The position numbers and the translations under genes were made by a program. Below, in pieces: positions 1-64,000 of a stretch of 64,000 bases of DNA; the stretch's first letter is position 1, and every line of letters begins with the position of its first letter. The DNA is from an uncultured Pelagibacteraceae bacterium (lineage in GTDB: Bacteria; Pseudomonadota; Alphaproteobacteria; Pelagibacterales; Pelagibacteraceae): contig CACNAR010000003.1 of assembly GCA_902618485.1 (NCBI GenBank), forward strand, positions 32,268 to 96,267. Direction: 5' to 3'. The notes beneath the pieces were generated by a model. That model saw nothing but the letters and a program-made list of their open reading frames with translations. It searched no databases and was not told where the DNA came from.

Positions 1-1
1 A

Positions 2-535
2 GCTGGAAAAGGCACTCAAGCAAAATATTTGGTAAAAAAAATAAATGGTTTTCAAATATCCACAGGTGATATTTTGAGAGATGAAATTAAAAAAGACACT
101 GAAATTGGTAAAAAAATAATAAATGATATGAATGATGGTAAATTTGTAAGTGATGAAATTGTTAATAATCTTATTAGTAATATTATTTTTGACTCTCAAA
201 AGAAAAATCGACTTATTTTTGATGGATATCCTAGATCATTAAGTCAAGCTAAAAACTTAAATTTGTTATTAGAAAAATCAGATCAAAAAATTGATTTAGT
301 TTTTTTTTTAAATGTAAATAAGGAAACTATAATTGAAAGAATTAAAAGAAGAAGGATAGAGGAACAAAGATCTGACGACGACTTGGACACTATCGTAAAA
401 AGGTATGACACATACATGAAGACTACTAGACCTGTCCTAGATTTTTATTCAAAAAATATTAATTTTCATGAGATTGATGGCTCTTTAGAAATCAAACAAA
501 TAACCAATAAAATCAGCAATTTTATCAATTTTTAA
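2..535 (+). CDS. adk: adenylate kinase, 5' end cut by window edge
   Basis: Frame 2 reads AGKGTQAKYLVKK... from base 2 (end of the GxxGxGKGT P-loop), upstream of the TTG used by the ORF track. DGYPR motif and short-lid AK layout. Lies just before rpsM, as usual at the end of the spc cluster. Confidence 0.93.
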   Translation, partial: AGKGTQAKYLVKKINGFQISTGDILRDEIKKDTEIGKKIINDMNDGKFVSDEIVNNLISNIIFDSQKKNRLIFDGYPRSLSQAKNLNLLLEKSDQKIDLVFFLNVNKETIIERIKRRRIEEQRSDDDLDTIVKRYDTYMKTTRPVLDFYSKNINFHEIDGSLEIKQITNKISNFINF

Positions 536-539
536 GTCG

Positions 540-567
540 TTGACTTTGAAAGAACTTCTTATATAAA
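540..567 (+). promoter_or_regulatory. candidate sigma70-type promoter for rpsM-rpsK-rpoA-rplQ
   Basis: TTGACT (540-545), 16-nt spacer, TATAAA (562-567), 22 nt upstream of the rpsM ATG. Such hexamers are easy to find by chance in AT-rich DNA. Confidence 0.35.
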
Positions 568-589
568 GGCTACAATTTATCACAAAATT

Positions 590-973
590 ATGGCACGTAT
601 TGCAGGTATCAATATTCCTCAGAACAAGTTAGTTCAAATTGGACTTACTTATATCTATGGCATTGGTGATAAATTTTCAAAACAAATCTGTGATGCATTA
701 AATTTCCCAAAGGAAAAAAGAGTTAATCAACTTACCGACGACGAAATTTTAAAAATAAGAGAATATATTGATCAAAATTTTAAAGTTGAGGGTGATCTTA
801 GGAGAGATTATTCTTTGAGCATAAAGAGGTTAATTGATTTGGCTTGTTATAGAGGTTCAAGACACAGAAAAAAATTACCTGTTAGGGGTCAAAGAACAAG
901 ATGTAATGCAAGAACCAGAAAAGGAAAAGCAATTGCGATTGCTGGAAAAAAATTAACCCCACTTAAAAAATAA
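590..973 (+). CDS. rpsM: 30S ribosomal protein S13
   Basis: [10 protein letters not shown]...GLTYIYGIG...[14 protein letters not shown] is a typical S13 sequence; operon context. Confidence 0.97.
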
Positions 974-975
974 AT

Positions 976-1425
976 ATGGCTAATACAGACAAAATTGAAA
1001 ATAAGAAAAAAGATAATGATAAACCAGAAAAAAAAGTTGCAAAAAGTTCTTACTCAAAAAAGAAAAAAACAAAAAAAAACATTCTTAATGGAATAGCTTA
1101 TGTACAATCAACCTTTAATAACACAATAATTTCTATCGCAGATACAAATGGTAACGTAATTTCATGGGCTTCAGCTGGTCAAAAGGGTTTTAAGGGTTCA
1201 AGAAAATCAACACCATATGCAGCACAAGTAGCAGCTGATGCCGCAGCGTCTAAAGCGCTAGAATATGGAATGAAAACATTAAATGTGGAAATAAAAGGAC
1301 CAGGTTCAGGTCGAGAGACTGCATTAAGAGCTTTACAAGCTAAAGGTTTTAAAATTTTATCAATTAAAGACACAACACCTATGCCTCATAACGGAACTAG
1401 GCCACCAAAAAAAAGGAGAGTTTAA
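976..1425 (+). CDS. rpsK: 30S ribosomal protein S11 with Lys-rich N-terminal extension
   Basis: [22 protein letters not shown]...[12 protein letters not shown]...[13 protein letters not shown] is canonical S11, preceded by about 35 Lys/Asp-rich residues with no alternative internal start. Confidence 0.96.
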
Positions 1426-2453
1426 TGGAGACAGAGAATGTAAACATAAAAAATTGGAAATCATTAATTAAACCATCAAAACTAGATGTAAAATTAAGCG
1501 AAGACCTTACACATGCTAAGATAATTGCTGAGCCATTAGAAAAAGGTTACGGTTTAACTCTAGGAAATTCTTTAAGAAGAATACTATTATCTTCAATAAG
1601 AGGTGCAGCAGTTACTTCTATTCAAATAGATGGTGTCCTACATGAATTTACATCTATAAAGGGTGTGAGAGAGGATGTTACAGATATAGTCTTAAACGTA
1701 AAATCATTAGCTTTAAAATGTAACTCTGAAGGTACCAAAAAATTAATACTTGATGCAAAAGGACCAGGAGAAATTAAAGCTTCAGATATATCACCTATTG
1801 CAGATGTAGAAATTTTAAACCCTGATTTAGTAATATGTAATTTAGATGAAAATACTAATTTTCATATGGAAATGAATGTTAATACTGGAAAGGGATATGT
1901 ACCTGCTGAACTTAATAAGCCAGAGGAACCACCATTGGGACTAATTGCGATTGACTCATTGTATAGCCCTGTTAAAAAAGTTTCGTATTCTGTTAGTACA
2001 GCAAGGGAAGGAAAAGCTTTGGACTACGATAAACTGACAATGGAAGTTGAAACGAATGGTTCAATCTCTGCTGAAGATGCAGTTGCTTATTCAGCTAGAA
2101 TTTTTCAGGACCAACTTAAAATGTTTGTAAATTTTGACGAACCTGTTGAAGTTCCTGTTAAAGAAGTTTCTACTGAACCAGAATTTAATAAAAATTTGTT
2201 AAGAAAAGTAGACGAGCTAGAGCTATCAGTAAGATCAATGAATTGTTTAAAAAATGATAATATAATTTATATTGGTGATCTAGTTCAAAAATCAGAGGGA
2301 GAAATGTTAAGAACTCCTAATTTTGGAAGAAAATCTCTAAATGAAATTAAAGAAGTTTTAACTGGAATGTCTTTATATTTAGGTATGGAAATTCCAAATT
2401 GGCCCCCAGATAATATAGCAGAAATGTCTAAAAAGTTAGAGGAAGCTATTTAA
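1425..2453 (+). CDS. rpoA: DNA-directed RNA polymerase alpha subunit
   Basis: [18 protein letters not shown]-terminal domain and [23 protein letters not shown]-terminal domain motifs. Start overlaps the rpsK stop (TAATG). Confidence 0.97.
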
Positions 2454-2899
2454 TGAGACATGGTTTTGCGAACAAAAAACTAAATAGAAATTCAGAACAT
2501 AGAAAAGCATTACTTAAGAATATGCTCAATTCTTTGATAAAGTATGAGCAGATTAAAACTACTTTACCTAAGGCTAAATTTTTAAAACCCCAAGCAGACA
2601 AAATTATAACTTTAGGTAAGAAAAATAGCTTATCTTCTACTAAAAACTTAATTTCACAACTTCAAGATAAAAAGTCAGCTAACAAAGTTACAAAAACACT
2701 ATCAAAAAGATATGAAAAAAGAAGTGGTGGTTACACAAGAATAATTAAAGCTGGTTTTAGATATGGTGATAATGCTCCGATGGCTATAATTGAGTTTGTT
2801 GATAGAGATATTGAAGCTAGAAGAGTTGACAAAAAGAAAAATGATCAATCTAAAAATACAGAGAATAAAGACAGTAAAAAAGAACCTGTAAGTAAATAA
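2453..2899 (+). CDS. rplQ: 50S ribosomal protein L17 with Lys-rich C-terminal tail
   Basis: [24 protein letters not shown]...GGYTRIIK...GDNAPMAIIEFV is canonical L17; follows rpoA. Confidence 0.96.
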   Translation: MRHGFANKKLNRNSEHRKALLKNMLNSLIKYEQIKTTLPKAKFLKPQADKIITLGKKNSLSSTKNLISQLQDKKSANKVTKTLSKRYEKRSGGYTRIIKAGFRYGDNAPMAIIEFVDRDIEARRVDKKKNDQSKNTENKDSKKEPVSK

Positions 2900-2908
2900 G
2901 TTTTAAAA

Positions 2909-3817
2909 ATGATAAAAAGTTTTGTTGTAGACGCAACATTTAAAAATATGCGTCTAGATAGATTTTTAAGGAATAAAATAGGAAAAATACCTCAAGGATT
3001 AATTGAAAAAAAATTACGAACTGGAAAAATTAGATTAAATAAAAAAAAAGTTAAAAGTTCTACTAAACTTAATTTGAACGACAAAGTAGAATTATTTAAT
3101 TTAGACTTTGAGGAGAGATCTAATAACAAAAAAATAAATTTCAAACCTTCTAATACAATCATTAAATCTAATGAAAAGTCTATAATTGAAAATAATGAGA
3201 ATTTTATAGTAATAAACAAGGACTCTGGAATTTCAGTACAAGGTGGAACTAAATCGAAAAAAAATTTAATAGATATTTTTAAAAAAAGTAAAATATTCGA
3301 AAATACGAAACCTTATTCTGTTCACAGACTGGACAAGGACACATCGGGTGTTTTTATAATTGCCAAAAAAAGAGAAATGGCACAACTTTTAACTTCACTT
3401 TTTAGGTTAAGAAAGATACATAAAACGTATTTAGCAATTTGTCATGGCGAATTAGAAAAAAATTTTGGAGAATTAAATGATAATTTAATTAGATATGATA
3501 ATGGAAAGAAAATAGTTGAAAAAGCTAAAACAATTTTTAAGGTAATAGACAAAAATTCAGAAGCTAGTTTACTTGAGCTTAAACCAATCACTGGTAGAAA
3601 ACATCAATTAAGAAAGCAATTGTATAATATTGGTCATTCAATTTATGGTGACGAAAAATATAAACACGTTAATCTCAAAGGTATAAACAAGAAGTTAATG
3701 CTTCATTCTTATCAAATTAAATTTTTAATAAATGATAAAAAACATACCTATAAGGCTTTATTACCAGATTACTTTAAAAATTTGCTTAAATCAAAAAGAC
3801 TTAACTTTTTAAATTAA
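2909..3817 (+). CDS. RluA-family 23S rRNA pseudouridine synthase with N-terminal S4 domain (RluC/RluD-like)
   Basis: S4-like RLDRFL...[10 protein letters not shown], catalytic HRLDKDTSG motif, KTYLAI and GRKHQLR motifs. Confidence 0.85.
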
Positions 3818-4421
3818 TTAAAAAATTTTCTATTAGTTTATTTTCTAATTCATCATAATTTTGATCAACGATCGTTTTTAAGTTAGTTACACCTCTATTA
3901 CTTATACCACATGGTATTATAGCATCGTATTTATCAAGTTTATTGTTAATATTTATTGAAAAACCATGATAAGCAATCCATTTACGAACTCTTACACCGA
4001 TAGCTGCAACTTTTTTAATCTCTTTATTATCATCGTACCAAATCCCAATATTTTTTTTGTCTGCAAAAGTTTCAATTTTAAAAAATTTAATTGTATCAAT
4101 AATTGTTTTTTCAATTATGGATATAAACTTTCTTATATCTTTGCCCCTTTTTTTTAGATCAATAATAAAATAACAAATTAGTTGTCCTGGCCCATGATAG
4201 GTAATTTTACCCCCTCTATTTGTCCGGATAATTTTTATTGATTTGTCTAAAATTTCATTTTCTTTAAAACTTGTACCGGCTGTAAAAATTTCGTTGTGTT
4301 CTAAAGTCCAAATTAGCTCATTAGCTGTATTTTCATTTACCTTGTGAATCTTTGACTCCATAAAATTGATAGCTTCTTCGTATTTTATTGGTTTTTTTGA
4401 TTTTTTAACCTCAATATTCAT
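3801..4421 (-). CDS. lipB: octanoyltransferase (lipoate-protein ligase B)
   Basis: [12 protein letters not shown]...[14 protein letters not shown]...[13 protein letters not shown]...IIPCGI motifs. Its 3' end overlaps the convergent pseudouridine synthase gene by 17 nt. Confidence 0.9.
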
Positions 4422-4481
4422 TTAAAAATTGTAATCTTTTCATTTTGTATTAAAAGAGCCGACATAATAATAGGTTAATTT

Positions 4482-5855
4482 ATGACTTTAGTTAAAAAAA
4501 TTAAAGATAAAAAAGTAAATTTTGAATTTAATAAAGAATTTATAAAAGTTGTCACAGATAAAATAGCTAATAATGATGCATTATTTATTATCAATTCATT
4601 CAAAGAAATGCATCCTGCAGATGCAGCCGATATTATTGAACATTTAAGTGAAAATGATAGAGAAAGTTTAATTAAATTAAACAGTTTTAGAATTGATCCA
4701 GAAGTATTTGTGGAGCTAAATGAGTCTGTTCAAACAGAGATTATTAAATTTTTATCTTCAGAGTCAATCGTTAGAATATTGAAAAATCTTGAATCTGACG
4801 ATGCAATAGCGATTTTAGAAAATATTGAAGAAAAGAATAAAAATTCCATCCTGAGCGCTTTACCCCCTAAAGATCGTTTTGCTTTACTAGAAGGACTTAG
4901 CTATCCAGAGGATAGTGCTGCTAGAATAATGCAAAGGGAGTTTACAGCAATTCCAAGTAATTGGTCAGTTGGTCAGACAATTGATTATTTAAGAGAAAAC
5001 AAAGATTTACCAGAACAATTTTTGGAAATCTTTATTGTTGATGAAAATTTTAAACCAATTGGCACTGTACCTTCATCTAAAGTTTTACGAACACCAAGGG
5101 AAACAAAAATGTCTAATATTATGGAGGAGACAATTTTTTTAGTACCCGTAGATATGGACAAAGAAGAAGTAGGTAACTTATTTGAAAATTATGGGTTAAA
5201 TTCAGCATGTGTGGTTGATAAGAACAATAAACTTGTTGGAATGATAACTTCTGATGATATTTTGACAGTTTTAAAAGAGGAAGCTGAAGAAGATACGTTA
5301 CGACTTGCCGGTGTTGGTGATGAGGAAATTACAGATGGTGTATTTACTAAAACAAAAAGAAGATTTAATTGGTTATTATTAAATTTATTTACTGCTTTCC
5401 TAGCGACTTGGTGCATAAGTTTATTTGGAGCAACTATTGAACAAATGGTAGTTCTTGCTTTTTTAATGCCGATCGTAGCTTCGATGGGTGGCAATGCTGG
5501 AATGCAAACATTAGCCGTAACAGTGAGATCTTTGGCAACAAATGATTTAACAAAAAATAATTTTAGTCAAAATATATTAAAAGAATTTAATATTGGAGTT
5601 TTAAATGGAATAATCTTTGCTATTATTAGTTCATTAATAGTTCAATTATGGTTTCAAGATAGTCAACTTTCTTTAATAATTTCTATTTCAATGATTTTGA
5701 CAATGATCATAGCTGGTCTTTTTGGAATTCTAGTTCCTGTTTCATTAAAAAAAATGAATATTGATCCAGCCATAGCATCTAGTGTATTTGTAACAACAAT
5801 TACTGATGTGATTGGGTTTGTGTCCTTTTTAGGTGTTGGTGCATATTACTTTTAG
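4482..5855 (+). CDS. mgtE: magnesium transporter MgtE
   Basis: N-terminal MgtE_N (HPADAADIIEHL), tandem CBS region, and a C-terminal 5-TM domain with PIVASMGGNAGMQ. Confidence 0.92.
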   Translation: MTLVKKIKDKKVNFEFNKEFIKVVTDKIANNDALFIINSFKEMHPADAADIIEHLSENDRESLIKLNSFRIDPEVFVELNESVQTEIIKFLSSESIVRILKNLESDDAIAILENIEEKNKNSILSALPPKDRFALLEGLSYPEDSAARIMQREFTAIPSNWSVGQTIDYLRENKDLPEQFLEIFIVDENFKPIGTVPSSKVLRTPRETKMSNIMEETIFLVPVDMDKEEVGNLFENYGLNSACVVDKNNKLVGMITSDDILTVLKEEAEEDTLRLAGVGDEEITDGVFTKTKRRFNWLLLNLFTAFLATWCISLFGATIEQMVVLAFLMPIVASMGGNAGMQTLAVTVRSLATNDLTKNNFSQNILKEFNIGVLNGIIFAIISSLIVQLWFQDSQLSLIISISMILTMIIAGLFGILVPVSLKKMNIDPAIASSVFVTTITDVIGFVSFLGVGAYYF

Positions 5856-6664
5856 AAATTATCTATTAATCTTACATTATTAATATAATAAGCAATAAAA
5901 ATTTTTGAATTTTTTATATTTAAAGAAGGTTTAAGACTATTTTTATTTCTAATATCTAAGTAATCGATCTTAATATCAAATTTTTTTTTTAATAATTCTA
6001 TTTTCTTATGTAATAGATTTTTTGTTATTTTGCTATTTTTAAGAAATATTTTAAAATAGAATAATTCTTTAGCTATTTTACCTGCTTTAATTAGATCTCT
6101 TTTATTAAGTAATTGATTTCTTGAAGATAAAGCAAGTCTATTTTTATTTCTAACTGTTTTGCACGAGATAATTTTTGTTTTGTTTTTTTTTTCAATAAAC
6201 TTTTTAACTAACAGTAGCTGTTGATAATCTTTTTCACCCATGAATATTTTGTTTGGTTTAATAATATTTGTCAATCTATCCATTACGTCAATTACACCCT
6301 CAAAATGACCTTTTCTAAATTTTGCACAAAGTATTTTATTTTCTTTTTTTAGAACTATTGCCTTTTTTCTTTTAAATGAATAGATGTCTTTTTTATTTGG
6401 GATATAAACAAAATTGACCTTTAATTTTTTTAAGATATTAAGATCTTTCTTCAAATTCTTTGGGTATGACAAATAATCTTTTTTATTATTAAATTGAGTT
6501 GGATTTATGAAAATACTTACTAGTGTTCGATTACATTTCTTTTTTGACTGTTTTATTAAATATTCATGCCCTTTATGAAGACACCCCATTGTTGGAACGA
6601 AACCTAAATTTGAAACATTTTTGAGTGCCTCATTTATATCTTTATTCTTAATTAAAATTTTCAT
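5852..6664 (-). CDS. panC: pantoate--beta-alanine ligase
   Basis: GFVPTMGCLHKGHEYLI (HxGH nucleotidyltransferase motif), GEKDYQQL and LSSRN motifs. Confidence 0.9.
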   Translation of the reverse strand: MKILIKNKDINEALKNVSNLGFVPTMGCLHKGHEYLIKQSKKKCNRTLVSIFINPTQFNNKKDYLSYPKNLKKDLNILKKLKVNFVYIPNKKDIYSFKRKKAIVLKKENKILCAKFRKGHFEGVIDVMDRLTNIIKPNKIFMGEKDYQQLLLVKKFIEKKNKTKIISCKTVRNKNRLALSSRNQLLNKRDLIKAGKIAKELFYFKIFLKNSKITKNLLHKKIELLKKKFDIKIDYLDIRNKNSLKPSLNIKNSKIFIAYYINNVRLIDNF

Positions 6665-6699
6665 TTGTATAAAATAATTTTTATAAGTAAAACATTCAA

Positions 6700-7515
6700 A
6701 TGATTAAACAAGCAATTATTCCTCTAGCTGGTTTAGGAACTCGATTACTACCATTAACTAGTGTTTTCGCCAAAGAGCTTTTACCTATAAATGGTAAACC
6801 TGGGATTGAATATATTTTGGATGAGTGTATTGAGGCTGGAATAAAAGAAGTTGTTTTTATTATTTCTAAAAAAAAAATGATGATTAAGAAATATTTTTAT
6901 AATGATAATTTTTATAAAAAGATAATAAAAAAAAAGAAAGATCCAAGAACTTTAAAAGAATACAAAAAAATTCAAAAATATAAAAAAATTATAAAATTTG
7001 TTTATCAAAATAAACCTTTAGGTACAGGTGATGCAGTTTTAAAAACTAAAAATATTATTAAGGATAAATTTTTTTTAATGTTACTACCAGATGACCTTAT
7101 AGTAAAAAAAAACTGCTCTAAATCTATGATCCAAATCCATAAAAAATATAAAGCATCAGTTATGGCGAGTATGAATGTTAATAAAAAAACAGTGTCTAGG
7201 TGGGGTGTCTATAAATTGAAAAAAAAAATAGATAAAAATAATTTTTTAATTGAGGATGTAATTGAAAAGCCATCGATAAAAGAGGCACCATCCAATAAAG
7301 CTGTAATCGGAAGATATATTTTACCAAGAAAAATATTTGCAAAATTATTATTACAAAAACCAGGTAAAGGTGGTGAAATACATATTACCGATTCTATTCA
7401 AACTTTAATTAAAGAGAATCAAAAATTTATAGCACATAACTTTTCTGGTAAATACTTGGACTGTGGAAGTATGAATGGATACATTAAATCTGGAATAGAG
7501 ATTTCAAAATTATGA
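6700..7515 (+). CDS. galU: UTP--glucose-1-phosphate uridylyltransferase
   Basis: IPLAGLGTRLLPLTSVFAKELLPI N-terminal signature, PLGTGDAV, VIEKP...AVIGRYIL. Confidence 0.9.
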   Translation: MIKQAIIPLAGLGTRLLPLTSVFAKELLPINGKPGIEYILDECIEAGIKEVVFIISKKKMMIKKYFYNDNFYKKIIKKKKDPRTLKEYKKIQKYKKIIKFVYQNKPLGTGDAVLKTKNIIKDKFFLMLLPDDLIVKKNCSKSMIQIHKKYKASVMASMNVNKKTVSRWGVYKLKKKIDKNNFLIEDVIEKPSIKEAPSNKAVIGRYILPRKIFAKLLLQKPGKGGEIHITDSIQTLIKENQKFIAHNFSGKYLDCGSMNGYIKSGIEISKL

Positions 7516-8810
7516 AATTATGTATGATAGGAACTGGTTATGTTGGACTTGTTAGTGGTGTTTGTTTTTCTGATGTAGGAAATATTGTCTATTGTGTTGA
7601 TAAAGATAAAAAAAAAATTGAAACACTAAATAAAGGTAAAGTGCCCATTTATGAACCAGGATTAGAAGAAATACTAAAAAGAAACTATAAAGCTAAAAGA
7701 TTATTCTTTACCTCAGATTTAAATGAAGCAGTAAAGAAATCTGATATTATATTTATTTGTGTTGGGACTCCTACCAAAAAAAAAAGTAATTCAGCTGATT
7801 TAAAACACGTATTTGCAGTAGCAAAACAATTAAAGAAAAGTATTTCTAAATATAAAATCATCATAACAAAATCCACAGTTCCCGTGACAACTGGAGATAA
7901 AATTGAAAAAATTTTAAAAAATTTAAAGAAAAAAAAACTAATAGATGTAGTTTCTAATCCTGAATTTTTAAGAGAGGGAGAAGCTATAAGAGATTTTATT
8001 TATCCTGATAGAGTTGTTGTTGGGACTGAAAGTAACAAAGCTAATAGAATTTTAAAATCTTTGTATTTACCTATAATAAAAAAATCTAGCAGATATTTTA
8101 AAACTTCAAGAAGAGGTGCTGAAATGATAAAATATGCGTCCAATGCTTTTTTAGCTACAAAGATTTCCTACATAAACGAATTAGCTAATTTATGTGAAAA
8201 AATTGGTGTTAATATTCAAGATATTTCCGTTGGCATGGGCTTGGATCAAAGAATTGGTGATAGATTTTTAAGGGCAGGGCCTGCCTATGGAGGTTCATGC
8301 TTTCCTAAAGATACAAGAGCCTTAATTGACGTTGCCGATAAACATAAAACTGATCTCTCAATTATAAAAAGTGTTGTCAAATCAAATAATCAAAGAAAAA
8401 TAAATCTTACAAAAAGAATTGATAAAATTTTAAGAAATAGGCTTAAGAATAAGAATATTACTTTTTTAGGTGTAACTTTTAAACCTAATACTGATGATAT
8501 GAGGGAAGCATCAAGTATACCAATGATTAATTATTTAAATAAAAAAGGTTGCAAAATTAAATATTATGATCCTTCTGGAAGAAAGAAGGAATTTGATCAA
8601 TTGAAGAATGTTAAATTCTACAATAGTATTTCTTCAGCTTGTATTAAGAGTGATCTTATAATTATTCACACTGAGTGGAATGCTTTTAAATTACTAGACT
8701 TTAAAAGACTTGTAAAAAAAAAGAATTTTAAAGTTTTTGATATGAGAAATATTTATTCTCAAGATAAAATGAGAAATTTAAAGATAGATTACACCAGTAT
8801 CGGAAGGTAA
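7512..8810 (+). CDS. ugd: UDP-glucose 6-dehydrogenase
   Basis: GTGYVGLVSG Rossmann motif, NPEFLREG, GGSCFPKDT catalytic Cys motif. ATGA overlap with galU. Confidence 0.93.
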   Translation: MKLCMIGTGYVGLVSGVCFSDVGNIVYCVDKDKKKIETLNKGKVPIYEPGLEEILKRNYKAKRLFFTSDLNEAVKKSDIIFICVGTPTKKKSNSADLKHVFAVAKQLKKSISKYKIIITKSTVPVTTGDKIEKILKNLKKKKLIDVVSNPEFLREGEAIRDFIYPDRVVVGTESNKANRILKSLYLPIIKKSSRYFKTSRRGAEMIKYASNAFLATKISYINELANLCEKIGVNIQDISVGMGLDQRIGDRFLRAGPAYGGSCFPKDTRALIDVADKHKTDLSIIKSVVKSNNQRKINLTKRIDKILRNRLKNKNITFLGVTFKPNTDDMREASSIPMINYLNKKGCKIKYYDPSGRKKEFDQLKNVKFYNSISSACIKSDLIIIHTEWNAFKLLDFKRLVKKKNFKVFDMRNIYSQDKMRNLKIDYTSIGR

Positions 8811-8811
8811 T

Positions 8812-9273
8812 TCAATTTAATTCAAATATTGCATCTACTTCAACTGAAACACCTAATGGTAAACTATTTGCACTAATTGCTGCTCTTGTATGCATTCCAG
8901 CTTTATCAAATATTGATGCAATTATATCTGAAGCTCCATTAATTACTTTGGGTTGATCTGTAAAATCATCTGTTGAATTAACAAATCCAGTGAGTTTGAT
9001 ACATGATTTGATTTTGGATAAATCCCCATTACAGGCCTCTTTTGCTTGTGAGACAATACTTAAACCACATCTTTTTGCAGCGTTATAACCATCATTCACT
9101 GATAAATCTTTGCCTACTTTGCCTTTGATCAATTCACCATTTTCATTAATAGATATTTGACCTGAAATGAATAAAAATTTACCACTAATTTTAGTAGCGA
9201 CATAGGAACCAACTGGTGGTTTAGCTATTGGTAATTTAATATTTAATTTTTCAATTCGATCATTAATTGTCAT
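8812..9273 (-). CDS. RidA/YjgF-family protein
   Basis: GKFLFISGQI...layout with C-terminal ARAAISANSLPLGVSVEVDAIFE, typical of the YjgF/RidA fold. Confidence 0.8.
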   Translation of the reverse strand: MTINDRIEKLNIKLPIAKPPVGSYVATKISGKFLFISGQISINENGELIKGKVGKDLSVNDGYNAAKRCGLSIVSQAKEACNGDLSKIKSCIKLTGFVNSTDDFTDQPKVINGASDIIASIFDKAGMHTRAAISANSLPLGVSVEVDAIFELN

Positions 9274-9529
9274 TTTTTAATTTTTCCATAAATTCTTTAC
9301 CATTTTTACTATTTTTGAATTTAGTCCATGTATCTTTAAATGATGACTTATCAAATTTCTTTTTACCTGCATTTAATTTTTCACCTGTGCTTGTCTTTAG
9401 TTTCTTTGCAGTACACTCAATATATTTTGCACTTAGTTTATCAAATTGATTACAGTCATTTTCATTTGCAAACACAGCGGTTGAAATTAATAAAACAAAA
9501 ACAGATTTAATTATTATTTTTTTTGTCAT
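9263..9529 (-). CDS. small secreted hypothetical protein
   Basis: 88 aa with a clear signal peptide (KKIIIKSVFVLLISTAVFA), Lys-rich mature part, two Cys. Tightly packed between topA and the RidA gene. No family recognised. Confidence 0.5.
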   Translation of the reverse strand: MTKKIIIKSVFVLLISTAVFANENDCNQFDKLSAKYIECTAKKLKTSTGEKLNAGKKKFDKSSFKDTWTKFKNSKNGKEFMEKLKNDN

Positions 9530-9537
9530 AGTTTTTC

Positions 9538-12114
9538 CTATTTTTTTTTCTTTTTTTTATTTTTATCGTATTCTTTTCTTTTCTCAATTAGAATTAATGC
9601 ATCTTCCATAGTTAGTTCATTTGGATCTTTTTCTTCTGGTATTGTGGCATTTAGAGATTTGTACTTAATGTATGGACCATATTGTCCTTTCATAATTCTA
9701 ACTGGTTTGCCATCTTCAGGGTGTGTACCGAGGTCTTTTATGATAGATGAAGACATTCGGCCTGGTTTAGCCTCAGCAATTAAAGTTATTGCTCTGTTTA
9801 AACCAATAGAGAAAATTTCTTCTATGTTTTCAATTCTCGCTGATTTATTTTCACATTTTAAATAGGGACCAAACCTTCCAGTATTTAGAGTTATCTCTTT
9901 TTGATTTTCTGGGTTGAGACCTAAAGATTTTGGTAGAGAACATAAAAATTGAGCTTTTTCCAAATCAATATCTTTTAAATCTAAACCTTTAGGAATCGAT
10001 ACATTTTTTAAGAGTTCGTTAACTTCAGTTTTAGATTTCTTTTTCTTTTTCTTTTTCTTTATACTTTCCTCTAGTTCTTGTTCACTTAAATTTTTTTCAT
10101 ATTGAAGATAGGGTCCAAATCTTCCATTTTTCAAATATATATCATTACCATTTTCGTGTTTTCCAATAAATTTTGGTTCAGCTAGTTGAGCTTGAGCTGC
10201 AGCTTTTGCTTTGGATAATGGCCGTGTAAATTTACAATCAGGATAATTTGAGCATCCTATAAAAGCTCCTCCTCTAAAACTATTTTTCAAACTGAGTGTG
10301 CCTTTGCTGCATAATTGGCATTTTCTGACTATATTTCCCTCATTATCCTTATCAAAAATGAGTTCACCCAAACTATCATTAAGTAAATCTAAAACCTCTC
10401 TGGTTCTTTTTTCCTTTACCTTAGAAACATTGTTATTAAAGTCTTTCCAAAATAATTCTAAAACTTTAATCCAACTTTCTTTACCAGAGGTAATCTCATC
10501 TAATTGGTCTTCCAATCCTGCAGTAAAATTATAATCTACATATCTTGAGAACAATTTTTCTAAGAAAGCAGAAATTAATTTTCCTCTATCTGTAGGAAAA
10601 AATCTTTTATTTAGTATTTCAGCGTATCCTCTGTTAGCTATCGTAGAGATAATGCTTGCATATGTTGATGGTCTACCGATTCCAAGTTCTTCTAATTTTT
10701 TTACTAAACTTGCTTCAGAGTATCTTGGCGGAGGTTGTGTAAAATGCTGTTCATCTATTAAAGATTCAATATTTATTGAACCCTTTTTCATAGTTGGCAA
10801 TATACTTTCATCTTCATCTTTATTTTGGTTATTATAGATTTTTAAAAATCCATCAAATTTGAGAACAGACCCACTAGCTTTACAAACCGTATCATTATTA
10901 TGAGAATTAATAGTAATTGTATTTCTATCAAATTTTGCAGATGACATTTGAGAAGACAAAGCTCGACTCCAAATTAAGTCGTATAATTTATTTTGATCGG
11001 TGCTTAAATATTTTTTAACACTTTGGGGAGTTCTGATTATATCTGTAGGTCTAATTGCTTCATGAGCTTCTTGTGCATTTTTAGCTTTTTTTCCTGAATA
11101 GTTTAGAGAGTTTTCAGGCAAATATTCATTACCAATTTCCTTTTTAATATAGTCTCTAAAAGCTGAGACTGCATCTTTTGACAAATTTGTTCCATCAGTT
11201 CTCATATATGTAATCAAACCTATAGTTTCTCCATCTATTTCTATCCCTTGGTAAAGTTTTTGCGCAATTTGCATTGTTCTTGATGCGCCAAAACCTAGTC
11301 TACTTGAGGCTGTTTGTTGTAGTGTAGATGTTGTGAAAGGTCCTGAGGGATTTCTATTTATAATTTTACTTGAAATATCAGTAATACTAAATTTTTTTTT
11401 ATTAATAATTGATATAGCTTTATTTATTTCCTCTTTATTTCTAAAAGAAAATTTTTCTATTTTGTTATTTTCAAGTTGACTTATACTTGCAGTTATAACT
11501 TGGTTGTTTTTATCTTTAAATTTAACACTTAAAGTCCAGAATTCCTCTGGATTAAATGACTCAATTTCATGCTCTCTCTCAGTTATTAACTTTAATGCTA
11601 CAGACTGAACTCTCCCAGCAGACTTCGAGCCTGGTAATTTAGTCCAAAGAATAGGTGAAATGTTAAAACCAACTAAGTAGTCTAAAGCTCTTCTAGCCAT
11701 ATAAGCATCTACTAACAAAGGTTCAATTTGTCTTGGATTATCAATACCATGTAATACAGCTTTTTTTGTAATTTCGTTAAAAACAACTCTTTCAATTTCC
11801 TTATCTTTTAAAAGTTTTTTTTCATTTAAATATTCTTTTACATGCCATGCTATTGCTTCACCTTCACGATCAGGGTCAGTAGCAAGGATAATTTTAGAGG
11901 AGTCTTTTGCTGCATCAGTTATTTCTTTAAGATATTTTTTTGAAAAACTGTCTATTTCCCACTCCATTTTAAAGTCATGATCAGGATCAACAGAGCCATT
12001 TTTTGAGGGTAAATCTCTTATGTGTCCATAACTTGCTAAAACTTTATAATCATCACCTAAATATTTATTTATGGTTTTTGCTTTAGCAGGACTTTCTACA
12101 ATCACCAAGTTCAT
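9538..12114 (-). CDS. topA: DNA topoisomerase I
   Basis: MNLVIVESPAKAKTI Toprim start, DPDREGE, active-site region GLITYMRTD, one CxxC...C zinc finger, Lys-rich C-terminal repeats. Confidence 0.96.
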   Translation of the reverse strand: MNLVIVESPAKAKTINKYLGDDYKVLASYGHIRDLPSKNGSVDPDHDFKMEWEIDSFSKKYLKEITDAAKDSSKIILATDPDREGEAIAWHVKEYLNEKKLLKDKEIERVVFNEITKKAVLHGIDNPRQIEPLLVDAYMARRALDYLVGFNISPILWTKLPGSKSAGRVQSVALKLITEREHEIESFNPEEFWTLSVKFKDKNNQVITASISQLENNKIEKFSFRNKEEINKAISIINKKKFSITDISSKIINRNPSGPFTTSTLQQTASSRLGFGASRTMQIAQKLYQGIEIDGETIGLITYMRTDGTNLSKDAVSAFRDYIKKEIGNEYLPENSLNYSGKKAKNAQEAHEAIRPTDIIRTPQSVKKYLSTDQNKLYDLIWSRALSSQMSSAKFDRNTITINSHNNDTVCKASGSVLKFDGFLKIYNNQNKDEDESILPTMKKGSINIESLIDEQHFTQPPPRYSEASLVKKLEELGIGRPSTYASIISTIANRGYAEILNKRFFPTDRGKLISAFLEKLFSRYVDYNFTAGLEDQLDEITSGKESWIKVLELFWKDFNNNVSKVKEKRTREVLDLLNDSLGELIFDKDNEGNIVRKCQLCSKGTLSLKNSFRGGAFIGCSNYPDCKFTRPLSKAKAAAQAQLAEPKFIGKHENGNDIYLKNGRFGPYLQYEKNLSEQELEESIKKKKKKKKSKTEVNELLKNVSIPKGLDLKDIDLEKAQFLCSLPKSLGLNPENQKEITLNTGRFGPYLKCENKSARIENIEEIFSIGLNRAITLIAEAKPGRMSSSIIKDLGTHPEDGKPVRIMKGQYGPYIKYKSLNATIPEEKDPNELTMEDALILIEKRKEYDKNKKKKKK

Positions 12115-12150
12115 TAACTACAAACTACTCAAATGAGTTAGATAGTCAAA

Positions 12151-12729
12151 TTAATAAATTTTTGTCTTTGTTTCTTCTTTATTTTTCAATCTTTTAATAT
12201 TTTCTCTGTGAGTAAAAAATATCAAAATAAACATAATAGTAAAAAAAATCACTTGATTAAATTGTGATGAAAATAACAAATATATCGGAATAGAAATTGA
12301 TGCAACTAATGAAGCTAATGATGAATATTTAGAAAGACCAAATGTTATAAGCCAAGAAATTATAAAGATTAAACTCAAATAAATATTTAATGCAAATAAA
12401 ATTCCTAAATAAGTCGCAACACCCTTACCACCTTTGAATTTTAACCAGATAGGAAAAACATGACCCAAGAAAGCACAAAGTGAAGACACATAAACTAATT
12501 CTGGAAAATAAATTTTAACATAAATAACTGGAATGATAGCTTTAAGAATATCAAAAATTAAAGTTGTATAACCAATGATTTTATTTCCTGTTCTGAGAGC
12601 ATTTGTGGCACCTATATTTCCGGAACCTATTTCTCTAATATCTTTTTTTAAAAAGATTTTTGTTAATAATAAACCAAATGGAATTGATCCCATTAGGTAC
12701 GAAATAATACCAACAATTAAAATTTCCAT
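12151..12729 (-). CDS. plsY: glycerol-3-phosphate acyltransferase PlsY
   Basis: GSIPFGLLL...GSGNIGATNALR...KGGKGVAT motifs; multi-TM protein. Confidence 0.92.
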   Translation of the reverse strand: MEILIVGIISYLMGSIPFGLLLTKIFLKKDIREIGSGNIGATNALRTGNKIIGYTTLIFDILKAIIPVIYVKIYFPELVYVSSLCAFLGHVFPIWLKFKGGKGVATYLGILFALNIYLSLIFIISWLITFGLSKYSSLASLVASISIPIYLLFSSQFNQVIFFTIMFILIFFTHRENIKRLKNKEETKTKIY

Positions 12730-12730
12730 A

Positions 12731-14017
12731 TTATAACTTAAATAATTCTTTTCCTTTTACAAACGTATTTGTAACTTTACCTTGAAGTTTTTTATCTTCT
12801 ATTGATGTATTTTTTGATTTTGATATTAGTTTTTCTTTTTTTACAATCCAAGGTTTATCTAAGTCGACAATACAAAAGTCGGCATCATTACCAATTGACA
12901 GATTGCCTTTATCAATTTTAAGAATTTTTGCTGGGTTTGAAGTCATAGCTTTAATTATAGTTTCTAATTTGAGTGACTCATTATGATACAGTTCTAAACT
13001 TAACGATAACAGAGTCTCAATTCCTGACGCACCAGTTGCTGCTTGTGCAAAAGTAAGTCTTTTTGATTCTTCGTCCTCAGGTTTATGATCAGATACGATT
13101 ACATCTATCAATTCACTTTTTAATCCTTGAATTAGAGCCAATCTATCTTCCTCTCTTCTTAAAGGTGGTGAGAGTTTTAAAAAAGTTTTAAAGTCACCAA
13201 TATCATTTTCATTTAATGAAAGATTATTGATTGATACACCGGAAGAAAATTTAACAATTTCTTTTCTATGCTTGAGCACTTCAACTGATTTTTGTGATGA
13301 AAGTTGGGAAATATGATATCTACATTTAACTTTTTCCAATAAAGTTAAATCTCTTTCTATTAAAACTCTCTCAGCTATTTCTGGTATTCCAGACAAACCT
13401 AATTTTGTTGCAATTATGCCCGAATTTATCATTCCATTTTTAGCAAGTTCATAATCCTCAGCATGTTGCATAATTAAACATCCGAGGTCTTTTGCAGAAT
13501 TCATAATTCTTGACATTAATCTTGGATTTTGGATTGTCCTAATTCCATCTGTAAATGCAATAATCCCTTTTTTTTGTAAGAGGCCGAATTCAGTCATGTT
13601 AGAACCCTCAATATTTTTAGTTAGTGATGCACATGGAAAAATATTAATTTTAGATTTATCTCTTCCTCTCCTTTTTAAAAAATCAACTATCGATACGTTA
13701 TCAATAATTGGATTAGTATTAGGCATGGTGACTACTGAGGTTACTCCACCTGAAAGGGCTGCGTCACTAAGTGTTCTAAAGTTTTCTTTATACTCAAAAC
13801 CAGGTTCACCAACAAAAACCCTCATATCAACTAATCCTGGAAAAAGGTGCTTTCCCTTTAAATCCACTGGTTTTTCGCGAGTTGGAAGATTATTTGTATT
13901 TACTTTTTTTCCTACAGCTTCAATTTTACCATCTTCACCAATAATTAAACCACCAACTTCATTAATAGAATTATGAGGGTCAACTATATTTGCATTTATA
14001 AAATATTGTTTTTTCAT
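12731..14017 (-). CDS. dihydroorotase-like protein, probably non-catalytic PyrC'
   Basis: Amidohydrolase/DHOase fold downstream of pyrB with a TAATG overlap (start taken at 14017, MKKQYF...). The metal-binding HxH is replaced (PGLVDMRVFVGEPG), and other His positions are replaced too (GVSINNLSL where active enzymes have PHH). Confidence 0.85.
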   Translation of the reverse strand: MKKQYFINANIVDPHNSINEVGGLIIGEDGKIEAVGKKVNTNNLPTREKPVDLKGKHLFPGLVDMRVFVGEPGFEYKENFRTLSDAALSGGVTSVVTMPNTNPIIDNVSIVDFLKRRGRDKSKINIFPCASLTKNIEGSNMTEFGLLQKKGIIAFTDGIRTIQNPRLMSRIMNSAKDLGCLIMQHAEDYELAKNGMINSGIIATKLGLSGIPEIAERVLIERDLTLLEKVKCRYHISQLSSQKSVEVLKHRKEIVKFSSGVSINNLSLNENDIGDFKTFLKLSPPLRREEDRLALIQGLKSELIDVIVSDHKPEDEESKRLTFAQAATGASGIETLLSLSLELYHNESLKLETIIKAMTSNPAKILKIDKGNLSIGNDADFCIVDLDKPWIVKKEKLISKSKNTSIEDKKLQGKVTNTFVKGKELFKL

Positions 14018-14967
14018 TATGTACAAAATATTTTTAAGCAAGCCATTCTTACTGCAACGCCAAGTTCAACTTGTTCTTTAATTACACTTTTATTAATATC
14101 ATCTGCAAGAATTGTATCTATTTCGATTCCTCTATTCATTGGACCTGGATGCATTATCAATGCATCTGATTTTGCATATTCTAATTTATCTGGTGTTAGT
14201 CCAAAATATTCATAATATTCTCTGTTTGATGAAAGATATGAACTACTCATTCTTTCATTTTGTAATCTTAACATCATAACGATGTCACAATCTTTTAATC
14301 CTTTTTTCATATCAGTAAAAGGGTTCACGCCAAATCTATCTATTTCTTTGGGCATTAAATTAGTTGGTCCAATAATATTTACCTCGGCTCCAAGCATATT
14401 TAGTAAATAGATATTTGATCTAGCTACTCTAGAATGTAATATATCTCCGCAAATTGCTATTTTTAAACCCTCTATTTTTTTTTTACGGTTAATGATTGTT
14501 AAAGCATCAAGTAAAGCTTGTGTTGGATGTTCACGTCTACCATCACCTGCATTTAAAACCGCACAATTAACTTTTTGTGAAAGTAAATTACATGCACCAG
14601 AATCTTGATGTCTAATGACAATAATATCTGGATGCATAGCGTTTAATGTCATTGCAGTATCAATTAACGTTTCTCCTTTTTTTATGGCTGAATTGCTAAT
14701 GTTCATAGACATTACATCAGCTCCAAGTCTTTTTCCTGCAAGTTCAAAAGAACTTTGTGTTCTTGTGGATGGCTCAAAAAATAAATTTATTTGAGTTTTA
14801 CCTTTTAGCACATCTATTTTTTTGTTTTTACTTTGATTAACCTTTATAAAGTCTTTAGCTTCATCAAGTATTAAATTTACATCATTTATTGATAAATCTT
14901 GGATTCCTAACAAATGTTTTTGGGAAATTTTAATAGCTTTATTAGATGGTATTGCCATTAAAACCAA
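14017..14967 (-). CDS. pyrB: aspartate carbamoyltransferase catalytic chain
   Basis: [15 protein letters not shown] (STRT motif), [16 protein letters not shown] motifs. Confidence 0.95.
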
Positions 14968-15000
14968 CTCTATAACTATAATTCTTTACAATAGCAAGTA

Positions 15001-15456
15001 TTAATTATTTAAAAAATCAATTGCACCCTGTAATATAAATGCAGCTGCATTCTCATCAATTTTTTTTTCCCTTTTTGTAACATTTACGTCCAATTGGCTT
15101 GATAAATTAAAAGCCCCAACTGTTGATAATCTTTCATCCCACAAACAAACAGGTATATTAATATTCTTCTCTATGTTTTTAGATACGTCTTTAATTGACT
15201 GAGTTGATCTGCCCGATGAACCATCCATATTAAGAGGATTTCCAATTATGATAGCTCCTATGTTATTTTCCTTAATAATTTCCTTTAATTCTATTATTAG
15301 TTTTTCAGATGAAGTTTTGACAATAGTTCTAAATGGTGTTGCAATTAATTGCTTCTCATCACATATTGAAACACCGATTCTTTTAGAACCAAGGTCTAAT
15401 CCTATTAATCTACACTTATCTGAGTGTTTTTTTTTGAATTCATCTAATGTCACCAT
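15001..15456 (-). CDS. ruvX: YqgF/RuvX putative pre-16S rRNA nuclease
   Basis: IGLDLGSKRIGVSICD N-terminal motif and WDERLST motif. Confidence 0.88.
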   Translation of the reverse strand: MVTLDEFKKKHSDKCRLIGLDLGSKRIGVSICDEKQLIATPFRTIVKTSSEKLIIELKEIIKENNIGAIIIGNPLNMDGSSGRSTQSIKDVSKNIEKNINIPVCLWDERLSTVGAFNLSSQLDVNVTKREKKIDENAAAFILQGAIDFLNN

Positions 15457-15506
15457 ATTGTATAATTTTAACTTAAGTGATAGTTTTCGTCATATTTAAA
15501 TAGCAT

Positions 15507-15794
15507 ATGAGCATAGATCTTAAAACAATAAAACATATTTCTAAATTATCAAGAATTTCAGTTGATGACCAAAGAGCTAAAAAATTAGTTGGTGATTTAA
15601 ATTCAATTTTTGATTTTATTGAAAAGCTTAATGAATTAAAAACAGAAAATGTTAAACCGTTAACATCTATCGCTGAAACAACATTAAAATTAAGGTCTGA
15701 TGAGGTTCAAAGTAAGAATATCAGAAAAGAAATAATTAAGAATTCTCCTCAAGATAATGAAGATTATTTTGTTGTACCTAAGGTTATTGAGTGA
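15507..15794 (+). CDS. gatC: Asp/Glu-tRNA(Asn/Gln) amidotransferase subunit C
   Basis: 95 aa, IKHISKLSRISVDD...; first gene of a gatCAB operon. Confidence 0.9.
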   Translation: MSIDLKTIKHISKLSRISVDDQRAKKLVGDLNSIFDFIEKLNELKTENVKPLTSIAETTLKLRSDEVQSKNIRKEIIKNSPQDNEDYFVVPKVIE

Positions 15795-17251
15795 TGTCAG
15801 ATATAACTAAACAATCTCTGACAGAATTAGTTGAAAGTATTAAAAATAAAAAACTTTCTTCATCAGAAGTTACGAAAGCCTTTATTGAAAGATCTGAAAA
15901 ATCAAAAGTGCTTAATGCTTTTATTACTGAAGACTTCACATCCGCTTTAGATAAAGCAAAAAAATTTGATCAAAAACCTAATTTAGATTTAAAATTACCT
16001 GGTATTCCAATGGCCATTAAAGATTTATTTTGTACAAAGAATATTAAAACAACTGCTGGTAGCAAGATTTTAAATAATTTTGTGCCAACATACGAGTCAA
16101 CTGTAACAGAAAATATTTGGAATGAAGGTGCAATTCTTTTGGGTAAGTTAAATTGTGATGAGTTTGCAATGGGCTCCTCGAATGAGACTAGTTTTTTTGG
16201 CAATGTCCAAAATCCTATTGATAAAAATTTAGTACCAGGTGGTTCCTCTGGAGGATCTGCATCAGCTGTTGCTGGACAATTAACACCGATTACAATTGGT
16301 ACAGATACCGGTGGATCAATAAGACAGCCAGCTTCTTTCACTGGAACAGTTGGCTTAAAACCAACCTATGGTAGTTGTTCAAGATATGGAATTGTTGCTT
16401 TTGCTTCTTCCTTAGATCAAGCAGGACCAATGGCACAAAACGTTAAAGATTGTGCTTTACTTCAGGAAGTAATCAGTAGTTTTGATGCGAAAGATTCAAC
16501 TTCAATAGATTTTAAAAGAAGTCATTATAGTAAAGATCTTACAAATAATATTAAAGGAAAAAAAATTGGAATACCAAAAGAATACAGAGTTGATGGTATG
16601 CCTAAAGAAATTGATGACCTCTGGCAAAAAGGTATTGAATATGTAAAAGATTGTGGTGCAGAAATTATAAACATTTCACTTCCGCATACTAGTTATGCTC
16701 TGCCGACTTATTATATAGTTGCTCCGGCCGAAGCATCTTCAAATTTAGCAAGATATGACGGTGTTAAGTATGGATTTAGAGCAAATGGTAAAAATTTAAT
16801 TGATATGTATGAAAAAACTAGGTCGGAAGGTTTTGGTGCGGAAGTTCAAAGAAGGATTATGATTGGAACTTATGTTCTATCTTCAGGGTATTATGATGCA
16901 TATTATTTAAAAGCTCAAAAGGTTAGAAGGTTAATTAAAAATGATTTTGATGAAGCATACAAAAAAGTAGACGCAATTTTAACACCATCTACACCTAGCT
17001 CAGCTTTCAAAATTGGTGAAAAAACAAATGATCCTGTTTCTATGTATCTCAATGATATATTTACAGTGCCTGTTAATTTAGCTGGTTTACCAGGTATTTC
17101 AATTCCTGCAGGACATGACACAAAAGGTTATCCCCTTGGTTTACAAATAATTGGTAAAGCATTTGATGAACAAAATATATTGAATATTGCATTTGCAATG
17201 GAAGAAAAAATAAATTTTAAAAATAAAATCACTGATTGGTGGATTAAATGA
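15791..17251 (+). CDS. gatA: Asp/Glu-tRNA(Asn/Gln) amidotransferase subunit A
   Basis: Amidase signature [12 protein letters not shown]...[15 protein letters not shown] overlap with gatC. Confidence 0.95.
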
Positions 17252-18723
17252 GTAAAAAGAGTCGAGAATATTTGATTAATCGTAAAGACAATCAATATGA
17301 AGTTGTAATAGGTTTAGAAGTTCATGCTCAAGTATTATCCAAGTCAAAGTTATTTTCTAATTCTGCTACAAAATTTGGTGCTGAACCTAATACTCAAGTA
17401 AGTTTAGTTGATGCAGCTTTTCCAGGTATGCTACCAGTAATAAATGAATTTTGTGTTAAACAAGCAATAAAAACCGGTATAGGTCTTAATGCAAAAATAA
17501 ATAAACGCTCAGTTTTTGATAGAAAAAATTATTTTTACGCAGATTTACCACAAGGATATCAAATTTCACAATTTAAAGATCCAATAGTGGGTGAGGGTAA
17601 AGTTATTATAGATTTGCCTGACGGTCATAAAGAAGTAGGTATAGAAAGATTACATTTAGAACAAGATGCAGGAAAGAGTATACATGATTTAGATCCTCAA
17701 AATACTTTTGTCGATTTGAATAGATCAGGAGTAGCTTTAATGGAAATTGTAAGTAAACCAGATCTTAGATCCCCAGATGAGGTAAGTATATATATAAAAA
17801 AATTGAGATCAATCATGCGATATTTAGGAACTTGTGATGGAAATATGCAAGAAGGATCATTAAGAGCAGATGTTAATGTATCCGTAAGGGAAAAAGGGTC
17901 AAAAGAGTTTGGAACAAGATGTGAAATTAAAAATGTAAACTCGATTAAATTTATGCAAATGGCTATAGAATATGAGGCTAATAGACAAGTTGATTTAATT
18001 GAAGAAGGTAAAACAATTAATCAGGAAACTAGATTATTTGACACTAAGAAAAACGAGACAAGATCAATGAGATCCAAAGAAGATGCTCATGACTATAGAT
18101 ATTTCCCTGATCCAGATTTATTACCATTAGAAGTCTCAGACGAATTTGTAAACAAACTTAGAAGTGAAATTCCAGAGTTACCTGATGATAAGAAGAAAAG
18201 ATTTATTAATGAATTTAAGTTATCAGCTTATGAAGCAACAATTTTAGTTACTGATATAGAAATAGCAAAATATTTTGAAGAAGTTGTAGCAAAAATGGGC
18301 AAGAATAAAGATATGAAACTTGCAGTCAATTGGATTACAGGAGAGCTCTTTGCTGTTTTAAATAGTAAAAATTTAGAAATTACACAAAGCCCAGTAAGTG
18401 CAAAAAATTTAGCAATATTAGTAAATTTAATTAAGAATGGAACAATTTCAGGAAAAATTGCTAAAACAGTTTTTGAACTAATGTTAAAGAATGACGAAGA
18501 TCCTCAAAAAATTGTTGAAGAAAAAGGCTTAAAACAACAAAGCGATCCAAAAGCATTAGAGGTATTGATAGATAAGATAATTAACAATAATAGAGAAAAA
18601 GCTATTGAATACAAGCAAGGTAAAGAAAAACTTTTTGGTTTTTTTGTAGGTCAAGCTATGAAAGCCTCTGGTGGAAAAGCAAATCCTCAATTAATTAATG
18701 AGATCTTAAAAAAAAAATTATAA
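17248..18723 (+). CDS. gatB: Asp/Glu-tRNA(Asn/Gln) amidotransferase subunit B
   Basis: [13 protein letters not shown]..., [28 protein letters not shown] motifs. ATGA overlap with gatA. Confidence 0.95.
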
Positions 18724-18728
18724 GGGTT

Positions 18729-19379
18729 ATGGGTTCTGACCTAAATATTACAAAGCATTTACAAGATTATATATTAAAACATGGTTTAAAACTTCATCCA
18801 GTGCAAAAGGAAATAATTAATTATAATCTTAAATTAGGTGATATTAAAAGAATGCAAATATCAATATCACAATGTCAATTTCTTCATTTAATTATTAAAG
18901 TTTCTAAAATTAAAAAAGTATTAGAAATCGGAACCTTCACTGGTCTAAGTACATTATCCATGGCATTAGCTTTACCTGATAACGGAGAAATCATTGCTTT
19001 AGATAAAAATAGAAAGACTAATAAAATTGCTGTTAATTTTTTTAAAAAAGCTGAGCAAAATCATAAGATAAAGACAATTATAAAACCAGCCTTAGAATCT
19101 CTAATTAAGATTAGAAATAAAAAATTTGATTTAGTTTTTATAGATGCAGATAAAATGAATTATAAAAAGTATTATGAAATTTCTTTAGACTTATTAAATA
19201 AAGGAGGTTTAGTAATAATTGATAATGTATTATGGCATGGAGAAGTAGTTGATAAAAGAATAAATGATAAATTTACTAAAAATATAAGAGAACTGAATAA
19301 CTTTATATCAAAAGACAAACGAATAGAAAAAGTAATTGTGCCTTTTGGTGATGGAATGAGTGTTTGTAGGAAAGTTTAA
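18729..19379 (+). CDS. class I SAM-dependent, cation-dependent O-methyltransferase (caffeoyl-CoA OMT / TrmR (YrrM)-like family)
   Basis: VLEIGTFTGLSTLSMALALP SAM motif, DLVFIDADK, GGLVIIDNVLW, C-terminal PFGDGMSVCRK. Its stop overlaps the trhO start (TAATG). Confidence 0.8.
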   Translation: MGSDLNITKHLQDYILKHGLKLHPVQKEIINYNLKLGDIKRMQISISQCQFLHLIIKVSKIKKVLEIGTFTGLSTLSMALALPDNGEIIALDKNRKTNKIAVNFFKKAEQNHKIKTIIKPALESLIKIRNKKFDLVFIDADKMNYKKYYEISLDLLNKGGLVIIDNVLWHGEVVDKRINDKFTKNIRELNNFISKDKRIEKVIVPFGDGMSVCRKV

Positions 19380-20284
19380 TGTTTACAGTATTTGGTTTTT
19401 ATAAATTTAAACAAATTAATAATTTAAATAGAAATAAAAAATTATTAAATAATCTTTTTCTTAAAAAAAATATTAGAGGAACAATTATAATTTCTAGAGA
19501 AGGAATCAATGGATCTTTATCTGGAAAAAATAAAGACTTAAATGAAACAATTAGAAAAATTAAGACTATCTTTAAATTAAAAGAGTTTAATAGTTTTAAC
19601 AAGTCAATCAGCAAATTTCAACCTTATCATAAACCAAAAATAAAAATTAAAAAAGAGTTAGTACCAATGAGTTTAGATATAAAAAATGAAATTCAAAAAA
19701 TTAATAATTATATAGAACCAAACAAATGGAATAAACTAATTAAAAGTAAAAAAACATTTTTATTAGATGCGAGAAAACCTTTTGAAAATAAAGTAGGATC
19801 CTTCAACAATGCTTTCAATCCTAATGTAGATAATTTTAGGGATTTTCCCAAATATTTAAAACGATTAAAAAAGCAACAGCCTATAGCTATGTTTTGCACT
19901 GGTGGTATTAGGTGTGAAAAAGCTTCTGTATTTTTAAAAAAAAAAGGTTTTGAAAATGTTTATCAATTAAAAGGAGGCATACTAAATTACTTAAAAAAAA
20001 TCAAAAAAAAGGATAGTTTATGGAAAGGGGAGTGCTTTGTTTTTGATAATCGAGTAAGTTTAAAACATGGCCTATTACAAGGCTCTTATTCGGTTTGTAG
20101 TGGGTGCAGAAAACCAATTTCATCAAAAGATAAAAAATCTAAAATGTACGAGGAGGGTGTATCTTGTCCAAGTTGTTATAGTAAACTCACTAAAAAACAA
20201 AAATCTCGTTTTAGAATGAGGCAAAGTCAGATATATAAAGCAAAGTTATCAGGAAAAAAGTATAATTTTCAAAAAGAATATTAG
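19379..20284 (+). CDS. trhO: rhodanese-domain tRNA U34 hydroxylase TrhO (YceA family)
   Basis: N-terminal IRGTIIISREGINGSLSG, rhodanese active-site loop MFCTGGIRCEKAS, C-terminal Cys cluster (CSGCRKP...CPSC). Confidence 0.85.
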   Translation: MFTVFGFYKFKQINNLNRNKKLLNNLFLKKNIRGTIIISREGINGSLSGKNKDLNETIRKIKTIFKLKEFNSFNKSISKFQPYHKPKIKIKKELVPMSLDIKNEIQKINNYIEPNKWNKLIKSKKTFLLDARKPFENKVGSFNNAFNPNVDNFRDFPKYLKRLKKQQPIAMFCTGGIRCEKASVFLKKKGFENVYQLKGGILNYLKKIKKKDSLWKGECFVFDNRVSLKHGLLQGSYSVCSGCRKPISSKDKKSKMYEEGVSCPSCYSKLTKKQKSRFRMRQSQIYKAKLSGKKYNFQKEY

Positions 20285-20295
20285 TAGGAATTAAT

Positions 20296-21666
20296 TTGCC
20301 ACAATCTCTTAAACTTACAAAGGACCCAATATGGTTTTTATTAAGGAAAGTCACAATTCCAGCAAGTGTGGGTTCGTTATTTCAAACTTTTTATAATTTA
20401 GTTGACACATGGTTCGCAGGAAGAATATCAGCTGAAGCAATAGCAGCAATTGCAAAATCTTTTCCAATTTACTTTACTATAATTGCCATAGGTGTTGGTT
20501 TAACAGCTGGTACCAATACATTAATAGGTAATAATTTAGGAGCTAATAATAAAAAAAAAGCTTCATTATTTATTGCTCAATCGATAATTTTTGCAATTTT
20601 TTTATCTGTTCTTGTTACCTTCTTTGGTTTAAACGTTTCAGATTTCTTATTGTCATTAATGGGGTCTGACCCAGATGGAATTACTTTATCAAGAGAATAT
20701 TTAGATATTATTTTTTATGGAACAATTATTGTTTTAATACAAATTTCCTTAAATGGTACTTTAAATGCTCAAGGAGATACTAAAAGTTATAGAAATGTAT
20801 TAATATTTACTTTCTTTTTAAATATTTTCTTAAATCCTTTATTTATTTTTGGATATGGATTTGTACCTGCTTTTGGAATAGCAGGTTTAGCAATAGCCAC
20901 AGTTGTTGCTCAATTTACTGGTCTGCTTTATCTGGCTCATAAGGTATATTGTTGTGAGTTAAAACAATACCTAAAACTAGAATGCTTTATTCCTAAATTT
21001 AATCTTTTGGGTGAGTTAGTTTATCAAACCATACCTGTTATGTTTAGTATGTTATTAATTGGTGTGGGTTTATTTAATATTCTTTATTTCATTGGACAAT
21101 TTGGAGATCTCGCAACTGCTGGTTATGGCGCTGCCCTAAGAATTGAACAAGTTTTTTTACTACCTGTTATAGGCTTGAATACAGCTGTTTTATCTATTGG
21201 TGGACAAAACTTTGGGGCAAAAAATTATGATCGTCTTAGAGAATTATATAAAAAAGCATTACTATTTGGCTCATCTTTCATGATTTGTGCAGGAATAATA
21301 ATTTTTATTGGAGCAGAATTTTTAGTTTCATTATTTACAGACAATTTAGAGGCAGTAAAACATGGTGCAATTTACCTAAAAGTTGCAGCATTGATTGGTC
21401 CTATCTATCCAGTGTTCTTTATTACTACTGCAGTATTTCAAGCAGTTAAAAAACCTCTTTATAGTCTTTATATGAGTGTTTTAAGATTAACAGCTCTTCC
21501 TTTTTTTAGTTTGTGGTATGTAATTAATATTAGAGGAGGTGATTATGAGGACATTTTTTACACCATATTTGTAACAAATTGGTTAATGGGAATTGCAGTT
21601 TTGATGTTTATTGGATATTTCTTAAATAATGTTTTTAAACAAAATAAGAGTCTTTTTACTAATTAA
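20296..21666 (+). CDS. MATE-family efflux transporter
   Basis: 12-TM protein of about 456 aa with N-terminal IPASVGSLFQTFYNLVDTWFAG, typical of MATE/NorM. TTG start in the ORF track. Confidence 0.85.
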   Translation: MPQSLKLTKDPIWFLLRKVTIPASVGSLFQTFYNLVDTWFAGRISAEAIAAIAKSFPIYFTIIAIGVGLTAGTNTLIGNNLGANNKKKASLFIAQSIIFAIFLSVLVTFFGLNVSDFLLSLMGSDPDGITLSREYLDIIFYGTIIVLIQISLNGTLNAQGDTKSYRNVLIFTFFLNIFLNPLFIFGYGFVPAFGIAGLAIATVVAQFTGLLYLAHKVYCCELKQYLKLECFIPKFNLLGELVYQTIPVMFSMLLIGVGLFNILYFIGQFGDLATAGYGAALRIEQVFLLPVIGLNTAVLSIGGQNFGAKNYDRLRELYKKALLFGSSFMICAGIIIFIGAEFLVSLFTDNLEAVKHGAIYLKVAALIGPIYPVFFITTAVFQAVKKPLYSLYMSVLRLTALPFFSLWYVINIRGGDYEDIFYTIFVTNWLMGIAVLMFIGYFLNNVFKQNKSLFTN

Positions 21667-22156
21667 TATACATATAGTTATCCTTTTAACTAGCACAGAA
21701 AATCTGAAAGCAAAAGAGTTAAAAATTATTACAGGTATTGCAAAAGTTATTGATGGTGACACAATTATAATAAATAAAAAAAAAATTCGTCTTTTTGGAA
21801 TTGATGCCCCAGAACAGGATCAAAAATGTCAAAAAATTTGGCTAACAATTTCTTACTTTTCATTTAATAAAGATTATTTTTGCGGTGAGATTTCTACCAA
21901 TAAGCTCAAAAAAAAAATTAACAATCAATTTATGAACTGTAAATGGAAAAATAAAGATAGATATAAAAGATTTATCGCTGAATGTTTTAAGGGCAAGACT
22001 AACATCAATGCTTGGATGGTTCGATATGGTTATGCTGTTGCATATAGAAAATACTCAAAAAAATATGTTGCACATGAAGATATAGCAAAAAAAGATAAAT
22101 TAGGGTTATGGTCTGGTACTTTTGAAATGCCTTGGGATTATAGAAAAAAAAATTAA
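21629..22156 (+). CDS. secreted staphylococcal-nuclease-like (thermonuclease) protein
   Basis: Signal-like N-terminus, then VIDGDTIIINKKKIRLFGIDAPE (SNase motif) and LGLWS near the C-terminus. The start is uncertain because the ORF overlaps the MATE gene by 38 nt. Confidence 0.75.
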   Translation: MFLNKIRVFLLINIHIVILLTSTENLKAKELKIITGIAKVIDGDTIIINKKKIRLFGIDAPEQDQKCQKIWLTISYFSFNKDYFCGEISTNKLKKKINNQFMNCKWKNKDRYKRFIAECFKGKTNINAWMVRYGYAVAYRKYSKKYVAHEDIAKKDKLGLWSGTFEMPWDYRKKN

Positions 22157-22884
22157 TCTTTTTGCAATTTTTTTTCGAATTTTCTCACTAGATAGGAAAC
22201 AATTAATATTAAAACTAAATACTCAAGAATTAAAAATGTATATATTTCAAGAGGGCGATAGGTTGTAACAACAAGTTCGTTAGCTTTTCTTGTCAAATCA
22301 CCAATGCCTATAATCGAAACTAAAGAGGACATCTTTAAGACATAGACAAATTGATTTCCTATTGCAGGTAAAATATTTTTGATAGCTTGAGGAAGAATAA
22401 CAAGCTTTAATTTTTTGACAAAATTTAATCCTAACGAACTTCCAGCCTCCCACTGGGACTTCTTAATAGAGTTTATGCCCGCTCTAAAAATTTCTGCTTG
22501 AAACGCACTTTCACTTATAGATAGTGCAATAATGCCAGATACAAATGGACTAAAGCTAATACCCGTCATTATTGGTAGTCCATAATAGATCCATAATATC
22601 AATACTAATAATGGTATCGCTCTGACAATCTCAACATATCCAATATTAATATAAGTTAAAAATTTATTTTTAGCTAATGATGGTATGGCTACGATTAATC
22701 CAACGAAGATTGAGATAATAATTGAAACTAAAGAAATAAAAATTGTGGTGGTTAAACCACTTAATAAAAATTTTAAATTTGTTAAACCTTCAATATTATT
22801 TGGTGATAAGATTAGCCAATTAAGTTCGCCTTTATTACATGAAGTTAAAGGGATAACTAAAAGTAAAAAAAATAAATTTCTCAC
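22153..22884 (-). CDS. ABC transporter permease, polar amino-acid (His/Glu/Gln/Arg/opine) type
   Basis: BPD_transp_1-type permease with an EAA-like loop (SESAFQAEIFRAGINSI...EAGSSLGL). Confidence 0.85.
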   Translation of the reverse strand: MRNLFFLLLVIPLTSCNKGELNWLILSPNNIEGLTNLKFLLSGLTTTIFISLVSIIISIFVGLIVAIPSLAKNKFLTYINIGYVEIVRAIPLLVLILWIYYGLPIMTGISFSPFVSGIIALSISESAFQAEIFRAGINSIKKSQWEAGSSLGLNFVKKLKLVILPQAIKNILPAIGNQFVYVLKMSSLVSIIGIGDLTRKANELVVTTYRPLEIYTFLILEYLVLILIVSYLVRKFEKKLQKD

Positions 22885-22924
22885 CCTCCAATTTATAAAG
22901 TATTAAGCAGTAAATACTAATCTA

Positions 22925-23707
22925 TTATAGACTTTTTAGATTATATTTAGCTAACAACTTAGTAAAGAAGCCCGATGATTTCTTCTTTTTTATCCATTCA
23001 TTAACATAGTTGTTCCATTTATTATCACCCTTAGGAACCATCATAGCTAAAAAAGCAGGATTTTTTTCACCATCAGGAACGATAGCTAATTGTGGATATT
23101 TTATAACTAACTTATTTGCTTCTGTTGAACTTGTTATATTTCCATCTGCTCTTCCAGCTAGTACTTCTTGAAAATCTCTAGCAGGGGCTTCTACAGAATT
23201 CAATTTTGATTTGGGAAAAAATTCTTTTGCTTTTTCTTCCTGTGATGTACCAAGAGTAGTTGCAATAGTTACATTTGAATTGTTAAGAGAGTCCCAAGTC
23301 GAAAATTTAGCTAAATTCTTTTTTAGAACAAGTGGTACAGTTCCATATTTATAGTAAGTGTCAGTAAATCCAGCAACTTCAGCTCTTTTTGGAGTTTTTG
23401 TTACACTCGTTGATATATCATATCTTTCAGAAGTTATTCCAGAAACGATAGTTTTCCACTCAGCTGGTACAAATTCAATTTTAACACCCATGTCCTTAGC
23501 TAACTCATTCATTACGTCGATATCAAATCCTTTATATTTATTAGTCGCTGGATCTTTGATAGTCATAGGATCCCAATCACCAGTTGTTCCAACTTTTAAG
23601 ACACCTGATGATAAAATTTTGTCTAAATTTGAGTCTGCGTTTAAATTAAAGGGTAAAAGAGCAAAGATTGCTAAATAAATTAATTTTTTCATTCTTATTT
23701 TTAACAA
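22925..23707 (-). CDS. periplasmic substrate-binding protein, family 3 (polar amino-acid / PheC-like)
   Basis: Signal peptide, then [12 protein letters not shown]...GFDIDV... typical of SBP_bac_3. The start may be the second Met at 23692. Confidence 0.85.
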
Positions 23708-23725
23708 ATTTAAAAAAAAATGAGA

Positions 23726-24289
23726 CTATAATCTTGACGCACTATCATTCATCCAAGAAAATAAATGATGTGAAAAAGAGCGTCTTACAAAAAGATTCAC
23801 GTCATTTTGACTTTCATTCTGTATTATCACATCAATTTTTGCTAATATTGTTTGTATAACAGAGCCCTTTTTTTTTCTAAAATCATTGAAATTAAACGGT
23901 GATCCAGACTCAAATAAATCGTAAATTTTGTCACCTTTAAGGTTAATCAAAACAAATTGGTCGGTAACATCTGTGACAGCTCCTAAATTTGTTTTACAAA
24001 TACTCTTATTAAGTAAACTTTCTGTTTGATAAACGTTGCTACCAATATTAGAAACTTCATTTGAAAAAATCATCCATTCATCAGGACTTAGCCAAAGTGC
24101 GGTTAATTTATCGCTTTTAGTAAAAGTATTTGCTTCAGCTGGCAATATCAAATTTAATGATTTTCCAACTGCAGATAAAAATTCTCTTTTTTTCCCTCTT
24201 AGAATCAGTTTCATTATAGGTTTAACTTCTTTCATTTGTAATCCTGAATAAGATTTTTCTTCTGTAATTGCGTTTGAATAATTAAGCAT
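23726..24289 (-). CDS. soxG: sarcosine oxidase gamma subunit
   Basis: Last gene of a soxB-D-A-G-ordered operon; size and LSPDEWMI-type motif fit SoxG. Overlaps the soxA stop by 8 nt. Confidence 0.8.
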   Translation of the reverse strand: MLNYSNAITEEKSYSGLQMKEVKPIMKLILRGKKREFLSAVGKSLNLILPAEANTFTKSDKLTALWLSPDEWMIFSNEVSNIGSNVYQTESLLNKSICKTNLGAVTDVTDQFVLINLKGDKIYDLFESGSPFNFNDFRKKKGSVIQTILAKIDVIIQNESQNDVNLFVRRSFSHHLFSWMNDSASRL

Positions 24290-27287
24290 TTAATCTTTTA
24301 TTCTCCTTGTCTAAAAACACTGGATCCGTAACTGTCACGTTGATTTGTTTATTTTCCATTGGGATAATTAGTTTTTGACCCATCATATTTTTTCCGCCTT
24401 TAACAACACCTAAAGCAATAGATTTTTCTAAATTTGGACTATAGTAACTTGAAGTGACATGGCCCAACATTTCAACTGGTGACTTGTTTGCATCCGCAAC
24501 AATTTGAGCACCTTCCTCTAAAACTTCTTTTGGATTTTCTGTAACCAAACCAATTAACTGTTTTCTATCTTCTCTGATTGTATCTGATCTATATAAAGAT
24601 CTTTTACCGATAAAGTCGTATTTCTTTTTACTAACCATCCAATCCATTTGTAAATCGATTGGTGTCATGGTTGCATCTGTGTCTTGCCCTACAATTATAA
24701 ATCCTTTTTCTGCTCTAAGTAAATGCATTGTTTCAGTCCCATAAGGTGTGATATTAAATTCTTTTCCTGCCTGCATACACTTGTCCCATACAGATTTTCC
24801 ATAGTTAGCCTGAACATTAATTTCAAAACTTTGTTCACCAGTAAAACTTATTCTCATTACCCTACATTTGACTTTGTCAATTTTGGTATCTTTAAAAGAC
24901 ATATGTGGAAATTTATCATCGGACAAATCTAGATTAGGAATTACTTTTGAAATAATTTTTTTACTGTTTGGACCACATACACTAATTGTTGCATAATGAT
25001 CTGTCACTGAAGTAAGGTATACGTCTAACTCTGGCCACTCTGTTTGAAGATAATCTTCTAGTTTACCTAAAACGTTTGCGGCTCCACCTGTTGTTGTAGT
25101 CATAATGTAGTGATTTTCATCTAAGCGTGTTGTTACACCATCGTCATAAACCATGCCATCTTCATTAAGCATTAATCCATATCGACATTTTCCAATAGCA
25201 AGCTTTGACCATGCATTGGTATAAACTCTATTTAAAAACTCAGAGGCATCTGTACCTTGAATATCAATCTTACCTAATGTTGAAGCATCTAATATACCGG
25301 CACTGTCTCTTGCAGCCTTACTTTCTCTTTGCACAGCTTCATGCATACCTTCGTTTTCTTTTGGATAAAACCAAGCTCTCTTCCATTGTCCTACGTTTTC
25401 AAATTTTGCTTTATTTTCAACGTGCCAATCATGAATAGGAGTTTTTCTAAAAACATCAAAATATTCTCCTACATTTCTACCAACAATTGTCCCAAAAGTA
25501 AGAGGAGTATAGGGTGGTCTAAATGTTGTTGTACCAAGCTCACCCATTTTAGAGCCTGCAGTTTCAGAGATAATTCCCAAAGCATGCATGTTACCAAGTT
25601 TACCTTGATCAGTACCCATACCTGTTGTTGTATATCTTTTAACATGTTCAATTGATCTGAAACCTTCTCTTAAAGCTAATTTGATATCTTTTGCTGTAGC
25701 ATCATTTTGATAATCAACAAATGGTTTTGTCTTACCAATTATCTTATCAGATGGAAGTAACCATATATTTCTTTTAGTTTTATTGAAATGAGATTGGATC
25801 TCAAGATTTTCATATTCAGTTTTCTTAATATTTAAGAAATCTTTAAGTTTTTTTGAAATACTTGATAATATTTCATCTAATGTAAATTCTCCATTACAAG
25901 AACCTATACTTATTTGATCTGAAGGATATGTATCTGGAATAAATACTTGATCTTCATCTCTGAATTTCAATTTTCCGCCAGATTGTGTGAAAAGATGTAC
26001 TGCTGGCGTCCATCCTCCAGACATGCCAAGGCAATCACAATCAATAGAAATTTTAGAGCCCACAACTTTTTGACCATCTTTAGAGAGTTGCATTATTGAA
26101 ATTTTATTAATCCTTTTGTATCCAAATGTATTAACAACTGTATAACCTTTATATATTTTTATGTTATTTTTTTCTATTTCTTTGACTAATTTTGAATCAA
26201 CATTTTCTCTATTATCGATAATAGCTTCAATATTAATTCCTTTTTGAAATAAACTTATTGCTGTTTCATAGGCACTATCATTGTTAGTAAAAATAATATT
26301 TTTTTGGCCACATGCAACACCAAACAAATTTGAGTATTTTTCTATGGCGGATGATAGCAAAATTCCCGGTCGGTCATTATTGTCAAATACCAAGGGTCTT
26401 TCTAAAGATCCCGTTGCACTTATAACCTTTTTTGCTCTAATTTTCAGTAGTCTATGACGAACTTTTCCATCTCTTTGATGCAAAGGTAAATGATCCGTCA
26501 AATTTTCTCGTGCCAATAAAAAATTGTAGCCATGAAAAGCAGCAACACTTGTTCTTGTCTTTATTTCTAAATTATCAATTTTTTTTATTTCATTTATTTC
26601 TTTCTCTAACCATGAACTCGAGATTTGATTGTTAATCTTGAAGTGTTCTGAATTTTGATAAATTGTAGAACCACCAAGAAGAGGTTTTTCATCTACTAAT
26701 AATGTTTTAAAACCATTTTTTGCAGAAGTTTTTGCTGCGATTATTCCTGAAATACCAGCACCAATGATTAAAACATCACAATGTATATATTTATGCTCAT
26801 ATATATCAGGGTCAGGCTCCGTAGGTGATTTACCTAAACCTGCAGATTTTCTAATAAAAAACTCATATTTTTCCCAAAAACTTGCTGGCCACATGAAAGT
26901 TTTATAATAAAAACCTGCCGGAAGAACTGGACTTAAAAAATTATTTATAGCTCCTAAATCGAAGTTAACACTAGGCCAACAATTTTGACTTGAAGCTTCA
27001 AGTCCTTCATAAATTTCTATTTCTGTTGCTCTAACATTTGGTTCTGTCCTAGATGTATTTTTATGAAGTTGAACAATAGCATTAGGCTCTTCTGAGCCAG
27101 CAGTCATTATTCCTCTTGGCCTATGGTATTTAAAACTTCTTCCGACTAAATGGATATTATTAGCTAAAAGGGCAGATGCTAATGTATCTCCCTTGTAACC
27201 ATAATAAGTTTTATTATTGAACTTAAATGAAATTTTATATGTCTCATCTATAAACTTACTTGATTTAACTCTTAAATTGTTTGTCAT
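24282..27287 (-). CDS. soxA: sarcosine oxidase alpha subunit
   Basis: 1001 aa. N-terminal 2Fe-2S-like fold, NAD/FAD dinucleotide motif VLIIGAGISGIIAA, C-terminal GcvT-like folate-binding domain. Confidence 0.93.
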   Translation of the reverse strand: MTNNLRVKSSKFIDETYKISFKFNNKTYYGYKGDTLASALLANNIHLVGRSFKYHRPRGIMTAGSEEPNAIVQLHKNTSRTEPNVRATEIEIYEGLEASSQNCWPSVNFDLGAINNFLSPVLPAGFYYKTFMWPASFWEKYEFFIRKSAGLGKSPTEPDPDIYEHKYIHCDVLIIGAGISGIIAAKTSAKNGFKTLLVDEKPLLGGSTIYQNSEHFKINNQISSSWLEKEINEIKKIDNLEIKTRTSVAAFHGYNFLLARENLTDHLPLHQRDGKVRHRLLKIRAKKVISATGSLERPLVFDNNDRPGILLSSAIEKYSNLFGVACGQKNIIFTNNDSAYETAISLFQKGINIEAIIDNRENVDSKLVKEIEKNNIKIYKGYTVVNTFGYKRINKISIMQLSKDGQKVVGSKISIDCDCLGMSGGWTPAVHLFTQSGGKLKFRDEDQVFIPDTYPSDQISIGSCNGEFTLDEILSSISKKLKDFLNIKKTEYENLEIQSHFNKTKRNIWLLPSDKIIGKTKPFVDYQNDATAKDIKLALREGFRSIEHVKRYTTTGMGTDQGKLGNMHALGIISETAGSKMGELGTTTFRPPYTPLTFGTIVGRNVGEYFDVFRKTPIHDWHVENKAKFENVGQWKRAWFYPKENEGMHEAVQRESKAARDSAGILDASTLGKIDIQGTDASEFLNRVYTNAWSKLAIGKCRYGLMLNEDGMVYDDGVTTRLDENHYIMTTTTGGAANVLGKLEDYLQTEWPELDVYLTSVTDHYATISVCGPNSKKIISKVIPNLDLSDDKFPHMSFKDTKIDKVKCRVMRISFTGEQSFEINVQANYGKSVWDKCMQAGKEFNITPYGTETMHLLRAEKGFIIVGQDTDATMTPIDLQMDWMVSKKKYDFIGKRSLYRSDTIREDRKQLIGLVTENPKEVLEEGAQIVADANKSPVEMLGHVTSSYYSPNLEKSIALGVVKGGKNMMGQKLIIPMENKQINVTVTDPVFLDKENKRLNA

Positions 27288-27565
27288 TTATATTTTGTCG
27301 GAGGTTTTTCACCCATTTTATAAATTGCTTTAATTTCATCATTAGATGTATCTCTAACCATATTAAACCATTTTCTACATCCATGGGTATGAACCCATCT
27401 TTCGAACTGGACACCTTTGATATTTTTTCTCATGAAAAGATATTCGGCCCACTGATCATCACTTAATTCAGTTGGCTGTTTTGGTCTAACTATATGAGCT
27501 TCTCCTCCAGCTTTAAACTCACTTTGTTCTCTTTCACCACAATAAGGACAATGAATCAAAAACAT
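27284..27565 (-). CDS. soxD: sarcosine oxidase delta subunit
   Basis: 93 aa, [17 protein letters not shown]...HTHGC zinc motif typical of SoxD. ATGA overlaps on both sides. Confidence 0.92.
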   Translation of the reverse strand: MFLIHCPYCGEREQSEFKAGGEAHIVRPKQPTELSDDQWAEYLFMRKNIKGVQFERWVHTHGCRKWFNMVRDTSNDEIKAIYKMGEKPPTKYK

Positions 27566-28818
27566 CAGTGTGCTACAGCAGCTGCACCATGTTCATCAAC
27601 AAGATCTCCACTTACAAATCTATTAAGATTAAATGCAGCATTTAATTTATGAGGTTCATCATTTGCTATTGTATGGGCAAATAGATCTCCTGAACCTGGT
27701 GTTGCTTTAAATCCTCCAGTGCCCCAACCACAGTTAAAATATAAACCTTTAATTGGTGTCTTACTAATAATAGGACTCGCGTCAGGACAAATATCTACAA
27801 TACCACCCCATTGTCTTAACATTCTCATTCGGCTAAATATTGGATATAATTCTAAAATAGCATTTAAAGTTCCCTCTACAATTTCATGACTTCCTTTTTG
27901 GGAATAAGAAACGTAGTCATCTGTACCAGCTCCAATTACTAGCTCACCTTTATCAGACTGACTAACATAAGCATGTACAGCATTAGACATAACTACTGTA
28001 TCAATAATAGGTTTTACTGGCTCGGACACTAATGCTTGAAGAGGTTTACTTTCCAAAGGTAACTTTAAGCCTGCCATATTTGCTATTACACTTGAATGAC
28101 CAGCAGCAACAACACCAATTTTTTTTGTTTTGATAAAACCTTTAGTTGTTTCAATACCCTCAATACCATCACCACTTCTTTTAATTCCTTTGACTTCGCA
28201 ATTTTGAATTATATCAACACCCATTTCATCAGCACCTCTTGCGTAACCCCATGCAACGGCATCATGACGTGCTGTACCAGCTCTACGCTGGAGAGTTCCT
28301 CCTAAAACTGGATATCTAATATCTGGAGATGTATTTATAATTGGACAAAATTTTTTTACTTGCTCTGTGTTAAGATAAACTGCATCAATACCATTCAGTC
28401 TATTAGCATGAGTTCTTCTCTTAAGATCTCTAACATCTTGTAAATTATGGGCGAGATTCATTACACCTCGTTGACTGAACATCACATTGTAATTTAATTC
28501 TTGTGAAAGATTTTCCCAAATTTTTAAAGCATGATCATATAAACCTGCACTTGCATCCCATAAATAATTAGATCTTATTATAGTAGTATTTCTTCCAGTG
28601 TTACCTCCACCAATCCAACCTTTTTCCACTACAGCTATATTTTTCATATTATGTTTTTTGGCAAGATAATAAGCTGTTGCTAATCCATGACCTCCACCGC
28701 CAATAATCACAATGTCATATTCTTTTTTGGGTTCTGGATCACCCCAGGCTTTTTGCCAATTTTCGTGATATGAAAAAGAATTTTTAATTAGCGAAATTAT
28801 TGAATATTTATTTTTCAT
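27565..28818 (-). CDS. soxB: sarcosine oxidase beta subunit
   Basis: FAD motif [19 protein letters not shown]; DAO-family protein of 417 aa heading the sox operon. Confidence 0.93.
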
Positions 28819-28841
28819 TGTGCAATAAATACTTGATTAAT

Positions 28842-28855
28842 ATTGAATATTCAAT
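28842..28855. promoter_or_regulatory. 14-bp perfect palindrome upstream of soxB (candidate operator)
   Basis: ATTGAATATTCAAT sits 23 nt upstream of the soxB ATG, in the only non-coding stretch ahead of the sox operon. Confidence 0.3.
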
Positions 28856-28880
28856 GATTTCAAGTTACACACTCAATAAT

Positions 28881-28972
28881 GGAAAGGTGGGTGAGAGGCT
28901 TAAACCAGTCGTTTGCTAAATGACCGTGCGAGGAAACTTGTACCGAGGGTTCGAATCCCTCCCTTTCCGCCA
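28881..28972 (+). tRNA. tRNA-Ser (anticodon GCU), CCA encoded
   Basis: Acceptor GGAAAGG/CCTTTCC, D stem GGT/ACC, anticodon stem GTCGT/ATGAC with loop TTGCTAA. Long variable arm, T arm GAGGG-TTCGAAT-CCCTC, discriminator G plus CCA. Confidence 0.95.
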
Positions 28973-28987
28973 TTTATAAGAAAAAAT

Positions 28988-30583
28988 CTATCTTTTAAAT
29001 AATTCTTTTAATTTATTGTTAATCTTCAATGAGACCGATTCCCAATCATTTATTTTGACAGCTTCAATTATCTCTAAATTTTCATAGAAACACTTTTCTT
29101 TTAATTCTATATGCCATCGCCAATCAGGATTAGAATTAAGTAATAGCAGAGTTTTAACACCCATTGTAGATGCAAGATGAGTCATTGAGGTGTCAACTGA
29201 AATCAACAGATCTATATTATTTAAAATAGAGATAGTATCAACAAAACTCTTATCTCCTAAATCTATTTCTTCTGAGAAATCTGTAATAAACTCTTGTAAG
29301 TTATTTGATTTGATATCTTTTGAAAAATTGTCTTTCTGTAAACTTAAAAAAGAGTAATTTTTATTTTTAATTAAATTACCAAAAAATTTAAAAGGGATAG
29401 ATCTCTGTTGATCATCTAGAAATTTTTCGTTTCCTTTCCATTGAATAGCAATGATTGGTCTTTTTAAATTCTCAAGTTTTTTTTTCCATTTCAAATCATT
29501 AGAAATATCATTTGATATAAAAGAGATACATCTTTTAAATTTATTTTCTATTTTATATTGTATATATGGTAGAGTTAATAAATATTGATAAAAATCAATG
29601 TTATTAACTTGATCTAAGTTATTTATAATTTTACATGGACAATTTTGAAAAATATGTGAAATTTTTTTATTAATATAAAAGAATATTTCACAATTAAATT
29701 TTTCTTTTAACCAAAAAATGTATCTAGCAAATTGTAAATTATCTCCAATACCTTGTTCACTAAGGATCAAAATTTTCTTATTATCTATCTTTTCATTAAA
29801 CCATTCTTTACAATTAAAATCTTTAACCAATTTATTAGTGATTTTTAAATTATCTAATTGTGTTTTTTTTCTTGCTTCAAAAAAATAAAAACCTTTTTCA
29901 TAATTGTGTAAGGCAAAGTAAGACTTACTTAAGCCTATTTTGGCAATTGTATGATCTTTATCTATATCTAAAACTTTATTATAATTTATGATTGAGTTTT
30001 CAAAATCTTTTGTTTGTAATAAACAATTAGCTAAATTTAGAATAGCTTGTTTATTTTTATTATTTATATTAAGGCACTGTTTAAATAAATTAATTGCTTT
30101 TTTAAAGTTAATTTGCTTAAAATAACATATCCCAAGATTATTTAGAGCATTTAAATTTTTTGGTTCCTTTAATAAGATATCTTCAAATTTTTTTTTGGCA
30201 TTTTCATACTCCTTATTCATCATTTCAATTAATCCAAGATGATATTTAGCTAATAAATTTTCTTGATTTATGCTGAGCGTTTTATTGAAATAATCTATTG
30301 TTTTTTTTACTTTTTTTTCTTGGAAAAAAACAAGTCCTAAATTTAAATTTGCAAATTCATGATTTTTATCTATTTCGAGGATTTTAAAAAAAAATTTTTT
30401 TGCATTTTCATTATTATTTTTTTTTATTTCTATTATACCTAAGTATAAAAAAGCTATTATTTGAGTTGATTTTTCATTTTGTAAAAATCTAAAACACTCA
30501 ATAGCTTCACTTAGTTTATTTCTGTTGAAAAATTCTATTCCAGATTTTAATTTTTGTTGAAAAAAAGATTGATTAAATTCCAT
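28988..30583 (-). CDS. TPR-repeat protein with C-terminal glycosyltransferase family 9 (heptosyltransferase)-like domain
   Basis: N-terminal half is tandem TPRs (AIECF..., NLGLVFFQ..., NNLGICYF...). C-terminal half has GT9-like ILILSEQGIGDNLQFARYI and DLLISVDTSMTHLASTMGVKTLLL. Confidence 0.75.
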   Translation of the reverse strand: MEFNQSFFQQKLKSGIEFFNRNKLSEAIECFRFLQNEKSTQIIAFLYLGIIEIKKNNNENAKKFFFKILEIDKNHEFANLNLGLVFFQEKKVKKTIDYFNKTLSINQENLLAKYHLGLIEMMNKEYENAKKKFEDILLKEPKNLNALNNLGICYFKQINFKKAINLFKQCLNINNKNKQAILNLANCLLQTKDFENSIINYNKVLDIDKDHTIAKIGLSKSYFALHNYEKGFYFFEARKKTQLDNLKITNKLVKDFNCKEWFNEKIDNKKILILSEQGIGDNLQFARYIFWLKEKFNCEIFFYINKKISHIFQNCPCKIINNLDQVNNIDFYQYLLTLPYIQYKIENKFKRCISFISNDISNDLKWKKKLENLKRPIIAIQWKGNEKFLDDQQRSIPFKFFGNLIKNKNYSFLSLQKDNFSKDIKSNNLQEFITDFSEEIDLGDKSFVDTISILNNIDLLISVDTSMTHLASTMGVKTLLLLNSNPDWRWHIELKEKCFYENLEIIEAVKINDWESVSLKINNKLKELFKR

Positions 30584-30585
30584 AT

Positions 30586-32805
30586 TTAATAAAGAGGATC
30601 ATCCTTAAAAAAATTTTTCATTTTTATAGGTTTTTGCTCTAAAATGTATCGATAGACATTATAATTTTCCAAAACTCTTTGTACATAATTTCTTGTTTCT
30701 CTAAATTTAATTAGTTCAATCCAGTTTATATAATCAATCTGTTTTTTTTGAGGGTTTTTATTTATTTTTTTCCAATATTTAACTCTTTTTGGACCTGCAT
30801 TATAAGCTGCAACAGCAAAAGGATATGCTCCATCATAGTCAAGAATTAAACCAGCAATGTAATGTGATCCAAGGTTTATATTATATTCCGCGTCCTTTGT
30901 TAATCTTGATTTTGAATAGGGAAGTTTTGCTTGTTTGGCTACTACTTTTGCGGTGTAGGGCATTAGTTGCATTAATCCTTTTGCACCCGCATGACTATTA
31001 GCACTTAAATCAAATTCACTCTCTTGTCTGATTATTGATAAAATAAAAGCAGTTTCTGGAATTTTTCTTCCATTGATGTATTTGGGTGTACTTATGATTG
31101 GATAATTAAATTTATTATGAAATCTTTTTTCATATGAAGCAATTTTTGCAATTTGAATTGCAAAATCAAACCTATTAATAGTAGTTGCAAGCTGTGCTGC
31201 TAAAATTTCACTTCCATTTTTGATATCGTCATTAGCCAGATGTCTAAGAATGTGTTTAGTGTATTTATCAGTGTCAAGTTCATCAAGAAGATAAATTATT
31301 TTTACTAATTCCTTTTTAAAAAAATAATCCTTATAATTTTTCGATACTTCTAAATCTTTTGGAAGTTCAAAAGTTTTATCAGGATTTAGTTCCATAAATG
31401 CTAATTGACCATAGTAAGTGGTCAAAAATTCTGCTGCTTTTTGGAGCCATTCAACAGCTAAGTTTTTTTCTCCAAGTTTTTGGTACGTTTTTCCTAACCA
31501 ATATGCACCTCGGGAAACACTTATCGGATAGCCCACATTATTATAAAAATTTTCGAAATGATCTTTTGCTAATAAAGGATCATTTAAAAAACTTAGCGCT
31601 ATCCATCCACTCATCCATTCAGCAGCTGCATATTCAGGTCCGTCGGATAATGCATGATTACTTGACACTTTATAAGCTAATTCAAATTTTTTTTTATAAA
31701 TAAGCGATCTCGAAATAATTTCTCTCTCTGTCCACCATTTGTCAGGTCGAACTAAATAATCTTTTGTATTATTAATCTTTAATAAAATTTCCAGAGAACT
31801 ATCAACTCTGCCTCTTTTCCGTCTCCATTTTAACCTGTCGTAATTTAATCCTGCATCATTTTTAAATCTAGTAGGCACCTTTGCTATAGCATTATCTACG
31901 CCATAAGACTTACTCATCAAAAGTTGCCTTGCTGTGTATAAAAGCTGATAATCTTTTGGTAAATATCTTAAAAGTCTCTTTAAATCCCAATATTTATTAT
32001 TCCAGGCAAGGTAATCTGCTCTTTTAACATAATCATCAGAATTAAGATATTTTTTAAATTTTTTCCTATAAAATTTGAGTTCAGATCTGTTAAGTTCAGC
32101 TGTTATCCATCCTTCTTTGACTAAAGATACTCCCTTTTGCTTACTCCCCAGCAAAACATAGCTTTCACCCAATATCATTTTTCCAAAACCACTTAATGGT
32201 TCGTTATTTTCAAACAAATTAACAATCTTTTTTGGTGATACAGTATCCGTCGAAAGTTTGTGCTCTGCTAAATATTTGATTCTACCTATTCTTGGGTAAT
32301 CCTCATTGGCATCAATAAATGCTTTATATTCATAATATGAGGCTTTATTTCCTTTTGTTAAGAGGTGTCTCCATTGTATAAAATTGTAAATTGATTTGTC
32401 CCTAGCTCTTTTTGAAGTTTTTAAAGCAGAGGTCCACTTTGCTTGTTTCATTTCACTTAAAGCTTTTTTTGCTAATGCAAAATCTTTTTTACTGTAATAT
32501 TTTGATTTTTTAACAGGGTCTTCTTTTTTTACTCCTGCTATCAAAGGTTTTTTTTTAGGTAAAATTATACCCACATTACTCTTTTTCTTAGTAATTTTTT
32601 CGGAATCGGGCTGTTTTTGCTCTTTTTTAATTACTTCTTTTGTTGATGGTTTTTGCAAAGGTCGCAAGACATCTACAAGCAGTTTCTTTTCTTTTTCCTT
32701 CATACTTTGTACAGGCTTTTTTATTGGTATTATTTCTGCAAATGTTTGAGCAGATTGATTAAGAATTACAATCAAACCAATAATTAATAAGAATTTTTTA
32801 AACAT
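30586..32805 (-). CDS. soluble lytic murein transglycosylase (Slt70-like)
   Basis: Signal peptide, long superhelical U-domain, C-terminal SLT domain IIRQESEFDLSANSHAGAKGLMQLMP...AYNAGP. Confidence 0.9.
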   Translation of the reverse strand: MFKKFLLIIGLIVILNQSAQTFAEIIPIKKPVQSMKEKEKKLLVDVLRPLQKPSTKEVIKKEQKQPDSEKITKKKSNVGIILPKKKPLIAGVKKEDPVKKSKYYSKKDFALAKKALSEMKQAKWTSALKTSKRARDKSIYNFIQWRHLLTKGNKASYYEYKAFIDANEDYPRIGRIKYLAEHKLSTDTVSPKKIVNLFENNEPLSGFGKMILGESYVLLGSKQKGVSLVKEGWITAELNRSELKFYRKKFKKYLNSDDYVKRADYLAWNNKYWDLKRLLRYLPKDYQLLYTARQLLMSKSYGVDNAIAKVPTRFKNDAGLNYDRLKWRRKRGRVDSSLEILLKINNTKDYLVRPDKWWTEREIISRSLIYKKKFELAYKVSSNHALSDGPEYAAAEWMSGWIALSFLNDPLLAKDHFENFYNNVGYPISVSRGAYWLGKTYQKLGEKNLAVEWLQKAAEFLTTYYGQLAFMELNPDKTFELPKDLEVSKNYKDYFFKKELVKIIYLLDELDTDKYTKHILRHLANDDIKNGSEILAAQLATTINRFDFAIQIAKIASYEKRFHNKFNYPIISTPKYINGRKIPETAFILSIIRQESEFDLSANSHAGAKGLMQLMPYTAKVVAKQAKLPYSKSRLTKDAEYNINLGSHYIAGLILDYDGAYPFAVAAYNAGPKRVKYWKKINKNPQKKQIDYINWIELIKFRETRNYVQRVLENYNVYRYILEQKPIKMKNFFKDDPLY

Positions 32806-32848
32806 ATTCTTTTACTATATGAATCTTTAAACTATGTTATAAGTATTT

Positions 32849-33730
32849 ATGTTTAAAGGTTCAAATGTTGCTTTAGTCACCCCATTTAAAAATAATCAAC
32901 TTGATGAGGAAAATTATATCAAGTTAATACATTTTCACATCGAAAATGGCACAAATGGTCTAGTACCCGCTGGTACAACGGGTGAGTCTCCAACTTTAAG
33001 CCATGATGAGCATCAAAAAGTAATTGGACTATGTGTTAAAGAAAGTAATGGTAAATTACCTGTTGTTGCGGGAACTGGATCTAATTCCACAGAGGAGGCA
33101 ATTTCTTTAACAAAACATGCTGAAAAAATAGGTGCAAATGGAGCTCTTGTTGTTACTCCATATTATAATAAACCAACACAAGAAGGTTTGTATCAACACT
33201 ACAAAGCTATAAATGATAATTGTGGGATACCAATCCTAATTTATAATATTCCAGGAAGATCCGTAATTGATATGTCTGTAGACACGATGGCAAGATTATT
33301 TGAATTAAAAAATATCGTTGGTGTAAAGGATGCTACGGGAGACTTGAACAGAGTAAATCTAACATTAAAAAAAATGGGAAAAGAATTTATTCAATTAACT
33401 GGAAATGACGACAATTCAATGGAATTTAATAAAAGGGGAGGTGTTGGAGCTATAAGCGTTACAGCTAATATAGCACCTAAATTATGTTCTGAATTTCAAA
33501 AAAATTCTTTAAAAAATGACGACAGATCAATTCAAGAAACTGCAAAATTGGATGAAATATTACAGCCTTTACATAGTGCAATGTTTGTTGAGAGCAATCC
33601 AAGTCCAGTTAAATATGCAGCAAAATTATTAAATCTTTGCAATGATGATGTTAGACTTCCATTAGTTAAAGTTACAGAAAAAACAAAAGATATTGTAGAA
33701 AAAGCTCTTCGGTCATCAAACTTGATTTAA
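32849..33730 (+). CDS. dapA: 4-hydroxy-tetrahydrodipicolinate synthase
   Basis: VALVTPF...[15 protein letters not shown]...YNKPTQEG...YNIPGRS motifs. Confidence 0.95.
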
Positions 33731-34200
33731 TGAGAAAAAAAACCAATCAAGGTTTAAAAATAATCTGTTTAAATAGAAAAGCAAGTTTTAATTATTTTTT
33801 TGAAAGTCGATTGGAGGCTGGAATAGTTCTAAAAGGTTCGGAGATCAAATCCTTAAGACTAGGCAAAGTTAATATCGCAGATTCTTACGCAGTTGAAAAA
33901 AATGGAGAAATTATTTTAATTAATTCCCATATAGCATCTTACAAACAATCAAGTTACATAAATCACAAACCATTAGATGAAAGAAAACTTTTGCTGAACA
34001 AAAGAGAAATAAATAAACTTATAGGTAAAATGCAAAGAGAAGGTTTCACAATAATTCCTACAAAAATGTATTTTAAGAAAGGTAAAGCTAAAATTGAGTT
34101 AGCTGTCGCAAAAGGAAAAAAACAATTTGATAAAAGAGCTGCAATTAAAAGAAGAGATTGGAATCGTGATAAGGCAAGATATGTCAGAAAAACAAGCTAA
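33730..34200 (+). CDS. smpB: SsrA-binding protein
   Basis: [11 protein letters not shown]...[14 protein letters not shown]...LLLNKREI...KGKKQFDKR is canonical SmpB. Confidence 0.95.
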
Positions 34201-34678
34201 AATCATTTATTTGAGCCTTGGTTCTAATCTTGGTAACAGAAAAAGAAATATAGAAAAAACTAAATTCAAATTACATTCCAAAGGTATAAATATAATTAAA
34301 TCCTCAAATTATTACGAAACTTTATCTTGGCCAAATCCAAAAAATCCAAAATTTTATAATGTAATTTTAAAAGTTTCATCAGATCTAAAAATATTAGAAT
34401 TATTAAAAATTTGTAAGCAGATAGAAACATCTTTAGGAAGAAAAAAAGGTCCCAAAAATTCACCCCGCACATGTGATATTGATATTATTGATTATAATCA
34501 AAAAATTAGTGCAAACGGAATAAATATTCCTCATCCAAGAATGCACCTTAGAAATTTTGTATTAATACCATTATTCGAAATAGAAAAAACATGGAAATAC
34601 CCAAATTCTAAACGATATATAAAAAATCTTATTTTTTCTTTGTCAAATAGTGACATTAGATCTATTAAACTTGTTTGA
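34181..34678 (+). CDS. folK: 2-amino-4-hydroxy-6-hydroxymethyldihydropteridine diphosphokinase
   Basis: [12 protein letters not shown]..., [10 protein letters not shown]-like [25 protein letters not shown]. Start taken at ATG 34181 (MSEKQAK...) rather than the ORF-track 34127. Confidence 0.88.
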
Positions 34679-34697
34679 ATTAATGATATAATCAAGA

Positions 34698-36443
34698 ATG
34701 TTAAATTCTGAAGAACTTATAAATAAGGTCAAAGATTATAATAAATTTTTGAATCCAGAAAAACTTAATAAAGCTTACGATTTTGCAGTTAAAGCGCATG
34801 AAAACCAAAAAAGAGCATCAGGAGATCCATATTCAGTCCATCCAATTGAAGTAGCAAATATTTTAACAGATTTAAAATTAGACAGCGCAACAATAACAAC
34901 AGGTTTATTACACGATACCATCGAGGATACATACGCAACATATGATACGATTAAAGGAGAATTTGGAATTGAAGTGGCTGATTTAGTTGATGGAGTTACA
35001 AAAATTTCTGTATTTGAAAATACCGCATCACCAAACTCGAAAGCAGAAAACTTCAGAAAATTAATTTTAGCTACATCAAAAGATATAAGAGTTTTATTAG
35101 TTAAAATTGCTGATCGCCTCCACAATATGAGAACCATCAAAGCAATTAAAAAAAAAGATAAAAGACAAAGAATAGCTCAGGAAACAATGGAGATTTATGC
35201 ACCTCTGGCTGATAGAATGGGTATGCATAGAATTAGAGATGAATTAGAGGATTTATCTTTTGAAATTTTAAATAATGATGCACGATCATTAATTCAAAAA
35301 CGATTAGATGAAATAAAATTAGATAAAAAAGATATTTTTGTAACACTATCAAATGAAATTAATACATTGCTATTTAAGAATAATATTCAGTCAAAAATTT
35401 TTGGTAGAGAAAAAACTCCTTTTTCAATTTGGAGAAAAGTTCAAAAGAAGAGAGTCTCATTAGAACAAATTACAGATATAATTGGATTTAGAATTATTCT
35501 TAATGATATAGATGATTGCTATAAAACTTTAGGTATACTTCACAAGGAATGGAATTGTATTCCAGGAAAATTCAAAGATTATATATCATCACCGAAAATA
35601 AACGGATATAAGTCAATTCATACGTCAGTTATTGGATCTTATAAAAAACCAATAGAAATACAAATAAGAACAAAAAGGATGCACGATTTTGCTGAGCGGG
35701 GAATAGCATCTCATTGGCAATATAAATCTTCGGAAAAATTTAATTCTTTAACGTGGAAAGAGTACGATTGGTTAAAAGATTTAGTTGAGATTATAGAAAA
35801 AAATGAAAATCCTGAACATTCGTATGAATACACTAAAATGCAAATGTTCCAAGAAAATGTATTTTGTTTTACACCTAAAGGATCCGTTATTAAGTTGCCA
35901 AAAGATGCAACTCCAATTGATTTTGCATACGCAGTGCATACAAAAATAGGTGATACTGCTGTTGGTTGTGAGATCAATGGTAACAAAGGAGAATTACAAA
36001 GTATTTTAAGAAATGGAGATACGATAAAAATTATAACATCCAAAAATAATTCACCCTCACTACATTGGATACCAATTACTAAAACTGGTAAGGCTAGATC
36101 TGCTATTAGAAAGTATTGGCATGATAAAGGAGAAAAAAAACAGGAAAGAGTAAAAAAATACAATACCACTCTTTGGATTTCTTTACCTGATAAACCAGGT
36201 CAATTAGGTAATGTTAGTTCACTTATAGGACAACATAAATTAAATATATCAAATCTTGAGATGGTTGGAAAAAACCCTAATTATATTAATTTCAAGTTTC
36301 AACTTATAATAAGAGATCTTAAAAATTTTACTAATTTTATTGCAGAGCTTAAACAAAAAGGTATAAAATTTAAGATAATCAGACACGAAGATAAAAGAAA
36401 TGCTTTCACACAAAAAATCCTTAAATATTTTAAGAAAAACTGA
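34698..36443 (+). CDS. spoT: bifunctional (p)ppGpp synthetase/hydrolase, short RSH (581 aa)
   Basis: HD hydrolase motifs (HPIEVA, HDTIEDT), synthetase EIQIRTKRMHDFAERGIASHWQYK, TGS domain, then almost directly a C-terminal ACT/RRM-like domain. Confidence 0.92.
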   Translation: MLNSEELINKVKDYNKFLNPEKLNKAYDFAVKAHENQKRASGDPYSVHPIEVANILTDLKLDSATITTGLLHDTIEDTYATYDTIKGEFGIEVADLVDGVTKISVFENTASPNSKAENFRKLILATSKDIRVLLVKIADRLHNMRTIKAIKKKDKRQRIAQETMEIYAPLADRMGMHRIRDELEDLSFEILNNDARSLIQKRLDEIKLDKKDIFVTLSNEINTLLFKNNIQSKIFGREKTPFSIWRKVQKKRVSLEQITDIIGFRIILNDIDDCYKTLGILHKEWNCIPGKFKDYISSPKINGYKSIHTSVIGSYKKPIEIQIRTKRMHDFAERGIASHWQYKSSEKFNSLTWKEYDWLKDLVEIIEKNENPEHSYEYTKMQMFQENVFCFTPKGSVIKLPKDATPIDFAYAVHTKIGDTAVGCEINGNKGELQSILRNGDTIKIITSKNNSPSLHWIPITKTGKARSAIRKYWHDKGEKKQERVKKYNTTLWISLPDKPGQLGNVSSLIGQHKLNISNLEMVGKNPNYINFKFQLIIRDLKNFTNFIAELKQKGIKFKIIRHEDKRNAFTQKILKYFKKN

Positions 36444-36987
36444 TGCGCTTTTAGAAGGACATTTTATATTATCATCCGGCCTCCATTCTTCAAAATACAT
36501 TCAATGTGCAAAACTTTTAAGTTATCCCTATTTAGCTGATAAAATATGCAAGTCTCTAGCAAACAAGATTAAAAAAAATTTCAGTAAATTCGATCTTATT
36601 TTATCTCCAGCAATGGGAGGCATAATAATTGGCTATGAAATAGGTAGAATTTTAAAAAAAGAAACTATTTTTTGTGAAAGAGTAAAGGGTAAATTCACAC
36701 TCAGAAGAGGATTTAAGATAAGAAAAGGATCAAAGGTCTTAATAATTGAAGATGTTATTACTACAGGAAAGTCTAGTATCGAATGTGTCAAATTAATAAA
36801 AAAAGCTAAAGCAAAATTAATAGGATTTGCCTCTATAATTGACAGGTCAAATAAAAGAAATCTCAAAATAAAAAGTAAAATTATTTCTCATCTTAGAATA
36901 GATGTGCCAGTTTTTAATAAAAAACAAATACCAAATAGTTTAAAACTTATTCCTATAACAACGCCGGGGAGTAGATTTACAAAATGA
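36400..36987 (+). CDS. pyrE: orotate phosphoribosyltransferase
   Basis: LLEGHFILSSGLHSSKY and PRPP-binding VLIIEDVITTGKS. Only one Met is available, giving a 44-nt overlap with spoT. Confidence 0.9.
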   Translation: MLSHKKSLNILRKTDALLEGHFILSSGLHSSKYIQCAKLLSYPYLADKICKSLANKIKKNFSKFDLILSPAMGGIIIGYEIGRILKKETIFCERVKGKFTLRRGFKIRKGSKVLIIEDVITTGKSSIECVKLIKKAKAKLIGFASIIDRSNKRNLKIKSKIISHLRIDVPVFNKKQIPNSLKLIPITTPGSRFTK

Positions 36988-37700
36988 AACGTTTAGGGGT
37001 AAATATCGATCATGTAGCAACCTTAAGAAATGCAAGAGGTGAAAATCATCCAGATCCAGTTCATGCTGCTAAATTTGCTAAAAAAGTTGGAGCAGATTCA
37101 ATTACAATTCACTTAAGAGAAGATAGACGACATATTAATGATTCTGATGCTAAAAGAATATGTTCTATAAAAGGATTACTAGTAAATTTAGAAATTTCAA
37201 CAAATTCAGCCATCGTTAAAAAAGTAATAAATATAAAGCCTAATTTTATTTGTATTGTTCCCGAAAAAAGAAAAGAAATAACCACTGAAGGTGGTTTAGA
37301 TTTGATTAAAAATAAAACCAAAATTCAAAACATAATAAAAAAATTTAAAAAATTAAATATTAGGACAAGTCTTTTTGTAAATCCAACTTTAAACGATATT
37401 AGAATATCAAAAGCAATTAGTGCTGATTGTGTTGAAATACATACAGGTAAATTATCCAATTTAGTTAAAACACGAAAAAATTTTTCAAAAGAATTAAATA
37501 GAATCAAAAAATGTTCTTATCTCGCGAATGATTTGGGAATAGAAGTTCATGCTGGACATGGCCTTGACTACAAAACAACAAAAATTCTAACCAAGATAAA
37601 AGAGATAAAAGAGTTTAATATTGGACATTTTATTATCGGTGAATCAATTTTTTTGGGCCTAAAGAACGTAGTTAAAAAATTTAAGACTTTAATTAAGTAA
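36984..37700 (+). CDS. pdxJ: pyridoxine 5'-phosphate synthase
   Basis: LGVNIDHVATLRNARG...ITIHLREDRRHI...VPEKR.E.TTEGGLD...HAGHGL motifs. Confidence 0.95.
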   Translation: MKRLGVNIDHVATLRNARGENHPDPVHAAKFAKKVGADSITIHLREDRRHINDSDAKRICSIKGLLVNLEISTNSAIVKKVINIKPNFICIVPEKRKEITTEGGLDLIKNKTKIQNIIKKFKKLNIRTSLFVNPTLNDIRISKAISADCVEIHTGKLSNLVKTRKNFSKELNRIKKCSYLANDLGIEVHAGHGLDYKTTKILTKIKEIKEFNIGHFIIGESIFLGLKNVVKKFKTLIK

Positions 37701-37701
37701 C

Positions 37702-38088
37702 ATGAAAATTTTAGGTGTAGGTGTAGATATAGTTAAAAATAGTAGATTTAAAATCTTAACACAAAAAAAAAACTTTGTTCTACGAACTTTTAGTAAAAAT
37801 GAAATAAATTTTTCAAAGAAAAAAAATACAAAAATACCTTTTTTCGCAAAGAGATTTGCAGCTAAAGAGTCTTTTTCTAAATCTTTAGGAACTGGAATTA
37901 GAGATAATCTTAACTTTAAAGACATTGAAATTCTAAGTGATAAATTTGGTAAACCTTATTTTCGTAAAACAAAAAAAATCAACAATCTTATCTATAAGAA
38001 ATTTAAAGTTAAAAGATACAATTTGTTTCTTTCAATTTCTGATGAAAAAGACTATTCAATAGCATTTACAATTATTCAAAAACATTAA
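37702..38088 (+). CDS. acpS: holo-ACP synthase
   Basis: ILGVGVDIV...FAAKESFSK...SISDEKDYSIAF is typical AcpS. Confidence 0.9.
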   Translation: MKILGVGVDIVKNSRFKILTQKKNFVLRTFSKNEINFSKKKNTKIPFFAKRFAAKESFSKSLGTGIRDNLNFKDIEILSDKFGKPYFRKTKKINNLIYKKFKVKRYNLFLSISDEKDYSIAFTIIQKH

Positions 38089-38822
38089 TGTTTAATAAAA
38101 ATTTTTTGATCGAAAACACAAAAACATTATTTTATGCCCTAATAATTGCTGTTTTTATTAGGTCTATTATTATTCAACCATTTTATATACCGTCGTCATC
38201 TATGGAACCTAATCTTTTAGTTGGTGACAGATTATTTGTAAGTAAATATTCTTTTGGTTATAGTAAACATTCATTTCCATTTAGCCCCCCAATTTTTAAA
38301 GGAAGAATTTTTTTTAACGAGCCTAAAAGAGGCGATGTAGTTGTTTTTAAAACCCCAGCAGATAATAGAACTGATTATATAAAAAGATTAATTGGTATTC
38401 CAGGAGATAAAATTCAGTTTATAAATTCAGAGTTATATATAAATAATAATTTAATTTTTAGAAATAAAACATCAGATAATGATAAAATTTTTTGTGGAAA
38501 AAAAAAAATAGATGTTTTTTCTTTTAAAGAAAAATTGCCCAATGGCTATGATTATAAAACAGTTTATTTTAAAAAAGGTTCTTTTCAAAATTCTGATATT
38601 TTTGTTGTGCCCAAAGATAATTACTTCTTTTTAGGTGATAATAGAGACTGTTCAAAAGATAGCAGATTTCTATCAAGTGTAGGCTATGTCCATAAAGATA
38701 ATCTAGTAGGCAAGGCTCAATTTATTTTCTTTTCATCAGATAGATCTTTTGGAAGTATTTTTTATTTTTGGAAATGGAATAAGTCTATTAGATTTGACAG
38801 ATTTTTTAAAAAAATTAAATAA
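38088..38822 (+). CDS. lepB: signal peptidase I
   Basis: IPSSSMEPNL (catalytic Ser box), GDVVVF, YIKRLIG.PGD, GDNRDCSKDSR boxes. Confidence 0.94.
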   Translation: MFNKNFLIENTKTLFYALIIAVFIRSIIIQPFYIPSSSMEPNLLVGDRLFVSKYSFGYSKHSFPFSPPIFKGRIFFNEPKRGDVVVFKTPADNRTDYIKRLIGIPGDKIQFINSELYINNNLIFRNKTSDNDKIFCGKKKIDVFSFKEKLPNGYDYKTVYFKKGSFQNSDIFVVPKDNYFFLGDNRDCSKDSRFLSSVGYVHKDNLVGKAQFIFFSSDRSFGSIFYFWKWNKSIRFDRFFKKIK

Positions 38823-39484
38823 TGAAATTTCTTTATATAAATCTTGAAAAAAAATTAGGTATAAATTTTAAGAATAAAAATCTTTTGGTAAAATCATTGA
38901 CTCATAAAAGTTTCGATAATCAGCATAACAATGAAAAAATGGAATTTTTGGGAGACAGAGTTTTAGGCCTGGTTATTGCTAAAAAACTTTTAGAAATTTA
39001 TCCAGATGAAAAAGAGGGTGTGTTAGATAAAAAATTTGCATCACTTGTTAACAGAAGAACTTGTTTACAAATTGCGAATGAAATTGAATTAGAAAAATAT
39101 ATATTAATTTTTAGACCTAAAAATAAAAAAACAGTCATTGAGGATAAAGTTGTCGCGGATAGTTGTGAGGCTTTAATAGGTGCAATTTATTTAGATAGAG
39201 GTTTAACAACTGTAGAAAAAATTATTCTTAATTTATGGAAAAAACATTTAGAAAAAAGTGTGATAACAGAAATTGACGCAAAAACAAAATTACAAGAATT
39301 GTCTCTAAAAAAATTTAAAAAATTGCCAATTTATAAGTTAATATCTAATACTGGTCCAAGACATAAACCCCTGTTTAAAGTTGGTGTGAAATTATTTAAC
39401 ACAAAATTATTTATATCTGAGGGTAGATCAAAAAAAGACGCTGAACAAAATGCAGCAATACTTTGCTTAAAAAATATTATTTAA
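38822..39484 (+). CDS. rnc: ribonuclease III
   Basis: NEKMEFLGDRVLG signature, DSCEALIGAIYLD, C-terminal dsRBD (GPRHKPLFKV...GRSKKDAEQNAA). Confidence 0.95.
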   Translation: MKFLYINLEKKLGINFKNKNLLVKSLTHKSFDNQHNNEKMEFLGDRVLGLVIAKKLLEIYPDEKEGVLDKKFASLVNRRTCLQIANEIELEKYILIFRPKNKKTVIEDKVVADSCEALIGAIYLDRGLTTVEKIILNLWKKHLEKSVITEIDAKTKLQELSLKKFKKLPIYKLISNTGPRHKPLFKVGVKLFNTKLFISEGRSKKDAEQNAAILCLKNII

Positions 39485-39486
39485 TT

Positions 39487-40167
39487 ATGACTTGGGACGA
39501 TGAGGGTTTTTTAATTTCAAAAAATAAATATAGTGAAAATTCTTTAATTGTTGAAATTTTTACCAAAAATTATGGAAAAGTGTCTGGGATTATTTTTGGT
39601 GGAACTTCGAGAAAAATTAAGAATTATCTTCAGTTAGGAAATCAATTACATGTAAATTATTCTTCCAAAACAGAAAATAAGATTGGCAATTTTAAAATTG
39701 AACTAATTAAGGCCTATGCTCCTATTTTTTTTGATAATTATAGGAAATTATTATGTATTTTTTCTGCCTTCCAATTAATAAAAATTTTAACTGCAGAGTC
39801 TCAAAAAAATATTAAGATTTATGACCTAATTGAAAATTTTTATATTTTGTTAAAAAAAGAAAGTTGGATAAAAAATTATATTTTTTGGGAGTTAGAATTA
39901 TTTAAAATTATTGGCTATGACCTTGAATTAAAAAATTTAGTAAAAAAAGAACTTATTAACAATGAAGTTAAGTATTTAGTAAAATCTACAAAAGAAAACA
40001 AAATTGTTCCTAATTTCTTAATAGATGATAACCAGGATTTTTTAAATGAGGAAATTTTAATTGATGGATTAAGACTAGTTGGTGATTATTTAGAAAAAAG
40101 TATATTAAGACCTAATAATATCAATTATCCATTAAGCAGATTGAGGTTTTTAAATACATTTAAATAG
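39487..40167 (+). CDS. recO: DNA repair protein RecO
   Basis: MTWDDEGFLISKNKYSENSLIVEIFTK... OB-fold start, plus the conserved rnc-(era)-recO neighbourhood. Start taken at ATG 39487, just after the rnc stop. Confidence 0.8.
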   Translation: MTWDDEGFLISKNKYSENSLIVEIFTKNYGKVSGIIFGGTSRKIKNYLQLGNQLHVNYSSKTENKIGNFKIELIKAYAPIFFDNYRKLLCIFSAFQLIKILTAESQKNIKIYDLIENFYILLKKESWIKNYIFWELELFKIIGYDLELKNLVKKELINNEVKYLVKSTKENKIVPNFLIDDNQDFLNEEILIDGLRLVGDYLEKSILRPNNINYPLSRLRFLNTFK

Positions 40168-41157
40168 CTAACTTAATATTTTATCAATTCTATCTGCATA
40201 ATAGCTAACAATTGCGTTAGCACCCGATCGTTTGAATGAAATGAGACTCTCCAGAATAGCGTCATTATTTACAAAACCTTTATTAATAGCATTCGATAAT
40301 AAAGTATACTCTCCTGATACTTGATAAGCAAATACTGGTATTTTAAATTTTTCTTTCACAGATTTTATAATATCTAAATATGGCATACCTGGTTTAACCA
40401 TTACCATATCGGCGCCCTCTTTGATATCCAAAGCAACTTCCCTTAAAGCTTCATCGCTATTTCTAAAATCCATTTGATAATTCTTTTTATTACCCTTTAA
40501 GATATTTTTAGAACCAACTGCATCTCTAAAGGGACCATAGAAACTAGAGGCATACTTAACTGCGTAAGATAAAATTTGTGTCATCTTATAACCATTTTTA
40601 TCTAACAATTTTCTAATTTTACCTATTCTTCCATCCATCATATCAGATGGTGCTATGACATCACATCCCATTTCAGCTTGTAACAATGATTGTTTTATTA
40701 AAATTTCTACTGTTTCATCATTCAAAACATATTTATTATTCACTAATCCATCTTGTCCATGCGAAGTATATGGATCCAATGCAACATCACACATAACTCC
40801 AATCTCATTTTGATATTTTCTTTTAATCAACTGTAAAGCTTTACAAACTAAATTTTCTTCATTTAAAGCTTCAGTTCCAAATCTATCTTTATCTTTTTTA
40901 TTAGTATAAGGAAATAGAGCAATCATTGGCAGTTTTAATTTAAGTGCTTTATCAACCACTGAGCTTAATTTATCCAATGAATAACGATGCACTCCTGGCA
41001 TAGAATTAATACTTTGCTTTTTATTCTTTCCATCTGTAAGAAACACTGGAAGTATAAAATCATTAGGCGTTAAATTATTTTCAGCTATCAGTCTTCTAGA
41101 CCAATCATTTTTACGACTTCTTCTTAGTCTCAAATTAGGAAAATTACCAGTAATCAT
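40168..41157 (-). CDS. hemB: porphobilinogen synthase (delta-aminolevulinate dehydratase)
   Basis: LRRSRKNDWSRRL..., DVALDPYTSHGQDG, SDMMDGRI, VKPGMPYLDI, AYQVSGEY motifs. Confidence 0.95.
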   Translation of the reverse strand: MITGNFPNLRLRRSRKNDWSRRLIAENNLTPNDFILPVFLTDGKNKKQSINSMPGVHRYSLDKLSSVVDKALKLKLPMIALFPYTNKKDKDRFGTEALNEENLVCKALQLIKRKYQNEIGVMCDVALDPYTSHGQDGLVNNKYVLNDETVEILIKQSLLQAEMGCDVIAPSDMMDGRIGKIRKLLDKNGYKMTQILSYAVKYASSFYGPFRDAVGSKNILKGNKKNYQMDFRNSDEALREVALDIKEGADMVMVKPGMPYLDIIKSVKEKFKIPVFAYQVSGEYTLLSNAINKGFVNNDAILESLISFKRSGANAIVSYYADRIDKILS

Positions 41158-41247
41158 ACTTTATTATATTTATATCGTGCGACAAATGTTATATACAAAT
41201 ATATCTTAAAAAAGATAATAAACAATATTAGGAGACAATTAGCTACA

Positions 41248-41838
41248 ATGAATTTAAATTTTAATGACTTTCAGAAGCAAGATTTGAAGTTTGATATCAA
41301 AAAACTTCAGGAAGCATACAAACAAGTATTATCAATAAAAGGTTTTACAGGTGTTACTGGAGTATCAAATTTTGGAGCTATCTCATTAACTCAAATTCCA
41401 GGAGATCCAGATTCTATAAAGGGCAACAAGGCTAGAGGTGTGTTTTGGACAAAACCTGATTCTAGTGGAAAAGAAGCCAGAAGAGATGAAGTGATAGATG
41501 AAGCTGCTTACTCAGAATTTATCAATGATTATAAAAATACCTATTTTAAAGAGGTCTTTGAAGTTCTTTCATCCAAATACAAGTTAGGAAGAGTAAGAGT
41601 TTTATTAAAAGAACCAAGATCAACATTAAGTTGGCATAGAGATCCAGAACCAAGACTACATATTCCAATTGTAACAAACCCAGGTTCAATAATGGTTATA
41701 GACAACGTTGCAAAACATATGCCAGCTGATGGATCTGTTTGGATAACTAATAATACTAAATATCATAATGCTTTTAACGGTGGAGAAGAAGATAGAGTCC
41801 ATTTAGTTGCTTGTGTTTTGGATTATAAATTTAATTAA
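41248..41838 (+). CDS. cupin-fold aspartyl/asparaginyl beta-hydroxylase-like (2OG/Fe(II) oxygenase) protein
   Basis: SWHRDPEPRLHIPIVTNPGS...TKYHNAFNGGEEDRVHLV matches the HxD...H, 'rlHlPl' and 'H.v.N.s...RvhLi' pattern of the Asp/Asn beta-hydroxylase family. AGGAGA RBS lies upstream. Confidence 0.65.
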   Translation: MNLNFNDFQKQDLKFDIKKLQEAYKQVLSIKGFTGVTGVSNFGAISLTQIPGDPDSIKGNKARGVFWTKPDSSGKEARRDEVIDEAAYSEFINDYKNTYFKEVFEVLSSKYKLGRVRVLLKEPRSTLSWHRDPEPRLHIPIVTNPGSIMVIDNVAKHMPADGSVWITNNTKYHNAFNGGEEDRVHLVACVLDYKFN

Positions 41839-41839
41839 T

Positions 41840-42265
41840 TTGAAAAAGGTTTTTATTTCATCAGATCATGCCGGATATCGTTTGAAGGAACAAATAAAAA
41901 AAAAATTTTCCAAAAAATTTATTTTTGAAGATCTAGGAACCTATGATTCAAAAAACTCAGTAAATTATCCAGATTATGCACATAGTCTGTGTAAAAAAGT
42001 AAGTAAAAAAAATCAAAATATGGGGATATTAGTGTGTGGATCAGGCATGGGAATGTCAATGGCAGCCAATAAACATAAGAAAATACGAGCAGCGGTGTGT
42101 TATTCGGTAAAAAATACGAAATTATCAAGATTGCATAACAATGCTAATATAATTACATTAGGTTCTAGATTGACAAAAAAAGATACAGCATTTAAATGTA
42201 TATCTGTGTTTTTTGCTACAAATTTTGAAGGTGGAAGACATAAAAAAAGAGTAAGAAAAATATAA
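41840..42265 (+). CDS. rpiB: ribose-5-phosphate isomerase B
   Basis: KKVFISSDHAGYRLKE..., GILVCGSGMGMSMAANK motifs. Start taken at TTG 41840, right after the upstream stop, instead of ORF-track 41807. Confidence 0.9.
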   Translation: MKKVFISSDHAGYRLKEQIKKKFSKKFIFEDLGTYDSKNSVNYPDYAHSLCKKVSKKNQNMGILVCGSGMGMSMAANKHKKIRAAVCYSVKNTKLSRLHNNANIITLGSRLTKKDTAFKCISVFFATNFEGGRHKKRVRKI

Positions 42266-42271
42266 ATTATT

Positions 42272-43585
42272 ATGTCAAGTGAAACTAAATATTTAAACTC
42301 AGATTATAAAAATTTTTTTGAAAAAAGTTTATCTCAATCTGACCCTGATTTATTCAAAGCAATTAACGATGAATTAGTTAGACAACAAAATCATATTGAA
42401 CTTATTGCTTCTGAAAACATTGTTTCTCAGGCGGTGTTAGAGGCACAAGGTTCGGTGCTAACAAATAAATATGCTGAAGGGTACCCGGGTAAGAGATATT
42501 ACAATGGATGCGAACATGTAGACGTAGCTGAGAAATTAGCTTTAGAGAGAATCAAAAAACTTTTTAATTGTAAGTATGCAAATGTGCAACCACATTCTGG
42601 TGCACAAGCAAATGGAGCTGTTTTTTTAGCCCTTCTAAAACCAAACGATACATTTATGGGTATGAGCTTAAATTCAGGAGGTCATATTACCCATGGATTA
42701 AAAATTTCAATGTCAGGGAAATGGTTCAATGCAATAAGTTATGATGTGGATAAGAAATCAGAGCTAATTGATTACGAAAATGTGGAGAAATTAGCTTTAG
42801 AACATAAACCTAAATTAATTATTGCTGGAGGAAGTGCATACTCGAGAGTAATTGATTTTAAAAGATTTCGTGAGATTGCAGATAAGGTTGGTGCGTACTT
42901 GATGGTTGACATGGCTCATTTTTCTGGTCTTGTTGCTGGAAAAGGTTATCCAAACCCATGTGATTATGCTCATGTAGTCACTTCAACAACTCACAAAGTT
43001 TTTAGAAGTGCAAGAGGTGGTATAATTTTATCAAATGATCTTGATCTAGGAAAAAAATTTGATACAGCAGTTTTTCCTGGATACCAAGGTGGGCCACTAA
43101 TGCACATAATTGCAGCAAAAGCCGCAGGGTTTTTCGAAGCACTTAAACCAGAATTTCAAGTTTATATAAAAGATGTTTTAGCTAATGCTAAAATGTTAGC
43201 CGAAACTTTAAAGAATAATGGATTTAAAATTTACTCTGGTGGTACAGATACCCATTTAATGTTAGTTGATCTAAGACCATTTAATGTGAAGGGAAATGTA
43301 GCCTCTGAAAGCCTGTGTAGAGCAAACATTACTTGTAATAAAAATGGAATTCCGTTTGACACTGAAAAACCGATGATCACATCAGGTATTAGGCTTGGCT
43401 CTCAAGCGGCAACAACAAGAGGTTTTGGTTTAAAAGAATTTGAAAAAGTTGGTAATTTAATCACAAAAGTAATAGAAGGTTTATCAAAAAATCCTGAGGA
43501 TAATAGTAAAATTGAGGAAGAAGTTAGAAACGAAGTTATAGACTTGTGCTCTCATTTCCCAATTTACAAAAATCTCAATCGATGA
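42272..43585 (+). CDS. glyA: serine hydroxymethyltransferase
   Basis: [37 protein letters not shown] (PLP Lys) motifs. Confidence 0.97.
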
Positions 43586-44040
43586 TCTGTCCTTGTGAAA
43601 AGAAAGGTGAGACTTCTGTTGTGGATTCTCGCCCAACTGAAGATGGAACAGCAATTCGTAGAAGAAGATTATGTGAGTGCGGTACTAGATTTACAACATT
43701 TGAGAGAATTCAACATCGTGAAATAATGGTGGTAAAAAAAAACGGACGAAAATCTTCATTCGACAGGGATAAATTATCAAAATCAATTTACATAGCACTT
43801 AAGAAAAGACCACTAGATACTGAAACTATTGAGAAGTTTATCAGTAAAATTTCAAGATCTTTGGAGGAGTTAGGCCAAAATGAAATTTCTAGTAATACAA
43901 TTGGCACTATGGTTATGGAAGGTTTGAAAGATCTTGACCCTGTTGCATATGTCAGATTTGCATCTGTTTATAGAAATTTTAGAGAAGAAAAAGATTTTAT
44001 ACAATTTGTGGACAAGATAGATGTCTACAAAAAGAGATAA
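43582..44040 (+). CDS. nrdR: transcriptional repressor NrdR (variant zinc ribbon)
   Basis: [17 protein letters not shown]...[18 protein letters not shown] plus an ATP-cone. ATGA overlap with glyA. Both Cys pairs are CxC, not CxxC. Confidence 0.9.
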
Positions 44041-45124
44041 TTTCACATCAAAAGATAAGAGATTTATGAAACTTGCTTTAGACCTAGCGAGGGCTAGAAA
44101 AGGTTTAACTGGTGATAATCCATCTGTTGGATGCGTAATTGTAAAAAAAAATAGAATTATTTCTATTGGTCAAACTGGTTATGGAGGTAGACCTCATGCT
44201 GAACACAATGCAATTTTAAATTGTTTTGAAAACCTAAAAGGCTCTAAAATGTATATTACATTAGAACCTTGTAATCATTATGGAAAAACACCTCCTTGTA
44301 CCAATAATATAATTAAGAATAAAATTAGTGAGGTTTATTATTCAATTGATGACATTGATGTAAAAGTGAAAGGTAAAAGTTATTCAATTTTAAAAAAAAA
44401 TAACATTAATGTTAAAAAAGGCCTTCTAAAAAAAGAATCAATAAATTTATATAAATCATATTATTTAAATAGAAAAAAAAAACTGCCTTACGTGATTGGA
44501 AAAATTGCATTATCAAAAGATAAGATTATTTATAGCGATATACAAAAAAAAATTACTAACAAAAAATCGGATAAATTAACTCATTATCTAAGACTAAAAT
44601 GTGACGGTATAATGATTACCAGCAAAACACTAAACATAGATAATCCAAAACTTAATTGTAGATTAGAAGGATATATGCAGCATTCTCCAAAAAGAATTAT
44701 TTTAGATAAAAATTTAAAAATTGATTTAAAAAGTTATGTTGTTAAGTCTATAAAAAACAAAAATACAATTATCTTCTATAATTCAAACAATAAAATAAAA
44801 AAAAACTTTTTAAAAAAAAAAGGAGCTCTTTTGATAAATCAACCCACCCAAAGACATAAAAGCTTTAATTTAAAAAAAATTCTTAAAAAATTATATATGA
44901 TAGGAATTAAAAATCTTTTAGTAGAGGGCGGCGATAAATTAACAAAAAGTTTTCTTCAAAAAAGAATATTTAATGAATTTTATATGTTTAAAAGTTCAAA
45001 AAATTTATTAAAAGAAAATAAATATGTTAATTTTACATCTTCTGATATTCTGAATACTAAATATTATAAATATAAAACAAATTTTAAATTAGGCACTGAC
45101 AAGGTAACAATTTATAAAAATTAA
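44021..45124 (+). CDS. ribD: bifunctional riboflavin biosynthesis deaminase/reductase
   Basis: FMKLALDLA..., deaminase zinc motifs HAEHNAI and [15 protein letters not shown]-terminal RibD_C reductase domain. Confidence 0.92.
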
Positions 45125-45125
45125 G

Positions 45126-45719
45126 ATGTTTAACGGAATTATATTCAACAAAGGTTCAATTACAAAGATTCTTAAAAGACCCAAAGGTATTAATATATTC
45201 ATAAAATCAGATCTAAAATTAAGTATGAGAGATATAGGTATTTCTGTAGCTTGCGATGGCGTTTGCCTTACTCTTATATCAATTAAAAATAAGATTATGG
45301 AGTTCTATCTTTCAGATGAAACAATAAATCGTTCTAAATTTAATTTTATTAAATTAAAAGATAAGATTAATCTAGAACTTCCACTTCAATACGGTCAAAA
45401 AATTTCAGGCCATATTTGTCAAGGTCACGTTGATACTATCGGAAAAATATTAAGTATAAAAAAAATTGATAAATCTTACTTATTTGATTTTCAAATTAGT
45501 AAAAAAGAGAGAAAAAATATTATTGAAAAAGCTTCAATTAGTATAAACGGTATTTCTCTAACAATTTCAAAAGTAACAAGTAAAGGTTTTCAAATCTGGA
45601 TTATTCCTCACACATATAAATTAACAAATTTATCATCTCTTAAAAAAGATAGTTTTGTTAATGTTGAGATAGATATTCTTTCAAAATACGTTAGGAATTA
45701 TTTTTATGAAAAAAAATAA
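45126..45719 (+). CDS. ribE: riboflavin synthase (alpha chain)
   Basis: MFNGIIFNKGSI...ACDGVCLT...INGISLTI; duplicated lumazine-binding repeats. Confidence 0.92.
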   Translation: MFNGIIFNKGSITKILKRPKGINIFIKSDLKLSMRDIGISVACDGVCLTLISIKNKIMEFYLSDETINRSKFNFIKLKDKINLELPLQYGQKISGHICQGHVDTIGKILSIKKIDKSYLFDFQISKKERKNIIEKASISINGISLTISKVTSKGFQIWIIPHTYKLTNLSSLKKDSFVNVEIDILSKYVRNYFYEKK

Positions 45720-46809
45720 TTATTCATCAATAGAAACTATAATAAACATTGCAAAAAGAGGAGGTATGTACATTTTAGTCGATGATGAAAAAAGAGAAAA
45801 TGAAGGTGACTTAGTTATGTCAACTTCTGATACTAATGCTCGCAACATTAATTTTATGGCTAAATATGGAAGAGGTTTAATTTGTCTAGCATTGGATAGT
45901 ATTCAAGCTAAAAGATTGAATTTATCTTTAATGTCACCTGTGAATCAATCTAGAAATCAAACAGCGTTTACAGTTTCAATCGAAGCAAAAAAAGGAATTA
46001 CAACTGGTATTTCGGCAAAAGATAGGGCTAGAACTATTAAGATTGCATCAAAAAAAAATGTAAGTAAAAAAGACATTGTATCACCAGGTCATGTCTTTCC
46101 AATTATCGCACAAGATGGTGGTGTCCTTGTTAGAGCTGGTCACACTGAGGCTTCGGTTGATATCTCAAAATTAGCTAGAAAAAATAACTCAGCCGTGATT
46201 TGTGAAATTATGAATGAAGATGGATCTATGGCGAAGGGTCAAAAACTTCTAAATTTTGCTAATAAACACAACCTTAAGATTGGAAAAATTGAGGATCTTA
46301 TTTCTTATCGTTTAAAAAAAGAAAAATTAGTGAAACTAAAAAAAACATCCGAAATTAAGATTAAAAAACAAAAATATAAAATTAAAATATATGAAAACTT
46401 ATTAGATGGATCAGAACATTTTGCACTTATTAAGGGTTCGCTAAAGAAATCTATAATTCCACGAGTTAGAGTTATTTCATCTAATGTTGTTTATAATTAT
46501 TTAATAAGTCAAAAGTTACCTAACTCATTTGATAAAACTATAAATTATTTTAAAAAATATAATAATTGTGTATTAATATTTATTAAAGACACTAACTTAA
46601 AATCTGTTACACAAACATTAAAAAGCTTTAAAAATAAAGATTTTAAAAAAAGAAAAGGAAAAGATAACCTTATAAGAAATTATGGTATAGGTGCACAAAT
46701 TATTAAAGACTTAAAGATTTATAAAATGATATTAATCACAAAAACACCAAAAAAAGTTGTTGGACTTGAGGGTTTTAATATTAAAATTACAAAACAAGAA
46801 TTAATTTAA
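45706..46809 (+). CDS. ribB: 3,4-dihydroxy-2-butanone-4-phosphate synthase with degenerate GTP cyclohydrolase II-like C-terminal domain
   Basis: N-terminal DHBP synthase (VDDEKRENEGDLV, RAGHTEASVD). The C-terminal half aligns in position with GCH II but reads RVRVISSNVVYNYL, with no Cys zinc triad. Confidence 0.85.
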   Translation: MKKNNYSSIETIINIAKRGGMYILVDDEKRENEGDLVMSTSDTNARNINFMAKYGRGLICLALDSIQAKRLNLSLMSPVNQSRNQTAFTVSIEAKKGITTGISAKDRARTIKIASKKNVSKKDIVSPGHVFPIIAQDGGVLVRAGHTEASVDISKLARKNNSAVICEIMNEDGSMAKGQKLLNFANKHNLKIGKIEDLISYRLKKEKLVKLKKTSEIKIKKQKYKIKIYENLLDGSEHFALIKGSLKKSIIPRVRVISSNVVYNYLISQKLPNSFDKTINYFKKYNNCVLIFIKDTNLKSVTQTLKSFKNKDFKKRKGKDNLIRNYGIGAQIIKDLKIYKMILITKTPKKVVGLEGFNIKITKQELI

Positions 46810-47198
46810 TGAAAAAAAAAATATTAATCGTTATAGCTAACTACTATAAGGAAATTTCTTTAGGTTTGTTAAATAGTGCAAAAAAAAACCTTCCTAGATC
46901 TTTCGAAATAAAAGTAATAGAAGTTCCAGGTGTTTTCGAAATACCAATTACCATATCAAAATATTTAAAAAAATTTGACGCTTTTATTGCTCTTGGATGT
47001 GTTATCAAAGGTAAAACTCCTCATTTTGATTTCATATCTCAATCTTCAACTAATGCTATTATGAATTTAGCAATAAATTCAAAAAAACCGATAGGAAATG
47101 GAATCCTTACCTGTCTAAATATAAATCAAGCAAAGATCAGAAAAAAAAAAGGTGCTGAAGCAGCAAAAGCTATTATTTCAGTTTTATCTCAAAAATGA
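46809..47198 (+). CDS. ribH: 6,7-dimethyl-8-ribityllumazine synthase
   Basis: VPGVFEIP...LGCVIKGKTPHFDFIS... motifs; rib operon context. Confidence 0.92.
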   Translation: MKKKILIVIANYYKEISLGLLNSAKKNLPRSFEIKVIEVPGVFEIPITISKYLKKFDAFIALGCVIKGKTPHFDFISQSSTNAIMNLAINSKKPIGNGILTCLNINQAKIRKKKGAEAAKAIISVLSQK

Positions 47199-47599
47199 GA
47201 CCAAAGTACACTGCAAAAAATAATCCGAGAGTTATAATTATTCAAAAATTATACAGCTTTTTATATAATAATGATGACAAAATTGAATTTCCAAAACATA
47301 GGTTTAAAAAATTTATTAAAGACATTGTTCTGGGCACAATTGAACGAAATGAAATTATTATAGAAGAGTTGGATAAAAATCTTGGTGTGAACTTTAGTTT
47401 ATTTAAGCTAGATAAGATATTTCAAGTTATTTTAAAATCAGCAACATATGAAATCTTGTATAAACCTAATGTGTCGATAAAAATAATCATTAAAGAGTAT
47501 CTTGATGCATCTAATTTCTTTTTAAATGAGTCTCAGACTAAATATCTAAATGCATTATTAGACAATGCAGCCAAAAAGTTAAGATATTCAAATGCATGA
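47195..47599 (+). CDS. nusB: transcription antitermination factor NusB
   Basis: 134 aa helical protein directly after ribH (the conserved ribH-nusB pairing). The sequence is divergent but the size and layout fit. Confidence 0.75.
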   Translation: MRPKYTAKNNPRVIIIQKLYSFLYNNDDKIEFPKHRFKKFIKDIVLGTIERNEIIIEELDKNLGVNFSLFKLDKIFQVILKSATYEILYKPNVSIKIIIKEYLDASNFFLNESQTKYLNALLDNAAKKLRYSNA

Positions 47600-48551
47600 A
47601 TTTGATATAATAAAAAAATATTTTTCTAATCTTTCATTAGGCAATAAAAATTCACTAAACTTAAATGATGACGTTTTTTTTGATAAAAAAAAAAAATTAG
47701 TTATTTCAGTAGACACTTATGTGTATAAATCTCATTTCTTTGATTTTAAAAAACCTCATTTAGTAATTAAAAAGATACTCAGGTCATCTATCTCTGATTT
47801 AATATGCAAGGGTGTTAAACCGAAATATTATTTTATTTCAGGTTCAGGAAACAAAAAAACATTTACAAAATTAAATTTAAATAGAATTTCTTTTTCACTT
47901 AAACAGGAACAAAAAAAATTTGGTATTTATTTATCTGGTGGGGATACAGTTTTTTCTAATAAATTAAGCTTTACAATTACATCAGTTGGTTTTTCTGACA
48001 ATATAATATTTAGGAATAATGCAAAAATAAACGATGATATTTATGTATCAGGTAATTTAGGTGATAGTCATACAGGTTTAAAAATTTTAAAGAAAGATAT
48101 TCTGTTAAGTAAACATTTAAGTAAATATTTTGTCAGGAAATATTATCTTCCTGAATTACATTTAGATTTAACAAAAAAATTACATAATTTCGTAAATACA
48201 TCTATAGATATTTCTGATGGTCTTTTTGCTGATTTAGACAAATTAATTAATAAACAGAATCTTTCTTACAAAATACACTTAGCTGATGTTCCAATATCTA
48301 AAAAACTAAAAGATATGTTGTTAGAAAAAAAATTGAAAAAAATTGACTTCATATCAAGAGGCGATGATTATCAAATATTATTCACAGCATCTAAAAAAAA
48401 GGCTAGAATCATTAAAAGAACATTTAAATCTTTAGGGATAAAAGTTTCAAAAATTGGAAAAATCTGTTCAAGTAATCAAAAATCACAAATTATTGATGAA
48501 AAAGGGAATAAAACTAACATAAAAAATAAAGGCTATTTGCACAAATTTTAG
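47592..48551 (+). CDS. thiL: thiamine-monophosphate kinase
   Basis: EFDIIKKYF...NDDVFF...ISVDTYVYKSHF N-terminal AIR-synthase-like motifs, GGDTV, conserved nusB-thiL adjacency. Confidence 0.82.
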   Translation: MHEFDIIKKYFSNLSLGNKNSLNLNDDVFFDKKKKLVISVDTYVYKSHFFDFKKPHLVIKKILRSSISDLICKGVKPKYYFISGSGNKKTFTKLNLNRISFSLKQEQKKFGIYLSGGDTVFSNKLSFTITSVGFSDNIIFRNNAKINDDIYVSGNLGDSHTGLKILKKDILLSKHLSKYFVRKYYLPELHLDLTKKLHNFVNTSIDISDGLFADLDKLINKQNLSYKIHLADVPISKKLKDMLLEKKLKKIDFISRGDDYQILFTASKKKARIIKRTFKSLGIKVSKIGKICSSNQKSQIIDEKGNKTNIKNKGYLHKF

Positions 48552-48632
48552 AAGTTATTTATTGCCTTTTATACTTTTTTTTGTATTGTCCGCCTTTTAT
48601 AAATAATAAGCAACAACTTAATTAAGGTTTAT

Positions 48633-50738
48633 ATGAATTCAACAACAGAGACTATCCTTTTATATACAATAGGTGCAGGATTATTATCAATTGTTTATGG
48701 ATATCTAACAGGAAAAAGTATTTTAAATTCAAGTGCAGGAAACTCAAAGATGCAAGACATTGCATCTGCTATTCAAATTGGTGCTAAGGCTTATCTCGCA
48801 AGACAGTATAAGACAATTGCAATCGTTGGTGTTGTAGTATTAGTCATTGTAAGTTTTGCTTTTAGTATGCTGGTTGGAATAGGTTATTTAATTGGTGCAA
48901 CATTATCTGGAATAGCTGGATATGTAGGAATGTTAGTTTCTGTCCAAGCGAATGTTAGAACTGCAGAAGCATCGAGAAAAGGGCTAGCTAATGGTCTTTC
49001 AGTAGCTTTTAAGTCTGGTGCTGTAACTGGTATGCTTGTTGCTGGTTTAGCTTTATTATCAATTGCTGTTTATTACTATTTATTATTAAAATTTGATGTT
49101 GAAGAGAGAGAGATTGTAAATGCTCTTGTTGCACTCGGTTTCGGTGCTTCATTGATATCTATTTTTGCCAGATTAGGTGGAGGTATTTTTACAAAAGGTG
49201 CAGATGTTGGAGCGGATTTAGTTGGTAAAGTAGAGGCCGGTATACCAGAAGATGATCCAAGGAATCCTGCTGTTATAGCCGATAATGTTGGTGATAATGT
49301 CGGTGATTGTGCAGGAATGGCTGCTGATTTATTTGAAACTTATGCTGTAACAATTGTTGCAACAATGGTTTTATCTTCAATATTTTTTCCTGGTGACTTA
49401 TCTATGATGATTTACCCTTTAACTATTGGTGGTGCTTGTATTTTGACATCAATAATTGGAACCTTTTTTGTAAAACTTGGTGGTAGTAAGAATGTTATGG
49501 GAGCTTTATACAAGGGATTTGTTGTTTCTGCCTTAACTTCATTGATAATTTTATATCCAGTTACAAACTTTGTTTTGGGTTTAGAAAATTCATATGATCT
49601 TAATAACAAGTCCTTCACAGGCATGAGTTTATATTATTGTGGTGTAATTGGATTAATTATTACAGGTTTATTAATTTGGGTGACAGAATATTATACAGGA
49701 ACCAATTATAGACCCGTAAGAAGTGTTGCGAATTCATCAACAACAGGACATGGTACCAATGTAATACAAGGCTTGGCTATTTCATTAGAAGCTACTGCTA
49801 TACCAGCACTAATTATAGTTTCAGGTATTTTACTCACTAATCATATTGCTGGTCTATATGGAATTGCTATAGCAGTAACAACTATGTTGGCATTAGCGGG
49901 TATGGTTGTAGCTTTAGATGCTTATGGACCTGTTACTGATAATGCTGGTGGTATTGCAGAAATGTCCAAGCTGCCAAATAATGTTAGAAAAACAACGGAT
50001 GCTTTAGATGCCGTAGGAAATACAACAAAAGCAGTGACAAAAGGTTATGCAATAGGTTCTGCAGGATTAGGTGCTTTAGTTTTATTTGCAGCTTATACAG
50101 AGGATATTAAACATTTTTCAAAAGAAGCTGGATCAAAGTTAGAGGGTATCGTGGTGACGTTTGATTTATCTAACCCTTATGTTGTAGTAGGTTTATTGAT
50201 TGGTGGAATGCTTCCTTATTTGTTTGGATCAATGGGTATGCAGGCTGTGGGTAGAGCAGGTGGTGCAGTAGTAATAGAAGTTAGAAGACAATTCAAGAAG
50301 TACCCTGGAATTATGAAAAGAAAACAAAAACCTGATTATGCCAAGTTAGTTGACTTGTTAACAGTTGCAGCTATTAAAGAGATGATTATTCCATCTTTAC
50401 TTCCAGTATTATCACCTATTATTTTATACTTTGTTATTTTTGCAATAGGAGGTCAAGTGGCTGCATTAGCTTCTGTTGGAGCGATGTTGTTAGGTGTAAT
50501 TATTACTGGATTATTTGTTGCAGTTTCAATGACTGCTGGTGGTGGTGCATGGGATAACGCCAAGAAATATATTGAAGATGGTAATCATGGTGGAAAAGGC
50601 TCAGAGGCTCATAAAGCTGCTGTAACTGGAGATACAGTTGGAGATCCTTATAAAGATACAGCTGGTCCTGCAGTAAACCCAATGATAAAGATAACAAACA
50701 TCGTTGCCTTGTTACTCTTAGCTGTTATCGCTGGCTAA
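48633..50738 (+). CDS. hppA: membrane-bound proton/sodium-translocating pyrophosphatase
   Basis: [64 protein letters not shown] motifs. Confidence 0.97.
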
Positions 50739-51228
50739 TTTCTTTACGTTTTTTTGCCCTAACACCAAGCGGGTCATTAATTTTTTGTCTCATACTGGAC
50801 ATAAAGTCATATATAAAAGAATTTTTAGTTATGTTTCCCTGTGTAGTTTCCTTTACAATGTTTATTTTTTTCATATCTTTTAAATCATAAAAATCTTTTT
50901 TTTTTAAAATACCATAATTATCAATCTCAAGTACCAGTACATCGTTTTTATAAATTTTCATTCTTCCTAGGTTTTTTAATCGAGATTGAGTTTGCTTTCT
51001 TTCAATGTATATCCAAACATCATTATTAAATTTACTTCTAGTTGAGGGATTTCCTAATAGATCTATAATTTCATTTTTGTTTGACACATTTATCACTAAA
51101 TTTTTTTGTTTTTTTTCAAGGAATGAAACACCATGATGCTTTACAACTTTTTTAAAAGAACAATTAGTGACTATCAAAGATATAATAAATAGATATAATA
51201 TATTTTTCATGGATAAAAATTTCATCAA
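50725..51228 (-). CDS. bamE: outer-membrane lipoprotein BamE (SmpA/OmlA family)
   Basis: Lipobox LIVTNC after a signal peptide; HHGVSF...LLGNPS...DVWIYI BamE-like core. The start may be 51210 (MKNILY...). Confidence 0.75.
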
Positions 51229-51676
51229 TATTTATAATTATTTAATTAATTACACTAGAAATGAACAATTATACAGTTCATTAAATAGAAATGATAATTT
51301 TTCTGATAGATTAACTCTTTTTTTATTACATTTTGCGTTTTTTTTAAAAAATTTTAAAAATGAGGAAAATAAAGAAGTTTTACAAAAAATTTATGATTTT
51401 AATTTTCGTCAATTAGAACTTAGCATAAGGGAAATTGGTTACGGAGATCAGTCAATTAACAAAAAAATGAAGGTTTATATTAATTTATTTCATTCAATGG
51501 TTAGTGAAATTCATTTTTGGGATGATTTAGATAGAGAAAAAAAAATTGAAAAATTATCAATTTTTTTAGAGGATTTTAAAAATATAGACGAATTTGTTGA
51601 TTATTTTGAAGTTTTTAGAGAGGAATTATCAAAAAAAAATTTGAATTATTTAATAAAAGGTGTAATTAACACTTAA
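51209..51676 (+). CDS. ubiquinol-cytochrome c chaperone (Cbp3)-family protein
   Basis: [16 protein letters not shown]...[23 protein letters not shown] matches the Cbp3-domain pattern. Start taken at ATG 51209. Confidence 0.65.
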
Positions 51677-51678
51677 TT

Positions 51679-51861
51679 ATGGCAGTCCCAAAACGAAAAC
51701 AAACACCATCAAGAACTGGTATGAGAAGATCTCAGAATATGAAATTTTCATCAAAAAACGTTATTGAAGATAAGAAAACTGGTGAGTACAGATTATCACA
51801 TCATTTAGATTTAAAAACGGGAATGTATAAAGGAAGACAAGTTTTAGACCCTAAAGAATAA
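51679..51861 (+). CDS. rpmF: 50S ribosomal protein L32
   Basis: [18 protein letters not shown] start is canonical L32; followed by plsX. Confidence 0.95.
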
Positions 51862-51877
51862 TTTTAAAGATTTTAAG

Positions 51878-52882
51878 ATGACTAAATTGATAAAAATTGC
51901 AGTAGATGCAATGGGCGGAGACAATTCACCAAGGAAAATAATCGATGGAATTATTCATAATCACAAAAAAAATAAAGAAAATTTTTATAAGATTTATGGA
52001 AACAAAGATGAAATTTCAAAGCACTTAGATAATAAGATTAATAAGAGCTTTTACGAAATAATACATACTAATGACGTTGTGAAAAGTACAGATAGTCCAT
52101 TAGAGGCTGCAAAGAGAGGTAAAAAAACAAGCATGTGGCTCTCAATTGAAAGTGTTAAAAACAAAGAAACTGATATTGTAATTTCTGCTGGTAATACTGG
52201 AGCTTTGTTAGTAATTGCAAAATTAAATTTAAAAATGCTTGAAAATATTGATAGACCAGCCTTGTCTGCTTTGTGGCCAAACAAAAAAGGGATGAGTGTA
52301 GTTTTGGATCTCGGTGCAAATATTGAGTGTAGTTCAAAAAATTTAGCTGATTTTGCAATTATGGGAGCATCCTTGTATAAGTCTTTATATCCAAATGATG
52401 TTTCAAAAGTAGCTTTATTAAACATAGGTTCTGAAGAACTAAAAGGAAATGAAACAATAAAAGAAACTTATCAATTGCTAAATGATAGAAAAAATCAAAA
52501 CTTTGATTTCGAGGGTTACATAGAGGGCAATGAATTAATGAATGGTAAAGTAAATGTAATTGTTTCAGACGGATTTACTGGAAATGTTGCATTAAAAACA
52601 GCTGAGGGTACTGCCAATTTTATTACAGATGAGTTAAAGAAAGCTTTGAGTGGATCATTTCTTGGAAAAATATCCTCTCTATTAAATATTTCAAATTTAA
52701 GAAAATTTAAAAAAAGATTAGATCCTAGATTATATAATGGAGCTATATTTGTAGGTTTAGATACACCAGTTGTTAAAAGTCATGGTGGAATAGATTATAT
52801 TGGGTTCTCTAACTCTTTAGATGTTTGTAATAGAATTATTAAAGGAAATTTGATAAAAAAAATTAGGGAAAATATCAAATAA
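51878..52882 (+). CDS. plsX: phosphate acyltransferase PlsX
   Basis: IAVDAMGGDNSP start, GNTGAL, VVSDGFTGNVALKTAEG motifs. Confidence 0.95.
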   Translation: MTKLIKIAVDAMGGDNSPRKIIDGIIHNHKKNKENFYKIYGNKDEISKHLDNKINKSFYEIIHTNDVVKSTDSPLEAAKRGKKTSMWLSIESVKNKETDIVISAGNTGALLVIAKLNLKMLENIDRPALSALWPNKKGMSVVLDLGANIECSSKNLADFAIMGASLYKSLYPNDVSKVALLNIGSEELKGNETIKETYQLLNDRKNQNFDFEGYIEGNELMNGKVNVIVSDGFTGNVALKTAEGTANFITDELKKALSGSFLGKISSLLNISNLRKFKKRLDPRLYNGAIFVGLDTPVVKSHGGIDYIGFSNSLDVCNRIIKGNLIKKIRENIK

Positions 52883-53179
52883 ATGAGAACAAATTTAACT
52901 AAAAAAGATTTAGTTAACGTTATTTACATGCAAGTAGGTTTTTCTAAGCAAATATCAGAGCATTTAATTGATGAGTTTTTTTCTCTTATTACACAAAATC
53001 TTAAAAAAGAAAAAAAATTAAAATTAACAAAATTTGGTACATTTTTTATTAGATCAAAAAAATCTAGAATTGGAAGAAATCCTAAAACAAAGGAAGACAA
53101 GATTATTTCTGAGAGAAACGTAGTTTTATTTAAACCTTCTAAAGAATTTAAGGAATTTATAAATTTAAAAAATGAGTAA
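52883..53179 (+). CDS. ihfA: integration host factor alpha subunit (HU/IHF family)
   Basis: LTKKDLV...L.KFGTF.IR.K..R.GRNPKT......R.V.FKPS pattern of IHF-alpha. Confidence 0.88.
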   Translation: MRTNLTKKDLVNVIYMQVGFSKQISEHLIDEFFSLITQNLKKEKKLKLTKFGTFFIRSKKSRIGRNPKTKEDKIISERNVVLFKPSKEFKEFINLKNE

Positions 53180-53543
53180 ATATGAGAGCGCTTATAAAAC
53201 AATAGGTGAGGTAGTCAAAATTATTGGCTTAAAATCTAAGAGAGGCGACACCTCCCCAACACATACAATAAGATATTGGGAAAAAGAATTTAAACAAATT
53301 AAGCCCAAGATTTTGAATGGCAATAGACGCTATTATGACAAAAAAAATATAGATTTAATCAGAAAAGTTCATTTTCTTTTAAAAGATCAAGGAATGACAA
53401 TAAAAGGTGTTAAAAAAATTTTGAGTAATTTAGATACTTTAAAACTTGACGAAAATTTAAATGAATCTATAAAAGTTCACGATATTAGAAATAAATTAGT
53501 TAAAATTTCTAATATGATTAAAAGTTTAAAAAATATTAAGTAA
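53172..53543 (+). CDS. MerR-family transcriptional regulator
   Basis: YKTIGEVVKIIG...THTIRYWEKEF...NGNRRYYDKKNIDLI helix-turn-helix of the MerR family. The ihfA-merR pairing is common in alphaproteobacteria. Confidence 0.8.
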   Translation: MSKYESAYKTIGEVVKIIGLKSKRGDTSPTHTIRYWEKEFKQIKPKILNGNRRYYDKKNIDLIRKVHFLLKDQGMTIKGVKKILSNLDTLKLDENLNESIKVHDIRNKLVKISNMIKSLKNIK

Positions 53544-53544
53544 T

Positions 53545-53736
53545 ATGGCTAAAAAAACTCATGTTAAAGTAAGACTTGTTCCTGAGTCAAAACCAGACAG
53601 CTCTTTTTTTTATTATGTTAAAAAACCTGCAGGAGGAGAAAAAGCTAAGGTAAAACTTAAAGCAAAAAAATATAACCCTGTTACTAGAAAACATGAAATT
53701 TTTGTGGAAAAGAAACTTCCACCACACAGTAAATAA
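53545..53736 (+). CDS. rpmG: 50S ribosomal protein L33
   Basis: MAKKTHVKVRLV...FFYYVKK...KLKAKKYNPVTRKHEIFVEKK is an L33 pattern. Confidence 0.88.
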   Translation: MAKKTHVKVRLVPESKPDSSFFYYVKKPAGGEKAKVKLKAKKYNPVTRKHEIFVEKKLPPHSK

Positions 53737-54027
53737 CTATTTTCTCTTGAAGTTTCTCTTTTCGTAATCGATATATGCATAAATCATATTTTTCCAAATC
53801 TTATTTGTAATTTTTGGATCAATATTATTTTTCTGCGATTTTTTCTTTATATTTAATAAGATTTCTTTAATTCTTTTTTTATCAACTATTTGACTTTTTT
53901 TTTCTTTTAGTAAAAGCACTTTTTTGACTAAAAATGTTCTTTTTTTAATTAGCTTTATTAGTAAATTATCAAGTTTATCTAGTTCAGATCTAATTTTACT
54001 TAGTTTTTTTATTTTTAAAGGCGACAT
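53737..54027 (-). CDS. chorismate mutase (small AroQ class)
   Basis: 96 aa, LSKIRSELDKLDNLLIKLIKKR...; helical AroQ-type layout. Confidence 0.7.
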   Translation of the reverse strand: MSPLKIKKLSKIRSELDKLDNLLIKLIKKRTFLVKKVLLLKEKKSQIVDKKRIKEILLNIKKKSQKNNIDPKITNKIWKNMIYAYIDYEKRNFKRK

Positions 54028-54070
54028 TTATTAAATTGGATTTGTTAATAATTATTATATTTATCATTAT

Positions 54071-55093
54071 ATGTATATAGAGAATAGTCTATTAAAAAAA
54101 TACATGTCATTATGGCTAATGTTCATGTTTTTTTTGATAGCTTTTATGATTGTAGTGGGTGGTCTGACAAGACTAACTGATTCTGGTCTCTCAATAACAA
54201 AGTGGGAATTATTTTCTGGAACATTACCTCCTCTAAGTGATGCCATATGGTTAAATTATTTTGAAGAGTATAAAAAGATACCAGAATATAAAATGCAAAA
54301 TTATTCTATGACCATGAGTGAATTTAAAGTTATTTTTTGGTGGGAGTGGGCACATCGCTTTTTAGGAAGACTAATTGGTCTAGGATTTTTAATTCCTCTA
54401 ATATATTTTTCTTTTAAGATTAAGTTAACAAAATTATTAAATCTTTATTCAATTTTCTTCCTTATATGTTTTCAAGGTTTCATAGGTTGGTATATGGTTT
54501 CAAGTGGGTTAGTTGATAGATTAGACGTAAGTCATTTTCGACTATCAATTCATCTATTAATGGCATTTTTGATTTTGTCTTTAATTTTATGGAATTACTT
54601 TAAGTTGAATTTCGATATAAAAGAGCAATCACAATTAAATATTTTTTTTCCTCTAATCTTTTTATTTCTAGTTTTTTTGCAAATAGTTATTGGTGCTTTT
54701 GTTTCAGGTATGGACGCTGGTTTAATCTATAATTCATGGCCCATGATGGGCAATACTTACTTTCCAGATGATAATAAATTGGTAAATCTATTTAATTTAG
54801 CTGCATTTAGTGATGCATCATTAGTTCAATTTTTCCATAGAAATTTAGCATATGTAATACTTTTTTATTATTTTTGGATTTTATTTAAAATTTATAAATA
54901 TCGAATAAAAAATTGTTTTTTTGCAATTAATTTAGTTGGCTTTTTCTTACTTACTCAAGTCATTCTTGGAATATTCACTTTATTAAATGGAGCTCAAATA
55001 GTTTTAGCATCAATGCATCAATTAAGTTCAATATTTCTTGTTAGTGCATCAGTATATTTCTTATATCTTAATAAAAGAATTAATTCTTTTTAA
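54071..55093 (+). CDS. ctaA: heme A synthase (COX15/CtaA)
   Basis: 8-TM protein with GGLTRLTDSGLS, EWAHRFLGR, HLLMA and HRNLAY His motifs. Confidence 0.9.
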   Translation: MYIENSLLKKYMSLWLMFMFFLIAFMIVVGGLTRLTDSGLSITKWELFSGTLPPLSDAIWLNYFEEYKKIPEYKMQNYSMTMSEFKVIFWWEWAHRFLGRLIGLGFLIPLIYFSFKIKLTKLLNLYSIFFLICFQGFIGWYMVSSGLVDRLDVSHFRLSIHLLMAFLILSLILWNYFKLNFDIKEQSQLNIFFPLIFLFLVFLQIVIGAFVSGMDAGLIYNSWPMMGNTYFPDDNKLVNLFNLAAFSDASLVQFFHRNLAYVILFYYFWILFKIYKYRIKNCFFAINLVGFFLLTQVILGIFTLLNGAQIVLASMHQLSSIFLVSASVYFLYLNKRINSF

Positions 55094-55898
55094 TAGGAAA
55101 ATAAGTAAGGATAAATTTTTTTAGTACATTTAAGACTTTATCAGCTTCCTCTAAGAGCATCATGTGCCCACAATTGTCAATTATTTCAACTTTACTTCCA
55201 TCTATTAAATCTGCTAATTTTTTTCCCTCCTTTACAGGACACATCTTGTCTCCATTTGCCAAAATAGATAAAGTAGGGATTTTTATTTCTTTGGCAGCCT
55301 TAAAACCATTCTTGTAATTATCACAAGCTCTAAAATCTATTCCTAATGTATTTTTGATAGTTCTGGACTTAGCCAGCATTCCACCTGTATTGATGTGATA
55401 TAAACCTGGAACTGGGTGTCCACCAAAGTGTCCAGCTGGACCATGTGCCCAGTCCATCATCAAATCAACGGCTTTCGGATCATCGTTTTCTGCTAGAGAC
55501 AATAATTCTGGATTCATAGGAATAGCTCCAGCACCACCCATTAAACTTAGTGTTTTTATTTTTTTGGGAAACCTAAATGCACATTCTAAAATAATTAAAC
55601 ATCCTTGGGAATGACCAACTAGAGAAGCCTCTTTATAACCTACTGCATCTATAACATCACTAATCCAATTAGCCATATCTTCGATTGTTTTCAAGCTTTC
55701 ACCTCCAGAAAGACCATGTCCAGGCAAATCTAAAGCTAAAACACTATAACCATGAAAAGCAAAATACCTAGTTTGAAGCACCCATGTCATATGAGTTAAT
55801 CCACTACCATGAACAAAAATTATCAGTGGTTTTTTTTTGTCGAAAGGTCGTCCACCTGTAGAAGCAAAAACTTCTACACCATTAACTTTAAATTTCAT
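55080..55898 (-). CDS. alpha/beta-fold hydrolase
   Basis: HGSG oxyanion region, nucleophile elbow GHSQG, C-terminal GDK...CGHM triad residues. ATGA overlap with the metY stop. Confidence 0.8.
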   Translation of the reverse strand: MKFKVNGVEVFASTGGRPFDKKKPLIIFVHGSGLTHMTWVLQTRYFAFHGYSVLALDLPGHGLSGGESLKTIEDMANWISDVIDAVGYKEASLVGHSQGCLIILECAFRFPKKIKTLSLMGGAGAIPMNPELLSLAENDDPKAVDLMMDWAHGPAGHFGGHPVPGLYHINTGGMLAKSRTIKNTLGIDFRACDNYKNGFKAAKEIKIPTLSILANGDKMCPVKEGKKLADLIDGSKVEIIDNCGHMMLLEEADKVLNVLKKFILTYFPIKKN

Positions 55899-57229
55899 TG
55901 ATTGGAAACAAGTCTTGGTCGTCTTGCAGCTCTAAAACCTGTCTCAAAGTCATTTCTAATATCATCAAAATCTTCTATCCCCACAGACAATCTAATCATA
56001 TCTTGAGATAATCCAGCAAATTTTAATGTAGCCTCATCCATTTGAGAGTGTGTAGAGGATGCTGGATGAATTACTAAGGTTCTAGTATCACCAACATTTG
56101 CAAGATGTGAAGCAAGTTTAACATTATTTATAAATGCTTCTCCTGCTTCTTTACCACCTTTGATACCAAAAGCTATCATAGAACCCTTACCATGTGGTAA
56201 AAGTTTTTTTGCTAAATCGTGGTCTGGGTGATCAGGAACACTTGGATGTGAAACCCAAGCAACACTCTCATGGCTAAATAAATATTCAACCATTTTTTCT
56301 GCGTTAGAACAATGCTTTTGCATTCTAACAGATAAAGTTTCAATACCTTGTAAAACATTCCAGGCATTTTGTGGACTCAAACATGGTCCAAAATCTCTCA
56401 TACCTTCGGCTCTTGCTTTCATTGTAAACGCTGTAGGACCAAACTCTTCAGCAAATGAAAGTCCATGGTAACCTTCATAAGGTTTAGTCATAGTTGGAAA
56501 TTTATCATTTTGCATCCAATCAAATTTTCCACCCTCTACTAAGATACCTGCCATTGATGAACCGTGTCCTGCCATCCATTTCGTAAGTGAATGAACAACA
56601 ATATCAGCACCATGATCAATTGGTTTGCAAAGATATGGTGTTTGATAAGTAGCATCTATAATTAAAGGAACTCCAGCATTATGAGCAATCTTAGCTATTT
56701 CAGGCATATTCATAATTTCGTTTCCAGGATTTCCAACAAGCTCACCAAAAATACCTTTAGTATTTTTTTGAATTGCTTTTTTAAAACCCTCAGTATCTCT
56801 TGGTTTTACAAATGTACATTTGATACCAAATTTTGGTAAAGTAAGCCTAAATAAATTTACAGTCCCACCATAAAGCTGAGACGAAACTACTAAATGATCT
56901 CCAGCTTCACATAAAGTCATTATCGTTAAAAAAATTGCACTCATCCCAGATGAAGTTGCTAAGGCTGCTGTACCTCCTTCTAAGGCCGCAACTCTCTCCT
57001 CTAATACTGCAACTGTAGGATTAGAAATTCTGCTATAGATATGACCACCTCTTTCTAAATTAAAAAGTGCTGCAGCATGATCAACATCATCAAACAAATA
57101 TGATGTAGTTTGATAAATTGGTACTTGTCTTGAACCAGCATTTTTATGAGGCTGATAGCCAGCATGAAGACTTAGTGTATCAAATTTGTAAGTTTTAGGA
57201 TCTGTGCTTTTCTTTTTTTTGTCGGTCAT
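55895..57229 (-). CDS. metY: O-acetylhomoserine sulfhydrylase
   Basis: Cys/Met-metabolism PLP enzyme: FDTLSLHAG, SLTKWMAGHGSSMAG (PLP Lys), about 444 aa like MetY/MetZ. Confidence 0.9.
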   Translation of the reverse strand: MTDKKKKSTDPKTYKFDTLSLHAGYQPHKNAGSRQVPIYQTTSYLFDDVDHAAALFNLERGGHIYSRISNPTVAVLEERVAALEGGTAALATSSGMSAIFLTIMTLCEAGDHLVVSSQLYGGTVNLFRLTLPKFGIKCTFVKPRDTEGFKKAIQKNTKGIFGELVGNPGNEIMNMPEIAKIAHNAGVPLIIDATYQTPYLCKPIDHGADIVVHSLTKWMAGHGSSMAGILVEGGKFDWMQNDKFPTMTKPYEGYHGLSFAEEFGPTAFTMKARAEGMRDFGPCLSPQNAWNVLQGIETLSVRMQKHCSNAEKMVEYLFSHESVAWVSHPSVPDHPDHDLAKKLLPHGKGSMIAFGIKGGKEAGEAFINNVKLASHLANVGDTRTLVIHPASSTHSQMDEATLKFAGLSQDMIRLSVGIEDFDDIRNDFETGFRAARRPRLVSNQ

Positions 57230-57281
57230 AAATTTTCCTTGATTTTAAATATTAATAACTAACTATCAATATTAATATAAA

Positions 57282-57309
57282 TTGACAATATCACATTTAT
57301 CAGTATTAA
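57282..57309 (+). promoter_or_regulatory. candidate sigma70-type promoter for rplM-rpsI
   Basis: TTGACA (57282-57287), 16-nt spacer, TATTAA (57304-57309). This implies a very short leader before ATG 57321, which lowers confidence. Confidence 0.3.
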
Positions 57310-57320
57310 TCCGGCCAATC

Positions 57321-57779
57321 ATGACTAAATTTATCAAAAAAGAGCAATTATCACCATCATGGTATGAGATTGATGCAACCAATGCAGTTGTAGGTAGACT
57401 CGCTACAGTAATATCCAAAATTATAAGAGGAAAAAATAAAACTACTTATACACCACATATGAATAGTGGGGATTTTGTTGTTGTTAAAAATATCGAACAA
57501 ATAAGATTTACAGGAAAAAAATTTCAGAATAAAAAATACTATAAACACACTGGTCATCCTGGTGGAATCAAAGAAACTACCCCTGAAAAACTTAAAGAAA
57601 AAAAACCAGGTGAGATTTTAAAATTAGCTGTAAAAAGAATGCTACCTACTGGAGTATTAGGTAGAGAACAGCTTTCCAAGTTAAAAATTTATAGTGGGGA
57701 CAATCATCCTCATTCAGCTCAAAATCCTAAAGTAATAGAACTAAATAAACTTAATAATAAAAATATTGTAAGAAATTAA
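57321..57779 (+). CDS. rplM: 50S ribosomal protein L13
   Basis: SWYEIDATNAVVGRLATVISKIIRGKNKTTYTPH is the canonical L13 start. ATG 57321 is preferred over the ORF-track TTG 57282. Confidence 0.95.
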   Translation: MTKFIKKEQLSPSWYEIDATNAVVGRLATVISKIIRGKNKTTYTPHMNSGDFVVVKNIEQIRFTGKKFQNKKYYKHTGHPGGIKETTPEKLKEKKPGEILKLAVKRMLPTGVLGREQLSKLKIYSGDNHPHSAQNPKVIELNKLNNKNIVRN

Positions 57780-57780
57780 T

Positions 57781-58218
57781 ATGGAAAGTGCCCAACAAAA
57801 TCAAAAAAAGATAAAGCTAAAATTAGATTTTAAAGATAGCAAATATGCCACTGGTAGAAGAAAAACTTCAATTGCAAAAGTTTGGCTTAAAAAAGGCTCT
57901 GGCAAAATTTATGTTAATGGAAAACTTTATAGCGAATATTTTTCAAGTGATAATCATAAAATGCAAATAACAAAACCCTTTGAATTAATCAAACAACCCA
58001 CTGATTTTGACGTTAGATGTAATGTAAAGGGTGGGGGACCAACGGGTCAAGCTGGAGCAATGGTTCATGGAATTTCCAAAGCTTTAGTTTTATTTGATGA
58101 AAATTTTAAAACATCACTTAAAACTGAAAAATTAACCACTCGCGATTCTCGTGCTGTTGAAAGAAAAAAACCTGGAAGAAAAAAAGCGAGAAGAAGTTTC
58201 CAGTTTTCTAAAAGATAA
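57781..58218 (+). CDS. rpsI: 30S ribosomal protein S9
   Basis: ATGRRKTSIAKVWL...GGGPTGQAGA...RDSRAVERKKPGRKKARRSFQFSKR is canonical S9. Confidence 0.96.
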   Translation: MESAQQNQKKIKLKLDFKDSKYATGRRKTSIAKVWLKKGSGKIYVNGKLYSEYFSSDNHKMQITKPFELIKQPTDFDVRCNVKGGGPTGQAGAMVHGISKALVLFDENFKTSLKTEKLTTRDSRAVERKKPGRKKARRSFQFSKR

Positions 58219-58251
58219 TTTTCTTTTAATAATTAACTGTTATAATAAAAA

Positions 58252-59274
58252 ATGTCTAAGCTTAATGTATTAATTTCTGGATCGACTGGATATATAGGTA
58301 TTCAATTAATTAAATTGTTAGTCAAACATAGATATGTAAAAATTAAATATCTTTGTGGAAATTCCTCTGTTGGAAAAAAGATTTCATATTTTGATAAATC
58401 TTTAATTAATAAAAAATTACCAAAAATTGTAAAATTTAATAAAAAATATCTTAATGAAATTGACATAATTTTTACAGCACTTCCCAATGGTGAAGCTCAG
58501 GTAATTTCAAATTATTTAAAAAAAAATAATGTGTTAATTGATTTAGCTGCCGATTTTAGACTAAAAAAAGCTTCCGATTATTTTAAGTGGTATAAACAGA
58601 AACACAAATCAACTAAGAATATTAAAAAAAGTATTTATTCAATACCAGAAATTTCAAAGCAAGAAGTTAAAAAATTTAATATAATTGCTTGTCCTGGATG
58701 TTACCCAACTTCGATTCTATTACCTTTAATTCCATTAGTTCAGAAAAAAATGATTCGATTAAACAACATTATTATTGACTCTAAATCAGGATATTCAGGC
58801 GCAGGTAGAGGAGTTCACAAAAAATATAAAGATCAAAATTTATATGAGTCAATTAGTGCTTATGGAGTCGGGTTCCACAGACACAATTCAGAAATAGAGC
58901 AAACTTTAAAAGAATATTCAAACAAAAAAATTGAATTTAATTTCACTCCACATCTAACACCAATGTTTAGAGGAATTTTGAGTACAATTTATGTAGAGGT
59001 CAACAAAAATGTTTCTCAAAACAAAATCAAAAAAGTTTTAGAAAATTATTATAAGAACGATATTTTTATTAAAATTCTAAAAAATGATGCTTTAATAAGT
59101 ACCAATGATGTAATAAATACAAACAAATGTCTTATATCAGTATGTAAGACGAAAAATAAAAATAAGTTAATTATTCTTTCAACTATAGATAATCTTATTA
59201 AGGGTGGATCTGGTCAAGGTATACAAAACATGAATTTAAAGTTTGGATTTCCTTTAAAAACTGGACTTATATGA
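58252..59274 (+). CDS. argC: N-acetyl-gamma-glutamyl-phosphate reductase
   Basis: ISGSTGYIG start, active-site CPGCYPTS, IDNLIKGGSGQGIQNMN C-terminus. Confidence 0.92.
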   Translation: MSKLNVLISGSTGYIGIQLIKLLVKHRYVKIKYLCGNSSVGKKISYFDKSLINKKLPKIVKFNKKYLNEIDIIFTALPNGEAQVISNYLKKNNVLIDLAADFRLKKASDYFKWYKQKHKSTKNIKKSIYSIPEISKQEVKKFNIIACPGCYPTSILLPLIPLVQKKMIRLNNIIIDSKSGYSGAGRGVHKKYKDQNLYESISAYGVGFHRHNSEIEQTLKEYSNKKIEFNFTPHLTPMFRGILSTIYVEVNKNVSQNKIKKVLENYYKNDIFIKILKNDALISTNDVINTNKCLISVCKTKNKNKLIILSTIDNLIKGGSGQGIQNMNLKFGFPLKTGLI

Positions 59275-59498
59275 AAAAAATAAATCTAATTTTAATTTTA
59301 ATAATCTTCTCATCATGTTCTTTTAGTAATGATTCTGTTTATTGGAATGAACACAACAAAAAAAAAGTTAAAGAACAAAAAAAAATGGCTAAAATAATTA
59401 AAAAATCAAAAGATATTACATTAATGTCTCTAGATGAGTACAAGATTTATATAGATGATTATATTAAAAAAAGTAAATATCCTGATATAGCAAGATGA
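59271..59498 (+). CDS. small putative lipoprotein
   Basis: 75 aa, signal peptide with lipobox IFSSC. ATGA overlaps with both argC and hom. No family recognised. Confidence 0.5.
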   Translation: MKKINLILILIIFSSCSFSNDSVYWNEHNKKKVKEQKKMAKIIKKSKDITLMSLDEYKIYIDDYIKKSKYPDIAR

Positions 59499-60787
59499 AA
59501 AATTTAGTGAATATTGCAATAATTGGCTTAGGACAAATAGGTATTTACCTTTACAATGAGTTGAGATCAAAAAAAAAAGAAATTGAGAGAAAAACTGGAA
59601 AAAAAATTAATATTGTTGCTATATCAGCAAAAAATAGGAACAAAAAAAGAAGATTTCAAATTCAAAAAAATATATTCTTTAAAAAACCACTTCAAATTTT
59701 TAGAGATAAAAAAATAGATGTACTATTTGAATGCATAGGTCAATCTGACGGTATTTCAAAAAAGATAGTCGAAACTGCTCTTAAAAATAAAATACACGTC
59801 ATAACACCTAACAAAGCTTTAATTGCAAAACATGGAGATCGTTTAGCAAAACTTGCTGAAAAAAATAATGTAAATTTAGAATTTGAAGCCTCTGTTGCAG
59901 GAGGGATCCCTATCTTAAGAACGATTAAGGAAGGTTTAGCAACAAATAAAATCGATAAAGTCTACGGAATTTTGAATGGAACAACCAACTATATCTTATC
60001 TGAAATGGAAAATAGTAACGAAAACTTTAATAAAGTTTTACAAAAAGCACAACAACTTGGTTATGCAGAGCCAGGAAACCCAAAACTTGATCTGAATGGG
60101 TTTGACGCGTTTGCGAAAGTAAGAATTTTATCTGCTCTCTCGTTTAATACAAAAATTTCTAAACAAAAATGTATAATGCAAGGTATTGAAAATATCGATT
60201 TAAAAGACATTAAAATCGCAGGTCAATTAGGATTAAGAGTTAAACTTCTTGGTATTTCTGAAGTAATCAATCATAGATTATTTGAAACTGTGCATCCATG
60301 CTTAGTTAGTAAAAATACTTATATTGGAAATGTTAATGGGGTTATGAATGCTGTTATTATAGAGGGTAAACCAATAGGTGAGAGTGTCTTGCAAGGCGAG
60401 GGTGCTGGCCCGGGTCCAACCTCATCTTCATTATTGTCTGATTTATTGTCAATTTTGAGAGGAAATATTAAGTATCCATTTGGTTTATCCTCAAAAAAAA
60501 GAAAATCTCTTAAATCATTTAATAATGATAATTATACTAATTCTTTATATCTTAGATTTGAGGTGAATGACAAACAAGGGGTTCTTTCTCTTATAACAAA
60601 CAGATTATCTAAATATAAAATTTCTGTAAAAAGAATAATCCAGACACCAGATAAAAAAAACAAGAAGGCGACAATAGTCATCATTACCCATAAAACCTCT
60701 GAGAAGAATGCTAGTAATTGCTTATCTATATTTAGAAAAAACAAGAATATTCTTAGATCTCCAACATTAATTCGATTATATAATTAA
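59495..60787 (+). CDS. hom: homoserine dehydrogenase
   Basis: IGLGQIG Rossmann motif, ITPNKAL, FEASVAGGIPI, GILNGTTNYIL, C-terminal ACT domain. Confidence 0.93.
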   Translation: MKNLVNIAIIGLGQIGIYLYNELRSKKKEIERKTGKKINIVAISAKNRNKKRRFQIQKNIFFKKPLQIFRDKKIDVLFECIGQSDGISKKIVETALKNKIHVITPNKALIAKHGDRLAKLAEKNNVNLEFEASVAGGIPILRTIKEGLATNKIDKVYGILNGTTNYILSEMENSNENFNKVLQKAQQLGYAEPGNPKLDLNGFDAFAKVRILSALSFNTKISKQKCIMQGIENIDLKDIKIAGQLGLRVKLLGISEVINHRLFETVHPCLVSKNTYIGNVNGVMNAVIIEGKPIGESVLQGEGAGPGPTSSSLLSDLLSILRGNIKYPFGLSSKKRKSLKSFNNDNYTNSLYLRFEVNDKQGVLSLITNRLSKYKISVKRIIQTPDKKNKKATIVIITHKTSEKNASNCLSIFRKNKNILRSPTLIRLYN

Positions 60788-61689
60788 TGGATATTTATAT
60801 AAAACTTTTTGAGGTTTTATTTCCAGTATTTTTTGTAGTTGGTATTGGATATTACTTAGGTAAAAAAAATCCTAAAATAGATACAACTTTTATTACTAAT
60901 TTTGCTGCTAATGTTGGAACTCCAGCAATGATTATTTATGCGTTAAATCCAGTTAATATCTCTTTCAATATTTTTTTAAATTATTTTTGGTATTACGCGC
61001 TAGCTATTGTTGGTTTTATGATTACTGGAGTTATAATACTATTTCTTCTAAACACAAAAGATATTATAAGAGAATTACCTCCATTAACAATGCCAAATAC
61101 TGGAAATATGGGCTTGCCTATATGTTTGTTTGCTTATGGTTCACAAGGACTTGGAGTTTCAGCCGCAATATCTGCTTTAATTATTTTATGCCATTTTACC
61201 CTAGGTGTATTTCTTGCTGATAGAAAATTTAGTTTGGACGTTATACTGAAAAGCCCTCCGTTTTACGCAATAATAATTTCCGTTTTTTTGCTTTATTACG
61301 ACTTAGAACTTCCAGGATTTGTTGAAAATACCACTTTTCTATTAATGTATGCTACAATATTTCTAATTTTAATGTCTTTAGGAATTGCTCTAACAAGACT
61401 AAAGGTCTTCTCACTTAATAAAGCAATATTTTCTTCTATAGGACGAGTAATCATTGGTCCTATAATTGGATACTTTTTGATTTTATATTTTAATCTAGAG
61501 GGATTTGCAGCCGGTGTTTTATTAATTCAATGTTCTATGCCAAGTGCAGTTCTTAATTACCTTGTTGCCTCTATATATTCTCCTAAAAAGATTGTTGATA
61601 GTGTTGCTAGTACTATTGTTGTTTCGACATTGATGTCATTTATAACTGTGCCAATAGTAGTATTCTTTGCTTTAAAATACTTTAATTAA
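60787..61689 (+). CDS. AEC (auxin efflux carrier)-family membrane transporter
   Basis: 300 aa, about 10 TM segments. N-terminal LFPVFFVVGIGYYLGK and C-terminal half with MPSAV motif are typical of Mem_trans/AEC proteins. Confidence 0.65.
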   Translation: MDIYIKLFEVLFPVFFVVGIGYYLGKKNPKIDTTFITNFAANVGTPAMIIYALNPVNISFNIFLNYFWYYALAIVGFMITGVIILFLLNTKDIIRELPPLTMPNTGNMGLPICLFAYGSQGLGVSAAISALIILCHFTLGVFLADRKFSLDVILKSPPFYAIIISVFLLYYDLELPGFVENTTFLLMYATIFLILMSLGIALTRLKVFSLNKAIFSSIGRVIIGPIIGYFLILYFNLEGFAAGVLLIQCSMPSAVLNYLVASIYSPKKIVDSVASTIVVSTLMSFITVPIVVFFALKYFN

Positions 61690-61707
61690 TATATATCCTA
61701 TTAATAG

Positions 61708-62553
61708 ATGAAGGCTATAACTTTTAATCTATTGGCCTGGGTAATGCTTCCAATTATGGATGGATTTGCAAAATATCTAAGTGCTGATCTTCCAGTTTTA
61801 CAAATAACTTGGGCAAGATATTTTTTTACCGTTGCATTTACTTTTCCAATTATGTTCCTATTTTTTAGAAAAAATCTTGTGTGGACTGATAAACCAAAAT
61901 TACAAATTACGAGAGGGATAATTCTTTTAACAGCTAATATTTGTTTCTTTTATGCAATTTCGATAATTTCTTTAGCTAAAGCACTAACTTTGGCTTTTGT
62001 TGCTCCTTTAATTGTAACTGCCTTTTCTCCAATTTTTTTAGGTGAAAGAGTTGGATTTAGGAGATGGTCTGCAGTTATTATAGGATTTATAGGTTCATTA
62101 GTAGTTATAAGGCCTGGTTTTGTTGAAATAAATTTAGCAAGTATTGCTGCGCTTGGGACAGGTGTAATGTATGGATTTTATTTAATTATTACTCGTAAAT
62201 TGAGCACTTCAGACAACCCTTTATTAACTTTATTATTAACTGGTTTAGTAGGGGCCATAATCATATCTTTTGTGATGCCATTTGTTTGGGTTAAACCTAA
62301 TTTTAATCAGTGGTCTATCATGGCTGCAATAGGTATTTTTGCATGTTTAGGCCATTTTTTTCTAATATTGTCTCTTAAATACGCTGATGCCTCTAAATTA
62401 GCTCCATTTAGTTACTTTGAAATTATTACAAACATAATTATAGGTTATTATTTCTTTAGTGATTTCCCCGATAATTGGACTTTCTTAGGTTTATTTATTA
62501 TTGTATTAAGTGGTATCTATATTTCAAGAAGGGAGAACTTAGTAAAAAAGTAA
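61708..62553 (+). CDS. EamA/DMT-family transporter
   Basis: 281 aa, 10 TM segments in two EamA-like repeats (GERVGFRRWSAVIIGFIG linker motif). Confidence 0.8.
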   Translation: MKAITFNLLAWVMLPIMDGFAKYLSADLPVLQITWARYFFTVAFTFPIMFLFFRKNLVWTDKPKLQITRGIILLTANICFFYAISIISLAKALTLAFVAPLIVTAFSPIFLGERVGFRRWSAVIIGFIGSLVVIRPGFVEINLASIAALGTGVMYGFYLIITRKLSTSDNPLLTLLLTGLVGAIIISFVMPFVWVKPNFNQWSIMAAIGIFACLGHFFLILSLKYADASKLAPFSYFEIITNIIIGYYFFSDFPDNWTFLGLFIIVLSGIYISRRENLVKK

Positions 62554-63019
62554 GATAATAGGTATCATCTGTTTACTATTATCTAAAGTACTACATTAAG
62601 TGTTTATATTAAACTATTGTTTTTATTATATTTTATTAATAATATAAATAATATAACTTTTTTATACTTTGGATTATTTAATGTTAAAATTTGATTTATT
62701 TACTGAGCAAGAGTGGTGATTTATAGCAAATTATGAAAAATATCAAATAGTCCTTTAAAATAGGGGGTTTTTTCCGATTGTGGTAATTAAAATTTCCTAA
62801 AAATAGGGCAGTCTAAAAGCATTGATATAGTTAAATAGTAGAGCGATGCACTAATTGAATATACCATTTAAACGCCCGTAGAGGGGTCTATTTTAAGTAT
62901 AGGCTAATATATGGTACAACTAAAGGGTGAATTATGTTATTTAGAAAGAAATCACGTAAAAAGGTAAAAAAAGGTTGATTTTACTTACTTTTTTAACTTA
63001 AAAAAGGTTTAAAATAACG

Positions 63020-63298
63020 CTAAATAGATACTTTTTCAGATCTAAGTAATTTGAGCTTTTGCCTGATTCCACCTTTCCCAGAATAACCTCCAAGACCTCC
63101 ATCAGACCTAATCACTCTATGACAGGGTATTTTTGGAGCATATGGGTTTTTAGCACAAGCATTTGCGACTGCACGGGCTGCTTTAGGGTTTTTAATGGCA
63201 ATTGCTACTTGTTTATATGTTTTTACGCTTCCTTTAGGGATAGTTATTAGATATTTCCAAACTTTTAATTGAAATTTTGTTCCAAGAAGGGATTTCAT
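63020..63298 (-). CDS. ogt: methylated-DNA--protein-cysteine methyltransferase, catalytic domain only
   Basis: FQLKVWKYLITIPKGSVKTYKQVA...IPCHRVIRSDGGLGGY (PCHRV active site). ATG 63298 is preferred; the ORF-track TTG 63337 lies inside a terminator hairpin. Confidence 0.88.
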   Translation of the reverse strand: MKSLLGTKFQLKVWKYLITIPKGSVKTYKQVAIAIKNPKAARAVANACAKNPYAPKIPCHRVIRSDGGLGGYSGKGGIRQKLKLLRSEKVSI

Positions 63299-63301
63299 AA
63301 T

Positions 63302-63346
63302 AAAAAACCCTGATTCTTTACACTTTTTACGGTGCAAAGATCAGAA
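63302..63346 (-). terminator. intrinsic terminator on the minus strand, immediately upstream of the ogt-like ATG
   Basis: Minus-strand RNA UUCUGAU-CUUU-GCAC[CGUAAAAA]GUGU-AAAG-(A)-AUCAGGG followed by UUUUUU. Three G.U pairs become A.C mismatches on the plus strand, so the hairpin is strand-specific. Confidence 0.6.
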
Positions 63347-63507
63347 TTTTATGGCTCGTCGTTTTATGCGCTACCGCCGAACCGACCACCCTGTATGTTT
63401 AGCGCTGCTTTACAGGGTTTTCTGCCCTCCAGACTTAAACCTCTCGGCCTTTCTCTGGCTGGCCAGTTAAGAGTTGCCTCTTAAGTTGAGTTAACCATAC
63501 CAGACTG
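63347..63507 (-). ncRNA. unclassified GC-rich structured RNA candidate (riboswitch-like leader or stand-alone small RNA)
   Basis: About 56% G+C (hand count over 63352-63466) against an AT-rich background. Minus-strand hairpins capped by GCAA and GAGA tetraloops, an 8-bp hairpin whose loop can pair with downstream UAGCGC (pseudoknot), and a terminator directly 3'. No match by eye to tRNA, tmRNA, SRP, RNase P or common riboswitches. Confidence 0.5.
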
Positions 63508-63514
63508 AAATTTG

Positions 63515-63525
63515 AATTGTTATCA
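63515..63525. repeat. 11-bp direct repeat copy 1 (AATTGTTATCA)
   Basis: Identical 11-mer recurs at 63815-63825; the two copies bracket the small membrane ORF. Confidence 0.4.
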
Positions 63526-63581
63526 CTAATTAGTTGTTTTTTATAATTAAATGATTTTTCTGTGAATTTCGGGGATAACTT

Positions 63582-63791
63582 TTATTTTGTAAGCAATATT
63601 AGGTAACTGACAAAGAATATAATCGCCATACTTGATAGAAATATTGTATTTATACTTTTACCAGTATTTTTATATTGAATAACACTTAAGATAATAAATC
63701 CAATTGAACTTATTAAAAACCATACCGCAGGAATTTCTCCATCAATTGAACCCATATATTTATAATTTAAACTATTGACATTAAAAATCAC
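63582..63791 (-). CDS. small hypothetical membrane protein (two predicted TM helices)
   Basis: 69 codons, GTG start, two hydrophobic stretches (PAVWFLISSIGFIILSVI and TIFLSSMAIIFFVSYLILL). No family recognised, and such an ORF could arise by chance in AT-rich DNA. Confidence 0.4.
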   Translation of the reverse strand: MIFNVNSLNYKYMGSIDGEIPAVWFLISSIGFIILSVIQYKNTGKSINTIFLSSMAIIFFVSYLILLTK

Positions 63792-63806
63792 TTGATATAT
63801 TACTAA

Positions 63807-63825
63807 TGATAATTAATTGTTATCA
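63807..63825. promoter_or_regulatory. near-palindrome TGATAAttaattgTTATCA upstream of the recombinase gene (also contains repeat copy 2)
   Basis: 6-bp perfect inverted arms separated by 7 nt, ending 11 nt before ATG 63837. Candidate operator or recombinase-binding site. Confidence 0.25.
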
Positions 63826-63836
63826 ATAGTAATGAT

Positions 63837-64000
63837 ATGAGTGAACTAACAACAGACCTAAAATCACTTCATGAAGCAACTCTAAATAACCTCAAGAGTT
63901 CTAAAGCAAATAATACATTAAGAGCTTATAAATCAGACTTTAGAGATTTTGGAGCTTTTTGTGCAAAGCATGGCCTGAATTCACTACCATCTGAACCTAA
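63837..64000 (+). CDS. tyrosine recombinase / phage-type integrase, N-terminal 54 codons only (runs off window)
   Basis: Not in the ORF track because it is open-ended. ATG 63837 gives MSELTTDLKSLHEATLNNLKSSKANNTLRAYKSDFRDFGAFCAKHGLNSLPSEP. The NT.RAY.SD...F..(F/W)C...G motif is the SAM-like N-terminal domain signature of tyrosine recombinases. Confidence 0.6.
   Translation, partial: MSELTTDLKSLHEATLNNLKSSKANNTLRAYKSDFRDFGAFCAKHGLNSLPSEP

Follow-up and report, generated by a model that had tools for sequence, protein, structure and literature searches.

An IMES-2 structured RNA gene of an uncultured Pelagibacteraceae bacterium: covarying fold, promoter elements and genomic contexts

The GC-rich element on the minus strand of the analysed window (the whole stretch of 64,000 nucleotides examined here) belongs to a known RNA family, IMES-2 (Rfam RF02035), and does not represent a new RNA class. 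IMES-2 is a chromosomal single-copy gene of SAR11 bacteria, and we consider it likely to be a stand-alone gene for a structured RNA that acts in trans. The RNA is an orphan catalogued in 2009. In its 2009 description the family reportedly came from marine metagenomes and metatranscriptomes, was exceptionally abundant and had no cultivated host, and RNAs of this type are said to have been among the most abundant transcripts in the marine metatranscriptomes of Weinberg and coworkers and of Shi and coworkers, both of 2009. The main value of the present work lies in the annotation of an orphan RNA, and it counts for little as a discovery. It contributes, as context, the Pelagibacteraceae carriers, two syntenic sites, the promoter motifs together with the terminator, and an explicit covariation between the loops of two hairpins (L3 and L4). 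With its location in defined SAR11 genomes established, the function of the gene can now be approached by experiment. The positions of all features are collected in Table 1.

Identification of the element

The whole 64-kb window was scanned against Rfam 15 at curated thresholds, and two matches were obtained, a tRNA-Ser and IMES-2. The IMES-2 match (cmscan; 63491 to 63351, minus strand) reached 148.3 bits, where the gathering score is 54.7, with an E-value of 1.2e-38, and covered model positions 1-141 of 141 without insertion or deletion. Moreover, a covariance model of our own (R1) scored the core at 149.7 bits. The first-pass annotation of this DNA had described the element as unclassified and as fitting no known family, which cannot be upheld because the match to RF02035 is full-length. 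The same annotation had taken a confident Rfam match as the mark of a known rather than a novel RNA, and cmscan on the element returned such a match, so that the proposed novelty is lost. The window sequence agrees with the upper-case consensus positions of the IMES-2 model, and the element shares with the described motif the four hairpins, the GNRA loops, the conserved junction and loop nucleotides and the marine origin; no feature sets it apart.

The tRNA-Ser was the sole find of ARAGORN in the window (28881-28972; Rfam match 28881-28969). In a permissive scan of positions 62500-63650 against Rfam (E<=10) no competing family and no riboswitch model appeared, and the models for tRNA, tmRNA, SRP RNA, RNase P and 6S RNA gave no match in this region.

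Two compositional and structural observations made at first reading were borne out. The G+C spike at 63352-63466 amounts to 64 of 115 nt (55.7%), compared with 28.6% for the whole window. The fold had been described as specific to the minus strand; the sole Rfam match at the site lies on this strand, and the 199-nt minus-strand RNA including the downstream hairpin folds at -70 kcal/mol, compared with -46.6 ± 4.6 kcal/mol for dinucleotide shuffles (z = -5.1). A plus-strand ORF of 50 aa across the RNA (63332-63484) was rejected as spurious, as the variation tracks base-pairing and not codons.

Table 1. Features of the IMES-2 locus in the window and pairing states of loops L3 and L4.
Feature	Positions	Strand	Description	Basis or remark
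Upstream motif	63521..63536	minus	CAAC-N6-AGTGATA, here CAACUAAUUAGUGAUA	Conserved among copies
Extended -10 box	63494..63502	minus	TGGTATGGT (TGn + TATGGT)	Conserved among copies
IMES-2 RNA core	63351..63491	minus	Full length	cmscan RF02035 and model R1
P1	63467..63484	minus	Hairpin, 7 bp, GCAA (GNRA) loop	100% of cells paired, 2 pairs changed on both sides
P2	63422..63466	minus	Long hairpin with bulge, GAAA/AAG internal loop and GAGA (GNRA) tip	
P3	63388..63418	minus	Hairpin, 8 bp, 15-nt loop L3 with GCGCUA	Rfam helix and covariation
L3 half of kiss	63400..63405	minus	GCGCUA	Pairs with 63368-63373
P4	63353..63383	minus	Hairpin, 9 positions, 13-nt loop L4 with UAGCGC	Rfam helix and covariation
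L4 half of kiss	63368..63373	minus	UAGCGC	Pairs with 63400-63405
Intrinsic terminator	63304..63350	minus	A-tract, 19-bp hairpin, U-tract to about 63299	MFE fold
ogt-type methyltransferase	63020..63298	minus	92 aa, C-terminal domain only, PCHRV	ORF and TIGR00589
Hydrophobic ORF	63582..63791	minus	69 aa	Upstream of IMES-2, same strand
L3/L4 state			AGCGCU/UAGCGC	Palindromic
L3/L4 state			AGUACU/AGUACU	Palindromic
L3/L4 state			AGCUCU/AGAGCU	Non-palindromic
L3/L4 state			AGUGCU/AGCAC	Non-palindromic
L3/L4 state			AGCACU/AGUGCU	Non-palindromic
L3/L4 state			AGAACU/AGUUCU	Non-palindromic
L3/L4 state			AGUUCU/AGAACU	Non-palindromic

Distribution and host range

When one genome per GTDB species was scanned with a first pattern, IMES-2 was located at about 93 or more loci in AT-rich genomes, each from a different isolate. 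Among the matches listed, all AT-rich genome carriers were titled Pelagibacteraceae, Pelagibacterales or Candidatus Pelagibacter, and one copy was present in each of these single-cell and metagenome genomes. A second pattern, which drew on the 5′ half of the RNA alone, yielded at least 120 further copies on marine metagenome contigs; ten of the most divergent of them scored 113-154 bits as IMES-2 in Rfam. Among the matches listed for the first pattern were also 27 GC-rich loci from other phyla (Acidobacteria, Anaeromyxobacter and others), which were dismissed as non-SAR11 hosts after a covariance model built from true copies gave no match to them. All relatives found thus come from marine SAR11 genomes or from marine metagenome contigs.

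Additionally, 2.9 million viral contigs (IMG/VR) were searched in three pattern scans, in which neither an IMES-2 copy nor a 5′ or 3′ fragment was detected. A phage origin was discarded, the scans having given just two GC-rich chance matches that were rejected by the covariance model. The 92-aa ogt protein encoded next to the RNA was found as an identical sequence on 22 contigs, ten of which were fetched; IMES-2 was present on 9 of the 9 fetched contigs that span the site, and the sequence of the tenth (L010) breaks off shortly before it would reach the site, upstream of ogt.

The cultured type strain HTCC1062 probably lacks IMES-2. Among its GC-rich intergenic regions, as inventoried in the literature, none is flanked by mnmA or ogt, and the published list of its structured RNAs names no 6S RNA (PMC2704228). 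Because of this apparent absence, IMES-2 is not considered universal, or universally required, in SAR11.

Secondary structure and loop-loop pairing

The structure given by Rfam was compared with the natural variation of the copies. In 75 distinct genome copies it pairs in 95.2% of cells, with 22 pairs changed on both sides. A model-guided alignment of 99 distinct copies, in which divergent metagenome variants were included, gave 94.7% paired cells and 28 pairs changed on both sides, compared with 32-42% in controls in which one strand was slid by 1-3 columns. The two Rfam helices of P2 comprise 15 pairs together, 9 of them changed on both sides, with 95-96% of cells paired. In P3 all 8 of the 8 pairs show changes on both sides (94.9% of cells paired), and in P4 this holds for 7 of the 9 pairs, one position being a G-A mismatch in 99 of 99 sequences. 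The lengths of P3 and P4 are nearly constant among homologues, at 8 and 9 positions. The GCAA loop of P1 is invariant among the aligned copies, and the columns of the conserved GNRA tips (GCAA in P1 and GAGA in P2) and of the GUAGCGC-type loops of P3 and P4 are invariant or near-invariant. Nearly all invariant nucleotides fall in helices, GNRA loops, junctions or the loop-loop pairing.

Three hairpins that had been drawn by eye in the first-pass annotation recur in this structure, each with compensatory changes: the one with the GCAA loop is P1 of the Rfam model, the one at 63429-63458 with the GAGA loop is the inner part of P2, and the 8-bp hairpin at 63388-63418 is P3. The possible closing helix between 63461-63466 and 63382-63387, which would have made a three-way junction, found no such backing. 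It pairs in 72.5% of cells against 72.6% in shuffled columns, the two pairs at its centre are disrupted in 54 and 74 of the 99 sequences, and positions 63461-63466 form the base of helix P2. The fourth hairpin, P4, was absent from that fold.

The pairing between the loops of P3 and P4 was assessed with the copies of the second pattern scan, in which the loops had been left free, as the first scan forced both loop sequences and therefore provided no test of a pseudoknot. The six-pair L3-L4 helix is paired in 96.3% of cells, against 5-53% in slid controls, and cells in which both partners have changed number 38, compared with 5.6 ± 2.0 in shuffles (0 of 500). Both central pairs are intact throughout. 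Seven complementary L3/L4 states were present in the second-scan set, five of which are non-palindromic (Table 1), and on account of these non-palindromic states the constraint is attributed to loop complementarity and not to a repeated protein-binding word shared by both loops. An H-type pseudoknot between GCGCUA and UAGCGC had been proposed from the single sequence; the pairing itself is upheld by the covariation, but its type is not, since UAGCGC sits in the loop of P4 and the contact is really a loop-loop kiss. The nearly constant lengths of P3 and P4 fit a side-by-side packing of the two hairpins, which an intramolecular kiss would probably lock, although the covariation would fit an intermolecular kiss in a dimer equally well.

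Promoter elements and terminator

Two conserved elements precede the RNA. The first, CAAC-N6-AGTGATA, is recognizable by its GTGAT, which in 202 of 204 distinct copies precedes P1 by 40-43 nt, in both genomic contexts; elsewhere in the window no enrichment of the motif was found. Its distance from the -10 hexamer, about 20 nt, is too large for a standard -35 element, and the motif probably represents a promoter-associated element of another kind, for example a regulator site or an unusual upstream promoter element. The second is the extended -10 box; of 205 distinct copies, 160 carry the pattern TGn-T[AT]nnnT with its end 7-10 nt ahead of P1. At control offsets the pattern was met in 3 and 0 copies at two positions and in 51 at a third, where it catches the GTGATA motif. 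On the basis of these elements, the predicted transcription start lies at about 63486-63488, next to an invariant A.

On the 3′ side, 134 of 169 distinct downstream sequences have, behind P4, a hairpin of -6 kcal/mol or lower that precedes a T-run; hairpins are also present in some of the rest. In all subtypes the terminator starts 1-8 nt after P4. The stem sequences of the terminators are wholly different between IMES-2 subtypes, with the core conserved, and judging by these unrelated stems the structure looks like a plain terminator selected for its shape. When the downstream sequences and the window were inspected by eye, no anti-terminator pairing common to the subtypes was seen. A simple promoter and terminator scanner missed both the -10 box and the terminator, whose loop and stem composition lay outside its rules, and it was replaced by the fold and by comparison among the copies. 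A strong terminator followed immediately by the ATG of an alkyltransferase gene had already been noted at first reading; this is confirmed by the 19-bp hairpin with its U-tract and by the ATG at 63298. The A-rich linker (CAAAACU) in front of the terminator appears conserved by inspection.

Genomic neighbourhoods

IMES-2 occupies two alternative conserved neighbourhoods. In class A, to which the window belongs, the order is a divergent tyrosine recombinase gene, sometimes a 69-aa ORF, IMES-2, ogt and then, in convergent orientation, the EamA, AEC and hom genes. In class B, about 60 nt separate the stop codon of mnmA (NF001138, 424 bits) from the start of IMES-2, and in most copies a convergent gene for a 233-aa membrane protein follows, then a metC-like gene and an MFS transporter gene. 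Among the matches listed, 42 of the about 93 genome copies lie after mnmA with no ogt nearby, and among the 120 metagenome copies listed 31 belong to class A and 85 to class B, the flanks of 4 being too short. Class B is probably the older site, because it contains all divergent loop variants. Gene order is rearranged in some genomes, with hom located upstream at L019, L103, L113 and L203.

At some class-A loci the 69-aa hydrophobic ORF has counterparts of 52-100% identity; it gave no family match. In the spacer between ogt and EamA, a basic micro-ORF of 14 codons (62935-62979) was considered and rejected, as its ATG and frame are lost outside the closest relatives. It adjoins a conserved block of the spacer, for which RNAalifold returned no consensus structure on either strand.

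The gene downstream in class A matches TIGR00589 (ogt) with 98.2 bits against a cutoff of 46.4. The terminator takes up all of the 52 nt that separate the RNA from the ogt ATG, so that no separate promoter fits into this gap, and the SD-like AGGG of ogt lies inside the 3′ arm of the terminator. For these reasons ogt is most simply regarded as a downstream passenger, whose expression is probably low and due to transcription that runs through the IMES-2 terminator.

A cis-acting role had been proposed in the first-pass annotation, namely that of a riboswitch or attenuator leader of the alkyltransferase gene. The class-B copies speak against it, since they follow mnmA without ogt. No shared anti-terminator was seen on inspection, and IMES-2 is not taken for a leader of ogt because in most genomes the gene downstream is convergent. 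In a broader form, IMES-2 would be a riboswitch-like sensor in which binding of a metabolite or ion modulates termination, and hence read-through to ogt in class A or antisense transcription into the convergent membrane-protein gene in class B. The compact fold, which combines two GNRA loops with a 'tuning fork' of kissing loops resembling that of purine riboswitch aptamers, would suit such a sensor, as would the succession of an aptamer-like fold and a terminator 1-8 nt after P4, which is the anatomy of an OFF riboswitch, and the dependence of the class-A ogt on read-through, given that this gene lacks a promoter of its own and has its SD within the stem of the terminator. The sensor is nevertheless unlikely in view of the lack of a consistent downstream gene, the two contexts being unrelated and the majority convergent, of terminator stems that differ wholly and for which no shared anti-terminator complementarity was seen on inspection, and of the single copy per genome.

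Proposed function and remaining alternatives

The same data favour the other option that had been raised at first reading, a stand-alone small RNA: promoter elements of its own are conserved in both contexts, a terminator follows, and the gene resides in two different contexts. A stand-alone RNA also fits the high transcript abundance that has reportedly been seen in the ocean. Transcription would proceed from the RNA's own promoter near 63486-63488 and end at the terminator near 63300, and a discrete RNA of about 185-190 nt would result, its ends and abundance being predicted. The GNRA loops would probably add tertiary contacts, and the compact fold may then act in trans through a protein, or possibly a small ligand, and not in cis on the neighbouring gene. 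Recognition by a protein or a small ligand is favoured over antisense pairing with mRNAs, because the invariant nucleotides are used by the RNA's own fold. A protein as the specific partner is a candidate whose chance we put somewhat below even.

SAR11 is the ocean's most abundant heterotroph and has very few protein regulators. A more far-reaching and rather doubtful reading is that IMES-2 is a SAR11-specific trans-acting riboregulator of an uncharacterised kind, that is, a transcript about 190 nt long and very abundant, with a dedicated promoter carrying the near-invariant CAAC-N6-AGTGATA and a kissing-loop fold that titrates a protein or senses a small molecule. If this were true, CAAC-N6-AGTGATA could be the target of a candidate regulator.

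A base-pairing sRNA that acts on mRNAs in trans through the CAAAACU linker and the 3′ halves of L3 and L4 would share the own promoter and the Rho-independent terminator with U-tract that make up the usual anatomy of an sRNA, and could draw on the apparent conservation of the linker; it is nonetheless quite improbable, as the invariant nucleotides are nearly all spent on the RNA's own fold and the segments left free are short, A-rich and uninformative at 29% G+C. The stand-alone structured RNA with a protein or ligand partner is therefore preferred to it on the grounds of where the invariant nucleotides lie.

That IMES-2 serves as the attachment site of the neighbouring tyrosine recombinase, an integration target as suggested at first reading and comparable to the tRNA and tmRNA genes that serve many integrases, is very hard to believe despite the proximity of the recombinase gene (about 350 nt upstream, 63838 onward, plus strand), its score of 72 bits, which falls far short of the XerC/XerD cutoffs (330), and the rearranged gene order at the four loci named above, for the recombinase lies divergently on the 5′ side of the RNA and not at its 3′ end, resembles a resident gene in being syntenic among the class-A genomes (59-100% identity) and has no counterpart among the genes within 3 kb in class B, no 13-mer of 63351-63491 recurs in the 64-kb window (the repeated 13-mers of the window number four and fall in the AT-rich flank only, and the 12-kb relatives L001 and L002 have none), and no 5′ or 3′ fragment of IMES-2 was found in the IMG/VR viral contigs.

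Comparison with known RNAs

As a stand-alone structured RNA, IMES-2 can be set beside several known systems. In purine riboswitch aptamers, a loop-loop interaction holds two hairpins in parallel. IMES-2 likewise has two adjacent hairpins of near-constant length with covarying loop pairing, but it differs from these 'tuning fork' aptamers in having no closing P1 helix around the junction, no conserved downstream gene and no match to a riboswitch of Rfam.

The 6S RNA is an abundant RNA of about 185 nt that binds RNA polymerase and forms a long rod with a central bubble. The predicted size of IMES-2 and its nature as a single-copy stand-alone gene are similar, and the IMES-2 family, too, is reportedly of high abundance; IMES-2 is, however, built of four separate hairpins instead of a rod, and the 6S models of Rfam did not match it. 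It cannot be a general 6S substitute of SAR11, because HTCC1062 appears to lack IMES-2 as well.

In company with IMES-1, IMES-3, IMES-4, the raiA motif, OLE and GOLLD/ROOL, IMES-2 belongs to the conserved, intricately folded and well expressed orphan RNAs that came out of similar surveys, with none of which it has a relation in sequence or structure. OLE, GOLLD and ROOL RNAs reportedly multimerise (PMC12286853). IMES-2 is much smaller than any of these three.

Conserved motif upstream of the IMES-2 RNA

In 202 of the 204 distinct IMES-2 copies among the matches listed, the motif CAAC-N6-AGTGATA was located approximately 40 nt 5′ of the RNA, and it accompanied IMES-2 in both genomic contexts, i.e. 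upstream of ogt (class A) as well as after mnmA (class B). The motif may represent a binding site for a regulator. Its distance to the −10 box is too great for a normal −35 element.

Features in the vicinity of IMES-2 and elsewhere in the window
Feature	Position	Strand	Remark
tRNA-Ser (GCT)	28881-28972	+	Rfam / ARAGORN
ogt-EamA spacer	62554-63019		
Conserved spacer block	62830-62935 (chiefly)		non-coding
ogt-type protein gene	63020-63298	minus	product 92 aa
CAAC-N6-AGTGATA motif	63521-63536	minus	near-invariant among IMES-2 copies
Tyrosine recombinase gene	63838-64000; 4509-5462 in relative L002	+ (window)	product 317 aa

Genes and spacers flanking IMES-2

At only 92 aa, the ogt-type protein carries PCHRV in its C-terminal methyltransferase domain and is devoid of the N-terminal domain. 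Its gene has no room for a promoter of its own, and its ribosome binding site is located inside the stem of the IMES-2 terminator. The spacer between ogt and EamA is, with 466 nt, unusually long for SAR11 (412-541 nt in 42 relatives) and contains a conserved block with the consensus …TGCA..GAATAT.C..TTTAAACG.CC.TAGA.GGGTC…GTACAACT.AAGGGTGAA…, for which neither a consensus fold by RNAalifold on either strand nor an Rfam match was obtained; an adjoining 14-codon ORF lacks conservation.

In class-B loci (e.g. L033) a conserved ORF convergent with IMES-2 encodes a multi-pass membrane protein of 233 aa without an NCBIfam match. This ORF ends approximately 35 nt past IMES-2, so that the terminator region is common to both genes.

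Contig ends, recombinase and further RNA genes

Among the matches listed, about 40 of the 120 metagenome contigs break off within IMES-2, in most cases in the 3′ half of the gene. Assembly breaks at the transition from the highly conserved core to stems and flanks that vary between strains are the likely cause; the underlying search pattern also favored the detection of 3′ breaks. Besides IMES-2, the tRNA was the only RNA gene identified in the window by Rfam or ARAGORN. The tyrosine recombinase scored far below the XerC/XerD family cutoffs, and its synteny is kept across many SAR11 genomes, with rearranged gene order around it in some (hom upstream in loci L019, L103, L113 and L203).
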